DNA of 64,000 nucleotides from Octopus vulgaris (taxonomy: Eukaryota), in assembly GCA_951406725.2 (NCBI GenBank), contig OX597822.1, forward strand, positions 35,712,001 through 35,776,000. Direction: 5' to 3'. The notes under the pieces are model-generated. The model worked only from the letters and a program-made list of their open reading frames with translations. It did not search any database and had not been told where the DNA came from. The stretch's first letter is position 1. Every line of letters begins with the position of its first letter. Of the stretch, positions 1 to 64,000 are shown in pieces. The position numbers and the translations under genes are program-made.

Positions 1-19
1 TATGTATTATTATGTAATT

Positions 20-90
20 ATGTATGTATGTATGTATGTATGTATGTATGTATGTATGTATGTATGTATGTATGTATGTATGTATGTATG
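20..90. repeat. (TATG)n microsatellite
   Basis: Direct tandem TATG run; explains ORF 24..206. Confidence 0.95.
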
Positions 91-1337
91 TCTATTTTTT
101 AATTGTTATAAATCTTCCACTGAGGAGGGAGCCGGTTTCCAGCAAAGATACAAGGCCCCATCTCTGGGACGTAGTTAACAAAGACAAGTTCATATTTGAA
201 GCTTGAGAAAACGCTATACGACTTCCCGATTAAAAACGTTTGGTGACTGCAATTAGAAATGAAGGAAAATTCAAATTGACTAGTTAGCTATCAAAGGTAT
301 AGAGGAATAGTAATCAAAAGCATATATTTATATATACACTCATCTGAAGCAAAAAAAAAAAAAATAAATAAAAAGAAAAGAAAAGATATCTACAGTGTAC
401 GTCTGAGAAATTTCATATTTTCATATTTACTACAGTTTATTTATAGCGTTTTACTGAATATCTGAAAGAGCAGGTATGTCCTGTATGCCCGTTTTGGAAT
501 GTATTTTCGGTTAGAACGATATAATATTTACTGTATGCTTTCTATTAAAGAATCTTATGTCCGATATAGCAAGGATATAGTAAGGCACTTACCATGAAAG
601 GAAGAAATTTAATATGAGCTGGAAGTGAGTGGTTTTGTCTGTTCGTACTTCTGAGATTTCTTCTATTCGTTTTGCCTGTAGAAATAGCAAACTTTTTTTT
701 ATATAACTGTGATTGAAATGTTTTTGTTAAGCTGCTTCTAGCATTTATGATTAATTTGAAAATTTATTTGCATTATATTTAGAAAGGTTTGCAATACTGG
801 AAATTATGTTCAAGCTAATAGGAGATTGAACCAAATAATTTCCTTTTCCTGTGTTGCCTTATATATTATGATTAACGAAAATATAAATTAATCTTAACAC
901 GAATTTTTTCCGTTAGATTCTCTAATTGCTTCAATTAAATTATTTCTGAAATAATCCAGTTCATGGCTGTTCATATGATGGGAAATTGTTAGTCATTTCG
1001 TAACGAACTAAGTTTAATTAAATCTTTTTTTTTTTTTTTTCTTGCGAAGGAAATCTAATACAAGCAATGCTTCCAATACTGAGTTGTTTGTGCCTTCATA
1101 GCCTGCCATTGCAAAAGAAGAATTTTTCCCTGCCTCGATGGCACCAAAAGGAGCTTTTCAAAAATGAAGCGAATTTCTAATATATAATATAACACTAATA
1201 TTAGCATCATTAATTTTGTCAATATACTGGTGAACTCCGAGGTTTTGGTTTGAGAGATTTGGTTATCGACGGATAAACATCAAACTGAAAAAATTGGCAA
1301 ATAAACACTTTGTTGTATTATAAATAATGATACGGTC

Positions 1338-1371
<34 letters not shown>

Positions 1372-1639
1372 ACGACCTCGAGCCCACAAGAATAAATAAG
1401 AGAGACAGAGACAGGCAGAAAGAAGGAAAATGTCCTTTGTATTTGAATACTATGCAAATATTCTTTTAAAACACTTTTCATTGAATTTTTCCAAAATTTA
1501 ATTGTTTTCCATGCTTACAATTGAAGAAGTCTCAATGACTGAAACCGTTACTGATATGTTTTTTATAAAATTATTTTAGAATTTTCTACCTTGACTTTTC
1601 TCCATATATACATATATATGTGTATATATATATACATAT

Positions 1640-1718
<79 letters not shown>

Positions 1719-1721
<3 letters not shown>

Positions 1722-1980
1722 TTTCCTTCTTTCCTGAGCGTCCAATAAAACTATATATATATATATAAAGTTAATCCAAACATGAAAACACAAAGAGAAA
1801 ACACAACAACGTGAGGACGTGGAACAAATATAGTATTATTGGATGCTCAGGAAGGAAGGGAAGAAGGATGGTTTAACGTTTCGAGCAGAGCATCTTCGTT
1901 AGAAACATAGGAAAAGGAAAGATCCAGAAGGGGAAGACAGAGAGAAAAAAAATCGCCAACGGTACACACGCGGTCACTTT
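1719..1980 (-). mobile_element. Non-coding Penelope-type terminal fragment with inverted end and degenerate minimal hammerhead
   Basis: Inverted repeat 1722-1755 / 1829-1862. Minus strand 1906-1871 reads GTTT-CTAACGA-AGATGCTCTGCTC-GAAA-CGTT-AAAC. Embedded in (TA)n. Confidence 0.55.
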
Positions 1981-2031
1981 TTGAATGTTTATATATATAC
2001 ATACATATATATATCTATCTATAATATATAA

Positions 2032-2069
<38 letters not shown>

Positions 2070-2111
2070 GTATATATCTTTATATATTATAGATAGATAT
2101 ATATATATGTA

Positions 2112-2154
<43 letters not shown>

Positions 2155-2510
2155 CAGATTAACGTTGGAGGAGGTTAATGAGAGTTTTAAGGAAACTGTT
2201 TGAGAAACCAATGATAAGATTTTGGAAATGTTAAAAGTAAACACACGTTAAACAAATGAGTTATGCAAGGAGAATAAGGGATGCGTTGATATACGTAATG
2301 ACTTAATGAAAGGTGGATGACATCACGCCAAGCAAAATAGTAGAAATAGGGTATAGTGTAATTTAGATAAGAAATGTAGTGTTTGGAATTCGAAAAAACA
2401 CGAAATTTATCGAGGTTATTAGCATACTTGATTGCTTATTGTTCTTATCGTATAGTACGTTACATCATGTTTATGTGCGAGTGTGTGTGTGTGCGCACGC
2501 GCGCATATAT

Positions 2511-2548
<38 letters not shown>

Positions 2549-2622
2549 AGCGAAAAAGAGCACGAGAGAAAGAGAAAGAGAGATACTATTTTTATATGGA
2601 AAACTTTTACTTTGACTTCAGT

Positions 2623-2969
<347 letters not shown>

Positions 2970-2971
2970 TG

Positions 2972-3110
2972 AGGCGCAGGCGTAGCTGTGTAGCAAGAGG
3001 CTTGCTTCCCAACCACATGGTACCGAGTCCAGATCCATTACATGATACCTTGTGTAAGTATTTGTTTCTGTAACCTCTGGGCCGACCAAAGCCTTGTGAG
3101 TGGACTTGAA
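2972..3110 (+). mobile_element. SINE family B (tRNA-derived), 5' fragment
   Basis: Matches the head of copies at 35119 and 42629 (ggcgcagg..gctgtgt..gcttgctt..gggccgaccaaagccttgtgagtgga). Confidence 0.8.
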
Positions 3111-3210
3111 ATATATATAAAATACGATGTACATTTGAAAAAAATTAAAATGTATAAGCAAGAAGCACATGCTTGATTGGCCTCGTGTTTATATGTTTAA
3201 TCTTGGCGTC

Positions 3211-3279
3211 CTTGTTGAAGAGGACTTCGCCTAGTAAATTATTTTATTTGCTAAAATAAGTCAGAAACCATGGTCCAGG
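3211..3279 (+). ncRNA. Type I hammerhead ribozyme, long stem II, degenerate
   Basis: CTTG-TTGAAGA-GGACTT..AAGTCA-GAAA-CCATG-GTC-CAGG. C3U change and a G.A mismatch at the base of stem II. Confidence 0.6.
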
Positions 3280-3511
3280 AAAGAGATGGTAAATGTTTTT
3301 ATTTTTCATTCCCTTCAAGAATTTATCCCTAATTAGTGGTTTGGACTTTCGCTTTTCTTTCCAGCGTAAGTGATTCCTATGATGGAAACCTCTTAATGTG
3401 TTTAAATGTACACTGCATTTTATATAAATAATATATAGCCTATTGACTGATTTTCTATACTCTAGGCCACTGGTAGTAAAAATTTCTAAAATCTTTATTA
3501 CGCTGATATTA

Positions 3512-3559
<48 letters not shown>

Positions 3560-3564
<5 letters not shown>

Positions 3565-3867
3565 TAAGGATAAAATCTTAATAAGGAATCTTAACAAGAA
3601 ATTATCAGGTAGTTAGCGTGAAAAACCTCATAAGAGAAAAAATTCGAAAATAATTTTTTTACTTGAAAATATTTATTTATATTGTATAGAGGGCATTATT
3701 ACACATAAATGCCACACGCTAAGAGGGACATAAGTCATTACTACCAAAATTTAACTAATCATACCTAATGCAGCTCTCTAATGATTAGTTAAATTTTGGT
3801 AGTAATGACTTATGTCCCTCTTAGCGTGTGGCATTTATGTGTAATAATGCCCTCTATACAATATAAA
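3560..3867. repeat. Repeat fragment ending in a perfect 87-bp foldback
   Basis: Arms 3676-3762 and 3781-3867 are exact reverse complements with an 18-nt loop; between TA-rich microsatellites. Confidence 0.85.
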
Positions 3868-4669
3868 AATATATATATATATATGTATGTGTATATATAT
3901 CTGTGTGTGTGTGTATAGATAGATAGACAGATATGTATGTGTGTGTATATATATAGATATAGATATATATATATGCATGTATGTATATAAATACATGTGT
4001 ATATTTATATACATACACACACACATATGTGTGTTGTGTGCTGTGTGCGTGTGTGTTGTGATGTCTGTGTGTGTTGTTTGTGTTTGTGCGTACGTGTGTG
4101 TGTGTACGTGTGTGTGTGTGTGCGTGTGCGCGCATTAAAGCAGTGAGTGACCGTTCAATTAATGCACAGTTCCTGTTTACAATGTTCCACACAGACAAAG
4201 TCTTAGATATTAATCAACTAAAACTGAAGGCACTTGTCCAGGATGTCTCAGAATTTCTCAAGATCCTTGTATTTTTACCCAATCAAAAATGTTCTAAAAT
4301 TCCAATCTTATCGGTTCTGCGGAACCAAGTGTAATCCATAGATTACGAAATGGCAGTAGGATATGAGTGGTTAGAAGGCAACGTGCGTTACTCTGTATAT
4401 GTTATTGCATAAATGATAGCGTTTTGTGTCGTGACAAAAGCGATATTTCGAATATCTGTTAGTTGAAGTAATTGTGCAGATTTTATCACTATCTTCAGCA
4501 GAATGTGAACAGAAGTATGCGTAGCATATAGTTCTGAGCATAACAATATATCAGATATGTACACTGATAGGAAATAGACATTAAGGAGTGGTTAAAATGT
4601 TTGCTTAACACAATGTCTCGATCCTAATGCGTGGCAGATGTCTTCCAAACTTTGCAGGAAACCTACTCA

Positions 4670-5190
4670 CACACAATAACTTCGAACACATGCGCACGCA
4701 CACACACACACACACATACACACATACACACACAATAGCCTCGAACATACACACACGTACGCACATGCACACACACAGTTTACGCATACACAAGAGCTTA
4801 ATATACACACGCAAACAAGCAAGCAGGCAGGCACACACACACACAATAGCGTCTAAAACACACACTCATACAACAGCCTTGAACACACACACACACAAAT
4901 CAGCAAGCAAGCACACACACACACACATGCACATGCACAGTTTACACACACACAAGAGCTTAATACACACACGCAAACAAGCAAGCAAGCAGGCACACAC
5001 ACACACACACAATAGCCTCGAAAACACACACTCATACAACAGCCTTGAACACACACACACACACACAAATCACCAAGCAAGCACACACACGCACACACAT
5101 GCACATGCACAGTTTACACACACACAAGAGCTTTATACACACACATACACATACAAACAAGCAAGCAGACACACACATATACACTCACAG
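4670..5190. repeat. CA-rich compound minisatellite (about 160-175-bp unit, about 3 copies)
   Basis: Motif cagtttac..cacaagagctt recurs near 4776, 4938 and 5110. Confidence 0.8.
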
Positions 5191-5449
5191 AAAGTGGCTC
5201 AGAGATTTCCTCTTTGATGCTCACGTCTAAAGCAACCTTTTAGTACTTCCGGTCATTAACCATACTGTGACTGTTAGACTCACGTGCGCTTCAATTTCTC
5301 CAGCTTTTTCTCTTCTGTTCTCTCTTTGTCTTTCTTATTTTCATTAAGAAAAGCGAATATTCGAAAATTTAAAGGCATTTCCTTCTCCCTATTTTCCAAA
5401 CGTCAAACCAAATACCAACTCAGTGCTTATGTATTTTTCTTTAACTTTG

Positions 5450-5518
<69 letters not shown>

Positions 5519-5530
5519 TGTGTCTGTGTC

Positions 5531-5567
<37 letters not shown>

Positions 5568-7197
5568 CATTTCAAGGTACAGAAGCGTGAAAGATACCTG
5601 CACATATACACACAAAGGCATATGCATGTTAAGTGCGTGTATATACATGCATATACGCATACATTAGTATATAGGTTTTTAACTTGTATACATATGTAAT
5701 AAAAATTTATTGAAACCAGATTAAACATCGTCCGCTTGAGAACTGAATACAAGCAGCACTTAAAACTTTATCTTTTCATAAAAACACAAGCAGTTACTTC
5801 GAAGTTCCAGCGAAATTCAATCTTTTTTAAAGTGCCAATTTAATAAATACTAATATTGGTAAATCTTTAAAATCGCCATATGATTTTTATTAAAAAAATA
5901 ACAGTTTGTGAGTATGTGTGCGCGTGTATGTGTTTATATTTGTGCTTGTATTTGTGAATGCTTACTCTTGGAAAGTTGGCGTTGCGTGAAAAAAATCGTA
6001 GCTTAGCCATTCGATATGGCTGAATTCATAACTAGCAAACTGGTATAAGTAATGGAATCGGTATGATTGATTAAAAGTCTAAAGATTTTCTCTCGATGAC
6101 GCTACAGTTCAATGACAGAAATCAGTAAAAGAATATAAAGCAATTAAAGGATGAACGTTTCAATTATTCCCACCGAATTATGAACTCTGAACCTGAAAGC
6201 TATTTTCAAATTGTACGAAGGAATGGTGTGCTGTATCTTTCTTTAAAGGTGCTATTTTGTTCAGGTGCAGTTTTACACACATAAATGGGGAGATTAATCT
6301 ATTAATCTTAATGTTCACTTTTGATCGTTAGCAGGCTGATTAGTTTACACCGAAATTAATGCCGTGTATCACGAAACAAGAGTAACTCAAGGATGCAGGT
6401 GTTTTTCTTGAAGCATTTCTATAGAGGAATAGGCAGTTATTTCTTCTAAAGTTTCTTTGATCTTCTTCCTCACAGACACATTTAATATTTGATATTTCAG
6501 ATGTTTTTGTGGTTTAGGGTCTTAGATAATGATGAAAATGTAAACAGCACCAGGATGAAAATGTAGATGTTTGGATAATAACAAAGAAGGTATATATACT
6601 TCCTGATTACGCGGAAGGTATATAGATTTCCCGTTTTCGTGAAATATACCCTTTTTTTGTGAAGGTATTTTTCAGTGAAGTTTGCCATACATTCAAATTG
6701 TTTGCATTTTACTGAAGCAAAACGTTATTACAGTATTTAGTTGATTGTATTCACACGGATTTTCTTTCTTGTAACACAGTAACACAATTAATTATTATAA
6801 TTACAGAAACACAAATGTCTCTTCCTGTCATTCATTTCCTTTGACATAGTCTCTTTTGCTTCACCGAACACCAAATATGTCAACTGAGTTCCACCAGCAT
6901 ATCTCTGAATCTTTGAGTGATTGGTGCCAAGTAACTTGTCCGAACTGTAAAGATAGTATGTAACAACATATATCAGTGAAACTCCATTAGTAATATAATA
7001 TAATGACACAATTAAGACAGTTTAACCGTTTAAATTACGAGATTTAGACTCTAGTTTCTTTAATTCATGCTCAAATAATTGCCATAAGGAAATTAATTGA
7101 CAGTTGCTGCATAGATATTTTGCATATACTTTAAATTGCAACTAATTCCATTTCGAACCAAGTAATCAGAATTTATAATATGAAAATTTAAAAAATG

Positions 7198-7578
7198 AGC
7201 ACTCCGTCGGTTGCGACGATGAGGGTCCCAGCTGATACGATCAACGGAACAGCTTGCTCGTGATATTAACGTGCAAGTGGCTGAGCACTTCACAGACACG
7301 TGTGCCCTTAACGTAGTTCTCGAGGAGATTCAGCGTGACACACAGAATGTGACAAGGCTGGCCCTTTGAAATACAGGTACAAGAGAAACAGGAAGAAAGA
7401 GCGAGAGAAAGTTGTGGTGAAAGAGTACAGCAGGGTTCAGCACCACCCCCTGTCGGAGCCTCGTGGAGCTTTAGGTGTTTTCGCTCAATAAACACTCACA
7501 ATGCCCGGTCTGGGAATCGAAACCGCGATTCTCCGACCGCGAGTCCGCTGCCCTAACCACTGGGCCATTGCGCTTCCA
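7198..7578 (-). mobile_element. SINE family A (tRNA-derived head, A/B boxes)
   Basis: Minus strand begins tggaagcgcaatggcccagtggttagggcagcggactcgcgg..ggtttcgattccc; near-identical to the 25066-25450 copy. Confidence 0.9.
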
Positions 7579-8773
7579 CTTATAATATAAGAGATTAGGG
7601 GAGTGTGTGATAGCTTAGACATAGTTTCTGTTTCATTTCCTAACAACTTTCAGGCGTGAAAGAGTGCACAAGGTGTGATTTGAACTATTACGTAATCTTA
7701 CCTTTACGGATAATCTTTTAATAGCAGGAATTACCAGTACATGAGAGCCTATGAGGGTGAATTGTTGCTAAGAGAAACCCTGTATCATTAATTTTACAAA
7801 TTTATAGATATGAAAATTATATTCATTGACCATAAGGGTTAAACCGGTTTTGTATGACTTTTAATGACTTCATCAACAAACGATTTCAAATATGAATTCC
7901 AGCGAAATTTTGTCGGCGAGTGAGGGATTTCTTACCCTTGCTTTACACTGTCAGTGGGTCGTAATCTGCTGATTATGGGATGAAGTAACCCAGTTGAATG
8001 AAGCTGTATGCTAATTATTAACGATGATTGAAAATTATGACATGGAGTAAATGAGACAACATTGCAAAATCAGTAACCAGGCCTTTTGCGGATTCGATTT
8101 TCCAGAAGCCACTCGTTCATAGAATTGTTCGTTTTTATTTTTAAAATAGATGTTAGGACATAATGTTTTAATCATGAAACATCTATGTAAATATGCTTTT
8201 GATTCATACTGTTGTATCACGAGAATTTTGAAAGATTGTTTTGTATCAAGATCAAATCTCCTTTTGTTTCATATTATTTACTTTTTATTAGGCACAATGG
8301 CCTGATATTTTAAACATAAAAATATATAATTATAAACTATTGATGGCACCCTAGAATGACCTATCGGTACCAACACATTTCTTCGAACTCTTTGATTATT
8401 TTCTTTATTCTATTTGAAAAGAGGTATTTTTCCGGAAATATTACAGGATCATATAACAATATCGTGTTTTATTTGTTTTCATTTATTGACATCACTTTAC
8501 CCGTTTTCCTTAACTTCTTAACCCGCAGGGCTCGAAGACTGTTTTCAAACATTTATATCATTTACATATCAATAACCTCTATTGAAGATGTGTGAATAGT
8601 ATGTAAAGTTAACAAATTATAATTACAGCAATACCATAGTAATTTTCAATGTTTGTTTTCATTAAGCAAATATAGCTCTAAGAACTGCCTCTGCCTAATC
8701 ATTTATATAAATTTATATAAATTTTAAATAGAAATATTAATATTTCTAAGTCTCTCTACGGCAGCGGTACTGG

Positions 8774-8935
8774 ATATTAGTAGTTAAGCCAATCTAATAT
8801 GGCAGTCCAGAAATATAGGTCGAATGCTGCCGTTGATTAGCTCCAAGAGGCCATCGCCTCTAGCTAGCTAATCAACGGCAGCATTTGTCCTGTATTTCTG
8901 GACTGCCATATTAGATTGGCGATAACTATTAATAT
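8774..8935. repeat. Foldback element (about 69-bp arms)
   Basis: 8774-8842 inverts to 8866-8935 with a few mismatches; homologous to the arm of the 49689-50462 element. Confidence 0.8.
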
Positions 8936-9904
8936 ATATTTTAATTTAATCCACAATCAAACAAAATGTCTCTCTTGCAGAATTAAGTCAGAATTGAAAG
9001 TAATTTCAATTATCTTCTATTTGTTTTCTTGTTGTATCTGAAAGATACATTCTCAGACCTTGCTTGGTTGATTATGAGAATCTCTTTGAAGTACAACTGC
9101 TGTGCTTAATGGTGATCTTGTTTGGTATCTTAATTTCTTGATAGGTTTCCAGAACATTGACATGTTGATCGGTCATCTGTTGACACTCTTTTTCACTTCA
9201 CAATTTCTGCAGGGAAATTCTTGTTAATATATTTGTGCGTATTAGCTGTAGTGACGAATTGAGTGAGACAACTTAACTTGAAGCTGTTCAATATTTAATT
9301 GCAAGCTTTGGTGTACTTCGGCTACATTATTATTAGGGTTGCTGGTGTTAAAAGGATTTATTTTATTTGCACGAAACCACACATTCGTTGAGTAGAAGAT
9401 ACAGTTACTTCAATAATTACTACAAATAGTACACAATAATCTAATATTATTCAAAAGCTCTAATAACCACATATTACTCGCATCAGACACATTCAGCTTT
9501 CTACCATGCCATTTCATAAACTATAAACATTTACAATCTTTAAAAACTGCTCAGACGTTAAATCTCACAACATCTATTCTGATTTTTTATCAACGACACA
9601 AATATATAACCCAGGCTTCTTTTATCTCTGCAGAAAAGATTTCAAAACTTATCCTCCACAAGACACAAGTACGCGTCATATTAGCTTATTGCAGATGCAA
9701 CTATTGTACGTACAAACACTAGAAATTTCTGTCCAAAACGTGATCAGCCAAAATCAACGGACATTACCTAGAGAAAAAATGTCTCAAGTTGTTATTGAGT
9801 CACAGGTCAGTCTCGACTGAGCAGACCAATAAGCAAATCCGTTCCAGTTGTGACCAACTAATCCTTTTCTTACGCGTAGTGCACAGAAAAAGTTGGTCTA
9901 AATA

Positions 9905-10175
9905 TATAGTGGTTAGAGTGTTGCACTCATGATCGCTGGGTGATGCGATCGATTCCCGAACTGGGCGGCATGTTGTTTTCTTGAGCAAAACATTCCATTT
10001 CACATTGCTCCAGAATGTGTGACACACTTGCGCACCTGTACAGGCAATGCCGATTTGATGGAGGGAATGAGCTTATGTAAATACAAACAGCTGGTCACTG
10101 TAAACAAATCATCTGTGTGGATGTTCAGCAAAAAATTGCGGAACCCTCAACCGTCGTTCAACGGCACAAGAATCC
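9905..10175 (+). mobile_element. Older tRNA-derived SINE (family A-related, CORE-like middle)
   Basis: tagtggttagagtgttgcactcatgatcg..cgattcccgaactgggcgg..ttcttgagcaa; related to the 23318 and 63608 copies. Confidence 0.7.
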
Positions 10176-10573
10176 ATAAAGGTGTGTGAATGTATGTGCG
10201 TGCGTGCGTGTGTGTGCGTTCGTGCATGTGTGTGTGCGTATGTTTTTTAAAACACAGTAAATAACGAAGAGAGACAGAAAGTAGAGACCAGCGAGAATGC
10301 CAGATGCATTTCAGAGTTTTTAGGCCTTTTCAGTGAACGGGAATTCATCGCCTCCGATCTAAAGGCAGTGAATAAAGCATTAATTGGTATTGTGAATATC
10401 TGCCCAACTGACTTAAAATCTTGTATATGGAATTTCAGCAGTATTAAATTTAAATTAGCCATCTATGTATCAAAGTCAATGTAACATCTCTATAGGGGTT
10501 GATATCTCAAGATAAACACCGCAGTAACTTCCTATTCAGCTGTGTGTATACATTACGCATGATACATTGTTAT

Positions 10574-10647
<74 letters not shown>

Positions 10648-10653
<6 letters not shown>

Positions 10654-11228
10654 CAATATAAGGAATGGCCATTCTTTGACTATTTTTTCTTTCTCACCAG
10701 ACCGCTGGTAGCGGAAAAGTTTTTCTAGAATTTTTTACTACCCTTATATTTATTAATTAATGATTTTTTGGCTAATTTTGAAATTAATTCAGCAGTTTAT
10801 ATTTGCTGCTGAGTAGACTGCGCGATTGCGGTAAGATTTGAAAATTTAGGGCATATGTGACAGGAGGCTTCTTTACCATAGCCTCGTGGACATATACTCG
10901 TCCTAGGCTCTCTGCTGACGAGGCACGCCAGATGTAAATGAATTTAATTTAATTTAATTAATTCATTTGCCAAAGTTTTGCCGAAACTATGCATAGTCCA
11001 GAGATGAAAGGGGTAAACGTTTTTATTTCTCTTTCTATATCAGAATTACAACTATTTAGCGGTATGAGTTTTGGCTGCTCTTTCTAGTGAGTCGAATGTC
11101 CTATATGGCCATTCCTTATATTGTTGAATGTATATTATAGTCTTTGACTAATTTTTCTTTCTCACCAGACCGCTGGTAGCGGAAAATTTTTTTCTAGAAT
11201 TTTTTACTATCCTTATATTTATTTATTA
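10648..11228 (+). mobile_element. Non-autonomous hammerhead-bearing element (Penelope pLTR / retrozyme-like), 468-bp period
   Basis: Direct repeat 10673-10755 / 11141-11224; perfect inverted repeat 10648-10672 / 11105-11129; internal hammerhead; (TA)n on both sides. Confidence 0.8.
10909..11004 (+). ncRNA. Type I hammerhead ribozyme, apparently intact
   Basis: Stem I TCTCTG/CAGAGA; core CTGACGA; stem II GGCA..TGCC (61 nt); GAAA; stem III ACTA-TGCA-TAGT; GUC triplet with predicted cleavage after 10998. Confidence 0.88.
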
Positions 11229-11229
11229 T

Positions 11230-11555
<326 letters not shown>

Positions 11556-11732
11556 ACACAAGAAAAAAAGCAACAAGAATGGAATCCATTCTTGTTGCTT
11601 TTTTCTTGTTTATAATCACCCCACATTATTTTATGGTTAATACCATAAAGATTTCTGGTGCATCTAAGTTAAGTACCACATTCATGTGAATTCATTGGAA
11701 TTCACTTGAATCTAAATTGTTTTACTGAAATT

Positions 11733-11794
<62 letters not shown>

Positions 11795-11809
11795 TAATAA
11801 ATAAATAAA

Positions 11810-12580
11810 ACATATATGTCCGTACCTACCTCTACATGTATATATACATGTATATATGGGTACAGGACACCAAAAAAAACGTCGAACACAATGAGAAATG
11901 AAAACATAAACACAAAACCCAATGAAATGGACATTTTTCTTAAACAACGAAAAATAGAGTACAGGACATACAAAACAAGGCAAATCCCGCTTCTTCAGTC
12001 GCCTTTGTTTCATCTACTCCACGTTTCGAAGGTCAAGGCGATACATGACTTTAATGAAACAATCCTTCCCGCGAAAATTAAATTAAGTAAAATTTGAGAT
12101 TTTTTGCGGGGGTGGGGTAAAAATGGTAACAAAAACAGGACAGTAACGACAGTACAAAATATAAACAGTAAAAGACAGGACAAAGAAAATAACAGTAACA
12201 CAAACAAGAAGGGCGGTTAACCCGAACGAGATAAAAATTTTTACGAACGCTATTTTTTAGAACGGCAAAGAGCAACAGAAAGTGCCGTCTCTACTTGAGG
12301 GTAGCCAAAACAGAAAGACAGCAGCAGAGTTCTCGTCGTGGGTCAACGACGGGAAGGAGGAGGAGGAGTAAGAGAAAAGGAGATAAAAAGGGAATGGTTG
12401 TAGAGAAAAGAATGAAGGATGACAGAGAGAGAGAGGGAGAGACAGTAAGGTAGAAGAAAAGGAAAGCCAAAAGAATGAAGGCTGAGAAAGGGAGGGGGAG
12501 AGAAAGGTTAAGAGTGCGCACCATTGTTAATATTGAGAACAATCTTACGTAGAAATGGATGCGTGCGTTCCGTCATATAA
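11810..12580 (-). mobile_element. Probable non-coding 3' region of a Penelope-like retroelement
   Basis: Anchored on (TA)n; T-rich minus strand; shares the GAAA..CTGANGA layout with the 33737 and 62975 elements. Assignment is inference. Confidence 0.4.
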
Positions 12581-12601
12581 TAAATTAAAAAATAAAACTG
12601 T

Positions 12602-13728
12602 TAACCCTAGCCCTAACCCAAGCCAGGCCTAACACTAACACTAAACCTAACCCTAACACTAGCCCTAACCCTAAACCTAAACATAACCCTAGCCCTAACC
12701 CTAAACCTAACCCTAACCCTAGCCCAAAACTTAATACGAACCCTAACCCTAACCCAAAACCTAAACCTAACACTAACTCTAACCCTAAATCTAACCCCAA
12801 TTCTAGCCCTAACTCTAACCCTAACCCTAATGCTGACCGTAACCCTAAACCTAACACTAACCCTCACCCTAACACTAACCTTAACCCTAAACCTAAACCT
12901 AACATTAACCATAACCATAGCCATAACCCTAACCCTGACCCTGATCCTAACACTAACGCTAGCCCTAATCCTAAACCTAACCCTAAACCTAACCCTAACC
13001 CTAAACCTCACCCCAATCCTAAACCAAACCCAAACCCTAACTCTAACTCTAGCCCTAATCGTAATCCTAACCCTTCACCCTAACCCTAACCCTAAATCTA
13101 ACCCTAACCTACCCATAACCCTAACCCTAACCCTAACCCTAACCCTAACCCTTGACCTAAATCTAACCCTAAGCCTAACCCTAGACCTAGCTCTAAACTT
13201 AACCGTAACACTAACCCTAACCCTATCCCAAAATCTAACCCTAACCTTAACCCTAACCTTAACCCTAACCCTAACCCTAACCCTAACACTTAACCCTAAC
13301 CCTAACCCTAAATCTAAACCTAACCCTACACCTAGCCCTAACACTAACCCTAACCCTAACCCTCACCCTAACCCCAAATCAAACCCTAACTCTAACACTA
13401 AACCTAACCCTAAGCCTAGCCCTAACACTAACCACAGACATAACCCAAAACCTAAACCTAACCCTGACCCTAACCTTAACCCTAACCCTAACCCTAAACC
13501 TAACCTTAACCCTAACCGTAACCCTAACCGTAACCTAACCCTATGCCTAGCCCTAACCCTAACCCTAACGCTAGCCGTAACACTAACCCTAACCCTAACT
13601 GTAACCAATCCCTAACACTAAGCCGAAACCTAACCCTAACCATAATCCTAATCCTAACCGTCACCGTAACACAAACCCTAATCCTAACCGTCACCGTAAC
13701 ACAAACCCTAATCCTAACACTAACCCTA
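12602..13728. repeat. Degenerate telomere-like (CCCTAA)n array
   Basis: About 1.1 kb of CCCTAA with variants (CCCTAG, ACCTAA, CACTAA, CCGTAA); 30-bp duplication at 13651-13710. Confidence 0.92.
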
Positions 13729-14807
13729 AGAGGATGCCGAAAGAGATGAAAGAGGGTGCCGATACAGATCAAAGAGTTTCCCGAAAGAGATCAAAGAGGG
13801 TGCCGAAAAAGATCAAAGTGTGTCCCGAAAGAGATCAAAGTGGTTGACGAAAGAGATAAAAGAGGGTGCCGAAAGAGATCAATGACGGCGTCGAAAGTGA
13901 TCAAAGATGTTCCCGAATGGGATCAAAGAGGGTGCCGAAAGAGACCAAAGAGGTTCCCGAAAGAGATCAAAGAGCGTGCCGAAAGAGATCAAAGAGGGTG
14001 CCGAAGAGATCAAAGAGGTTCCCGAATGAGATCAAAGAGGGTGCCGAAAGAGATCAGTGAGGGTGCCGAAATAGATTAAAGAGGGTACCGAAAGAGACCA
14101 AAGAGGGTGCCGAAAGAGATCAAACAGGATACCGAAAGAGATCAAAGAGTTTCCCGAATGAGATCAAAGAGGGTTACCGAAAGAGATCAAAGAAGGTGCC
14201 GAAAGAGATCAAAGAGGGTGCCGAAAGAGATCAAAAAGGAGTCCTGATAGAGATCAAAGAGCGTGCCGAAAGAGATCAAAGAATGTCCCGAATGACATCA
14301 AAGACGGTGCCGAAAGAGATCAAAGAGGAGACCCGAAAGGGATCAAAGAGGGTGCCGAAAGAGATCAGAGAGGTGACCTGATAGAGATCAAAGAGCGTGC
14401 CGAATGAGATCAAAGATGGTGCCGAAAGAGATCAAAGATGAGTCCCGAAAGAGATCAAAGAGAGTACCGAAAGATATCAAAGAGGAGTCCCGAAATAGAT
14501 CAAAGAGCGTGCCGAAAGAGATCAAAGAGGGTGCCGCAAGAGATCAAAGAGGATCCCGAAAGAGTTCAAAGAGAGTGCCGAACGAGATCAAAGAGAGTGC
14601 CGCAAGAGATCAAAGAGATTAAAGAGGGTGCCGAAAGAGATCAAAGAGGAGTCCCGAAAGAGATCAAAGAGGGTGCCGAAAGAGATCAATGAGCGTTCCG
14701 AAGGAGATCAAAGCTGGTGCCGAAAGAGATCAGAGAGGGTGCCGAATGAGATCAAAGAGGAATCCCAAAAGAGATCAAAGAGGGTGCCGAAAGAGATCAA
14801 AGAGTGT
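13729..14807. repeat. 22-bp satellite (GGGTGCCGAAAGAGATCAAAGA)n, about 49 units
   Basis: Direct tandem repeat; the 22-aa periodicity in the ORF track equals 3 x 22 bp. Confidence 0.93.
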
Positions 14808-15308
14808 CCCTAACCCTAACCCTAACTCTAAACCTAACTCTAACCCTAACCCTAACCCTAACCCTAAACATAACCATAACCCTAACCCTAACTCTAACCT
14901 TAAACTTAACCCTAACCCTAACTCTAACCCTAAAACTAACCCTATCCCTAACCCTAACCCTAACCCTACCCCTAACCCTAACCCTAGCCCTAACCCTAAC
15001 CATACCCCTAACACTAGCCCTAAACCTAACCCTTGCCCTAACCCAAACCCTAACCCTAACCCTAACCCTAGCCCTAACTCTAACCCTAACCTGAACCGTA
15101 ACCCCAATCCTAACCCTAACCCTAGCCCTAACCCAAACCCTAGTCCTAACCCTAACCCTAACCCTAGCCCTAACCCTAACCCTAACCCTAGCCCTAACCC
15201 TAACCCTAACCCTAAACCTCACCCTAAATCTAACCCTAACCCTAACCCTAACCCTTACCCTCACCCTAGCCCTTACCCTAACCCTGCCCTAACCATAACC
15301 TTAACCCT
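14808..15308. repeat. Degenerate telomere-like (CCCTAA)n array, second block
   Basis: About 500 bp, same orientation as 12602-13728. Confidence 0.92.
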
Positions 15309-16700
15309 GCAATACGTTGAGTCATGCAATCTCGCTTTATTTCGCCTTTTAAAATACGCAATAACATCAAACTAACAAGGGTCTCACTACGTGGTCACTT
15401 GATCTGCTAGAAATCGTAATCAAATCATCCCGCCATATTCGAAAAGGATTGATTGCTTAATGCGCTCCTATATTTCGTACATAGGAAAAATATGGGATGC
15501 TCGCGGATGGAAAGCTCGATAAGGGTTCATTTGAGACTAAACAACAGCCAAATAATATTTGTTCTAGGAGCAACATTTGGACATTATGTCCGATATTTTT
15601 ATGTATTAATTTGCCTGGTTAAGATATATTTCTCTGATGTGTATTCTAATATAAACCGTTGGATTTTTTACTATGAGCAATTGAATATTGTATAGTTTAA
15701 AGAATTAATTACACAGTAACGTTGTCCGCATGAAAATTAATAGTTAATTCATCGTTAATACATTTAAAGCAGTAGTCATTAAAAAGATAACTAGAAATAA
15801 TTATGCGGTGAATTAACACAATAATTAACCTTTGATTAACATTACTTTATTTCAGCATGTTCGAAAAGTAATTTCTCATGTGGGAAACCAAAATAGTTTA
15901 AAGAATATCTTTTCACCCGCAGACCAAAAAAAAAAAATAAATAAAATAAAGTTAATGTCAACAATTATTATGCGGTGATGAAAAATGAACATTAATCATT
16001 AGAAAGTAGAAATGTTTAAAGAACGTATTGGTAAAGGAAACAGGAAGTGTGCACTTTTATATTTCGCCTCTTACATTAGCCAGCACAATAGGAATCTAAC
16101 TGACATTTATTTAGAGATATTGGTGGAACAGATTACACAGAAACAGTAAAAATGTATTGATGCTAGTTTGGACATTGGTTTAACATTCGTTGTTGCTCAT
16201 TTTTATTTTCACTGGTTCGTGAGATATTTATAAAGTACTGCGGGAATCTAAGAATAAATATTAATCCATATTACTTATCGAAGCTGAATATTTAATAATG
16301 GAAAAAAAATAGTTTTGCTAAGATTCTTAATTCAAACCTAACACACTCTCTACTTACATTAGCAGTTCATTTGTGTAAAGATTGCGTAAAGTGACTTATC
16401 ATATTTTCCATCTTGAGATAATTATTTCCATATGCTTATGTGTCTGGCAACCTGCCATATATAAGGCAGTTGATCTAAATGGAAGCTTGTATTACTGTAT
16501 GAAAATATTATTTTTAAAACTAAAGTGTTGGAAAATTCTCTAAAAACTTCTTGGAGATTATTTTTACTTCTAAGATAGCCATATTATTATTTTTAAAACT
16601 TTTTATTAGCACTGTGAACACTAAAACGACTAAATTATCAATATGAAGAAAATGCAATTTATACTTGTTCAGTTTTTCTAGGGTAACGGGGATATGTTTG

Positions 16701-16749
<49 letters not shown>

Positions 16750-16825
16750 TGTATGTATGTATGTATTATGTACGTATGTTTGTATGTATGTATGAATATA
16801 TATATATATATATAGATTATGCTAC

Positions 16826-16910
<85 letters not shown>

Positions 16911-16944
16911 ACATATGCTGCACCTTATTACGATAGCGCATTAA

Positions 16945-17676
16945 GGAAATATTAATGCTGGTAGTAATGCTGCGCGCAGAACTAGGACCAGGAAAGTTTT
17001 GTGGTTCAACCCAGCTTTCAATTTGGCCGTAAAAACTAATATAGGTAAGGAATTCTTGAAATTAGTCTCTAAGCATTTTAAGCAGGACCATAAATTCTAT
17101 AGAATATCTAATAGAAGAACCCTTAAGATTAGCTATTCTTGTTGCAGGAATTTCGCCTCTTACATTAGCCAGCACAATATGAATCTAATTGATATTAAGC
17201 ATGGTGCCGATCCCCTTAAGAAATGCAATTGTAAAGATGAATCCTCCTGTCCGTTGGAAGGGAAATTTTTGGTAAAAGGGGTCGTTTATAGAGCCAAGGT
17301 GCAAATAGAAGGCTCATCGGAATACAAGACCTATACAGGGGCTTCGGAAAATTCGTTCAAAACGCGATTTTATTCGCATAAAAATTCATTTAGATACCCA
17401 GAAAATAGGAAGAAGACCAGCCTAGCAAAATATGTCTGGGAACTAAAAGAAAAGGAAGCCCCACCTTTCAACGTGACATGGAGTATTCTGGATAGAGCGG
17501 CACCATACAGACATGGGGCACACAAGAAAAAATTTAAATGCAATCTTTGTTTGTTAGAAAAAGTTTATATTTTATTCAAAGACAATAATTCTTTGAATCA
17601 AAGAAACGAACTTTTGAACTCATGCAGGCACGCAACCAAATTCAAAATGTCGAACATAAATATCCCATATGGATAG
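16945..17676 (+). CDS. Penelope-like element C-terminal linker plus GIY-YIG endonuclease (truncated ORF, RT core missing)
   Basis: [68 protein letters not shown]; open for about 243 codons. Confidence 0.85.
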
Positions 17677-18854
17677 TGTATATTTTGTCTTTTTGAATTT
17701 TTGATTCTTGGACTGGTCTTTGATCACACCGATGGATTTGTTTCGCGCTATACAGATTTCATTCCGCATAGCAAAGTCTTGTGCATATATTTTGTTTATA
17801 TTTTGTTTATATTTCTACATATTCCTTAGGAAAAACCTTCGACTTAGTTTATTTCATTTTATTATATTGTATAGGTTTTCTTTGGTATTTAATTTATAGA
17901 TGATCCAATATTGGGTGTTATATTTTGCATGTCTTTCGTCTAATTTTTATTATTATGCACTCAGCATTTTTAAAAAACAATGTTGTCAGATCCTAGGCAT
18001 TTTTATGTAAATACGTGTATTGGCATGGATATGTATTTGTAAGCATACGTCTTTGTATATGTGTAAGTGAGCGTATGTTTGTACTTAAGCACATACATAC
18101 ACGAATGTATGTGTATGCATGTATCCACTTGAACTTGTGTGTTTGCGTACTTGTCTCTATATATATATGTGTCAGTATATGTGCTCACATAATTTGTATA
18201 CAAATTTTTCTTCTTTCCTTTCCTTCTTTTTCCCTTCTCTTTTTTCTTTTTTTTTCTCTTCCTTTCTTTCGTTTTTTTTTCTCCCTATTCGTTACTTGTA
18301 TAGAGCCCTGTAACTTTACGCCTCCCTCCCCTCCCTTGCTTATGTCTTTAGCTTTATGTTGTAAATAAGAACGCCCCTTCCCCATTCATGAAGTTAGCTT
18401 ATAGTCTATACGGATACAGTGATTTTGCATGCGAGCTAGATTGCATATACAAATGCGTAAATGCATTTGTGTGTATATTTTAGTTTTCTATTTATATGTC
18501 TGTATATGTATGTGGTCTGCGCGCATCTATCTGTGTATGTTGATATATATATGTATAGTTTAGTATGAGTATGTACTGTTGTGTAATATTTTAAAGCATT
18601 TCAATATTTTAATTTCAATTTCCATGTATTAATTATATTTTCTTTATTAATGACAATATGTATTTTAACCAAAGATTCGATGTAAGGTTTTTTCCTCGAC
18701 TTTTATAATTTTATATATATATATTTTGAGCTCATTTTTGTTTATCGCTCGAAATTGACCGTTATTTGAAAGGACCGATCAAACAAGTCCATTTTTAAAG
18801 GTGTAGCGTTTATACTAGTCTTGATAGAATTGACATATCGGTTCTATTCTAGCA

Positions 18855-18901
18855 AAAACTGTCCGACGAACGGGAACGTGAAACTCAGAGTAACAGGTTT
18901 T
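18855..18901 (+). ncRNA. Hammerhead ribozyme variant at the Penelope 3' end
   Basis: CTGT-CCGACGA-ACG(GGAA)CGT-GAAA-CTCAGA-GTA-ACAG; core has C in place of U4. Confidence 0.65.
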
Positions 18902-18934
18902 GTTGAATTTTCTGCTGCTTTTAAATAAAGTATG

Positions 18935-18975
<41 letters not shown>

Positions 18976-19465
18976 AGTTGAAGTTTACAGAAAAACAAAA
19001 GACGAAGACAGGTGTATGAACAACAAGCAGATGTATTAGTTTAACGCTCGAGAAAGTGACTACCCGACTACCACCCACACCCACTCTACCCCAACCACTC
19101 CCTACAGACACCAACCCTCTCCATGCCCCACCTGACAGATGACAAGCACAAGCACACAGGAGCCTCAAATTCCCCCACCCTCGCCATGGGATTAAAAAAA
19201 TATATTGTATTGTACAAGGGACAAAATGAAGAACTGTATAATGAGATGGACGCGTGGGACGCAGCGATAAAAGTGGATATAACAGGAGTAAGGGGGTGGC
19301 CGGATTAGTTTCGCTATGCAGTGGTGGACCCGGTGTATCTTGCGAGGTTAAAGAATTATGAGGAAGAGTTTGAGGGGTGGGTCAACAAAATAAACACCAG
19401 TACCATGCCAGAACGGGTAAGCCTATTTTGAGATTTTAAAGAAATAAAATATAGACATTTCATGT

Positions 19466-21039
<1,574 letters not shown>

Positions 21040-21190
21040 TCGAAAAACACCTTAGGAATGAAAACCCAGGTTCGAAATTTCCCCAAGACACCTGATGAAG
21101 GCTGGAGGGTATATCAGACAAAACGGTGTGTTAACAACAAACAAGATGAGGACAAATATCCGTCAAATATAAATAATGGAAATAATGGAA
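21040..21190 (+). mobile_element. Non-coding repeat tail with degenerate minimal hammerhead
   Basis: 21088-21131 reads ACAC-CTGATGA-AGGCTG..CAGAC-AAAAC-GGT-GTGT; stem I ACAC/GTGT intact, GAAA mutated. Confidence 0.55.
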
Positions 21191-21399
21191 ATTAACTGAT
21201 ACAAATGGTGTTGTAAACTAGTGTCTTAAAAAAAAGATGTATTAACAGGTTCAATGAAGTCGCTCGGAGGTGGGGCCGAATGGCTTAATTTCATCGTTCA
21301 TTATATTTCATTCATTCTTCCCATTCGTTTTTTATTTTTGTCTCCACCTTGTACTGTCCCCTCTATGTACGGCTTTCATCGCCAATTTCATAAAATAAA

Positions 21400-21770
21400 G
21401 AATCTTGCTTACCAAGCACATGGTTCTGGGTTCAGTCCCACTGCGTGGCACCTTGAGCAAGTGTCTTCTGCCATTGCCTCGGGCCGACCAAAGCCTTGTG
21501 AGTGGGTTTGGTAGCCGGAAACTGAAAGAAGCCCGTCATATGTGTGTGTGTGTCTGTCTGTCTGTCTGTGTTTGTCCCCCATCATTGCTTGACAACCGAT
21601 TCTGGTGTGTTTACGTCCTCGTAACTTAGCGGTTCGGCAAAAGACACTGATAGAGTAAGTACTAGGCTTACAAAGAATAAGTCCTGGGGGTCGATTTGTC
21701 GACTATAGGGGGTGCTCCAGCATGTCCGCAGTCAAATGACTGAAACAAAAATAAAAGAATAAAAGAATAA
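21400..21770 (+). mobile_element. SINE family B
   Basis: gggttcagtccc B box, ccttgagcaagtg CORE-like block, internal (TG)n, shared 3' gcagtcaaatgactgaaac. Confidence 0.88.
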
Positions 21771-22084
21771 ATGATTATCTATCCAGTGTTGAAATGGTTT
21801 TCTGAGCAAATCACATAAGAATTTATAAGTTTATATATAATCATCTATAATAACTTTGCTTAAGGAATCATTTGTAATTGTGTTTTTCTATCGACAAAGA
21901 TAAATGCATTTTGGTAGGACAGATTCAGTAATGTAGGACCCTACATGGTTTGGAAGAAGTTAAGAGGTCTAATACAGCATGGAAGGGATTAGCAAGTAGA
22001 GTAAAATCATATGCAAAATCTGTTATCAGCTTCATGTAGTCTACATTACAAAATGTATTACGATACGTAAGATTTTTTTTTCCG

Positions 22085-22386
22085 TGGAGGCGCAATGGCC
22101 CAGTGGTTAGGGCAGCGGACTCCAGGTCGGAGGATCGCGGTTTCGATTTCCGAACCGGGCGTTGTGTGTATGTTTATTGAGCGAAAATACCTAAAGCTGC
22201 ACGAGGCTCCGGCAGGGAGTTGTGGCGACCCCTGTTGTACTCTTTCGCCACAACTTTCTCTCACTCTCTTCCTGTTTCTTGAGTAACGCTGCGATGAACT
22301 GGCGTCCCGTCCAGCTGGGGGGAACACATACGCCACAGAAATCCGGAAATCGGGCCCATGAGCCTGGCTAGGCTTGAAAAGGGCGA
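22085..22386 (+). mobile_element. SINE family A (short-tail variant)
   Basis: tggaggcgcaatggcccagtgg head; tail ..gagcctggctaggcttgaaaagggcg plus A-run; matches 58851-59144. Confidence 0.9.
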
Positions 22387-23317
22387 AAAAAAAGATTATT
22401 TTTAACAATATTTCCCTATTATTGTTAAAGCCTAGGCTCCATACTAGATACAAGAAAAACACATCACTGCCAATATTAAAATATTTGGGTGGATTATCAA
22501 CTTATATATTTCTACATTTTATAGCAATAATTCATTTCAAAAATACACTTCAATATAACAGATAATATAATTATATCTTTACAGTTCTTCTTCATTTTCA
22601 CAGAAGTCTGGTATTTCTTTATTCCTACATCATTTATTTTACTATAAGTAATTTCTGCGAACAATTTCATCTATTTATTTGTTTCTATACTTATTCTTAC
22701 GTTCTCATCATTTTATCATCGCAATCTTATACAGAATCAAGAATCTCTTACTTTTTATTAGCAAGCTATTTGTTATCTTATCATTCTTTCGTCATAAGAC
22801 GCAGTAGTTTATGATCAGCCATAAATGCCTGCTGGCTCCATGCTGACTGCACCAACAGTGAATTTATACATCTTACGATTTTTATATTATTTGATCAGAT
22901 CAGTACGTAAGTAACTTAATGTCCAAGGCATTAGAGTACTATACTGAACTCATCAAAGTCCTTTATCGTCAATTCTTGATATCGGGTTCGAATACTGCTA
23001 AAGTCGTCTTCTGGGTTTTGTTCTTTGTTTTTCGAAATGATGATGAATTAAGTACTTGCTTTAATGTTGTTTTTTGCCAGGTCACTTTTCATAAAACATA
23101 TCTATGATCAAAGATGTTACAACCATAAACATACCGTCTTTTACCGCGGACTACATTAACCAATATGCCTTTCTTTTTTAAGGTAGTAATGTGAAATTTA
23201 AAGTAGGTAATTCTAGCATGTTGCATGTCTACATCGAGACTTCTTCATTAGCTCGGTAAATAGCAGTCACATACTGGTGTTCATTCATTTATTGACACCA
23301 GTATTTGACTGGTACTG

Positions 23318-23545
23318 GTAGAGGCACATGACTTAGAGGTTAAGGTGTTAGATTCATGATCGTTAGATTGTGGTTTCAATTCCTGGACCGGGCGATGCAT
23401 TGTGTTCTTGAGCAGGACAATTCCTTTCACGTTGCTCCGGTCCACTCAACTAGTAAAAATGAGTAATGCTGCAATGGACCGGTTTGCCGCCCACGGAGAG
23501 AATATTATACATCACAGAAACCGGGACGTCGGCCCTGTGCACCTT
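23318..23545 (+). mobile_element. Older SINE family A-related copy
   Basis: agaggcacatgacttagaggttaagg..ggtttcaattcctggacc..ttcttgagcagg; similar to 63608-63804. Confidence 0.75.
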
Positions 23546-23779
23546 ACGGAGTAATGTGGAGTAATCATTTATTGACAGTTTCCTCCCCTAAAGTGTGTAA
23601 TATGTGAATGTTGAATTAATCGACTTTCAGAAATTAGCCTAGAGTCCAAAACTAAATATAAAAAATGAGAAAAAAAGGCATCGGAAGGGCGATCCATACC
23701 CTGCGCACACATAAGGTTAAAATGAAATTTAATTTAATAAATATATTCTCATACGAATTCATATTTCAACAAAATAGGA

Positions 23780-24550
23780 TAAAAGGCTAAGTCAAACTCG
23801 GTGGAATTTGGATGAAAAGCAATGTCGAAAGGGTAAGTCCAACTCGATAGGATCTATGCTCAGATCGTAAAAACGGACGAAAAGCCGCGAAGCATTTTGC
23901 TCGGCATGTTAACGATTCTTATTTCTTTACTGCCCACAATGGGCTAAACATAGAGGGGACAAACAAGGACAGACAAACGGATTAAGTCGATTACATCGAC
24001 TCCAGTGCGTAACAGGTACTTAATTAATCGACCCCGAAAGGATGAAAGGCAAAGTCGACCTCGGCGGAATTTGAACTCAGAACGTAACGGCAGACGAAAT
24101 ACCTATTTCTATTTCTTTGCTACCCACAAGAGGCTAAACACAGAGGGGACAAACAAGAACAGACAAACGGATTAAGTCGATTATATCGACCCCAGTGCGT
24201 TACTGGTACTTATTTAATCGACCCCGAAATAATGAACGGCAAAGTCGACCTCGGCGGAATTTGAACTCAGAACGTAACGGCAAACGAAATACCTATTTCT
24301 TTACTACCCACAAGGGGCTAAGCACAGAGGGAACAAACAAGGACAGACATAGGTATTAAGTCGATTACATCGACCCCAGTTCGTAACTGGTACTTAATTT
24401 ATCGACCCCGAAAGGATGAAAGGCAAAGTCGACCTCGGCGGAATTTGAACTCAGAACGTAACCGCAGACGAAATACCGCTAAGCATTTCGCCCGGTGTGC
24501 TAACGATTCTGCCAGCTCGCCGCCGTGTTAACGATTAAGCCAGCTCGCAA
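23780..24550 (-). mobile_element. SINE family C as a tandem trimer nested in an older copy
   Basis: Three units of about 185-190 bp starting near 23921, 24111 and 24295; single head ggcggcgagctggcagaatcgttagcac at 24525. Confidence 0.88.
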
Positions 24551-25065
24551 CCCTCGAATATTTTTAAATATTTATGATCTCTTTCTTTGAACAGCTGCTC
24601 TCAGCAACTCATCACCATTGTCTTGTTTTCTTCTGGGTTATAATATTCAGTACCTTAAGCCCCAATTTTTTTTTACCTTTTTTGTTGTGTCTTACGCTAC
24701 CGTGGCCTTAAGCCTTGCTTGGCACAAAATCGTATGAAAAAAATATTCAGAATACGAGAGATCTGAGGATGGACAGCATTACAAAATCCGTTGGAGTTTG
24801 TAGTGATTAATAAGATTAGTTGCTGTTAAGAGTGATGAGTGGAAAAATCTGAGGTTTCGAACAATTGATCTTCGATGACGTGAAATATAATCCAAAATAT
24901 TGACTTCTCTTTAATCCTAAGCATCAGCTTTTTCTCATTCTTCAGATACATTGTGGTTTGTGTGTGTGTCCATATAAAAATGCATAATGATTAATACTGA
25001 TTTTATTTCAAATATTAGCAGCAAAAAAGTAACGCACGCACGCACACAAACACATTACTGACATT

Positions 25066-25450
25066 GGAAGCACTCCGACGGTTACAACGATGAGGGTTCC
25101 GGTTGATCCGAATCAACGGAACAGCCTGCTCGTGAAATTAACGTGTAAGTGGCTGAGCACTCCACAGACACGTACACCCTTAACGTAGTTCTCGGGGATA
25201 TTCAGCGTGACACAGAGAGTGACAAGGCCGGCCCCTTGAAATACAGGTACAACAGAAACAGGAAGTAAGAGTGAGAGAAAGTTGTGGTGAAAGAGTACAG
25301 CAGGGATCACCACCAGCCCCTGCCGGTGTCTCGTGGAGCTTTTTAGGTGTTTTCGCTCAATAAACACTCACAACGCCCGGTCTGGGAATCGAAACCGCGA
25401 TCCTATGACCGCGAGTCCGCTGCCCTAACCACTGGGCCATTGCGCCTCCA
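25066..25450 (-). mobile_element. SINE family A
   Basis: Near-identical to 7198-7578. Confidence 0.9.
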
Positions 25451-25454
25451 CACA

Positions 25455-25503
<49 letters not shown>

Positions 25504-25974
25504 GATTTTGGGATTTTTTCCAAGAATGTACCTTGTTTGTTAACACAGCTATCCAAAAGTCGTTGACAGATTTCAGAACGATTTTTCTTTGTACAATTCT
25601 ATAAATTATTTTGGGATTCACTTTGCGCAAATGACTTCTATTAAAGCCAAGTCTGATGCAAAATGATTCTTTAGACAGAACGGCGAATAACATACATATA
25701 TGGTTATGATTCTTGATACAAGTGAGGTAACTATCTCCTCACAACACAAGGCGTTACTAGAATTTTGAATCTACAATCAAAACATACGAAATCTTACATA
25801 TTACTTGCTACTTTTCTATATGCCAATAGAAGCAAGAACCTGGATTGTGTCCACTATAACACCTTTAAAATCCATGAGTAATTAAAAAGAAAGAACTACA
25901 AGGCGGTGCCTCAAGAGGTCGCAGTATGATGACTGAAAGTAGTAAAGGATAAAAAGATAACGATGCAGAAAAGA

Positions 25975-26155
25975 TTTCAAGTTTTGGCACAAATTTCGAC
26001 AACCAGTATTCAACTGGTACTTATTTTATCGGCCCCGAAAGAATGAAAAACAAAGCCGACCTCGGCGGAATTTGAACTTGGAACACGAAGACAGACGAAA
26101 TGCCGCTAAGTATTTTGCGCGGCGTGCTAACGATTCTGCCAACTCGCCGCCTTAA
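25975..26155 (-). mobile_element. SINE family C
   Basis: ccccgaaagaatgaaa..gacctcggcggaatttgaac..cgtgctaacgattctgccaactcgccgcc. Confidence 0.82.
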
Positions 26156-27074
26156 ACAATGCAGAAACAGTTTACCTGAAGACGTCTTCCATAATTTGTC
26201 TAAGCAATGGCTGAAAACACATGCACTAAACAGCTATCAATTGGAAAATCGAAATGATAGCAAAACAACGTTTACATTTTAAATAAGCTCCTTTATGTAT
26301 TTTACATTTTCTTCCTAAAAAATTGATTTTTTTTGTTTTTCATTTTTTTTTTTGTTATATTTTTCTATTTATATATTTTGGAATTGAGAGTCGAAAATAC
26401 TGTCAACATTGTCAATATTGTCAATGGCTTTTATCAATTGTTATTTCAAACGCGATTTCAAACGTGTTTTAATAACCGAACAGATACTGCAATAGCATGG
26501 CAGATTGATTAGCAAATAAATGTGCCTGCAAAATTTTATGTCTTGAGATTGAATATGTTTTGTTTTTTTGGGGGTTTTTTTCAATAATAATAACTGAAAA
26601 TTGCAGATTCTTGCACGAATATCCTTTATAGCATCAAGAATTGATTTTAAGGGAAGATGATTACACGAAACACTGACATTTTTCTGTAATTTCTAATACA
26701 AGGGGCGACAAGATGGGGAGAAAACTGTTTTTTGAAGAGAGAAAAACACATCCACACGCAAAAAAAAAAATACCTGACCATCAAAAATATAATAGAATGA
26801 AGAGGTAATATCATACTAAGGGCTCCTTATCTCTTCTCATATTTCTCCGCCCACAAAGAAACCTTTTTTTCATTTTTTATTTAAATTTGCTTCGATATAC
26901 GGAACCATGTTTTGTGTCACAGTCAACAATACGTTTCTGAGATTCTACTCCGACAACATAATGAGATTAGGCAAAATTGGCAGTAATGATGCTATTCAGC
27001 GCTATACCTTTAATAATGCACTGGAATTAATAATTACAATAATGCTCCCACTCATTACATCTGTTTATTTTATA

Positions 27075-27392
27075 GACACAAGTATGGTTGTGTGGTAAAG
27101 AAGCTCGCTTTGCAACCATGAGGTTTCGCTTCAACTTTGCTGCGCGACACCTCGGCCTAATGTTTTCTACTTTATCCCTGGGCTGACCGATGCCTTGTAA
27201 GTGAACTTAGTAGACGAAAACTGCGTGGAAGTTCGTCATATATATGTCTGTGTGTGTGCGTGTACGTTTGTACGAGCTTTTGTGTTTGTGTTTGCATTTG
27301 TCACTCACCCCTTGACGATCGGTGTTGTAACTAAGCGATTCGGCAAAAGATATCAATAGAAAAAGTACCCAGTTTGGCAACAAGGGTCGATC
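27075..27392 (+). mobile_element. SINE family B, diverged
   Basis: Colinear similarity to 35119-35517. Confidence 0.75.
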
Positions 27393-27544
27393 TTCTTTTT
27401 TTTTTTTACTAAAGATAGATAGATAGATAGACAGACAGACAAATATATATATAGATAGATAGATAGATACATACATACATACATACATACATACATACAT
27501 ACATACATACATACATACATACATACATACATACATACATACAT

Positions 27545-29330
27545 AGTCAAGAATGAAACCACCGAGTTCACAGAAAAGTATAGGCCCCTTTCTTGCCTAA
27601 ACGTTATGTACCAACTGTAAACAAACTGCCTCAACCAATTCCTCCAGGATCATTATGGGGTGAACAGTATAGTGAGTGATGAGCAGGCCGCTGGAAATAA
27701 AACTGTATGTCTAAAATATCGCAGAAGTCTTACAGCAGTATGACTTGGTGGTAGGAAGGCATTTTACTCTATATTCCATTCATAGCTGTTGAAATGTCTA
27801 CATTTAGCAAAAGTGCCTGCTACCCTTAATTGCTGTCATTGAGAGGCTTGCAAAGACTTGGGCAGCAATTCTTACGCTCAGAACTGAGAACAACGATCGT
27901 CACCAATGTTATAAATATTTCAAGGAGAATATTTCAAGGGGTAAGTGTTTCTGTAATTTTGCTCATTTTGACATTAAATTCATTATTATTCCTGCTATAA
28001 AAACCAAATGAATCCATACTAGGATCTGCAACTGCTAGAGACATTAATGTACTCCATAATTTTAATTTTTTTTTTGTGTGTGAATGACCTCAAAATTTAT
28101 GCTAAAAATGTTAACAGCTGGAATTAATAGCATTTTCAGCTGACATAAAGTTGGAATTAGGCTTAAAGAAAAGTTCATATTTGATTGTTGAACGGAGAAA
28201 TTCAATTCCTCAGACCCAAAACCCGTGCATTAGTAGTCTCACTATCTCTCCTGTCTCACACAAAGAATGTTATAAGTGCCTAGGTATTGATGAAAACTTA
28301 TCATACGAAGACACTGTGAATAAAGATAGAGTAACTCGACAATATTATATCAGACTTAGAAAAATACGGCAGATATGATTTTCCTCTCACAAGATAGCAG
28401 CCCACAATGCATTTCCAGTACCAGTGTTCGTTCCAACATTTTGAATTCTTGACTGGTCCGGAGAAGAAATTCACTCCATAGACGTTTAAAACCCGCAAGA
28501 TACTGACATCAAATGGAAATCTCCACAGAAACAGTGATGCTGACTGGCTCTAAATAAGAAGAGATAAAGGAGGTAGAGACTTGAGATCAGTGCAGACAGC
28601 GTTCGAACGTCATATAGTCTCTCTCAAACAGCACTTGCTGCAACAACAATAAAAAATAAATGCATTAACTTAGTGCTGGAAAGTGAAGAAAACAATATAC
28701 ACGTCGCCAGCGATCACTTCAGGAAACACTGTGTTTTTAATGATCTATCGTACAGCCCCAAAACAGCCCGACAAATATACCTCAACGAAAAACTAGATGT
28801 AAAACGCTCAACATACCGAAAAAAATACCATGCATGGTTATGTTTCCCGAAGACTTGAAAAAGACAGTGATATCGACATGACTCGTGACTGCTACATCCC
28901 ATCACACTTTGAAAGCTATGCATTTGCAATCCAAGAACAGAAGATTGCTCCGAAATACCTAATAGACAAAAGAGACAGCAAAACCCTTGGAGCTCAAAGA
29001 TACAACCGAAAATGTAGATTGTATCATATTTCTGTGGAAGACATTCCACATGTGATTAGCAGCTGCCCAAAAATATCATCAAGGTACTACCTTCCAATGC
29101 GACATGACATTGATGCAAAAACAATATACAGTACCATTCGGAAAAAGACTGTCTTGAAATAAATATAGAGAATACTCCTGTTATTGAATACACACACAAA
29201 CAGCAACACAAGGAATACTGGTGGAACATTCCCATCAAAACATTTGTCCTGTTTATACATGACAGGCTGGTCATTGTTGTTTGGAACAGACAAGGAAAAG
29301 TATGTACTGTCAGGGAGGTCAGCTCCTATT
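27545..29330 (+). mobile_element. Decayed R4-clade non-LTR retrotransposon
   Basis: Fragmented frames with ELGLKK, YKCLGI, HGY, FESYAFAIQEQ and KCRLYHISVEDIPHVISSCP..MRHD (CCHC + RHD); many stops and frameshifts. Confidence 0.78.
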
Positions 29331-29420
29331 TCCAGCAATGTAGGTGTTATTCACACCCTTAGTCAAGTTTTGTTAACCACTATAATTGCCTTTACAGTAT
29401 AACGTTGCAAACAGCTGTTT

Positions 29421-29802
29421 GGATCTTTTTGGTTTGAACGGCAGTTTTTAACATAATTTCTAGGTAACTAAAAAATTTTAAACTTCGTATACTGGTAGAA
29501 TGTGTTTATAAAACATCTTTTTCTTTTGGCTTTATTGAGAAAATTCTATAGTTTGTAAGATATTTGTTGTTGTTTTCTTCAATTTCTGCAATTTCAACCA
29601 ATCACTGACGTCCATTGAGGTAAACAACATTCTGTGCCGTATGAATATGTCCCTCGTTTAAGAAACAGATTCCCCCCAACCCTAACAAACCCTAACCCTA
29701 AAATAGATTGAAATGCAATAGATCAATACTAGGGTCATAATTATGGGTGACAATTTCATATGACACCGCTAGAAAAAACTGCCCTTCAAACCGAAAAGAT
29801 CC
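29421..29802. mobile_element. Non-autonomous DNA transposon (Merlin-like) with 9-bp TSD
   Basis: About 29-bp TIR GGATCTTTT.GGTTTGAA.GGCAGTTTTT; exact TSD CAGCTGTTT at 29412-29420 and 29803-29811; internal CCCTAA repeats near 29675-29702. Confidence 0.85.
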
Positions 29803-29924
29803 CAGCTGTTTTTATTCATTTTTTTTATACACATTAGCGATCTGCGAATTCGTCCACAGATTTTTATGGTGAACATATATACACTCTGATAGCCGAGCTA
29901 GCCCGAAATCAACCGAATGAGGTG

Positions 29925-29975
29925 GCCTTACTGAAGATGGCAACGGAAATTGCTGAAACTGGCCGGTCAGTCTAT
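29925..29975 (+). ncRNA. Hammerhead-like motif with defective stem I
   Basis: CTGAAGA-TGGCAA(CGGAAA)TTGCT-GAAA-CTGGCCG-GTC; stem I flanks do not pair. Confidence 0.5.
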
Positions 29976-30152
29976 GGAATTCTCAGTTCGGTGTTCAGAG
30001 TGATTGCAGCCCCTACCAGAGTATATGCTATGTGCTTTGTAACAGCATTGGAACATTCTAGCTCATATTTCTAGCTATGTAGATGTTATGTTATTCACAC
30101 TCCGTTAAGTTTAGTTGACGGCTATATGTATATATGTGTGGTGGGGGGGTTG

Positions 30153-30186
<34 letters not shown>

Positions 30187-30389
30187 TGTATGTATGTATG
30201 TATGTATGTATGTATGTATGTATGTATGCATGTATGTATGCATGTATGTATGCATGTATGTATGTATGTATGTATGTATGTATGTATGTATGTACAGAGA
30301 GAGAAAGAAAGAGAAATAAATCGAAAGAAAAACGAACAGATATAGCATATACACGCGTGTGTGTGTGTGTCTGTCTGTGTTGTGTGTGT

Positions 30390-30419
<30 letters not shown>

Positions 30420-30427
<8 letters not shown>

Positions 30428-30598
30428 ATCAAACGACCAGCTACCGCACAGTTTCCGTCCAGCTAATTTAAGAGTCAAGTTACCGGTCAGCCCTAAGTAA
30501 CGGTTCATGGCACAATACTAAGGTACCGTGCAGTGGAACTGAACCCAAAATTATGTGGTTGGTTGCTAAGCTAGTTTTTTAACCAAACAGCCACGCCT
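30420..30598 (-). mobile_element. SINE family B, diverged 5' part
   Basis: cagtttccgtc..aaggtaccgtgcagtggaactgaaccc..aaccaaacagccacgcct. Confidence 0.65.
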
Positions 30599-31959
30599 TC
30601 GTCCTCTCGTCTAAGCTCGTTTGTCTCCATATTATATGGCACCAAGGATTTCAGTTCTACACCGAAAAACCATAATTATTAGATATTCATCACTGTGTAG
30701 CCTACATTTAGCAATTCTCTCACTCAGAGGCGTCTGTGTGGTCGTTCAAGAGGATCCTCCTTGTTTAAGGTAGTAGAAGGGAATTTAGCTGCTATTGCTA
30801 CAATGTTACTACATTCCAAAAAAAAGACGGAATGGTCAAGGCTGGAATGTCTTTAATTATAGTTTTGTTCGACCATAACTTATCACGGCAGTACCCGCGA
30901 CGGCCTAATCGGTAACTGAATGACCCCGCTTATACATTGCACCACCCATCCAATTATTTTACAGTCTTTATTCCTTTTTAATTGATTACGGAGTAGAATT
31001 TAAATTAAAGAGCCTGGATGACATTACTATTCAATATTGGTAATTTTAGAATTCTTACAAACGTTTGTAATCGATAAATGTTAGCGGCTAGAAGTGGTTT
31101 ATTCAATCTCACAAAACTCAGTTGATATTTTCATTTCTATTTTCTTTGATTTTATTTCTGCTTTACGCAGACTTCCTTACAGCTAGAATTATTTTACTGT
31201 TGAAAGTTTCTTCCTTTTATTAAATAAATTTGAATGACATGAAAATATATAAATGTATAATTACAGAGCGATTATTCAAAAGTTATTAACTTCAAAATGC
31301 TTTATCTAACGTTTACATTTCAAAAATGATTTAATAGCTTACGCCTACTAATCACTCTATGACAATTATCTGAGGTGATAGACAACGATGAAGAGATTGG
31401 TAGAATCGCTTAAAACGTTAATCTAAATTGGTTGCGGTATTTAGTTTACATCCATTTTCGCATTTTCCTTTGGTGTTCAAATCCCACTGGCATCGACTTA
31501 GTCTTTAGCCTCTCCTAAATCGATAAAATAGGGGCCACCTGACGTTGCTGCTCTTACTTTATGGGTAAAGTCATTCCGGCTGTGACCATCTTATCTTTCT
31601 AGGAGTATACAGGATTTTTTGGAAAAACGTGTCTTTCATATTTTAAAGATGGTGGTGGGTAATATAAGTAAGATTCGGCCATTTCTAGAAGGGGAACAAA
31701 AATAGACAATTTGCACACAAACCCTCTTTCAGGAGTGAATAAGGGTGATAATTCTAGTAAGATCAAATAAGTGGAATTGGGGGAAGAGAAAAACAATGCA
31801 GTTAAAAGTAAATTGGGTTTAATACCAACGACTGAAAGTAACAGGCATGTTTCTATATTTTGAAACCTCATCAGTGATACGTATTTTACTCAAGTGGCAC
31901 GCTTAAAATGATCAATATATACGCAAAGAATGGGAGATGTAATGCAGCTGATTATTAAT

Positions 31960-32419
<460 letters not shown>

Positions 32420-32420
<1 letters not shown>

Positions 32421-32850
32421 GTTTCAGATTTTAGCTCAAGACCAATTATTTCTGGGCAGTCGATTAGTCGATTCCAGGGCTCAATTGGTGCTTATTTTAT
32501 CGACCCTGAAAGGATGAAAGGCAAAGTTTGCCTCGGAGAAATTTGAACTCAGAATGTAAAGACAGACATGTCGCTAAGCTTTGGGTACGGCGTGCTAACG
32601 ATTCTGCCAGCTCACCGACTTAATAATAATAATAATGATTTCAAATTTTTGCCACAAAGGCAGCTTGGGGGAGAGGATTAAGTCGATTACATCGACCCCA
32701 GTGTTTCACTGGTACTTAATTTATCAACCCCGAAAGGATGGAAGACAAAGCCGACCTAAGCGGAATTTGAACGCAGAATGTAGCGACGGGCGAAATATCG
32801 CTAAGCATTCCCTCCAGCGTGCTAGCGATTCTGCCAGCTCACTGCCTTAA
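32420..32850 (-). mobile_element. Two adjacent SINE family C copies
   Basis: 32420-32620 and 32636-32850 each end in gattctgccagctcac. Confidence 0.82.
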
Positions 32851-33430
32851 CTGGAGAAGAAGAAGAAGAAGAAGAAGAAGAAGAAGAAGAAGAAGAAGAA
32901 GAAGAAGAAGAAGAAGAAGAAGAAGAAGAAGAAGAAGAAGGAGAAGGAGGAGAAGATGAGAAGAAGAAGGGGGAGAAGAAGAAGAAGATGGTGATGGTGG
33001 TGGTGGTGGTGGTGGTGGTGATAATGATGATGATATTGATAAATTCTTGCAAATTATTTTATTACAGTTATAAATTTTTGATAAAAATTTTCATTAATAT
33101 TTATGGGCGTCATCAATAGATTTTCCACGATGATATATTTAAGTTGCATTAGAAAATATTTATTAATATTATCATTTTGACAGCCACCGACTTCGATATT
33201 ATTAAATGAAATTCCGACAACGAGGTCTTTTGAGAGTAAAGTTTCAACATAAAAGGGATGTTATATGAAATTCTCAACATTTCAGCTAATCATGAGATCC
33301 CTTGTTCATATGATCGACAACTTTCAAAGAGAATTTCCTTTTTGGTTCCTGCCGTTAAGGCATTTCATAGGGCTTATTTTCATTCCCAAGCAACTTCATG
33401 TATCTTATCACTGAGTTGAATGATATATGC

Positions 33431-33733
<303 letters not shown>

Positions 33734-33736
33734 AAG

Positions 33737-34173
33737 AAAAGTGTGCAGTAAATAAACAAGCAAACATATACTAAATACACTGGCGAACAGAAAACACAGG
33801 TCACCAACTCCTCGTCAGTTATCGGCCAGAGGGTCAAACGCAATTTCGGCCATTATCGATAATATTGCTTCCACACTGGAGACACCGGCAAGAAACCAGT
33901 CGAGAATGGGTCTGAAACATACCAAAACAAAACGGACTCGAGACGAGACCGTTAGTGGACGGACGAGGGACAAAAACATACATAGAATAAAGGCTTCGTG
34001 TCAGACGAAGACAAGAATTAATGATAATATTAATACATATACAGCAAAAAAAAGTGACGTGAAGGAGCAATGAAATTTGTCCTAAAGAACTGATGAAGAA
34101 CTGATGACATTCTGTGTTTTCTGTACGCCCGTGTATTTAGTATTTGTTTGTTTGTTTATTTACTACACGTTTT
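33737..34173 (-). mobile_element. Non-coding element with about 86-bp inverted termini (Penelope-type foldback)
   Basis: 33737-33822 inverts imperfectly to 34088-34173; abuts (AGAT)n. Confidence 0.7.
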
Positions 34174-34300
34174 TTTTTATTATATATATACGTTTTTTTA
34201 ATTATATATATAGGTATGTCAAATGTTCCGGTCGTTGTCGTTTTATTTAATCCTGAAAATCTTATTTATGTAACGTACTCACGCCTTAATTTTATGTGTG

Positions 34301-34331
<31 letters not shown>

Positions 34332-34486
34332 ATTTACATAAGTATATTTATTGATATACATATATATATACACTCATGCAGAAATATGTATATATATATA
34401 TATATATATATATTACATAATATATATAAATATATATATAAATATTACATAATATATATAAATATATATATAAATACACATGTATA

Positions 34487-34855
34487 CACTTGCGTCAGAA
34501 ATTAATTAGCACTTCTCAAATTAGCACTTCTCAAATTAACCTACGAGCTGTTCAAAACGTCTTACGCGATGAGAAAACTTAGTATAGTGTGATTTCGGTC
34601 CTTGCGAGGCGCTACCTATATCTATTAAACAAAGGAAGATTTGTCTGCATCCGCACTCCAAGTTGTTGTTGCACTGCTATGTCAACATCATAAGGCTGTA
34701 GACTCTCAAACTGCTCTGCAAACAAAGTTACGTCATCGTTCTGCGCAACAGTGAACTCGCAACAAAGCAATAGTTCGAGATATGGCCACTAGGTGACAGC
34801 ACATACCTTGAGTGAAGAGCAAATCAAGGGTGCTAATTAATTTCTGACGGTAGTG
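34487..34855. mobile_element. Tc1/mariner-type MITE
   Basis: 26-bp TIR CACT..CGTCAGAAATTAATTAGCAC (2 mismatches) flanked by TA on both sides. Confidence 0.85.
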
Positions 34856-35004
34856 TATATACATATACATATATATGAACATAACTGTATATACATATAT
34901 GCATATCCATTTATATATACATATATATAAATACACATACATACATAATATATAACGTGCATTTATGTATATGGGTGTGTGTGAGTGAGTGCGCGCGCGT
35001 GCGT

Positions 35005-35517
35005 ATGTGGCTGTGTGGTAAGAAGCTAGCTTCTCAGCCACATGGTTCCGGCTTCAGTACCATTGCGTGGCACTTTGCGCAAGTGTCTTTTACTATAGCA
35101 AGTAAAAGATAAAAGATAGGCGCAGGAGTGGCTGTGTGGTAAGTAGCTTGCTTACCAACCGCGTATTTCCGAGTTCAGTCCCACTGCATGGTACCATAGG
35201 CAAGTGTCTTCTACTATAGCCTCGGGCCGACCAAAGCCTTGTGAGTGGATTTTGTAGACGGAAACTAAAAAGAAGCCCGTCGTATATATGTATATGTATA
35301 TATATGTGTGTATTTGTGTGTCTGTGTTTGTCCCCAACATCGCTTGACAACCGATGCTGGTGTGTTTACGTCCCCGTTACTTAGCGGTTCGGCAAAAGAG
35401 ACCGATAGAATAAGTACTAGGCTTACAAAGAATAAGTTCTGGGGTCGATTTCCTTGACTAAAGGTGGTGCTGCAGCATTGCCACAGTCACATGACTGAAA
35501 CAAGTAAAAGAGTAAAG
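35005..35517 (+). mobile_element. SINE family B: partial head (35005-35100) plus full copy (35119-35517)
   Basis: ggcgcaggagtggctgtgtggtaagtagcttgcttaccaacc head; full body and tail. Confidence 0.9.
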
Positions 35518-35533
35518 AGATAGATGTGTGTGT

Positions 35534-35574
<41 letters not shown>

Positions 35575-35632
35575 TGTGTGAGTATATACATGCATGTGTG
35601 TGCATGTGAGTGTATATATGTGTGTATATGTA

Positions 35633-36817
35633 TCAGGTTGTAACAAAAGTTCTGTCCGTTTTTCTAATTGAAATAAACATGAAATGTTGCCAAAAATAAA
35701 TTTATTTAATCATCAATATAACCACCATTCTTTTCAATGACATCTTCCCATCTTTCCCTAAGCTTTTTGATACACTTTTCATAAAATTCATTTCACCCTC
35801 TTCTCTTGGAGTAAGCGAAGTCCTGCAAAATGATTCAGTAAGTTTCTAAAAATATGGTAATCTGTTGGTGCAAGGTCAAGAGAATATGGTGGGTGAAGCA
35901 TAATTTCCCAGTCAAATTCTTCTAGGAGATTCTTGATCACTCTTGCAGTGTGAGGTCTGGCATTATCATGCTGCAGGATCACTCCCTTCCTGTTTACCAA
36001 CGAAGGCATTTCTTTCCTGCAAAACTGCTTTTCAACGTCTTAGCTGCTGGCAATAAACTTCAGCTGTTATTGTTTGATTGTCACTTAACAGCTCATAATA
36101 AAAAATTCCCTTCATGTCCCACCACACACTCAAAAGAATCTTTTTTTGTTCCAGACCGCTTCATGGCTGTTGGATAGGCCCTGAATTATGGCTGAGCCAC
36201 TGTCTTTTGCGTTTAACATTATTGTAGAGTATCCATTTCTTATCTCCAGTAATGGTTCTGTCTAAAAAAAGGTGTTTGAAGTTCACGAGAATGCAATAAG
36301 ACATAGCAGTCCACACGTTGTTTGCGATTGTTTTCTGACAGATCATATGGAACCCATCGTCTAGCCTTGGAGATTTTACCAAGCTTTATTATTTCACGAT
36401 AGATGGTCATATGGCTCACATTAAACTCCTTGTTCAGCTCCCTAGTTGTAATGGTTGAATTTTCATTAGCAGTAGCTTGCAATTCCTCTGAATTGAATCC
36501 TTTGGGGCTTCCTTCTCTTGCTTCATCTTTTAGACTGAGTCACTCTTTATGAAGTGTGAAAGCCATCTTCTGCACGTCCTTTCATTCACCACATCATTTT
36601 TAGCAATGTTTTTGAGTGATTTTGCTGCTGAACTTGCTGCATTCCCCTTCTACCGTATGTGCTCTTTACTTGGAGTGTACATTTGGGTCATCTGAAAGAA
36701 GAAATAATATTTTAGTGATTGAGATAGCTACTAATATCATTTAGAAACTAGATTGGTATGATCATGTGTTTTAATTATCCTTAAAAAAAAACGAACAGAA
36801 TTTTCGTTGCAACCTGA
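35633..36817 (-). mobile_element. Decayed full-length mariner transposon
   Basis: About 30-bp TIR TCAGGTTG.AAC.AAA.TTCTGT.CGTTTT with TA TSDs. Transposase fragments WVPYDL, TGDKKWILYNN, HDNARPH and HPPYSLDLAPTDY (DD34D) lie in shifted frames. Confidence 0.93.
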
Positions 36818-36919
36818 TATATATGTGCTTATATGTATGTTTGCGTCATTATTCATACATACATGCATACATACATATATACATACATACATACATACAT
36901 ACATACATACATACATACA

Positions 36920-36950
<31 letters not shown>

Positions 36951-37654
36951 GTATACGTTTACTTATACGCGCATACAGAAACATAATTTGTACATTGATG
37001 TTTGTGTGAATACATCGATGCACAAATACAAACCTATGCCATACTTATATGTATTTATGTGTGCATGAATGTATATATTAACAAACGCATGTATTCTGCA
37101 AAAAAAAAAAGAGATGTTAGCATCACAGATTAACAATGCCATGATATAAAATGGTTTCTAGAAGTCCTTGACACGGCATGCCAAAACTCAACAGCATCTA
37201 TGAACAAAAGCACAGTCTGCTATCAAATTTCTATTCCTAAAAAGAACCGTAATAGCGAAACTTGTGATACTAAAGTGTTCATTTATATCGGTTTTGCAAA
37301 ATAAAATAAATTTAAAAAGTAAAACATTATTGTTTATGGATGACATCAAAAAGATAAAGGCTTCAATTTAAGATTGAAAAGTCAAATGAAAAAAAATAAT
37401 CGAAAGAAAAAAAATGCTATTCTGATATTATAAGAAACCTAACGATAGAAATATCTCGGAGAGGAGCTGTCGCTACAGGTTTGATCCCCCTGAAGACTGA
37501 TAAATAAAGTTAAATAAACATAAGTATCTAACAAAAAAAAAATAATCGGGGAGCCGGGAGTGTGCGTGGGTTCAGAAACAGGTCGTCTGCACGAATAAGC
37601 TACAATTTGTGGGGTAATTCCGCTGCGTACCACACATTACAACTGTTGTTGTCG

Positions 37655-37777
37655 TGCTGCGCTGCTACTGCGGCTGCTGCTGCAGCTGCTACTGCGGCTG
37701 CTGCTACTACAGCTGCTGCTGCGGCTGCTGCTGCGGCTGCTGCTGCGGCTGCTGCTGCGGCTGCTGCTGCTACTACT
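37655..37777. repeat. (GCT/GCG/ACT)n trinucleotide repeat
   Basis: Direct tandem run. Confidence 0.9.
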
Positions 37778-38589
37778 GATTTTTTACCCACTTCGTATAC
37801 ATAAATAATTTCTTTAAAGCGTTGATAACACTTATTGTAGTTCAGTCCTTAATCAGCCTTGAGCTAGTAGACCTAAGAACAAAGGCGGGCGTTCTAGCTA
37901 AGATTAGATTGTCTTGTCATTTTGTAAATCTGTGACTGTGTGATTTGAAAGAGATTTTACTATCAGTTCCTGCAGGCCTAACGACCACGTTTTGCAAGGT
38001 CACTTGTCTTGTTAGCTCGTTGTTGATTTGCGTTTATTGTGTGACTACGTTCTTGAAACATTGACAGAATCTTGAAGAATGCCCTAAAGATACGTTTCTT
38101 TCACTGTTTGCCTTCTCGTAGCCGTTACTGTAGCAGTAGGACTCTATAGATTGATCGGATAATAAGAAAAATTATGGGTCTTTGTATCATAATAGAAGTT
38201 TGTGTCTTTACGTTGCTGTGTCAGTTAGAAGAATAACGTGGTTTCAGCCGGAAGTTATTGATAAGTGGAACAGTAGACAGCAGACAGTACATCGGCTGGA
38301 GCTTAACAGATTCATACTCAGAGAATATGTCGGCATTATGTGTATTTGCTAAATGAATAATTGGGTTTAATATATGCCTAGATATTCTAATATGAGATGA
38401 ATAGTTGATAATACCACCCTAGGTTTCCGGTGATTAATTTCGTCTTTGGAAACGAAAAATACAGGCTGAACTCCAGAATTAAGACACATTGGCAATCGGA
38501 GATCAAACGTAGTGTAGTGTAAGTACTAAAAACGTTCTGTTTTACAGTTCTATATTTAAGAGATGAGGAATTATGTAAGTGGATTTGGT

Positions 38590-39050
38590 ATTAGCCTCAA
38601 AGAATAATCTCTAATTCGAGCCTACTCTAAGCTACTAAGAATGCGTGTGGCAACTTGAAGATCCACCCACCTCACGCGATAGACTGGCGGTTGTACGGGC
38701 GCGAAAGCTACGTTGTTATCCTCATTCTGTAAACGCTGGCTTTTAACGGGTGGAGAGCTGAACCATCCTGGGGTACAGATGATTCGCAATCTAGACTAGG
38801 GTCTGAAAGTTTACCACACCATAGTGGGTTACACCATGGTTCCTCTGCTTTGTGGCAGAAATAGGAAGAAAGAGTGAGAGAAAGTTGTGGTGAAAGTGTA
38901 CAGCGAGATTCACGACCCCTACTCACCGGAGCATCATGGAGCTTAGGTGTTTTTGCTCAATAAACACTCACAATGCCCGGTCTAGGAATCGAAACCGCGT
39001 TCTTACGACCGCGAGTCCGCTGCCCTAACCACTGGGCCATTGTGCCTCCA
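38590..39050 (-). mobile_element. SINE family A (long-tail variant)
   Basis: Family A head plus a tail of about 270 bp shared with 56009-56456. Confidence 0.88.
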
Positions 39051-39484
39051 GTACTGCTGTTGTTGTTATTGTCGTCGTCATTGTTGTTGTTATTGCTTAT
39101 TCCTGTCAGCGGTGATCCAGTCGATGTTTGATCAAAGGCGTTCGAGCCGTGACCATCCCGTATTTTCTATTCAGACGCAGCATATCTAGAAGCATATTAT
39201 ATCTGTTCTTCCACTTTTTGTCATCATTTTAAGCTGGGTTTTTTTTCTATATCGGGGATGATTAGCTATTATTTTCAGCAGGTCGAACAGCGACTGCCTA
39301 GATCTATGCTTTCTCCTTAATTCCTGTTGCTGTTGTGTTAATTATCTTACAATAGCGTGTAAGACAACAAAAACATAAGTCCAGTTGTTCCAACCAACAT
39401 CAAAGTTCTTTAAAAAGAAGACACTAGTATGATTTCCCATTGTTTATAAACGACCATGGGGGAATATGTACTCAACACTCTACT

Positions 39485-40027
39485 AACGTGGCTCCGGAAT
39501 TATTTCGGCATGGAACCCTTTCATGATTTTCCAAATCTTGCGAAACCCATAAGTATATATTATGGCCAACCCATCCACCTCTGATTTTAGAAAGCTAGAT
39601 TATAAAGAAAGAATGGTTTTTAGAGACAGGATTTAATCATATAAAAATATTTTATATTCATATAAAAATATATTCATAGATATATTGGGTTGTCCGGAAA
39701 GTTCGTGCCGATTTTTAAAGGAAAGAAAAAGGTCAATAAATAATTACCATTACATTTTTAACCATTTTGTTGCACGATGCGTCTCCATCTTTCCTTTAAC
39801 TTGAAAATACCCTCTTTCCACAATTGAGGTGCCTGGAAGTGTAAGTCGAAAGGTAAGCTACTATAAATCGGCACGAACTTTCCGGACAACCCAATATAAT
39901 ATAAAATTATATAACTTACTATTGTGGATGTAAATATATAATAACTTTAATTAAACTTATCTCATGGAACCCCAGAATTTTTTACAGGGCCCTATGCTTC
40001 CTCAAAACCCATTTGGGGGAACAGTAC
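39485..40027. mobile_element. Old hAT/Charlie-like MITE hosting the mariner MITE
   Basis: Repeated ggaaccc/aaaccc subterminal motifs at both ends; termini are decayed. Confidence 0.35.
39685..39894. mobile_element. Young mariner-derived MITE (210 bp)
   Basis: Perfect 30-bp TIR TTGGGTTGTCCGGAAAGTTCGTGCCGATTT with TA TSDs. Confidence 0.93.
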
Positions 40028-40699
40028 TTTACACTGACAATAGAGAAGCTAACAAAAGTAGTCCAGTTAATAAACCTAGATTTGTATTTCTAAAAAGGTC
40101 CATGTGTACTATTAAAAGCAAAAATAACACTCATAAGAGAATGAAAATACAAATGAACATTATTACTTACGTGGTTGAAAAAATATTATTAAATCTCAGA
40201 GCGAGATGTAAAAATATATTTTATTTATATAAATCTCATTTAATAAAAATAGTTGTTGCCAGTTAATTGGAACATTAATAAATGTCTAGCTTAATAAAAA
40301 ATTGCCTCAATCAAATAGCAATTTATCTATTAATCTTCAAAACTATAAAAGGAAGAATCGTAAATTCATATAACTACACGTCATAAATTTATTTTGCTTT
40401 ATCAAATATATGTCAAGCTTGTTCTTTTGTATATTCTTCGGCTTAATACATATATGTATGTGAGTAGTTATGTGTGAAATAATGAAATATTAAAAACACA
40501 ATTTCTATTTAAATGTGGTTGAATTATAATAATGTTTCAAATATTAAGGGTTATAGAAAACACTAAAAAAAAACTAATAACACGGTGAACGTTCTAAAAT
40601 ATATTTCTCGTAAATCTAGTGGGAACTTTATTTATATCCAATAATTCTAGACGAATATTTTTTTGTGTTTTTTAGCCATATAGATATATGGTTTAATTA

Positions 40700-42420
40700 T
40701 GGATATAAGCAGAGACTAAACAAAACATACATGAGTTTTTCTTACTTTCTAATAAAGGAAATATGAAGCTGTGGTGTTCAAGTTTTAATACTATTACTTC
40801 CTGAATTTTGATCTTTATAAGGAAACATTCTCAGAAATTGTGTCCTTGTTAAAACCAATTTAACTTCACTTCATGTTACTTTGCTTGGTTAACTTGTGCC
40901 ATAGTTTGCTCCAGACAGGCCTGTATGTATCGTGTAATAATAGGTATGAAGCTGAGAGTGTATCTTGCGTTCTGGATTTGCAAACTCCTAATCAGTGACC
41001 CATAGATGTCCTCTTTTTCCTGTGTCTTTCTAACCCGAGAGCAACTAATCTCCAAGACACAGTATCTCTTTTTCTTATGGATCTACACAATGAGATGTCG
41101 CCGGTTGTGTTTTAAATTGGTGGGTATTTTAATTTTTAAGTTCTACCAATATTCTTTTGGCCCATCGGTCTCAACATAGTCAACTTCGTCTGTAAGTGTT
41201 TTCTTTTTTGTTATCCTATTCCTGACTATTCTGACCACGCATCATGCCTCATGAGAAGATCTGGAAGATATTCTCTCACAGTTGGCAATAAAGAGGTCGA
41301 TGTATTCAGTCTTGGTTTTGCAAAGATTATATTTCTTGTTTGTCAATGTGTTCTACCTTGTGCTGCACGTATTTGGTGAGAAGATATCTTGTTCTTGAAT
41401 AACATGGAGGTAGCCTTTGAAATGGGATGTCATAACCTTGCCGGTATTCTATGTCAAGCTTTTGCTATGACCAGTTCCTTCTATGGTTTGTATTTTTCGT
41501 GTCAAGTACATATGCACTATCTCCTCAGCGAACTGATTCATTTTTTTATATTTTATTCTTTTGATATATAGAATTTACTGATGCTTTTTTAGGGGAGATC
41601 TGTATGAAATTTTATTTCATGTCTCTTCACAAGTTTATTAGCTATCTTAATTATGTTGCTGATTTCATTGTTGCAAATTGGACAAGACAGTTACGGGTCT
41701 CTTTCATCTGCAGCAGATGTTGCTTCAGTGACACGATACGTGCTTCATATGATATCAATGCAGACCATGGCCACATTCATTGCACGGGGATTATAGCCTG
41801 TCTCTGTCTCCATTGATGTTGAAGTTTCATATAACACTGAGTCACTGAGTTGCTTGCGAGTTTATACGTTAATTTCACCGAGTTACTGTAGTGACCAATT
41901 CAGAAGGTCAAATGTGAGCGTGAGGACGGGCGCTACAAAGGTGCTGTGGGCAATGTACTTGCTAAAAGCTAATAGTCCAGATGACTACAGGTTTGTTACC
42001 TTTTTGAGTTACTAATTCCTTACCTTCTCCTTATTGATAAGTCCGTCACAGCTGACATTCTCATCCTATCCAAGATGTTCAATTTCGTAGAGCTTTTGTT
42101 TAACATGTTTGCAGTATCTTTGTTTTAATACGTCTATCCATTCCGCGTTATCGTTGAATTCACCATTTCTTTCCCGACTTGATCTCCAGTAAATTTTCAC
42201 TTGTTCTGTTTTCTCTTTCTCTTTTCTCTTTTCAGTCATTTGACTGCGGCCATGCTGAAGCACCGCCTTTTTAGTCGAGCAAATCGACCCCAGGACTTAT
42301 TCTTTGTAAGCCTAGTACTTATCCTATCGGTCTCTTTTGCCGAAGCGCTAAGTAACGGGGACGTAAACACACCAGCATCGATTATCAAGCGATGTTGGGG
42401 AGACAAACACAGACACACAA

Positions 42421-42466
<46 letters not shown>

Positions 42467-42920
42467 GACGGGCTTCTTTCAGTTTCCGTCTACCAAATCC
42501 ACTCACAAGGCTTTGGTCGGCCCGAGGCTATAGTAGAAGACACTTGCCCAAGGTGCCACGCAGTGGGACTGAACCCGGAACCATGTGGTTGGTAAGCAAG
42601 CTACTTACCACACAGCCACTCCTGCGCCTATAATATGTAATATTTTAATTGATATTGTGTTATTTATATTGAAGCTGTGATAGACTAATTCGGGATCACT
42701 GATAAAAAATCTATGCAGAGTTTTTCGATTATAAATCTGCAGATCAAGTTTATTATCTGTTAGTTTAAGCTTCAGCTCATGGACTTTAGAATTCAAGGTT
42801 TTAGTCTTTGAATCCTTAAATTGTTCTCCTTGTTTATCTTTTAACCATTCCTGATGTTTCGTGAATTTGTTGATCGCTTTGCACCGCAAAAATAACTACG
42901 ATCATCAGCAAGATAGTTCT
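40700..42920 (-). mobile_element. Heavily decayed R4-like non-LTR retrotransposon, interrupted by a SINE
   Basis: Minus-strand remnants YWRS..NAEWIDVLK, K.TN..SSG, IVANW and CVLEISC resemble R4-clade ORF segments; many disablements. Confidence 0.5.
42228..42629 (-). mobile_element. SINE family B, full length
   Basis: Reverse complement of 35119-35517 with high identity. Confidence 0.92.
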
Positions 42921-43178
42921 TTGATTGTATGTATGTATGTATGTATGTATGTATGTATGTATGTATGTATGTATGTATGTATGCATGTATGTATGTATGT
43001 ATGTATGTATGCATGCATGTATGTATGTATGTATGAATGTGTGTATGTATACATGTATGTATGTACGACCCAAATATTTATATACATGTGTATAGGTGTG
43101 TCCGTGTATGCGTATTTTGTATATGAAATTATATATATCTATATATATGTGTGCCTGTGTGTGTGTGTGTGTGTGTAT

Positions 43179-43338
43179 AAATTAGAGAAGAACCACCATG
43201 TAGCAATTCAACAATGATGTAATTAATGCTACATGTTGGTTCTTCTCTAATTTCTATACATATATTATATATTGTGAAATTTGATTTAGTTTTACTAAAT
43301 TGAATTTTTCCCTGTAAGTTTGGAATCATCTTCTCTAA

Positions 43339-43340
<2 letters not shown>
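43179..43340. repeat. Short foldback element
   Basis: 27-bp arms 43179-43205 / 43227-43253; tcttctctaat repeated at about 43329; between (TG)n and (TTA)n. Confidence 0.7.
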
Positions 43341-43392
<52 letters not shown>

Positions 43393-43496
43393 CACATATA
43401 TGAATACATGCATATGTGTGTATGCGTGCACGCGTATGTGTGTAGCTTGTGTGTTTGTGTGCGTGTGAGTATGTGTGTGTGCGTGTGTGCGTGTTT

Positions 43497-43572
<76 letters not shown>

Positions 43573-44304
43573 AACATACGTTTGTAAACTAACGCTTTCG
43601 TTTGGAAACAGAACGGAATGAAACATATACCACTTGCTCATCGAGTAAACGTACTAGTATCCCCATTACACTGAGTTTAGTGTTCCTTATCTACTAAATT
43701 AAGTGAAAATGTCTGGCTTTTACACTCAGCATGTACACACACAGCTTGACTTTTTGTCTGAAGTTCGTGAGGCATTCAACCAAGGCATACGTTATATATA
43801 TATATATATATATATATACGAATTGGCTTCAAGCTTCACTTCTCGAGGAATATTCAAATATTCAAATAGTGTTTTTATGTCTTGTCACTGAACATCCTTC
43901 CCATTAATACACAATATGTGTGTAAGTGTGCATATGTGCTTCTTCTGTCTGTGTAGGTGTATTTGTTTATTCTGTGGTACAAAAATATAAATACAACCTT
44001 GTGTTAGAAGTCTGCAGTCTGATGACTGCTTATTCATGCGTGAGGTAAACAACTTGTAAATGCAGTCATCGCATTTTCAATGATTAACAGTCGTTTCTTC
44101 TCAATCTATTCATGTGTACAGTCAACCAAAAGCCCGACTGAAGGAAAGCGTAGCGCAGAAATGTAAAAAAAAAAACTTTACACATGAATTAACACACTCA
44201 GACACACGCACAAACTTACGTAAGTTGGTGTCTCTATGTTTACGTGTAAGGTTTTATGTTACGCACTGCGAGTTTTCAATGAACCTATACATACATATAT
44301 ATGC

Positions 44305-44351
<47 letters not shown>

Positions 44352-44427
44352 GGCCGCGTGCCGATAACAGAAAGAATGGGTGTATATGTGTGTGATTATG
44401 TGTGTGTGTGCGTGTGTGTATACATGC

Positions 44428-44480
<53 letters not shown>

Positions 44481-44498
44481 TGTATGTGTGTGTGTGCT

Positions 44499-44538
<40 letters not shown>

Positions 44539-44699
44539 CATGCATATACACAAACATACACAACTAAATAAACATGTGTGCGCGCGTGTACGTGCGCACG
44601 TGAAGACATATTTGTACTTCACAGCTATGACATTCCTTGTTCGATACGAGCATATGGCATCTTGAACAAGTGCTTTACCATTGCGCCCAATTGATTCGA

Positions 44700-46940
44700 G
44701 AACTGTAACGGTTGAAATGTGTACAAAGCTACACTGAAGTCGACGTTGAAAAAAAACCGTTGTATTTATATGAAGAGTTAAAATGCAAATAGAGCATCTT
44801 GTAATTGGTTAATACAATATGCACTGTCTAAGAGTCACTTTTGCACGATAGGTGATGTACCTTTGTGAAATACTTGCCACCAAGCGAAGTATATCGTTTC
44901 TGCAATTACGTTGAGGCAAACGATTTAAAATATTTCCGTTTGTGGAAAGCTTTTTATTAATCCTGGTAACCAGTTCTTGGTCCCAGTAACCAGATATTGG
45001 TTGCAGTAACCAGATTCTGGTCGCAGTAACCAGATCTTGGTCGCAGTAACCAGATCTTGGTCGCAGTAACCAGATCTTGGTCGCAGTAACCAGATCTTGG
45101 TCGCAGTGACCAGATCTTGGTCGCAGTAACCAGATCTTTGCCACATTAACCAGATCTTGGTCGCAGTGACCAGATCTTGGTCGCAGTAACCAGATCTTTG
45201 CTGCATGAACCAGATCTTGGTCGCAGTAACCAGATCTTGGTCGCAGTAACCAGATCCTGGTAGCAGTAACCAGATCTTGGTCGCAGTAACCAGATCTTGG
45301 TCGCAGTAACCAGATCTTGGCCGCAATAACCAGATTCTGGTCGCAGTAACCAGATCTTGGTCGCAGTAACCAGATCCTAGTCGCAGTAACCAGATCTTGG
45401 TCCCAGTAACCAGATCCTAGTCGCAGTAACCAGATATTGGTCGCAGTAACCAGATCTTGGTCGCAGTAACTAGATCTTAATCGCAGTAACCAGATCTTGG
45501 TCGCAGTGACCAGATCTTAGTCGCAGTAACCAGATATTGGTCGCAGTAACCAGATCTTGGTCGCAGTAACCAGATCTTCGTCGCAGTAACTAGATCTTGG
45601 TCGCAGTAACCAGATCTTGGTCGCAGTAACCAGATCTTGGCCGCAGTAACCAGATCCTAGTCGCAGTAACCAGATTTTGGTCGCAGTAACCAGATCCTAG
45701 TCGCAGTAACCAGATCTTGGTCCCAGTAACCAGATCCTAGTCGCAGTAACCAGATCCTAGTCGCAGTAACCAGATCTTGGTCGCAGTAACCAGATCTTGG
45801 TCGCAGTAACCAGATCTTGGCCACAGTAACCAGATCCTGGTAGCAGTAACCAGATTTTGGTCGCAGTAACCAGATCCTAGTCGCAGTAACCAGATCTTTG
45901 TCCCAGTAACCAGATCCTAGTCGCAGTAACCAGGTCTTGGTCGCAGTAACCAGATCTTGGTCGCAGTAACTAGATCTTAATCGCAGTAACCAGATCTTGG
46001 TCGCAGTGACCAGATCTTGGTCACAGTAACCAGATCCTGGTCGCAGTAACCATATTTTGGTCGCAGCAACCAGATCCTGGTCACAGTAACCAGATATTGG
46101 TCGCAGTAACTAGATCTTGGTTGCAGTAACCAGATCCTGGTCGCAATACCAGATCTTGGTCGCAGTAACCAGATCTTGGTCGCAGTAACCAGATCTTGGT
46201 CGCTGTAACCAGAGCCTGGTAGCAGTAACCAGATCTTGGTCGCAGTAACCAGATCCTGGTCGCAGTAACCAGATTTTGGTCGCAGCAACCAGATCCTGGT
46301 CACAGTAACCAGATATTGGTCGCAGTAACCAGATCTTGGTCGCAGTAACCAGATCTTGGTCGCTGTAACCAGAGCCTGGTAGCAGTAACCAGATCTTGGT
46401 CGCAGTAACCAGATCCTGGTCGCAGTAACCAGATTTTGGTCGCAGCAACCAGATCCTGGTCACAGTAACCAGATATTGGTCGCAGTAACCAGATCTTGGT
46501 CGCAGTAACCAGATTTTTGTCGCAGTAACCAGATCTTGGTCGCAGTAACCAGATCTTCGTCGCAGTAACCAGATCTTGGACGCAGTAACTAGATCTTGGT
46601 TGCAGTAACCAGATCTTGGTCGCAGTAACCAGATCTTGGTCGCTGATTTTGAAATTATTTCTATTGAAAAGTTTGTCATAAAGAAGAATATGTGTCAGAT
46701 GTCTATTTATAAGATTTAGAAAGCTTGGAGCTATACTGGGTGTTATATCTAAACTGGTAGAGAAGAAAGCATACAAAATTATTTTTCAGTTGCAGTTTTT
46801 CTTGTACTGATGGTATTGTACTTATTTTTAATCCCATCTCTTTTAAGTTATCACTGTAATGATGTGCAACATTATTAAAAGATTAGATTTCTTCGTCTGA
46901 ATATATGTTCGAGACTCATCGGCTAATCCTGATAACTTTG
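44700..46940 (-). mobile_element. Decayed Naiad-type Penelope element split by a satellite
   Basis: ISR*VSNIYSDEEI..NNVAHHYSDNLKEMG and IAPSFLNLINRH..KLFNRNNFKIS on one side of the array; NKKL..RNCRN..ITYRAKVT on the other. Colinear with the 16945 ORF. Confidence 0.72.
44962..46643. repeat. 20-bp satellite (CAGTAACCAGATCTTGGTCG)n, about 84 units
   Basis: Direct tandem repeat; 160-bp higher-order duplication (diagnostic variants at 46201 and 46361). Confidence 0.95.
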
Positions 46941-47134
46941 TTTTTTTTTTTATAACTGTAATGTAGTAGATAATGTATGTCAGTGTTAAAGTTAATGGAT
47001 ATAATTCATTATTACTAATAATAATTTACTGAACCATATACACATTCACATAAAATACATAGCTACCCTTGTAGACATGTAATATACATACATACGTTAC
47101 ATATAATCCCCTCACGCAGATAAATAATGTGTGT

Positions 47135-47167
<33 letters not shown>

Positions 47168-48354
47168 CATGTACGTATGTATGTATTCATGCATGTGTGT
47201 GTGTGTGTGTGTGTGTGTAGGCACTGCGTGTGTTTACCTGCACGTCATTAGATGAGTTGATATTAGTAGTCATTCAAAGCATCCATTAAGTTTCAAAAAA
47301 CCACCCTCAACTTCATATTAAGACTGTTTTATTATATTTGAGTCTTTGTTTTTTTTTTGTTTTTCTTTTTTTCTCGTGTTTGTTTCCAGTATTGATATAT
47401 TACACAAACATTCAAACCGATCTTCCAACAACGAACGTACATAAATATTCAAAGCCTCTTGCAATAAGTTCCGTTTGTGTCATACATATGAATGGAAATA
47501 TCTCTCAACAACTACCTGGATGTTTATATTAGCCTATTTTGTTTCATCATTTATTTTCGTAAAATTTCATATTCGAATCTTCTAATAAGGTTGCTTGGCA
47601 ACCTTCGGGTTCCACATGAAAATAGTCATCTGGACTGGAAGCTTTTCTGACAAATTGCTCCTTTGCAGTGTGTGTTGACAGAGCTCTCTTGACAATTTCA
47701 TAATGGCATCCTTTCATTATACCAGCACAAAACGCATTAGTTCCACGCCGACACTCATATTCAAGCTAGAACCTCCAAATGAGAAAATGTCTATGTCAGA
47801 GTGGGGAATCTTTCTTTAGTATCAGAAGTATATAAGAATATGAGATATGGAAGCACAAATGGACTGAGAAAAGTAATTAATCTTTACAAATGTGTAAGAA
47901 TATAAATCTTTAACATATCTTTGCGATATTTTACAAATTCATAGGCAGGTATGGGACCACATTACGCAACATTTCTTGAAATATTACAATATATTATAGA
48001 ACACTTGATAATTATAATGATACCGGAACACCAAAGACACAACAGAATATAATGTTTAAAATTTCATGAAATTCATTCTGCAGCTTAATAAGAAGATTGG
48101 CTCTGCTTGCTTTGAAAGACTCAGAGATATTACACGGGGTAGATGTTAAATGTTAATTACAGCAATTTTTTAATTGGTTTTGAACTAATTTTTGTTATCT
48201 AAAATCTGGCTCGCAAATGGTTGATGGATCGATGCCGAGAAAAACTGGTCACTCTCTACTTATGTGTGTTGTCATCTAGTTACGTTTGTATGTATGTGTA
48301 AAGTCTCTCTCTATCTCTCTTTCTCTCTCACTTTATGTGTGTATATTTCTGTGT

Positions 48355-48422
<68 letters not shown>

Positions 48423-49239
48423 CCTCGAATGACAAAGCGTAAGTGCAGCAACGTTCCATACGTTATTCCTCAAATGAGAATATTTTCAATATCTTCAGAG
48501 AATTCTGCCATAAACTATTAAATTTGTATATCAAAATATAATCTGACTGTGAATGAATTAAGTCGAGTTGAAAGGTACCAGGAGCTTTTATCTATATTAC
48601 ATCGAAAGCAGTTTCGCATATTCGTAAATGGAGCGATTTTGTAAATCTCGAAAATCACTTTTGCAGTTGATCCAAAAGAGTTGAAATACTTTGTAGCATA
48701 TTCCTCTATCGATTCTGGCTTTTGTATTTCTACAGCAGAAAATTTACCATGCGAGCGTTTTTGATTTACGAAGAGCATTGATTTGGTTCAAAGCTTCAGG
48801 TATTGGCTATAAGACAAGTAATAAGCTGATTAGCTACTTGTAATGTTAAACTTAGATCATTTTGGTGGTTACTGATATCGAGCAATTACAAAGTACATTA
48901 CGGCAAATTACACAATGTAAGTTTATGTAACCATTTTGATCCTTTTATTCTATAATGGGAATATCTTTAATATCCGTAAAGAAATTTACTTCCTCTTTCA
49001 TCTCATGCAACGGCTTAAATATGCACCTTTTGCTTAGACACCAAACCTCGTACCATTATATAATGTCAACGAACCTCGTAACGCTAAATAAATCACCATA
49101 TTTTTTACTTGGAGGTCATCCAAAATTTCTTTACGTTTTCTGTTGTTCAATCCTTTATTTTACAAGGTTAATACATTTTCTTTATTATGCTTACTATTTT
49201 CATCACATTATTCATTCTCTAAGAATGAATAATTCTTTC

Positions 49240-49447
49240 TAACTTTGGTACAAGGCCAGCAATTTTGAGGGGCGGGACATGTTGATTACATTGGCTGCAG
49301 TATTCTACTGATGTTCTACTTTATCGAACCCGAAAGGATGAAAGGCAAAGTAGACCTTGGTGGTATTTAAACTCAGAATGTAAAGAGCAGAAAAATGCTG
49401 CCAAGCATTTCGTCCGACGCTCTATCGATTTCTGCCAGCCCCCCGCT
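49240..49447 (-). mobile_element. SINE family C, diverged
   Basis: cccgaaaggatgaaaggcaaagt..aactcagaa..tctgccagc. Confidence 0.75.
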
Positions 49448-49688
49448 TTATTTGCTAAGAATAAATAATGATATGCAAATGTGCACATAAATTTTATTCG
49501 GGAATAAAGCAATGACACGATATTAGGGTAACGCTTCTCAAATTTGTTCTTGCTTAATGCAGTAAGCGTTTCTGAGTTTCTACGATTGATGGCGTACTAT
49601 CTTGCTTGATCAAATAGTACTGTTCAGAGTCGTAGCTTTCTTAAGGTAAAACCGAATCCTTGCAAAAAATGACGCACATAATTTTTTA

Positions 49689-50462
49689 GAGTAAAGATTG
49701 TTTGCCAACATAACATGGCAGTCCTGGTTTAGGACGAATGTTGCTGTAATTTAACCCCAGGAGATATCGTCTCCAGCTGGCTATACGACACTATCTGTGT
49801 CCTATGTCTTCGAACAAGGGAATCTAGCACCCCCACTCAGCTCAAAACAGTATCTGTGTATCGCGACTTCCGGATTATTTCCCTTCATCGCAATACACAG
49901 ATATTGCTTTGAGGTGAGCTGGCAGAAACGTTAGCACGCCAGGTGAAATGCTTAGCGGTATTTCGTCTGCCACTACGTTCTGAGTTCAAATTCCGGGGTC
50001 GATTAAATAAGTACCAGTTACGCACTGGAGTCCATATAATCGACTTAATCCGTTTGACTGTCCTTGTTTGTCCTCTCTGTGTTTAGCTCCTTGTGGGTAG
50101 TAAAGAAATAGGTATTTCGTCCGCCGTTACGTTCTGAGTTCAAATTCCGCCGAGGTCGACTTTGCCTTTCATCCTTTCGGAGTCGATAATTTAAGCACCA
50201 GTTAAGCACTGGGGTCGATGTAATCGACTTAGTCTCCTTGTCTGTCATTGTTTGTCCCCTCTATGTTTAGCCTCTTGTGGGCAATAAAGAAATAAGATAT
50301 TGTTTTGAGCTGAGTGAGGGTGCTAGATTCCCTTGTTCGAAAATATAAGGACACAGATCTGGTCGTATAGCCAGCTGGAGACGATGTCTCCTGGGGCTAA
50401 ATAACAGCAACATTCGTCCTAAACCAGGACTGCCATGTTATGTTGACAAACAATCATTACTC
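49689..50462. mobile_element. Foldback element with about 175-bp arms carrying a SINE insertion
   Basis: 49689-49866 inverts to 49888-49913 plus 50295-50462. Confidence 0.85.
49914..50294 (+). mobile_element. SINE family C dimer with 15-bp TSD
   Basis: AGATATTG(C/T)TTTGAG at 49899-49913 and 50295-50309. Confidence 0.88.
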
Positions 50463-50859
50463 CAAAGTACTGCTGCTGAATATCTCTTGTTGTGAGATTT
50501 AAAAATAGTAATTTTCTAATAATTTTTTTAATTCAAAAAATCATAGCTCTCTATTTCTCATTGAACAATAAACTTTCTCCGGCAGCCCTTCTTCTTTTAT
50601 ATTTTTAATAACTACAATATCACTTTAAAATATTCAATTTAAAAAGAAAATTGGAAAATTGACTGCAGCTGTTGCAACCATTCAAAATTACTGCACTTAA
50701 TTAGTAATGACGCAAATGACAACCAGCTTAGACAATACTTCAGATTTTTACTGACTATTCATCACAAATAACAATACTTACTGAATAAGACAGAATAATT
50801 AGCCGCTGCCAACGAGGAGGGATGGAATATAAATACTGAATTCTAATTGCCTGTAATAA

Positions 50860-51060
50860 TAATGGTTTCAAATTTTGGCTCAAGGCCAACAAATTCGAGA
50901 AGTGGACATCAGAAATCAACTGATAATTATTTTAGCGACCCTGAAAGAATGAAAAGCAAACTCGGCCTCGGCAGAATTTGAACTCGGAACGTAAAGACGG
51001 GCGAAATGTCATTAAGCATTTTGCCCGGCGTGCTAATGACTCAGCCAGCTTGCCGCTTTA
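50860..51060 (-). mobile_element. SINE family C
   Basis: Family body; flanked by the direct repeat attgcctgtaataataatgg (TSD-like). Confidence 0.82.
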
Positions 51061-52123
51061 TTGCCTGTAATAATAATGGGAGTATTTTGTTATCAGTTTC
51101 TATGTATTCCCTGTTGTGATTAATGTCACAAGACAAGCATTACGGTAAACAGAAATTAATATTGTACCATATATGGTGTTGATAGCAACTTATGTTAAAT
51201 TACTCTTTTGGTTTTAAAGCTGGAATCATTCCATTTTTTTTTTTCTCATAAAAGTTTTTTTAGATAACTTCGTCTGCTGATGATTAAAAATGTAATTGCT
51301 AGTGAAATGTTGCACGCAGGCAATGCAGTCTCCGGCTTCTACTCCACCTGGTGACTTGACCTGTTAGAATGAGCAGGTCAAAATCTCCCCCTCAAATAAC
51401 ATCAGACACATCAGATAATCTTGTTCAGATATACTGTCCGAAAATATACTGTAGATCACAATTGAAACACATTTCAAAATGAATCTCCTCGGGCTAATCC
51501 CGAGATTAAACGACAACAACAACTACTACTACAACTACTACTACTACTATTACTACTACCATAAATGACAAGCCAATGAAGAACTGCCTTTGCTATTTTC
51601 GATTTGCTAGAAATTGCAACCAAATCTTTCTCATATCTTATACTACGTTCTTAAAAAGAGAAGGGTATTTTGGATAACGTAATCTTAAATGTACTATGCC
51701 AGAAAGAAAAATGAAGCATGCTGGTAGCTGGAATGCTTATAACCATAGAGGCCTATTTGACCGAGGCTAACACAGAAATGAACAGAAGCTACAATTAAAG
51801 ACAAGTGTCATCATAATAATTATTAATACCTCTTTGAGTCCCTAATAAACCCTTCCCCTTCGTATTGTGGGTTTACAAGGACTACTCTGACAGATCCATT
51901 CTTTCTCCAGACTACGTCCGAAAATCGTCATTATAATGAATGTGCTGTGAAGTGGCCCTGTCGAGAATCGAACCTGAATATCGATTTCTACTTGTTAAGA
52001 ATCTATCACTAGTGTATCACAACGAGGAGCCTTTAACAGTTAGTTTACTGGCCAAAAACGGGAATAAAATCTCCCTCTAGTCCCATCCTACCATTTTAAA
52101 TGGCATATTTGATAAATGTTGTA

Positions 52124-52319
52124 CGTGGGGTACTGAAAAGAAAATACAGGAGGATCAGTCAATTATGATTTTATTCAAAATATTTCCCTCTCAGATTCAT
52201 ACACTTATTGCAGTGGTCCTTCAGTTTTTCTAAGCCCTGTAAAAGAACTTGGAAGGTTGGGCCTCCAACCAGGCCTTTCACGACACCCTTAAAGCCAAGA
52301 ACTTTTCAGCACTCTCTCG
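52124..52319. mobile_element. Mariner-derived MITE (CGAGGG-type TIR), left TIR partly deleted
   Basis: TA-cgtggggtactgaaaag..cttttcagcactctctcg-TA. Confidence 0.72.
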
Positions 52320-54608
52320 TATAACCTGGATACCTGCATTCTGTGTAAAAAAAAAGGAACGGTTTTTCTGGAATGTCTTTGATCACAGGTCCTCTCGAGC
52401 ACAGCCTTGGGACTAAAAAAACTATTCACGCCTCCTGTCAACATTACTGGACAATACACATTTACAATGCACATTTTAAATTATTAGCTTATAAGTATGT
52501 TAAATCTAAAATTTTGTGACAAGCTCCGAGTGAGGCTTTTCACGAAGCCAAGATTACATTATTACAGTAAAACTGGCGAAAAAATTTTAAAACAAAACAA
52601 AAATCTTACATGAAAGTTGCCAATCCAGGAACTCCATTGGCACAAAAGATAAGAAAATTTTCTTGCAACCGCTTATCTTGGTGATGTGCCAAGCTAGCTG
52701 TTTATGTTGCTTCATACTAACTACTGCGAATATTACTTCACAGTTTAACATAACAAACAACATTTGGCTACAGAAACTAAAATAAAATTTGATAGAAGAA
52801 CCACAGAATTTCTTATCGAAATGGTTGCCTCCTTAACTAAGATATCGAGCGCTCAGTATCTTCTGATATTCTTGTTCAATTTATTGATTTCTTACATAGA
52901 CAGAATGCTATACATATTAAGTCGGATAGTAAGACTGTTTGGTGTTCTTAAAGAGAATTTTAAAAAACATAATTCTTTAACTATGAAGCTCGATATATTT
53001 ATCGAGTACTCTGTGTCCTTTTCTATATATTTGTTCAATGTATTGATTTCTAATGTAGACACAATAGCAGGCTCATAAAATCGGCCAGTAAGACAGTTTG
53101 ATCTTCATGCCTTTCTTGAGAAGATTATGTGTGTAAATGAAATGAGTTGACGTCAACCAAAAATGCAATCGGTTCATAGAATTAACTCACTTAACTCACT
53201 TTTTTAAAATCGTTATTTATTATTAACACTGTCACGCCACTTAAAACTGTTTTTGGATTTGCATGCTCCACATTTCTAGCAATAAATTCTGTTAATTCGT
53301 TCTGGGCTTTTCTTCAATAACATTAAGTAACGTTCTGATAAAACGTTTCTGTTGAAATGTGTAGAAGATATTTCGATCAAAAGATATCAGTCAATCGCAT
53401 CAACTTAAACCCATTTTATATGACTTTAAACTCCAGTGTCAATTGTCATTACTTCAAACTTAAGCCTTTGAGAACCTAATATCAGAAACACCAGATATTT
53501 TTGGAATTTAATCAAAATTCAGTAACATAGAATAATTAACTGCCAATTTAAATTTAATTGATTTTATTTTTTTTTATTTAATTTTTATTTCCGAATTAAT
53601 CTAGTGATGAAAGGAGAATAAATGCCTTTTTAAAGCATGAAGATGCTACATTCACAATTGTAATATCTAAGAGAATTACAAACGTGACTTTCCAGCGAAA
53701 TTAATAAACTGACCGAAGAATTATTATTGCAAGTTTATATTTCTTTTCGTAATTCTTTCGACATTTCTACAGAGATATATTATCCTTTACCTTCAATCAA
53801 ATAATTAACTCGGAATTAAATTTCTGAAAAATCAGCAGTTCATAAGATTGCTATGCTAAGAAGATATATCTGTTGCAAATGATAGGCCAGTGTATGAAAT
53901 TATAGTGGTAAAACCGAGAACTAATAATAGTAATGGCACTGAAAACGTTATTCGTTCTTATAATATATCCTTTTGGAAGTTAATTCATTCATAATTTAAT
54001 TTATGCGGGTTATCTGCTATCGCAAACATCGAAACCTAAGTGTGACACCTTGCTTTGTAGCTATTGGTATCATAGCCTATCCTGCTAGCGCTAAGTAGGT
54101 AGCTAACGAATTATTAGGAGAAAATAAAATAGTTGAGTATAAACTAACAGAAAATATATTCGCAACAGACGTTCTGCAGTGTAATCGGTGTTGAAATCAT
54201 CCGACAAGCATAGGTTCCTTCCAAGCACTGCTGTAAACAGCAGAAGTGAGTTAGAACGTTAAAAATTTAGTGTGCATACACAGCAGAGTTCAAGGTCAAT
54301 ATGTGCCAAGCGGCTACATTCTGCGTGCTAGAACTTTGTTACTATGACAACAGTCCAGATACTTATTGATCAGACCACGTATATTCATGTGCATGTGTAT
54401 ATTGAAATCATGTGTACCCGAAATTAGCTCGTCTAGAGAACGATCCGGCAACAATTCCTCAACCAACCATTACTACTCAAAATTTTCCATCGCCGGTGGC
54501 TGCATCCGCATTTCAGCAAACAGTGAATATAACAGTTGTCCTGTCTTCTAATATGAGATTGAGCGACGCATCCACTAGCCGGGGCGATATGCGTGTGATA
54601 GATGCTTC

Positions 54609-54778
54609 GGATCTTTACCTTTTGACCGGTAGATTTAGAAAATAATTTCTGGTTATTAAATACTTTCAAACTTCGGACACTGGTAGAATGTGTCATATAA
54701 AATATCTTTTACTCTTAGCATTTTTGAGAAAAGTTTATATTTACGAAGTTCTTTCATTTTAAAGTTGTCGTATTTCGA
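54609..54778 (+). mobile_element. Left-end fragment of a Merlin-like element related to 29421-29802
   Basis: ggatcttt..ataatttct..aaacttcg..actggtagaatgtgt..ttgagaaaa colinear with 29421-29560. Confidence 0.7.
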
Positions 54779-55179
54779 GTGTATCTGAAGCATGTTTACT
54801 TCATGGCACCACCATAATCGTTCGTGCTTCATTTTTCATTTTGGTTGGTTGAGGAATACTAGACTTTACAGTTTTTACTACTACCGTTCTTCAACCTTTA
54901 AACAGTGGGAAAATGTGCCAAACGGATAAAAAACGATCTCCCTTTTTTTTCCTAACGGGTAATTTTCATACTTATTTTCACTGTAAATAAGTACAAAACT
55001 GTAACTAAAACATAAATTGAGGATGTCCGCTGTTCTCTAATGAAACATCAATTGTTGATATCCATCGTTTAAGGGTTAAGGCCCAACTCATATGTCACGG
55101 AGTTTTAGTCAACCGATTTCATTTATTTTTATACAGAAAATATTCTGGCAAAATACTTTTATTCTTGTGATTTGCGCGT

Positions 55180-55350
55180 ATCAGGACAATTACCCCTTAA
55201 GACAGTTCCCCTCACCGGACAATTCTCCCCGACAACTACCCCGGTTAATTACCCCCTATCCAATATATTAAGAAGTTTTAAATCATCATCTGTTGTCCTC
55301 GGGAGTAATTTCCTGAGGTGGGGTTATTGCTCATGGAGAGTAAATGTACT
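55180..55350. mobile_element. Decayed MITE with inverted subterminal repeats
   Basis: ggacaattacccc-type repeats on the left, ggg(a)gtaatt..cct-type on the right. Confidence 0.4.
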
Positions 55351-55619
55351 AGACTCGATCTGCGTGTTTCCAACACCTATCTATTTTAAACTGACTTATA
55401 TATTTCCAAATATACTCTCAACTGACAGAGCGTCAGAAATATTGGAACAGCAGACCGGATTCCGTACAGTATTAAGCTCTCTCCTCTAAGTACTGAGTCC
55501 AAATCACAATGAAGATCGCTATTTTTCTTCTTTTTTTCAGATTACTAAGCAAAAATTGAGATAGGTTCACAAGACTAAACTGTTTTCTTACGTATTTTTA
55601 GCAACTTTATATTATTTTC

Positions 55620-55812
55620 CGTTATGGGTACAAGGCCTAAAATTTGGAGGGGTTACATCGAACCCAGGGCTCAACTAGCATTTATTCTCTAGACCTCGAA
55701 GAGAAGAAAAGCGAAGTCGACCTCCACAGAATTTGAACTCAGAGCATAAAGCCGTAAGAAATGCTGCTAATCATCATGTCCGGCTTGCTAACGATTCTGA
55801 AAGCTCACCAGC
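55620..55812 (-). mobile_element. SINE family C, diverged
   Basis: aagtcgacctc..aatttgaactcaga..gctaacgattctg. Confidence 0.72.
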
Positions 55813-56008
55813 TTCTAACCGTCTTATATTAATCTGAGGAATTAATATTTAAGTTTGTGGCAAAATTTTGAAATAATAGTGTGGTTTGACTTCGAGACTA
55901 TCAAATGTACAACATAGTGATAATATCTATACAAATTGAAATCACTGCTATGTTGGTGTTCTTTTTCTTCTTCTTCTTCTTCTTCTTCTTCCAATCAGGA
56001 ATCGTGTC

Positions 56009-56456
56009 ATTAGCCACAAAGAATAATCTCTAATTCGAGCCTACTCTAAGCTACTAAGAATGCGTACGGTAACTTGAAGATCCATCCACGACACGCGATA
56101 GACTGGCGGTTGTACGGGCGCGACGCTACGTTGTTATCCTCATTCCGTAAACGGTGGCTTTTTTAACGGGTGGAGAGCTGAACCATCCTGGGGTACAGAG
56201 GATTCGCAATCTAGACTAGGTTCTGAAAGTTTATCACACTATAGTGGGTTACACCATGGTTCGTCTGCTTTGTGACAGAAATAGGAAGAATGAGTGAGAG
56301 AAAGTTGTGGTGAAAGAGTACAGCGGGGTTCACCACCACCACCCGCCGGAGCCTCGTGGAGCTTAAGTGTTTTTATTCAATAAACACTAACAATGCCCGG
56401 TCTGGGAATCGAAACCGCGAGTCCGCTGCCTTAACCACTGGGTCATTGCGCCTCCA
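56009..56456 (-). mobile_element. SINE family A (long-tail variant)
   Basis: High identity to 38590-39050 with the same 3' endpoint. Confidence 0.88.
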
Positions 56457-58530
56457 CTATGTTAGTGTTGCATGATAACTGCAATCAATGGTTTATACTA
56501 ATGGTAGTGAAATGTAGTTATTCGCCTTATTGTTGTCATTACTTTTTCTTTTCTTTTTTTTTTAGTATTTTGTCATGTGTTGCCACATGGACGCAATTTA
56601 CATCATTAAATGTTGAATGCTATTTTTATTTTTCGACCAGAGAGGTTGCATTGCTTTCATCTGTTGGGATATTGGCTTGCAGTCTGAACATTGTTCCAAC
56701 TTATAGGAATGTTATCAATTCCACCATCCTTCAGTTTTCGGGAGATAAAATTTATTTGATCACTTTATATGAAGGCATGTGTGCTCTATGTCTATCTGAT
56801 TTGAATACGTTCTCCTTGATCCCTATATAATTTTTTCAGCACCGTTTAATAGCTGTTAATATTGCTCTATATATATAGGTGTCTTTGTGAGACATCTGCC
56901 ATTAAACGGACAGGATGTAATGCAATTGAAGTAGAATTCTAGCATTTACATTAGGGAGTTTTTAGTTTATAACTTATGGGTTGGGTTGCTGTCCGTTTCA
57001 AACAGCTGTAGCTGGCTTTTATATTATTCGTATTGAAAAGCTTGTGATATTTATGGGTGACGTAAGAATGTTTTTTTCTTTTATCTGTGACAGGAAATTT
57101 GTAGATGTTTGATGTTTTACAAAATGTAAGGTATAAAGGAAATGACAATGAGTCTCTAAATATATATGTGTGTATACCTGTGTATGTGTGCATATGTGTA
57201 TTTTTGCTATACTCATATATAGATACATACATATATGCATATACATATACAAACGCATATATATACATATACATATAAATATCTTTACATACACACGCGT
57301 ATGCATATATGCGTGCGCGCGCGCGTGTGTGTGTGTGTGTAACACCCCTCCTCCGAAATTCGCATCATTTTGGAAATCAACATTTAAGTGGCAGGTCGGC
57401 GGATTTCTTGCGGTATTTAATTGCATGCTTTAGGTTACGAGTTCAAATCCTTTCTAGGGAACCGATAAAATAACGCATCAGTCACAACCAGTCTATGATA
57501 CATCAAAGATGTGAATGAAAGTATAACAGCAGACAAAGAAGAACATTTCTTTCTTGGTACCGTTTCAACTCGGCCGTCTATATATTCTCACAATAGATAC
57601 AATTGTATCTTACTTTTGGATGTTATTTTCTCTTTTTGTATGTTTTTTCTTCTATCAGAATTGTATCCAATTTCTGGGACTTACTTTGAGGTATTCTAAA
57701 TATCTATTTGGTTTTCGTGTATTAAATGTTTGGCTCAACAAATCTTGAAACTTGATTCGCTGGTTACATTATTTGATCAAACGTTGTAGGTGTACATTTA
57801 AAAGGATGCGTGAGGAGTGGCTGGTTTAGAACAAGCATTCCTGCTTGATCTCTTGCTCACTGACAAAGATAAAGCATTTGCGAAAACATTAGTTGTTTCC
57901 CTCGCCCCAAACTTTTTTATGTTCTTCAGGCCAGACATTCTATTTCTGTACAAATTAATGCAAAGCTATATGTAAATGATTGCGATATCAACACTTGTGA
58001 AGTCCGTTTATTATTGCTATCTCATCTCTTCCGTTTATCATTACTATCTCAGTTCTTTCGTAAAGAAGTTGCAATTTGTATTAATGGGCCTACAAGACGA
58101 ATTAGTGTTGGCATTTAGTCTTTGGAGATTTATACTGGCGATTTTAGGTCTGTTGTTTAGATGGAAAAAATTTGTCTGAATAGATGAGATGGTTAGCTTT
58201 GATTTGTCAACTGCAAATTGAAGTTGGCATAAAGAAAAGTCAAAAATATATATATAATTAAGAATACTCAAATAAGAAATGAAACATGCTGAATACTGTA
58301 CATGCAAACGGGAGATAAGATAATTATATTTAACGATAAAGAAATTTAGTTTGTCGTTGATAAGGAATGAGAAAAAGATCACATGAGAATCGTCTTTGAA
58401 AACAAATATAAAAACAAATGGAAATTTCAGTAAATTACTGAAAACTAAGAATGAATCAACTGTTTTAAAACTTGAAATGAATATTCAGAAATCTTTTTTT
58501 TTTTCTTTCTGTATTTTCAGTCAAAGGGGG

Positions 58531-58675
58531 AGGTAGTGCTCATGGACCTTCGCAGGGCTGGTGGGCGAAAAAGAGAAAGGTAGTGCTCATGGACCTTCGC
58601 AGGGCTGGTGGGCGAAAAAGAGAAAGGTAGTGCTCATGGACCTTCGCAGGGCTGGTGGGCGAAAAAGAGAAAGGT
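58531..58675 (+). repeat. Perfect 47-bp tandem triplication
   Basis: AGGTAGTGCTCATGGACCTTCGCAGGGCTGGTGGGCGAAAAAGAGAA starts at 58531, 58578 and 58625. Confidence 0.95.
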
Positions 58676-58850
58676 ATGTTCAAACAGGAGTCCTGGTCGG
58701 AAAACTTGCAACAGAGCAAACACCTTTAACAGAACCCGAGATGCTTGGTGGGGGTGCTAAACTAGGCGATGTATTAATCATACCGCTCACGTAGGATATG
58801 GCGATATTTGAACTCTGCTTCCCAGGGATCTTAATTTTAATTTTTTTTTT

Positions 58851-59144
58851 TTGCCCTTTTCAAGACTAGCCAGGCTCATGAGCCTGGTTTCTGTGGTGTA
58901 TGTGTTCCCCCAGTTGGACGGGACGCCAGTCCATCGCAGCGTTACTCAAGAAACAGGAAGAGAGAGTGAGAGAAAGTAGTGGCGAAAGAGTACAACAGGG
59001 GTCGCCACCACCCCCTGCCGGAGCCTCGTGGAGCTTTTAGGTGTATTCGCTCAATAAACACTCACAATGCCCGGTCTGTGAATCGAAACCGCGATCCTCC
59101 GACTGCGAGTCCGCTGCCCTAACCGCTGGGCCATTGCGCCTCCA
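58851..59144 (-). mobile_element. SINE family A (short-tail variant)
   Basis: Reverse complement of 22085-22386. Confidence 0.9.
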
Positions 59145-59324
59145 GTCAGGAAAAGTACGAATGGTAAAGTTGACACGTGGTGGTATTTGAACTCAGAGTG
59201 CAGAAAGTAAGAACAAACACTGCAAGGCATTTTATCCGACGCTCTAACGACTATGCTAATTCGCTGCCTGATTTTTCAAATAGATAAATTGGCTAAATGT
59301 ATTTTTTTCTAAGGACAAGAACGA

Positions 59325-59731
59325 TTTACTCTTTTACTTGTTTCAGTCATTTGACTGCGGCCATGCTGGAGCACCGCCTTTAGTCGATCAAATCGACCCC
59401 AGAACTTATTGTTTGTAAGCCTAGTATTTATTCTATCGGTCTCTTTTGCCGAACCGCTAAGTGACGGGGACGTAAACACACCAGCATCGGTTGTCAAGCG
59501 ATGTTGGAGAGACAAACACAGACACACAAACATATACACACACACATTCATACATATATATTATATACATATATACGACGGGCTTCTTTCAGTTTCCATC
59601 TATTAAATCCACTCACAAGGCTTTGGTCGGCCCGTGGCTATAGAAGAAGACACTTGCCCAAGGTGCCACGCAGTGGGACTGAACCCGGAACCATGTGATT
59701 CGTAAGCAAGCTACTTACCACACAGCCACTC
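59325..59731 (-). mobile_element. SINE family B, full length
   Basis: High identity to 42228-42629. Confidence 0.92.
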
Positions 59732-60081
59732 AAAGAAAGATCATATATTTGAATTAACCTAATATATTACTAGTTTCTGTTATTAGTTTAAGCAAGCTAT
59801 AAAATTTAGATATCATTTTAGTTGAGATTCTTCCAATATAATTAAAGATAATTATGCAGAATACATACTTTTTTGTCTTTTCATTTGTTTACATCTTTCA
59901 TTCATTGGACAGCAGCCATGCCAGGGCACCGCCTTCAGGGGTTTAGTCGAACAAATCGATCTTAGAACGTTATTTGTTTTAAAGTTTGGTACTTATTCTA
60001 CCGATCCCTTTTGCCAGGGTAAACAAACCATCACCAGTTGTCAAGCAATGGCGGAGAACACACACACACACATACATACAT

Positions 60082-60125
<44 letters not shown>

Positions 60126-60299
60126 TATAATATTATATTATATTATATTATATTATATATATTATATATTATATATAAAGAGAGAGAGAGAGGGGGGAGT
60201 TCAAATTAACAGAAAATAAAAGACAAAGATGGGGGTAGGAGCAACAAACAAGTGTATTAGTTTCACGCACGGGAGAAAATGGAAAAGTCTTTAATGCTT

Positions 60300-60685
60300 T
60301 TCGACACAGGGTCCGAAATATTTGGGAAGGGAGCAAGTCGATTAGATCGACGCCAGTACGCAACTGGCACTTAATTTATCGACACCGAAAGGATGAAAAG
60401 CAGTCGACCTCGGCGGAGTTTGAACTCAGAACGTAGCGGCGGACGAAATACCTATTTCTTTACTACCCACAAGTGGCTAAACACAGAGAGGACAAACAAG
60501 GACGGACAAACGGATTAAGTCGATTATATCGACCACAGTGCGTAACTAGTACTTATTTAATCGACCCCGAAAGGATGAAAGGCAAGGTCGACCTTGGCGG
60601 AATTTGAACTCAGAACGTAACGGCAGACGAAATACCGGTAAACATTTCGCCCGGCGTGCTAACGTTTCTGCCACCTCGCAGCCTT
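60300..60685 (-). mobile_element. SINE family C dimer
   Basis: Two tandem bodies joined at gacgaaatacctatttc; one head. Confidence 0.86.
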
Positions 60686-60756
60686 TTGACAGAAAAGAAT
60701 TAAAGGAAATAAATAGAGAGAGAATGAAAAGCATGTTGAATTCAGTGGTCCAACAT

Positions 60757-60893
60757 CAGTTTCCATCTACCAAATCCACTCGAGAGGTTTTCGTGAGCTC
60801 GGGGTTATTGTAGGCGATACTTGCCCAAGGTGCCACGCATTAGGACTGACCTCGGAACCATGTGACTGAGAAACAAACTTCATACCACACGGC
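60757..60893 (-). mobile_element. SINE family B 5' fragment
   Basis: cagtttccatctaccaaatccactc..cttgcccaaggtgccacgca..ggaaccatgtg. Confidence 0.75.
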
Positions 60894-60916
60894 AGCGATT
60901 GCGGTGATAGGAAGAC

Positions 60917-60919
<3 letters not shown>

Positions 60920-60951
<32 letters not shown>

Positions 60952-61320
60952 AAGAAAGAAAGAAAGGAAGGAAGGAAGGAAGGAAGGAAGGAAGGAAGGA
61001 AGGAAGGAACGAACGAACGAAGGAACGAAGGAACGAAGGAAGGGAGGAAAGGAGGGAGGAAGGAAGGAGGAAGGAAGGAAGGAAGGAAGGAAGGAAGGGA
61101 GGGAGGAAGGAAGGAAGGAAGGGAGGGAGGAAGGAAGGAAGGAAGGGAGGAAGGAAGGAAAAAAGAAAGAAAGGAATGGAGGGAGGGAGGAAGGAAGGAA
61201 GGAAGGAAGGAAGGAAGGAAGGAAGGAAGGAAGGAGGAAGGAAGGAAAAAAAAAAAGAAAGGAATGGAAGAAGGAAGGAAAGAAGGAAGGAAGGAAGGAA
61301 AGAAGGAAGGACAAAAGAAA
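60920..61320. repeat. Polypurine (GA)n/(GGAA)n microsatellite
   Basis: About 400 bp, almost purine-only. Confidence 0.95.
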
Positions 61321-61494
61321 GAACGAGAGAGAAGGTTTTCTCTATCTTATATTTTTATGTATTTGTCAATGTATGTGTGTATGTATGTATCGGTATATGC
61401 ATTAATATTTATATGTTTATATTGTGCATCTGTGTACGCGCGCGCGTATATATACATATATGTGCGTGCCCGTATGCTGATAAGTATAAGTGCG

Positions 61495-61525
<31 letters not shown>

Positions 61526-61636
61526 CTATGTATACGTATATGCATATAAATTTTTTTGCGTTCGTATGTATATATATATATATATATATACACATACATA
61601 TATATGCATATATATATATATATACGAACGCAAAAG

Positions 61637-61685
<49 letters not shown>

Positions 61686-61914
61686 ATGTATGTATGTATG
61701 TATGTATGTATGTATGTATGTATGTATATGCGAATGTATACATATGTGTGTGTGTGGGAGGCGTGTGTAATGTCTATTCATTTTTATGACTGCGAATGCG
61801 TAGGTAAGTGAATATATATGTTATATATACATGTCAAAAATATGCACATATATATAAGTGCATATTTGCACATATATATATATAAGTGCATATTTGCACA
61901 TATATAAATACGTA

Positions 61915-61974
<60 letters not shown>

Positions 61975-62308
61975 TATATACACACACACATATATATATA
62001 TATATGTGTATTTATACGTGTATATTATATCTGTGCCTATGTATACATATGTATCCATACGTAAGTGTATGTACGCGTAAGCACTTACTTATACAAATAA
62101 ATTACTTTCGCCAACATTCTCATTACATCTTGACACCTAAAGTCTATCCGATACTCCCGTTAATATTCTATTTACTTCAGATTTCGCCATTTCTATCTTG
62201 CTTTTATATAATCACATACCCATTATTTTTTTATTGTAATGTATAATCTTATGCTATCTTCTATGTATTTGTGAGTATATGCGTAGATATGTATATTTCG
62301 ACTAGTAC

Positions 62309-62358
<50 letters not shown>

Positions 62359-62360
<2 letters not shown>

Positions 62361-62959
62361 ATAATATAGGGTGAAATTAATTAATTAATTTAGAAATAAT
62401 CATTAATTTCGCCAAGTAGAGATCGGCATGTAAAAGCCCCATTCAAGGAAGGTTTAAGTAATACTAAGTAAGTAAGAGTTTAGCAACGATTTGCCTCACC
62501 ACACACCGAATTTAGAAATAGCAGTCAAAAAGTTTTAGCTATTCTTTCTACTTAAAAGGGAGATCCCAGTAAAACCAAAGCACTTAAAAAGCAAACAACG
62601 CAGGCAAAAGAGAAAGAAATGACGAAAATCATTGTATATTAAATCACCTACGGACGTACGTTTCGGAATTAAGTCATTGCAGAGCATAAAAATTAAATAA
62701 TTATGTCTTACCTGACTATTTTCCTCCTCAGCGTAGGACTCTTCAATCATATTAATAATTGTGTATTAAATTTGAAGGCACTAGAAGACATCACCTCAAC
62801 TCATGGTATCAGAGCGAGCGTAAGCCATTACGCTCCAAATTCAAAGGATGAATGAAAGTATGTCACCATCCCCCTTCCGCCAGCGTACTGCCAAAATAAG
62901 ATGCTACAGTTGAGGTGATGTCTTCTAGTGCCTTCAAATTTAATACACAATTATTAATA
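62359..62959 (-). mobile_element. Non-autonomous hammerhead-bearing element (Penelope pLTR / retrozyme-like)
   Basis: Perfect 52-bp inverted repeat 62750-62801 / 62908-62959; internal hammerhead; 3' end on (TA)n; shares ttt(t)g.ctgct.tttcta and a.cc..tatatt.att motifs with the 10648 element. Confidence 0.8.
62647..62737 (-). ncRNA. Type I hammerhead ribozyme, apparently intact
   Basis: Minus strand: CCTACG-CTGAGGA-GGAA..(60 nt)..TTCC-GAAA-CGTAC-GTC-CGTAGG; predicted cleavage between 62653 and 62652. Confidence 0.88.
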
Positions 62960-63189
62960 ATAAATATTTTCCTTGGGGCTGGCCAGATTGGAGCAATCTC
63001 AAGAATATTCAGCCAAAATTGCGAGGACAATCCGGTTCTTGACTGAAGATAGAAAACTCCGAATGACTCGTCTTTGTTTTCTTTGTATCGTTTATCTGGA
63101 TGTTTTGTTGTCCCTTTTTATATCACCTAGTTGTCCGGATGTTTTGCGTTCTTGTCTCATTGTGCATGTTATATATATATATATATAAC

Positions 63190-63405
63190 ATGTGTTTGTC
63201 TGTGTTTGTTCCCCCCCCCCACAACATCGCTTGACAACAGATGCTGGTGTGTTTACGTTCCCGTACATTAGCGGTTCGGCAAAAGAGACCAATAGAATAA
63301 GTACTAGACTTACAAAGAATAAGCCCGGGGATCGATTTGTTCGACTAAAGGCGGTGCTCCAGCATGGCCGTAGTCAAATGACTGAAACACGTAAAAGAAA
63401 GAATA
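63190..63405 (+). mobile_element. SINE family B 3' half
   Basis: catcgcttgacaac..gcggttcggcaaaagagacc..gtcaaatgactgaaac. Confidence 0.85.
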
Positions 63406-63524
63406 AACGAATATGTACATGTGTGTGTGCTTGTGCGTGTGTGTGCGCGTGTGCGTATGTGTGTGTTTGTGGGTGTGCGTGTGTGTGTGTGAGAGAGTTT
63501 ATGTGTGTCTGTGTTTTTTTTTGT

Positions 63525-63804
63525 CGCCCTTTTCAAACCTAGCCCGGTTTCCCGCGAGTCCGCTGCCCTAACCACTGGGTCATTGCGCCTCCACATAATG
63601 TTTCTTCTCTAGCCATGCCAGGCTCATAAGGGCCGGTTTCCTGGTTTCAGTGGCGTAGAAATTCCCCATCTGGACGGGACACCGGTCCGTCGCAGGATTA
63701 CTCATTTTTGCCAGCTGAGTAGACTCATTGCCCGATCCAAGAATCGAAACCACAACCTTACGATCATGAGTTCAACACCCTAACCACTAAGCCACGCGCC
63801 TCCA
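63525..63804 (-). mobile_element. Internally deleted family A SINE (63525-63592) and a related older copy (63608-63804)
   Basis: Both end in ccctaaccact..cgcctcca heads. Confidence 0.8.
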
Positions 63805-64000
63805 GTACTCTACCTTTCTGTAGCAGCTGACAGCCACAGGAGCCAACGAGCGAACCTTTGCGCGGTATCTAATTGGCTACAAACGGCAGCCAATCTTCCT
63901 CATTTCATGTTAAAATGGAGACGCTGTATACTCTGGTCCTTGCTTCCCCGCACGTAGGAAAAGATGAGTAGGTCACGGCTAGAATTCCTTTGATCATGGG

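Follow-up and report, generated by a model that had tools for sequence, protein, structure and literature searches.

Near one end of the 64,000-nucleotide stretch of Octopus vulgaris DNA analysed here (the window), a pattern descriptor scan detects a type I hammerhead motif on the minus strand at 62737-62647. It has a CUGANGA, GAAA and UH core, three stems, and an open stem I that pairs CCUACG (62737-62732) with CGUAGG (62652-62647) over 6 bp. The core strands CUGAGGA (62731-62725) and GAA (62664-62662) flank a 60-nt stem II (62724-62665) made up of a 4-bp proximal helix, a 3x3 internal loop, a 5-bp helix and an AU-rich distal hairpin. Stem III is the palindrome ACGUACGU at 62661-62654, with 2 bp and a 4-nt loop in a single molecule and an 8-bp duplex in a dimer, and it is followed by C17 at 62653, placing the predicted cut between 62653 and 62652. 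The motif lies within a direct, minus-strand copy of a non-coding repeat unit at 62359-62911, whose 3' end abuts a (TA)n microsatellite (62310-62358) that is the likely insertion target. No ORF of at least 120 aa overlaps the element and all six frames are broken by stops, in line with the initial annotation, which had reported no ORF.

The window has a GC content of 28-44% and is rich in microsatellites and short repeats, which gives it the character of intergenic or intronic animal DNA; it contains no tRNA gene. A separate multi-copy repeat at 62967-63168 (plus strand) belongs to the flank and is not part of the element: it is cut off at 62967, ends at (TA)n, and the number of loose contig ends before 62967 is 154, 121, 77 and 25 in four public sequencing runs (X1, X2, X3 and X11, respectively) whose contigs we aligned to 62359-63165. 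At 63043-63072 this flanking repeat contains CTGAAGA, CGAA and GTC, arranged as in a hammerhead, but we could draw no valid stems around them. Three tandem copies of a 47-bp unit (about 95% identity) occupy 58523-58676, and dispersed SINE-like repeats lie at 59330-59506 and 63222-63398, an inverted pair at 91%, and at 59105-59144 and 63554-63593. Repeats near the locus appear to resemble octopus SINEs, for which a text search gave no confirmation. Antisense to the ribozyme, 12 nt at 62804-62815 (plus strand) resemble the plant tRNA-Met primer binding site. This likeness is probably due to chance, and the available part of PMC4918200 holds no verbatim match to it.

How well defined is the hammerhead? 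A strict descriptor (stem I of at least 6 bp, stem II of at least 4 bp) recovers two loci in the window, 62737-62647 and 10907-11006, and none in each of 50 shuffles; a looser descriptor recovers three loci, against a shuffle mean of 0.14. The complete core, the 6-bp stem I, the palindromic stem III and the putative cleavage position 62653/62652 named in the initial annotation are all found in place, as are the three segments that it had proposed for stem II, which the fold reproduces. Its description of the motif as a second intact one holds insofar as another intact motif lies at 10909-11004, but that motif is no close copy. The geometry, with a helix I of 6 bp, a helix II of 4 bp and a helix III of 1-2 bp with a palindromic loop, is that of the canonical animal type I hammerhead as defined in PMC4209133. 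Where the canonical form has a small terminal loop 2 contacting loop 1, the fold here opens into the 3x3 internal loop, beyond which lies another hairpin. The Rfam model Hammerhead_1 (RF00163) aligns to 62647-62737 over model positions 1-45 with 21.4 bits, below its gathering score of 34, and no gathering-level Rfam match occurs in the window. Predicted pair probabilities are 0.85-0.99 in stem I and 0.86-0.99 in proximal stem II, and about 0.01 in stem III. The palindrome homoduplex, on the other hand, has 8 bp and a predicted energy of -9.8 kcal/mol. With stem III open in the monomer and strong in the dimer, dimer dependence is therefore predicted, which agrees with the initial reading of the palindrome as pointing to dimer cleavage. 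Since stem III needs a dimer, poor cleavage is predicted for a lone copy.

The long stem II is more stable than expected for its composition: its 60 nt fold at -13.8 kcal/mol (z -3.3), and only two of 500 shuffles are equally stable. Stem II is likewise 60 nt in an X1 family contig (record 3). Across 40 of 100 variant rows, eight variants fall in stem II and none in the core, stem I or stem III. The second stem II pair is variable on both sides, from G-C towards A-U or G-U (54% and 89% of X1 depth, the two sides being unphased). When the natural variants were compared with random changes in three sets of 2000 controls, 246, 558 and 515 controls were as stable, and natural variants thus keep stem II no more stable than random changes do, which gives no sign that the distal hairpin is conserved. 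These data bear on the idea that the family spreads like a SINE or a satellite and that its ribozyme is a catalytically dead relic, an idea we consider improbable. It can draw on that comparison with random changes, on a fold of the whole ribozyme region that barely beats shuffles (z -1.9 and -1.6), on the predicted failure of stem III to form in a monomer, and on the broken core of a decayed relative in the window. Against it stand the lack of variants in the core, stem I and stem III among those 40 rows, the two-sided variation of the second stem II pair, and the intact core, stem I and stem III in two divergent elements.

The sequence at 62359-62911 is a single member of a non-coding, multi-copy family. 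Contigs of all four runs contain it with many variants; those with one variant at 62634 number 28, 27, 19 and 2, and those with one variant at 62472 number 64, 59, 22 and 7 (X1, X2, X3 and X11). We used X11 for family continuity alone, and its origin from RNA is a guess. Between 0.20 and 0.43 of the locus words are present in 20 of 24 listed sequencing runs, under four organism labels, the best run reaching 0.43; no RNA run is listed among them. A single X1 contig has a head-to-tail joint in which 30 letters link position 62911 to 62360, and 7 of these letters repeat the end of the element. From this joint we deduce a monomer of about 580 nt, with a tail of about 23 nt that is missing in the present copy, which is otherwise about one monomer long. 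Record 10 of X11 (62636-62822) is a near-identical family copy that is 19 nt longer over this interval. None of the contigs listed spans the locus.

Upstream of the ribozyme lies an inverted repeat of 52 bp without mismatches (62750-62801 and 62908-62959, spacer 106 nt), the nearest end being 13 nt from stem I. The initial annotation had described this repeat and its distance correctly; its view of the inverted end as the terminus of the element has to be given up, since the part that copies internal sequence in inverted orientation is only about 48 bp long (62912-62959). The inner arm (62750-62801, minus strand) is ordinary family sequence upstream of the ribozyme, and contigs 62627-62783 (X1) and 62636-62822 (X11) span it through into the ribozyme. 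The spacer (62802-62907, minus strand) is family sequence in direct orientation, represented by contigs 62772-62911 (X3) and 62793-62907 (X11). The outer arm (62908-62959, plus strand) comprises the inverted copy 62912-62959 and a 4-nt overlap at 62908-62911. In family contigs of X1, X3 and X11, the sequence beyond 62907-62911 differs from this outer arm. Therefore, the inner arm and the spacer are part of the family, whereas the outer arm arose at this locus, its outer 48 bp being a locus-specific inversion joined over the 4-nt overlap; the mirror-image end is likely a by-product of insertion. Opposite-strand joints are found at other positions, 62542/62811 in X2 and 62548/62650 in X1 (one contig each), and inversions therefore recur in other copies. 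Taken by itself, 62750-62959 resembles a 210-bp element with perfect inverted ends, and one might suppose that a miniature DNA transposon, ending in inverted repeats of 52 bp, had landed beside the ribozyme. The contigs already contradict this supposition, to which we give hardly any credence: they pass from the inner arm, which is internal to the family unit, straight into the ribozyme, eight X1 contigs matching the outer arm proceed into stem I and the core and not into the flank, and we see no target-site duplication.

An arm of 48 or 52 bp without a mismatch bounds the divergence of the arms at 6.1% or 5.6%, respectively (95% bound). By the calibration in PMC13282606, in which a distance of 0.09 equals 25 million years, and with an octopus as host, this allows an age of up to about 8 million years. 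At eight well-covered places the copy differs from at least 89% of X1 depth, which may be a matter of species or of subfamily. Against one X11 contig, by contrast, there are only 2 other letters in 187 and a gap of 19 nt. The perfect arms had been taken to mean a young insertion; a fairly recent one fits, but with a divergence bound of 5.6-6.1% and eight differing places a very young one is only weakly indicated.

The element has company. A relaxed scan of the window finds the 62359-62911 element, two others that we call e1 and e3, and no more, compared with two hits in total over 20 shuffles. Element e1 (10648-11225, plus strand) has (TA)n on both sides and consists of a 25-bp inverted 5' piece followed by 1.18 units of an ORF-less 468-bp monomer, seen as 83 nt that recur in direct orientation at 95%, the period being 468 bp; it carries one intact hammerhead (10909-11004) with a 61-nt stem II. 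The inverted 25-bp piece stops 11 nt before the direct copy starts, as twin priming would leave it. Element e3 (3209-3518, plus strand) ends at (TA)n and has a decayed hammerhead at 3209-3281 with a 42-nt stem II, a palindromic stem III and a changed first core base. Seven segment comparisons among the three elements, with 300 shuffles each, gave three significant alignments: the downstream parts of e1 and e3 (z 16.6, 0 of 300 shuffles), the downstream parts of the 62359-62911 element and e3 (z 6.7, 0 of 300), and the last 46 nt of the 62359-62911 element with the segment after the e1 junction (z 4.4, 0 of 300). The direct alignment of the 3' parts of the 62359-62911 element and e1 was not significant (z 0.5, 84 of 300 shuffles), nor were the three upstream comparisons. 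From these alignments we take the three elements to be distantly related and circularly permuted; the connection with e1 is the weaker one, and all three are AT-rich. All three long-stem-II elements end at (TA)n, a kind of tract that is common in the window. At 3676-3867, an inverted repeat with perfect 87-bp arms and 18 nt between them also adjoins (TA)n, and descriptor scans find no hammerhead in it.

What kind of element might have left such a copy? With a probability of roughly 0.6, we interpret it as a solo, roughly unit-length copy of an approximately 580-nt non-coding repeat that is a non-autonomous derivative, of the non-LTR retrozyme type, of a Penelope-like element and was inserted by the enzymes of that element. 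In favour of this interpretation are the canonical ribozyme geometry apart from the insert in loop 2, a stem III predicted to be open in a monomer and strong in a dimer, the multi-copy family with its head-to-tail joint, the inversions in other copies, and the ORF-less partial tandem of e1 with its inverted 5' piece. A non-coding unit with a type I hammerhead is what retrozymes have. Animal non-LTR retrozymes, as portrayed in PMC7229834 (Cervera and de la Pena 2020) and bioRxiv 10.64898/2026.07.22.740005, share with the octopus element a non-coding unit of a few hundred bases, a single type I hammerhead with a weak palindromic helix III, low GC, the occurrence of tandem and solo copies, and a proposed Penelope-like mobilisation. 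They differ in having a 4-bp helix with a small loop where the octopus ribozyme has a 60-nt stem II, and the solo monomer with an inverted 5' piece also sets the octopus copy apart. The bioRxiv text treats retrozymes as non-autonomous derivatives, solo monomers included, with consensus lengths of 51-972 bp. The locus has one hammerhead and no reverse transcriptase or GIY-YIG ORF. Several points count against the retrozyme interpretation. The family's monomer junction comes from the one head-to-tail contig, a type of joint that does not appear among the 15 of 24 joint rows listed; no autonomous partner was found, the 24 of 47 long window ORFs scanned giving no match to a reverse transcriptase or GIY-YIG domain; the direct alignment with the 3' part of e1 and the upstream comparisons are not significant; natural variants keep stem II no more stable than random changes; and only one of nine predicted retrozymes cleaved in vitro, according to the same bioRxiv text.

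Insertion at (TA)n or AT-rich DNA and an inverted 5' piece beside a direct copy, seen here and in e1, are features of Penelope-like insertion. Inverted 5' copies, optional tails of 30-40 bp and (TA)n targets are reported for Penelope-like elements in PMC8557442 and PMC3846280, and endonuclease-bearing insertions of this type have in common with the octopus elements the inverted 5' piece, the partial tandem of e1 and the (TA)n target, the latter as in Hydra and many Naiad families; an optional tail may be a further shared trait. Unlike them, the octopus copy has no ORF, its inverted piece is internal, and the tail of about 23 nt, known from one contig, is shorter than the usual 30-40 bp, which counts against the favoured interpretation. 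It also counts against it that the inverted piece ends outwards in internal sequence, where the typical inverted pseudo-LTR has the 3' end of the element. Could the copy instead be the 5'-truncated end, a pseudo-LTR or 3' region, of an autonomous Penelope-like element, and not an independently propagating mini-unit? We consider this unlikely, though the most serious of the alternatives. Most Penelope-like hammerheads are single motifs in truncated copies (PMC4209133), such ends regularly carry inverted 5' pieces and tails, and only 175 nt upstream of the ribozyme are present at the locus. However, beyond the 3' end the sole contig that extends so far leads straight back to 62911, the 468-bp repeat of e1 has no ORF, no frame in 62340-63300 is open for a notable protein start or end, and the ribozyme lacks the extra base after A9 that is typical of the minimal hammerheads in autonomous elements.

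If the copy is a retrozyme-type derivative, its history may be sketched as follows. Tandem source loci would be transcribed, and pairs of hammerheads would complete stem III through the palindrome, so that the multimer would be cut into monomers that might be circularised, in keeping with the model of PMC7229834, in which dimer hammerheads release monomers that may circularise. A Penelope-type reverse transcriptase-endonuclease would nick (TA)n DNA, and reverse transcription would begin from an internal start, as shown for an anole element (PMC11167929). The template would be an uncut multimer or a circle, to judge from the intact ribozyme at 294 nt from the 3' end and from the length of e1, which exceeds one unit. 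At the 5' flank, a second priming event would produce 48 nt of opposite orientation, joined to the first piece over 4 nt. The lone copy left behind would show little cleavage and would be unable to excise itself. The twin priming of LINE-1 provides an analogy for the inverted piece. Among the titles and abstracts searched, no paper applies twin priming to Penelope elements, and PMC3846280 proposes self-priming instead. A unit-length copy with an uncut ribozyme in mid-copy would offer a test of circle versus multimer as template.

The insertion pattern is already known, and the new part is the long stem II common to three divergent elements. Within 64 kb, these elements share a proximal helix II of 4-5 bp, an internal loop and a long AU-rich hairpin, with stem II lengths of 42, 60 and 61 nt. 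A stem II of 42-61 nt exceeds the published search descriptors, and the motif at 62647-62737 is also under the Rfam cut-off: the descriptor of PMC4209133 has 3-7 bp and a loop of 3-10 nt, allowing about 24 nt, and the searches of PMC8557442 allowed 7-17 nt, with 'half cores' of 35-50 nt recorded without structure. In fungal viruses, a 'long' helix II is one of 6-8 bp. Minimal pseudo-LTR hammerheads (PMC4209133) resemble the octopus motif in being type I, in their G10.1-C11.1 pair, in their palindromic helix III and in their predicted dependence on a dimer; the octopus motif differs in its 6-bp helix I, in a 60-nt stem II beyond that descriptor and in the absence of an extra base after A9. The combination that marks the minimal Penelope-like form in this source, an extra base between 9 and 10.1, a helix II of 7-8 bp and a helix I of 4-5 bp, is not found here.

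The hammerhead of PLE-X1_sMoe (PMC8557442, File S2) is the one long-stem-II precedent that we found. It is Penelope-like, its stem II has a 9-bp stem and a long loop, and it was flagged as deviating from the canonical form, but it comes from an autonomous-type element of a spike moss and has a different core spacing and different stems. A literature search of open-access text, combining hammerhead with octopus, Penelope, stem II, dimer, Neptune and microsatellite, returned no description of a long-stem-II form of this kind. As to a link with the Naiad 'half cores', a 9-nt motif of the ribozyme occurs once in the accessible supplement of PMC8557442, outside the Naiad part, and by eye we see no likeness to the last lines of the cephalopod Naiad consensuses or to the Hydra-1_oBim hammerhead as far as these sources were available. 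Descriptor scans gave no matches in viral contigs and 16 in metagenome contigs, none of which has both stems (the best has a stem I of 5 bp and a stem II of 1 bp); showing no homology beyond the motif, the 16 were rejected as relatives and are taken as chance.

More tentatively, and as a possibility that we would not yet call probable, the three elements could represent a diversified and abundant clade of Penelope-mobilised retrozymes, whose hammerheads are active with a hairpin of 40-60 nt in loop 2 and in which the internal loop after the 4-5-bp proximal helix replaces the tertiary contact to stem I. If so, long-arm ribozymes would be invisible to Rfam and to the published descriptors, hammerhead counts in such genomes would be too low, and some Penelope-like families listed with only a 'half core' might bear long-armed ribozymes. 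If the long-stem-II motifs cleave, they would extend the natural hammerhead fold and reveal a natural insertion site in loop 2, and a simple change of descriptor would allow the ribozymes in animal repeats to be counted again.
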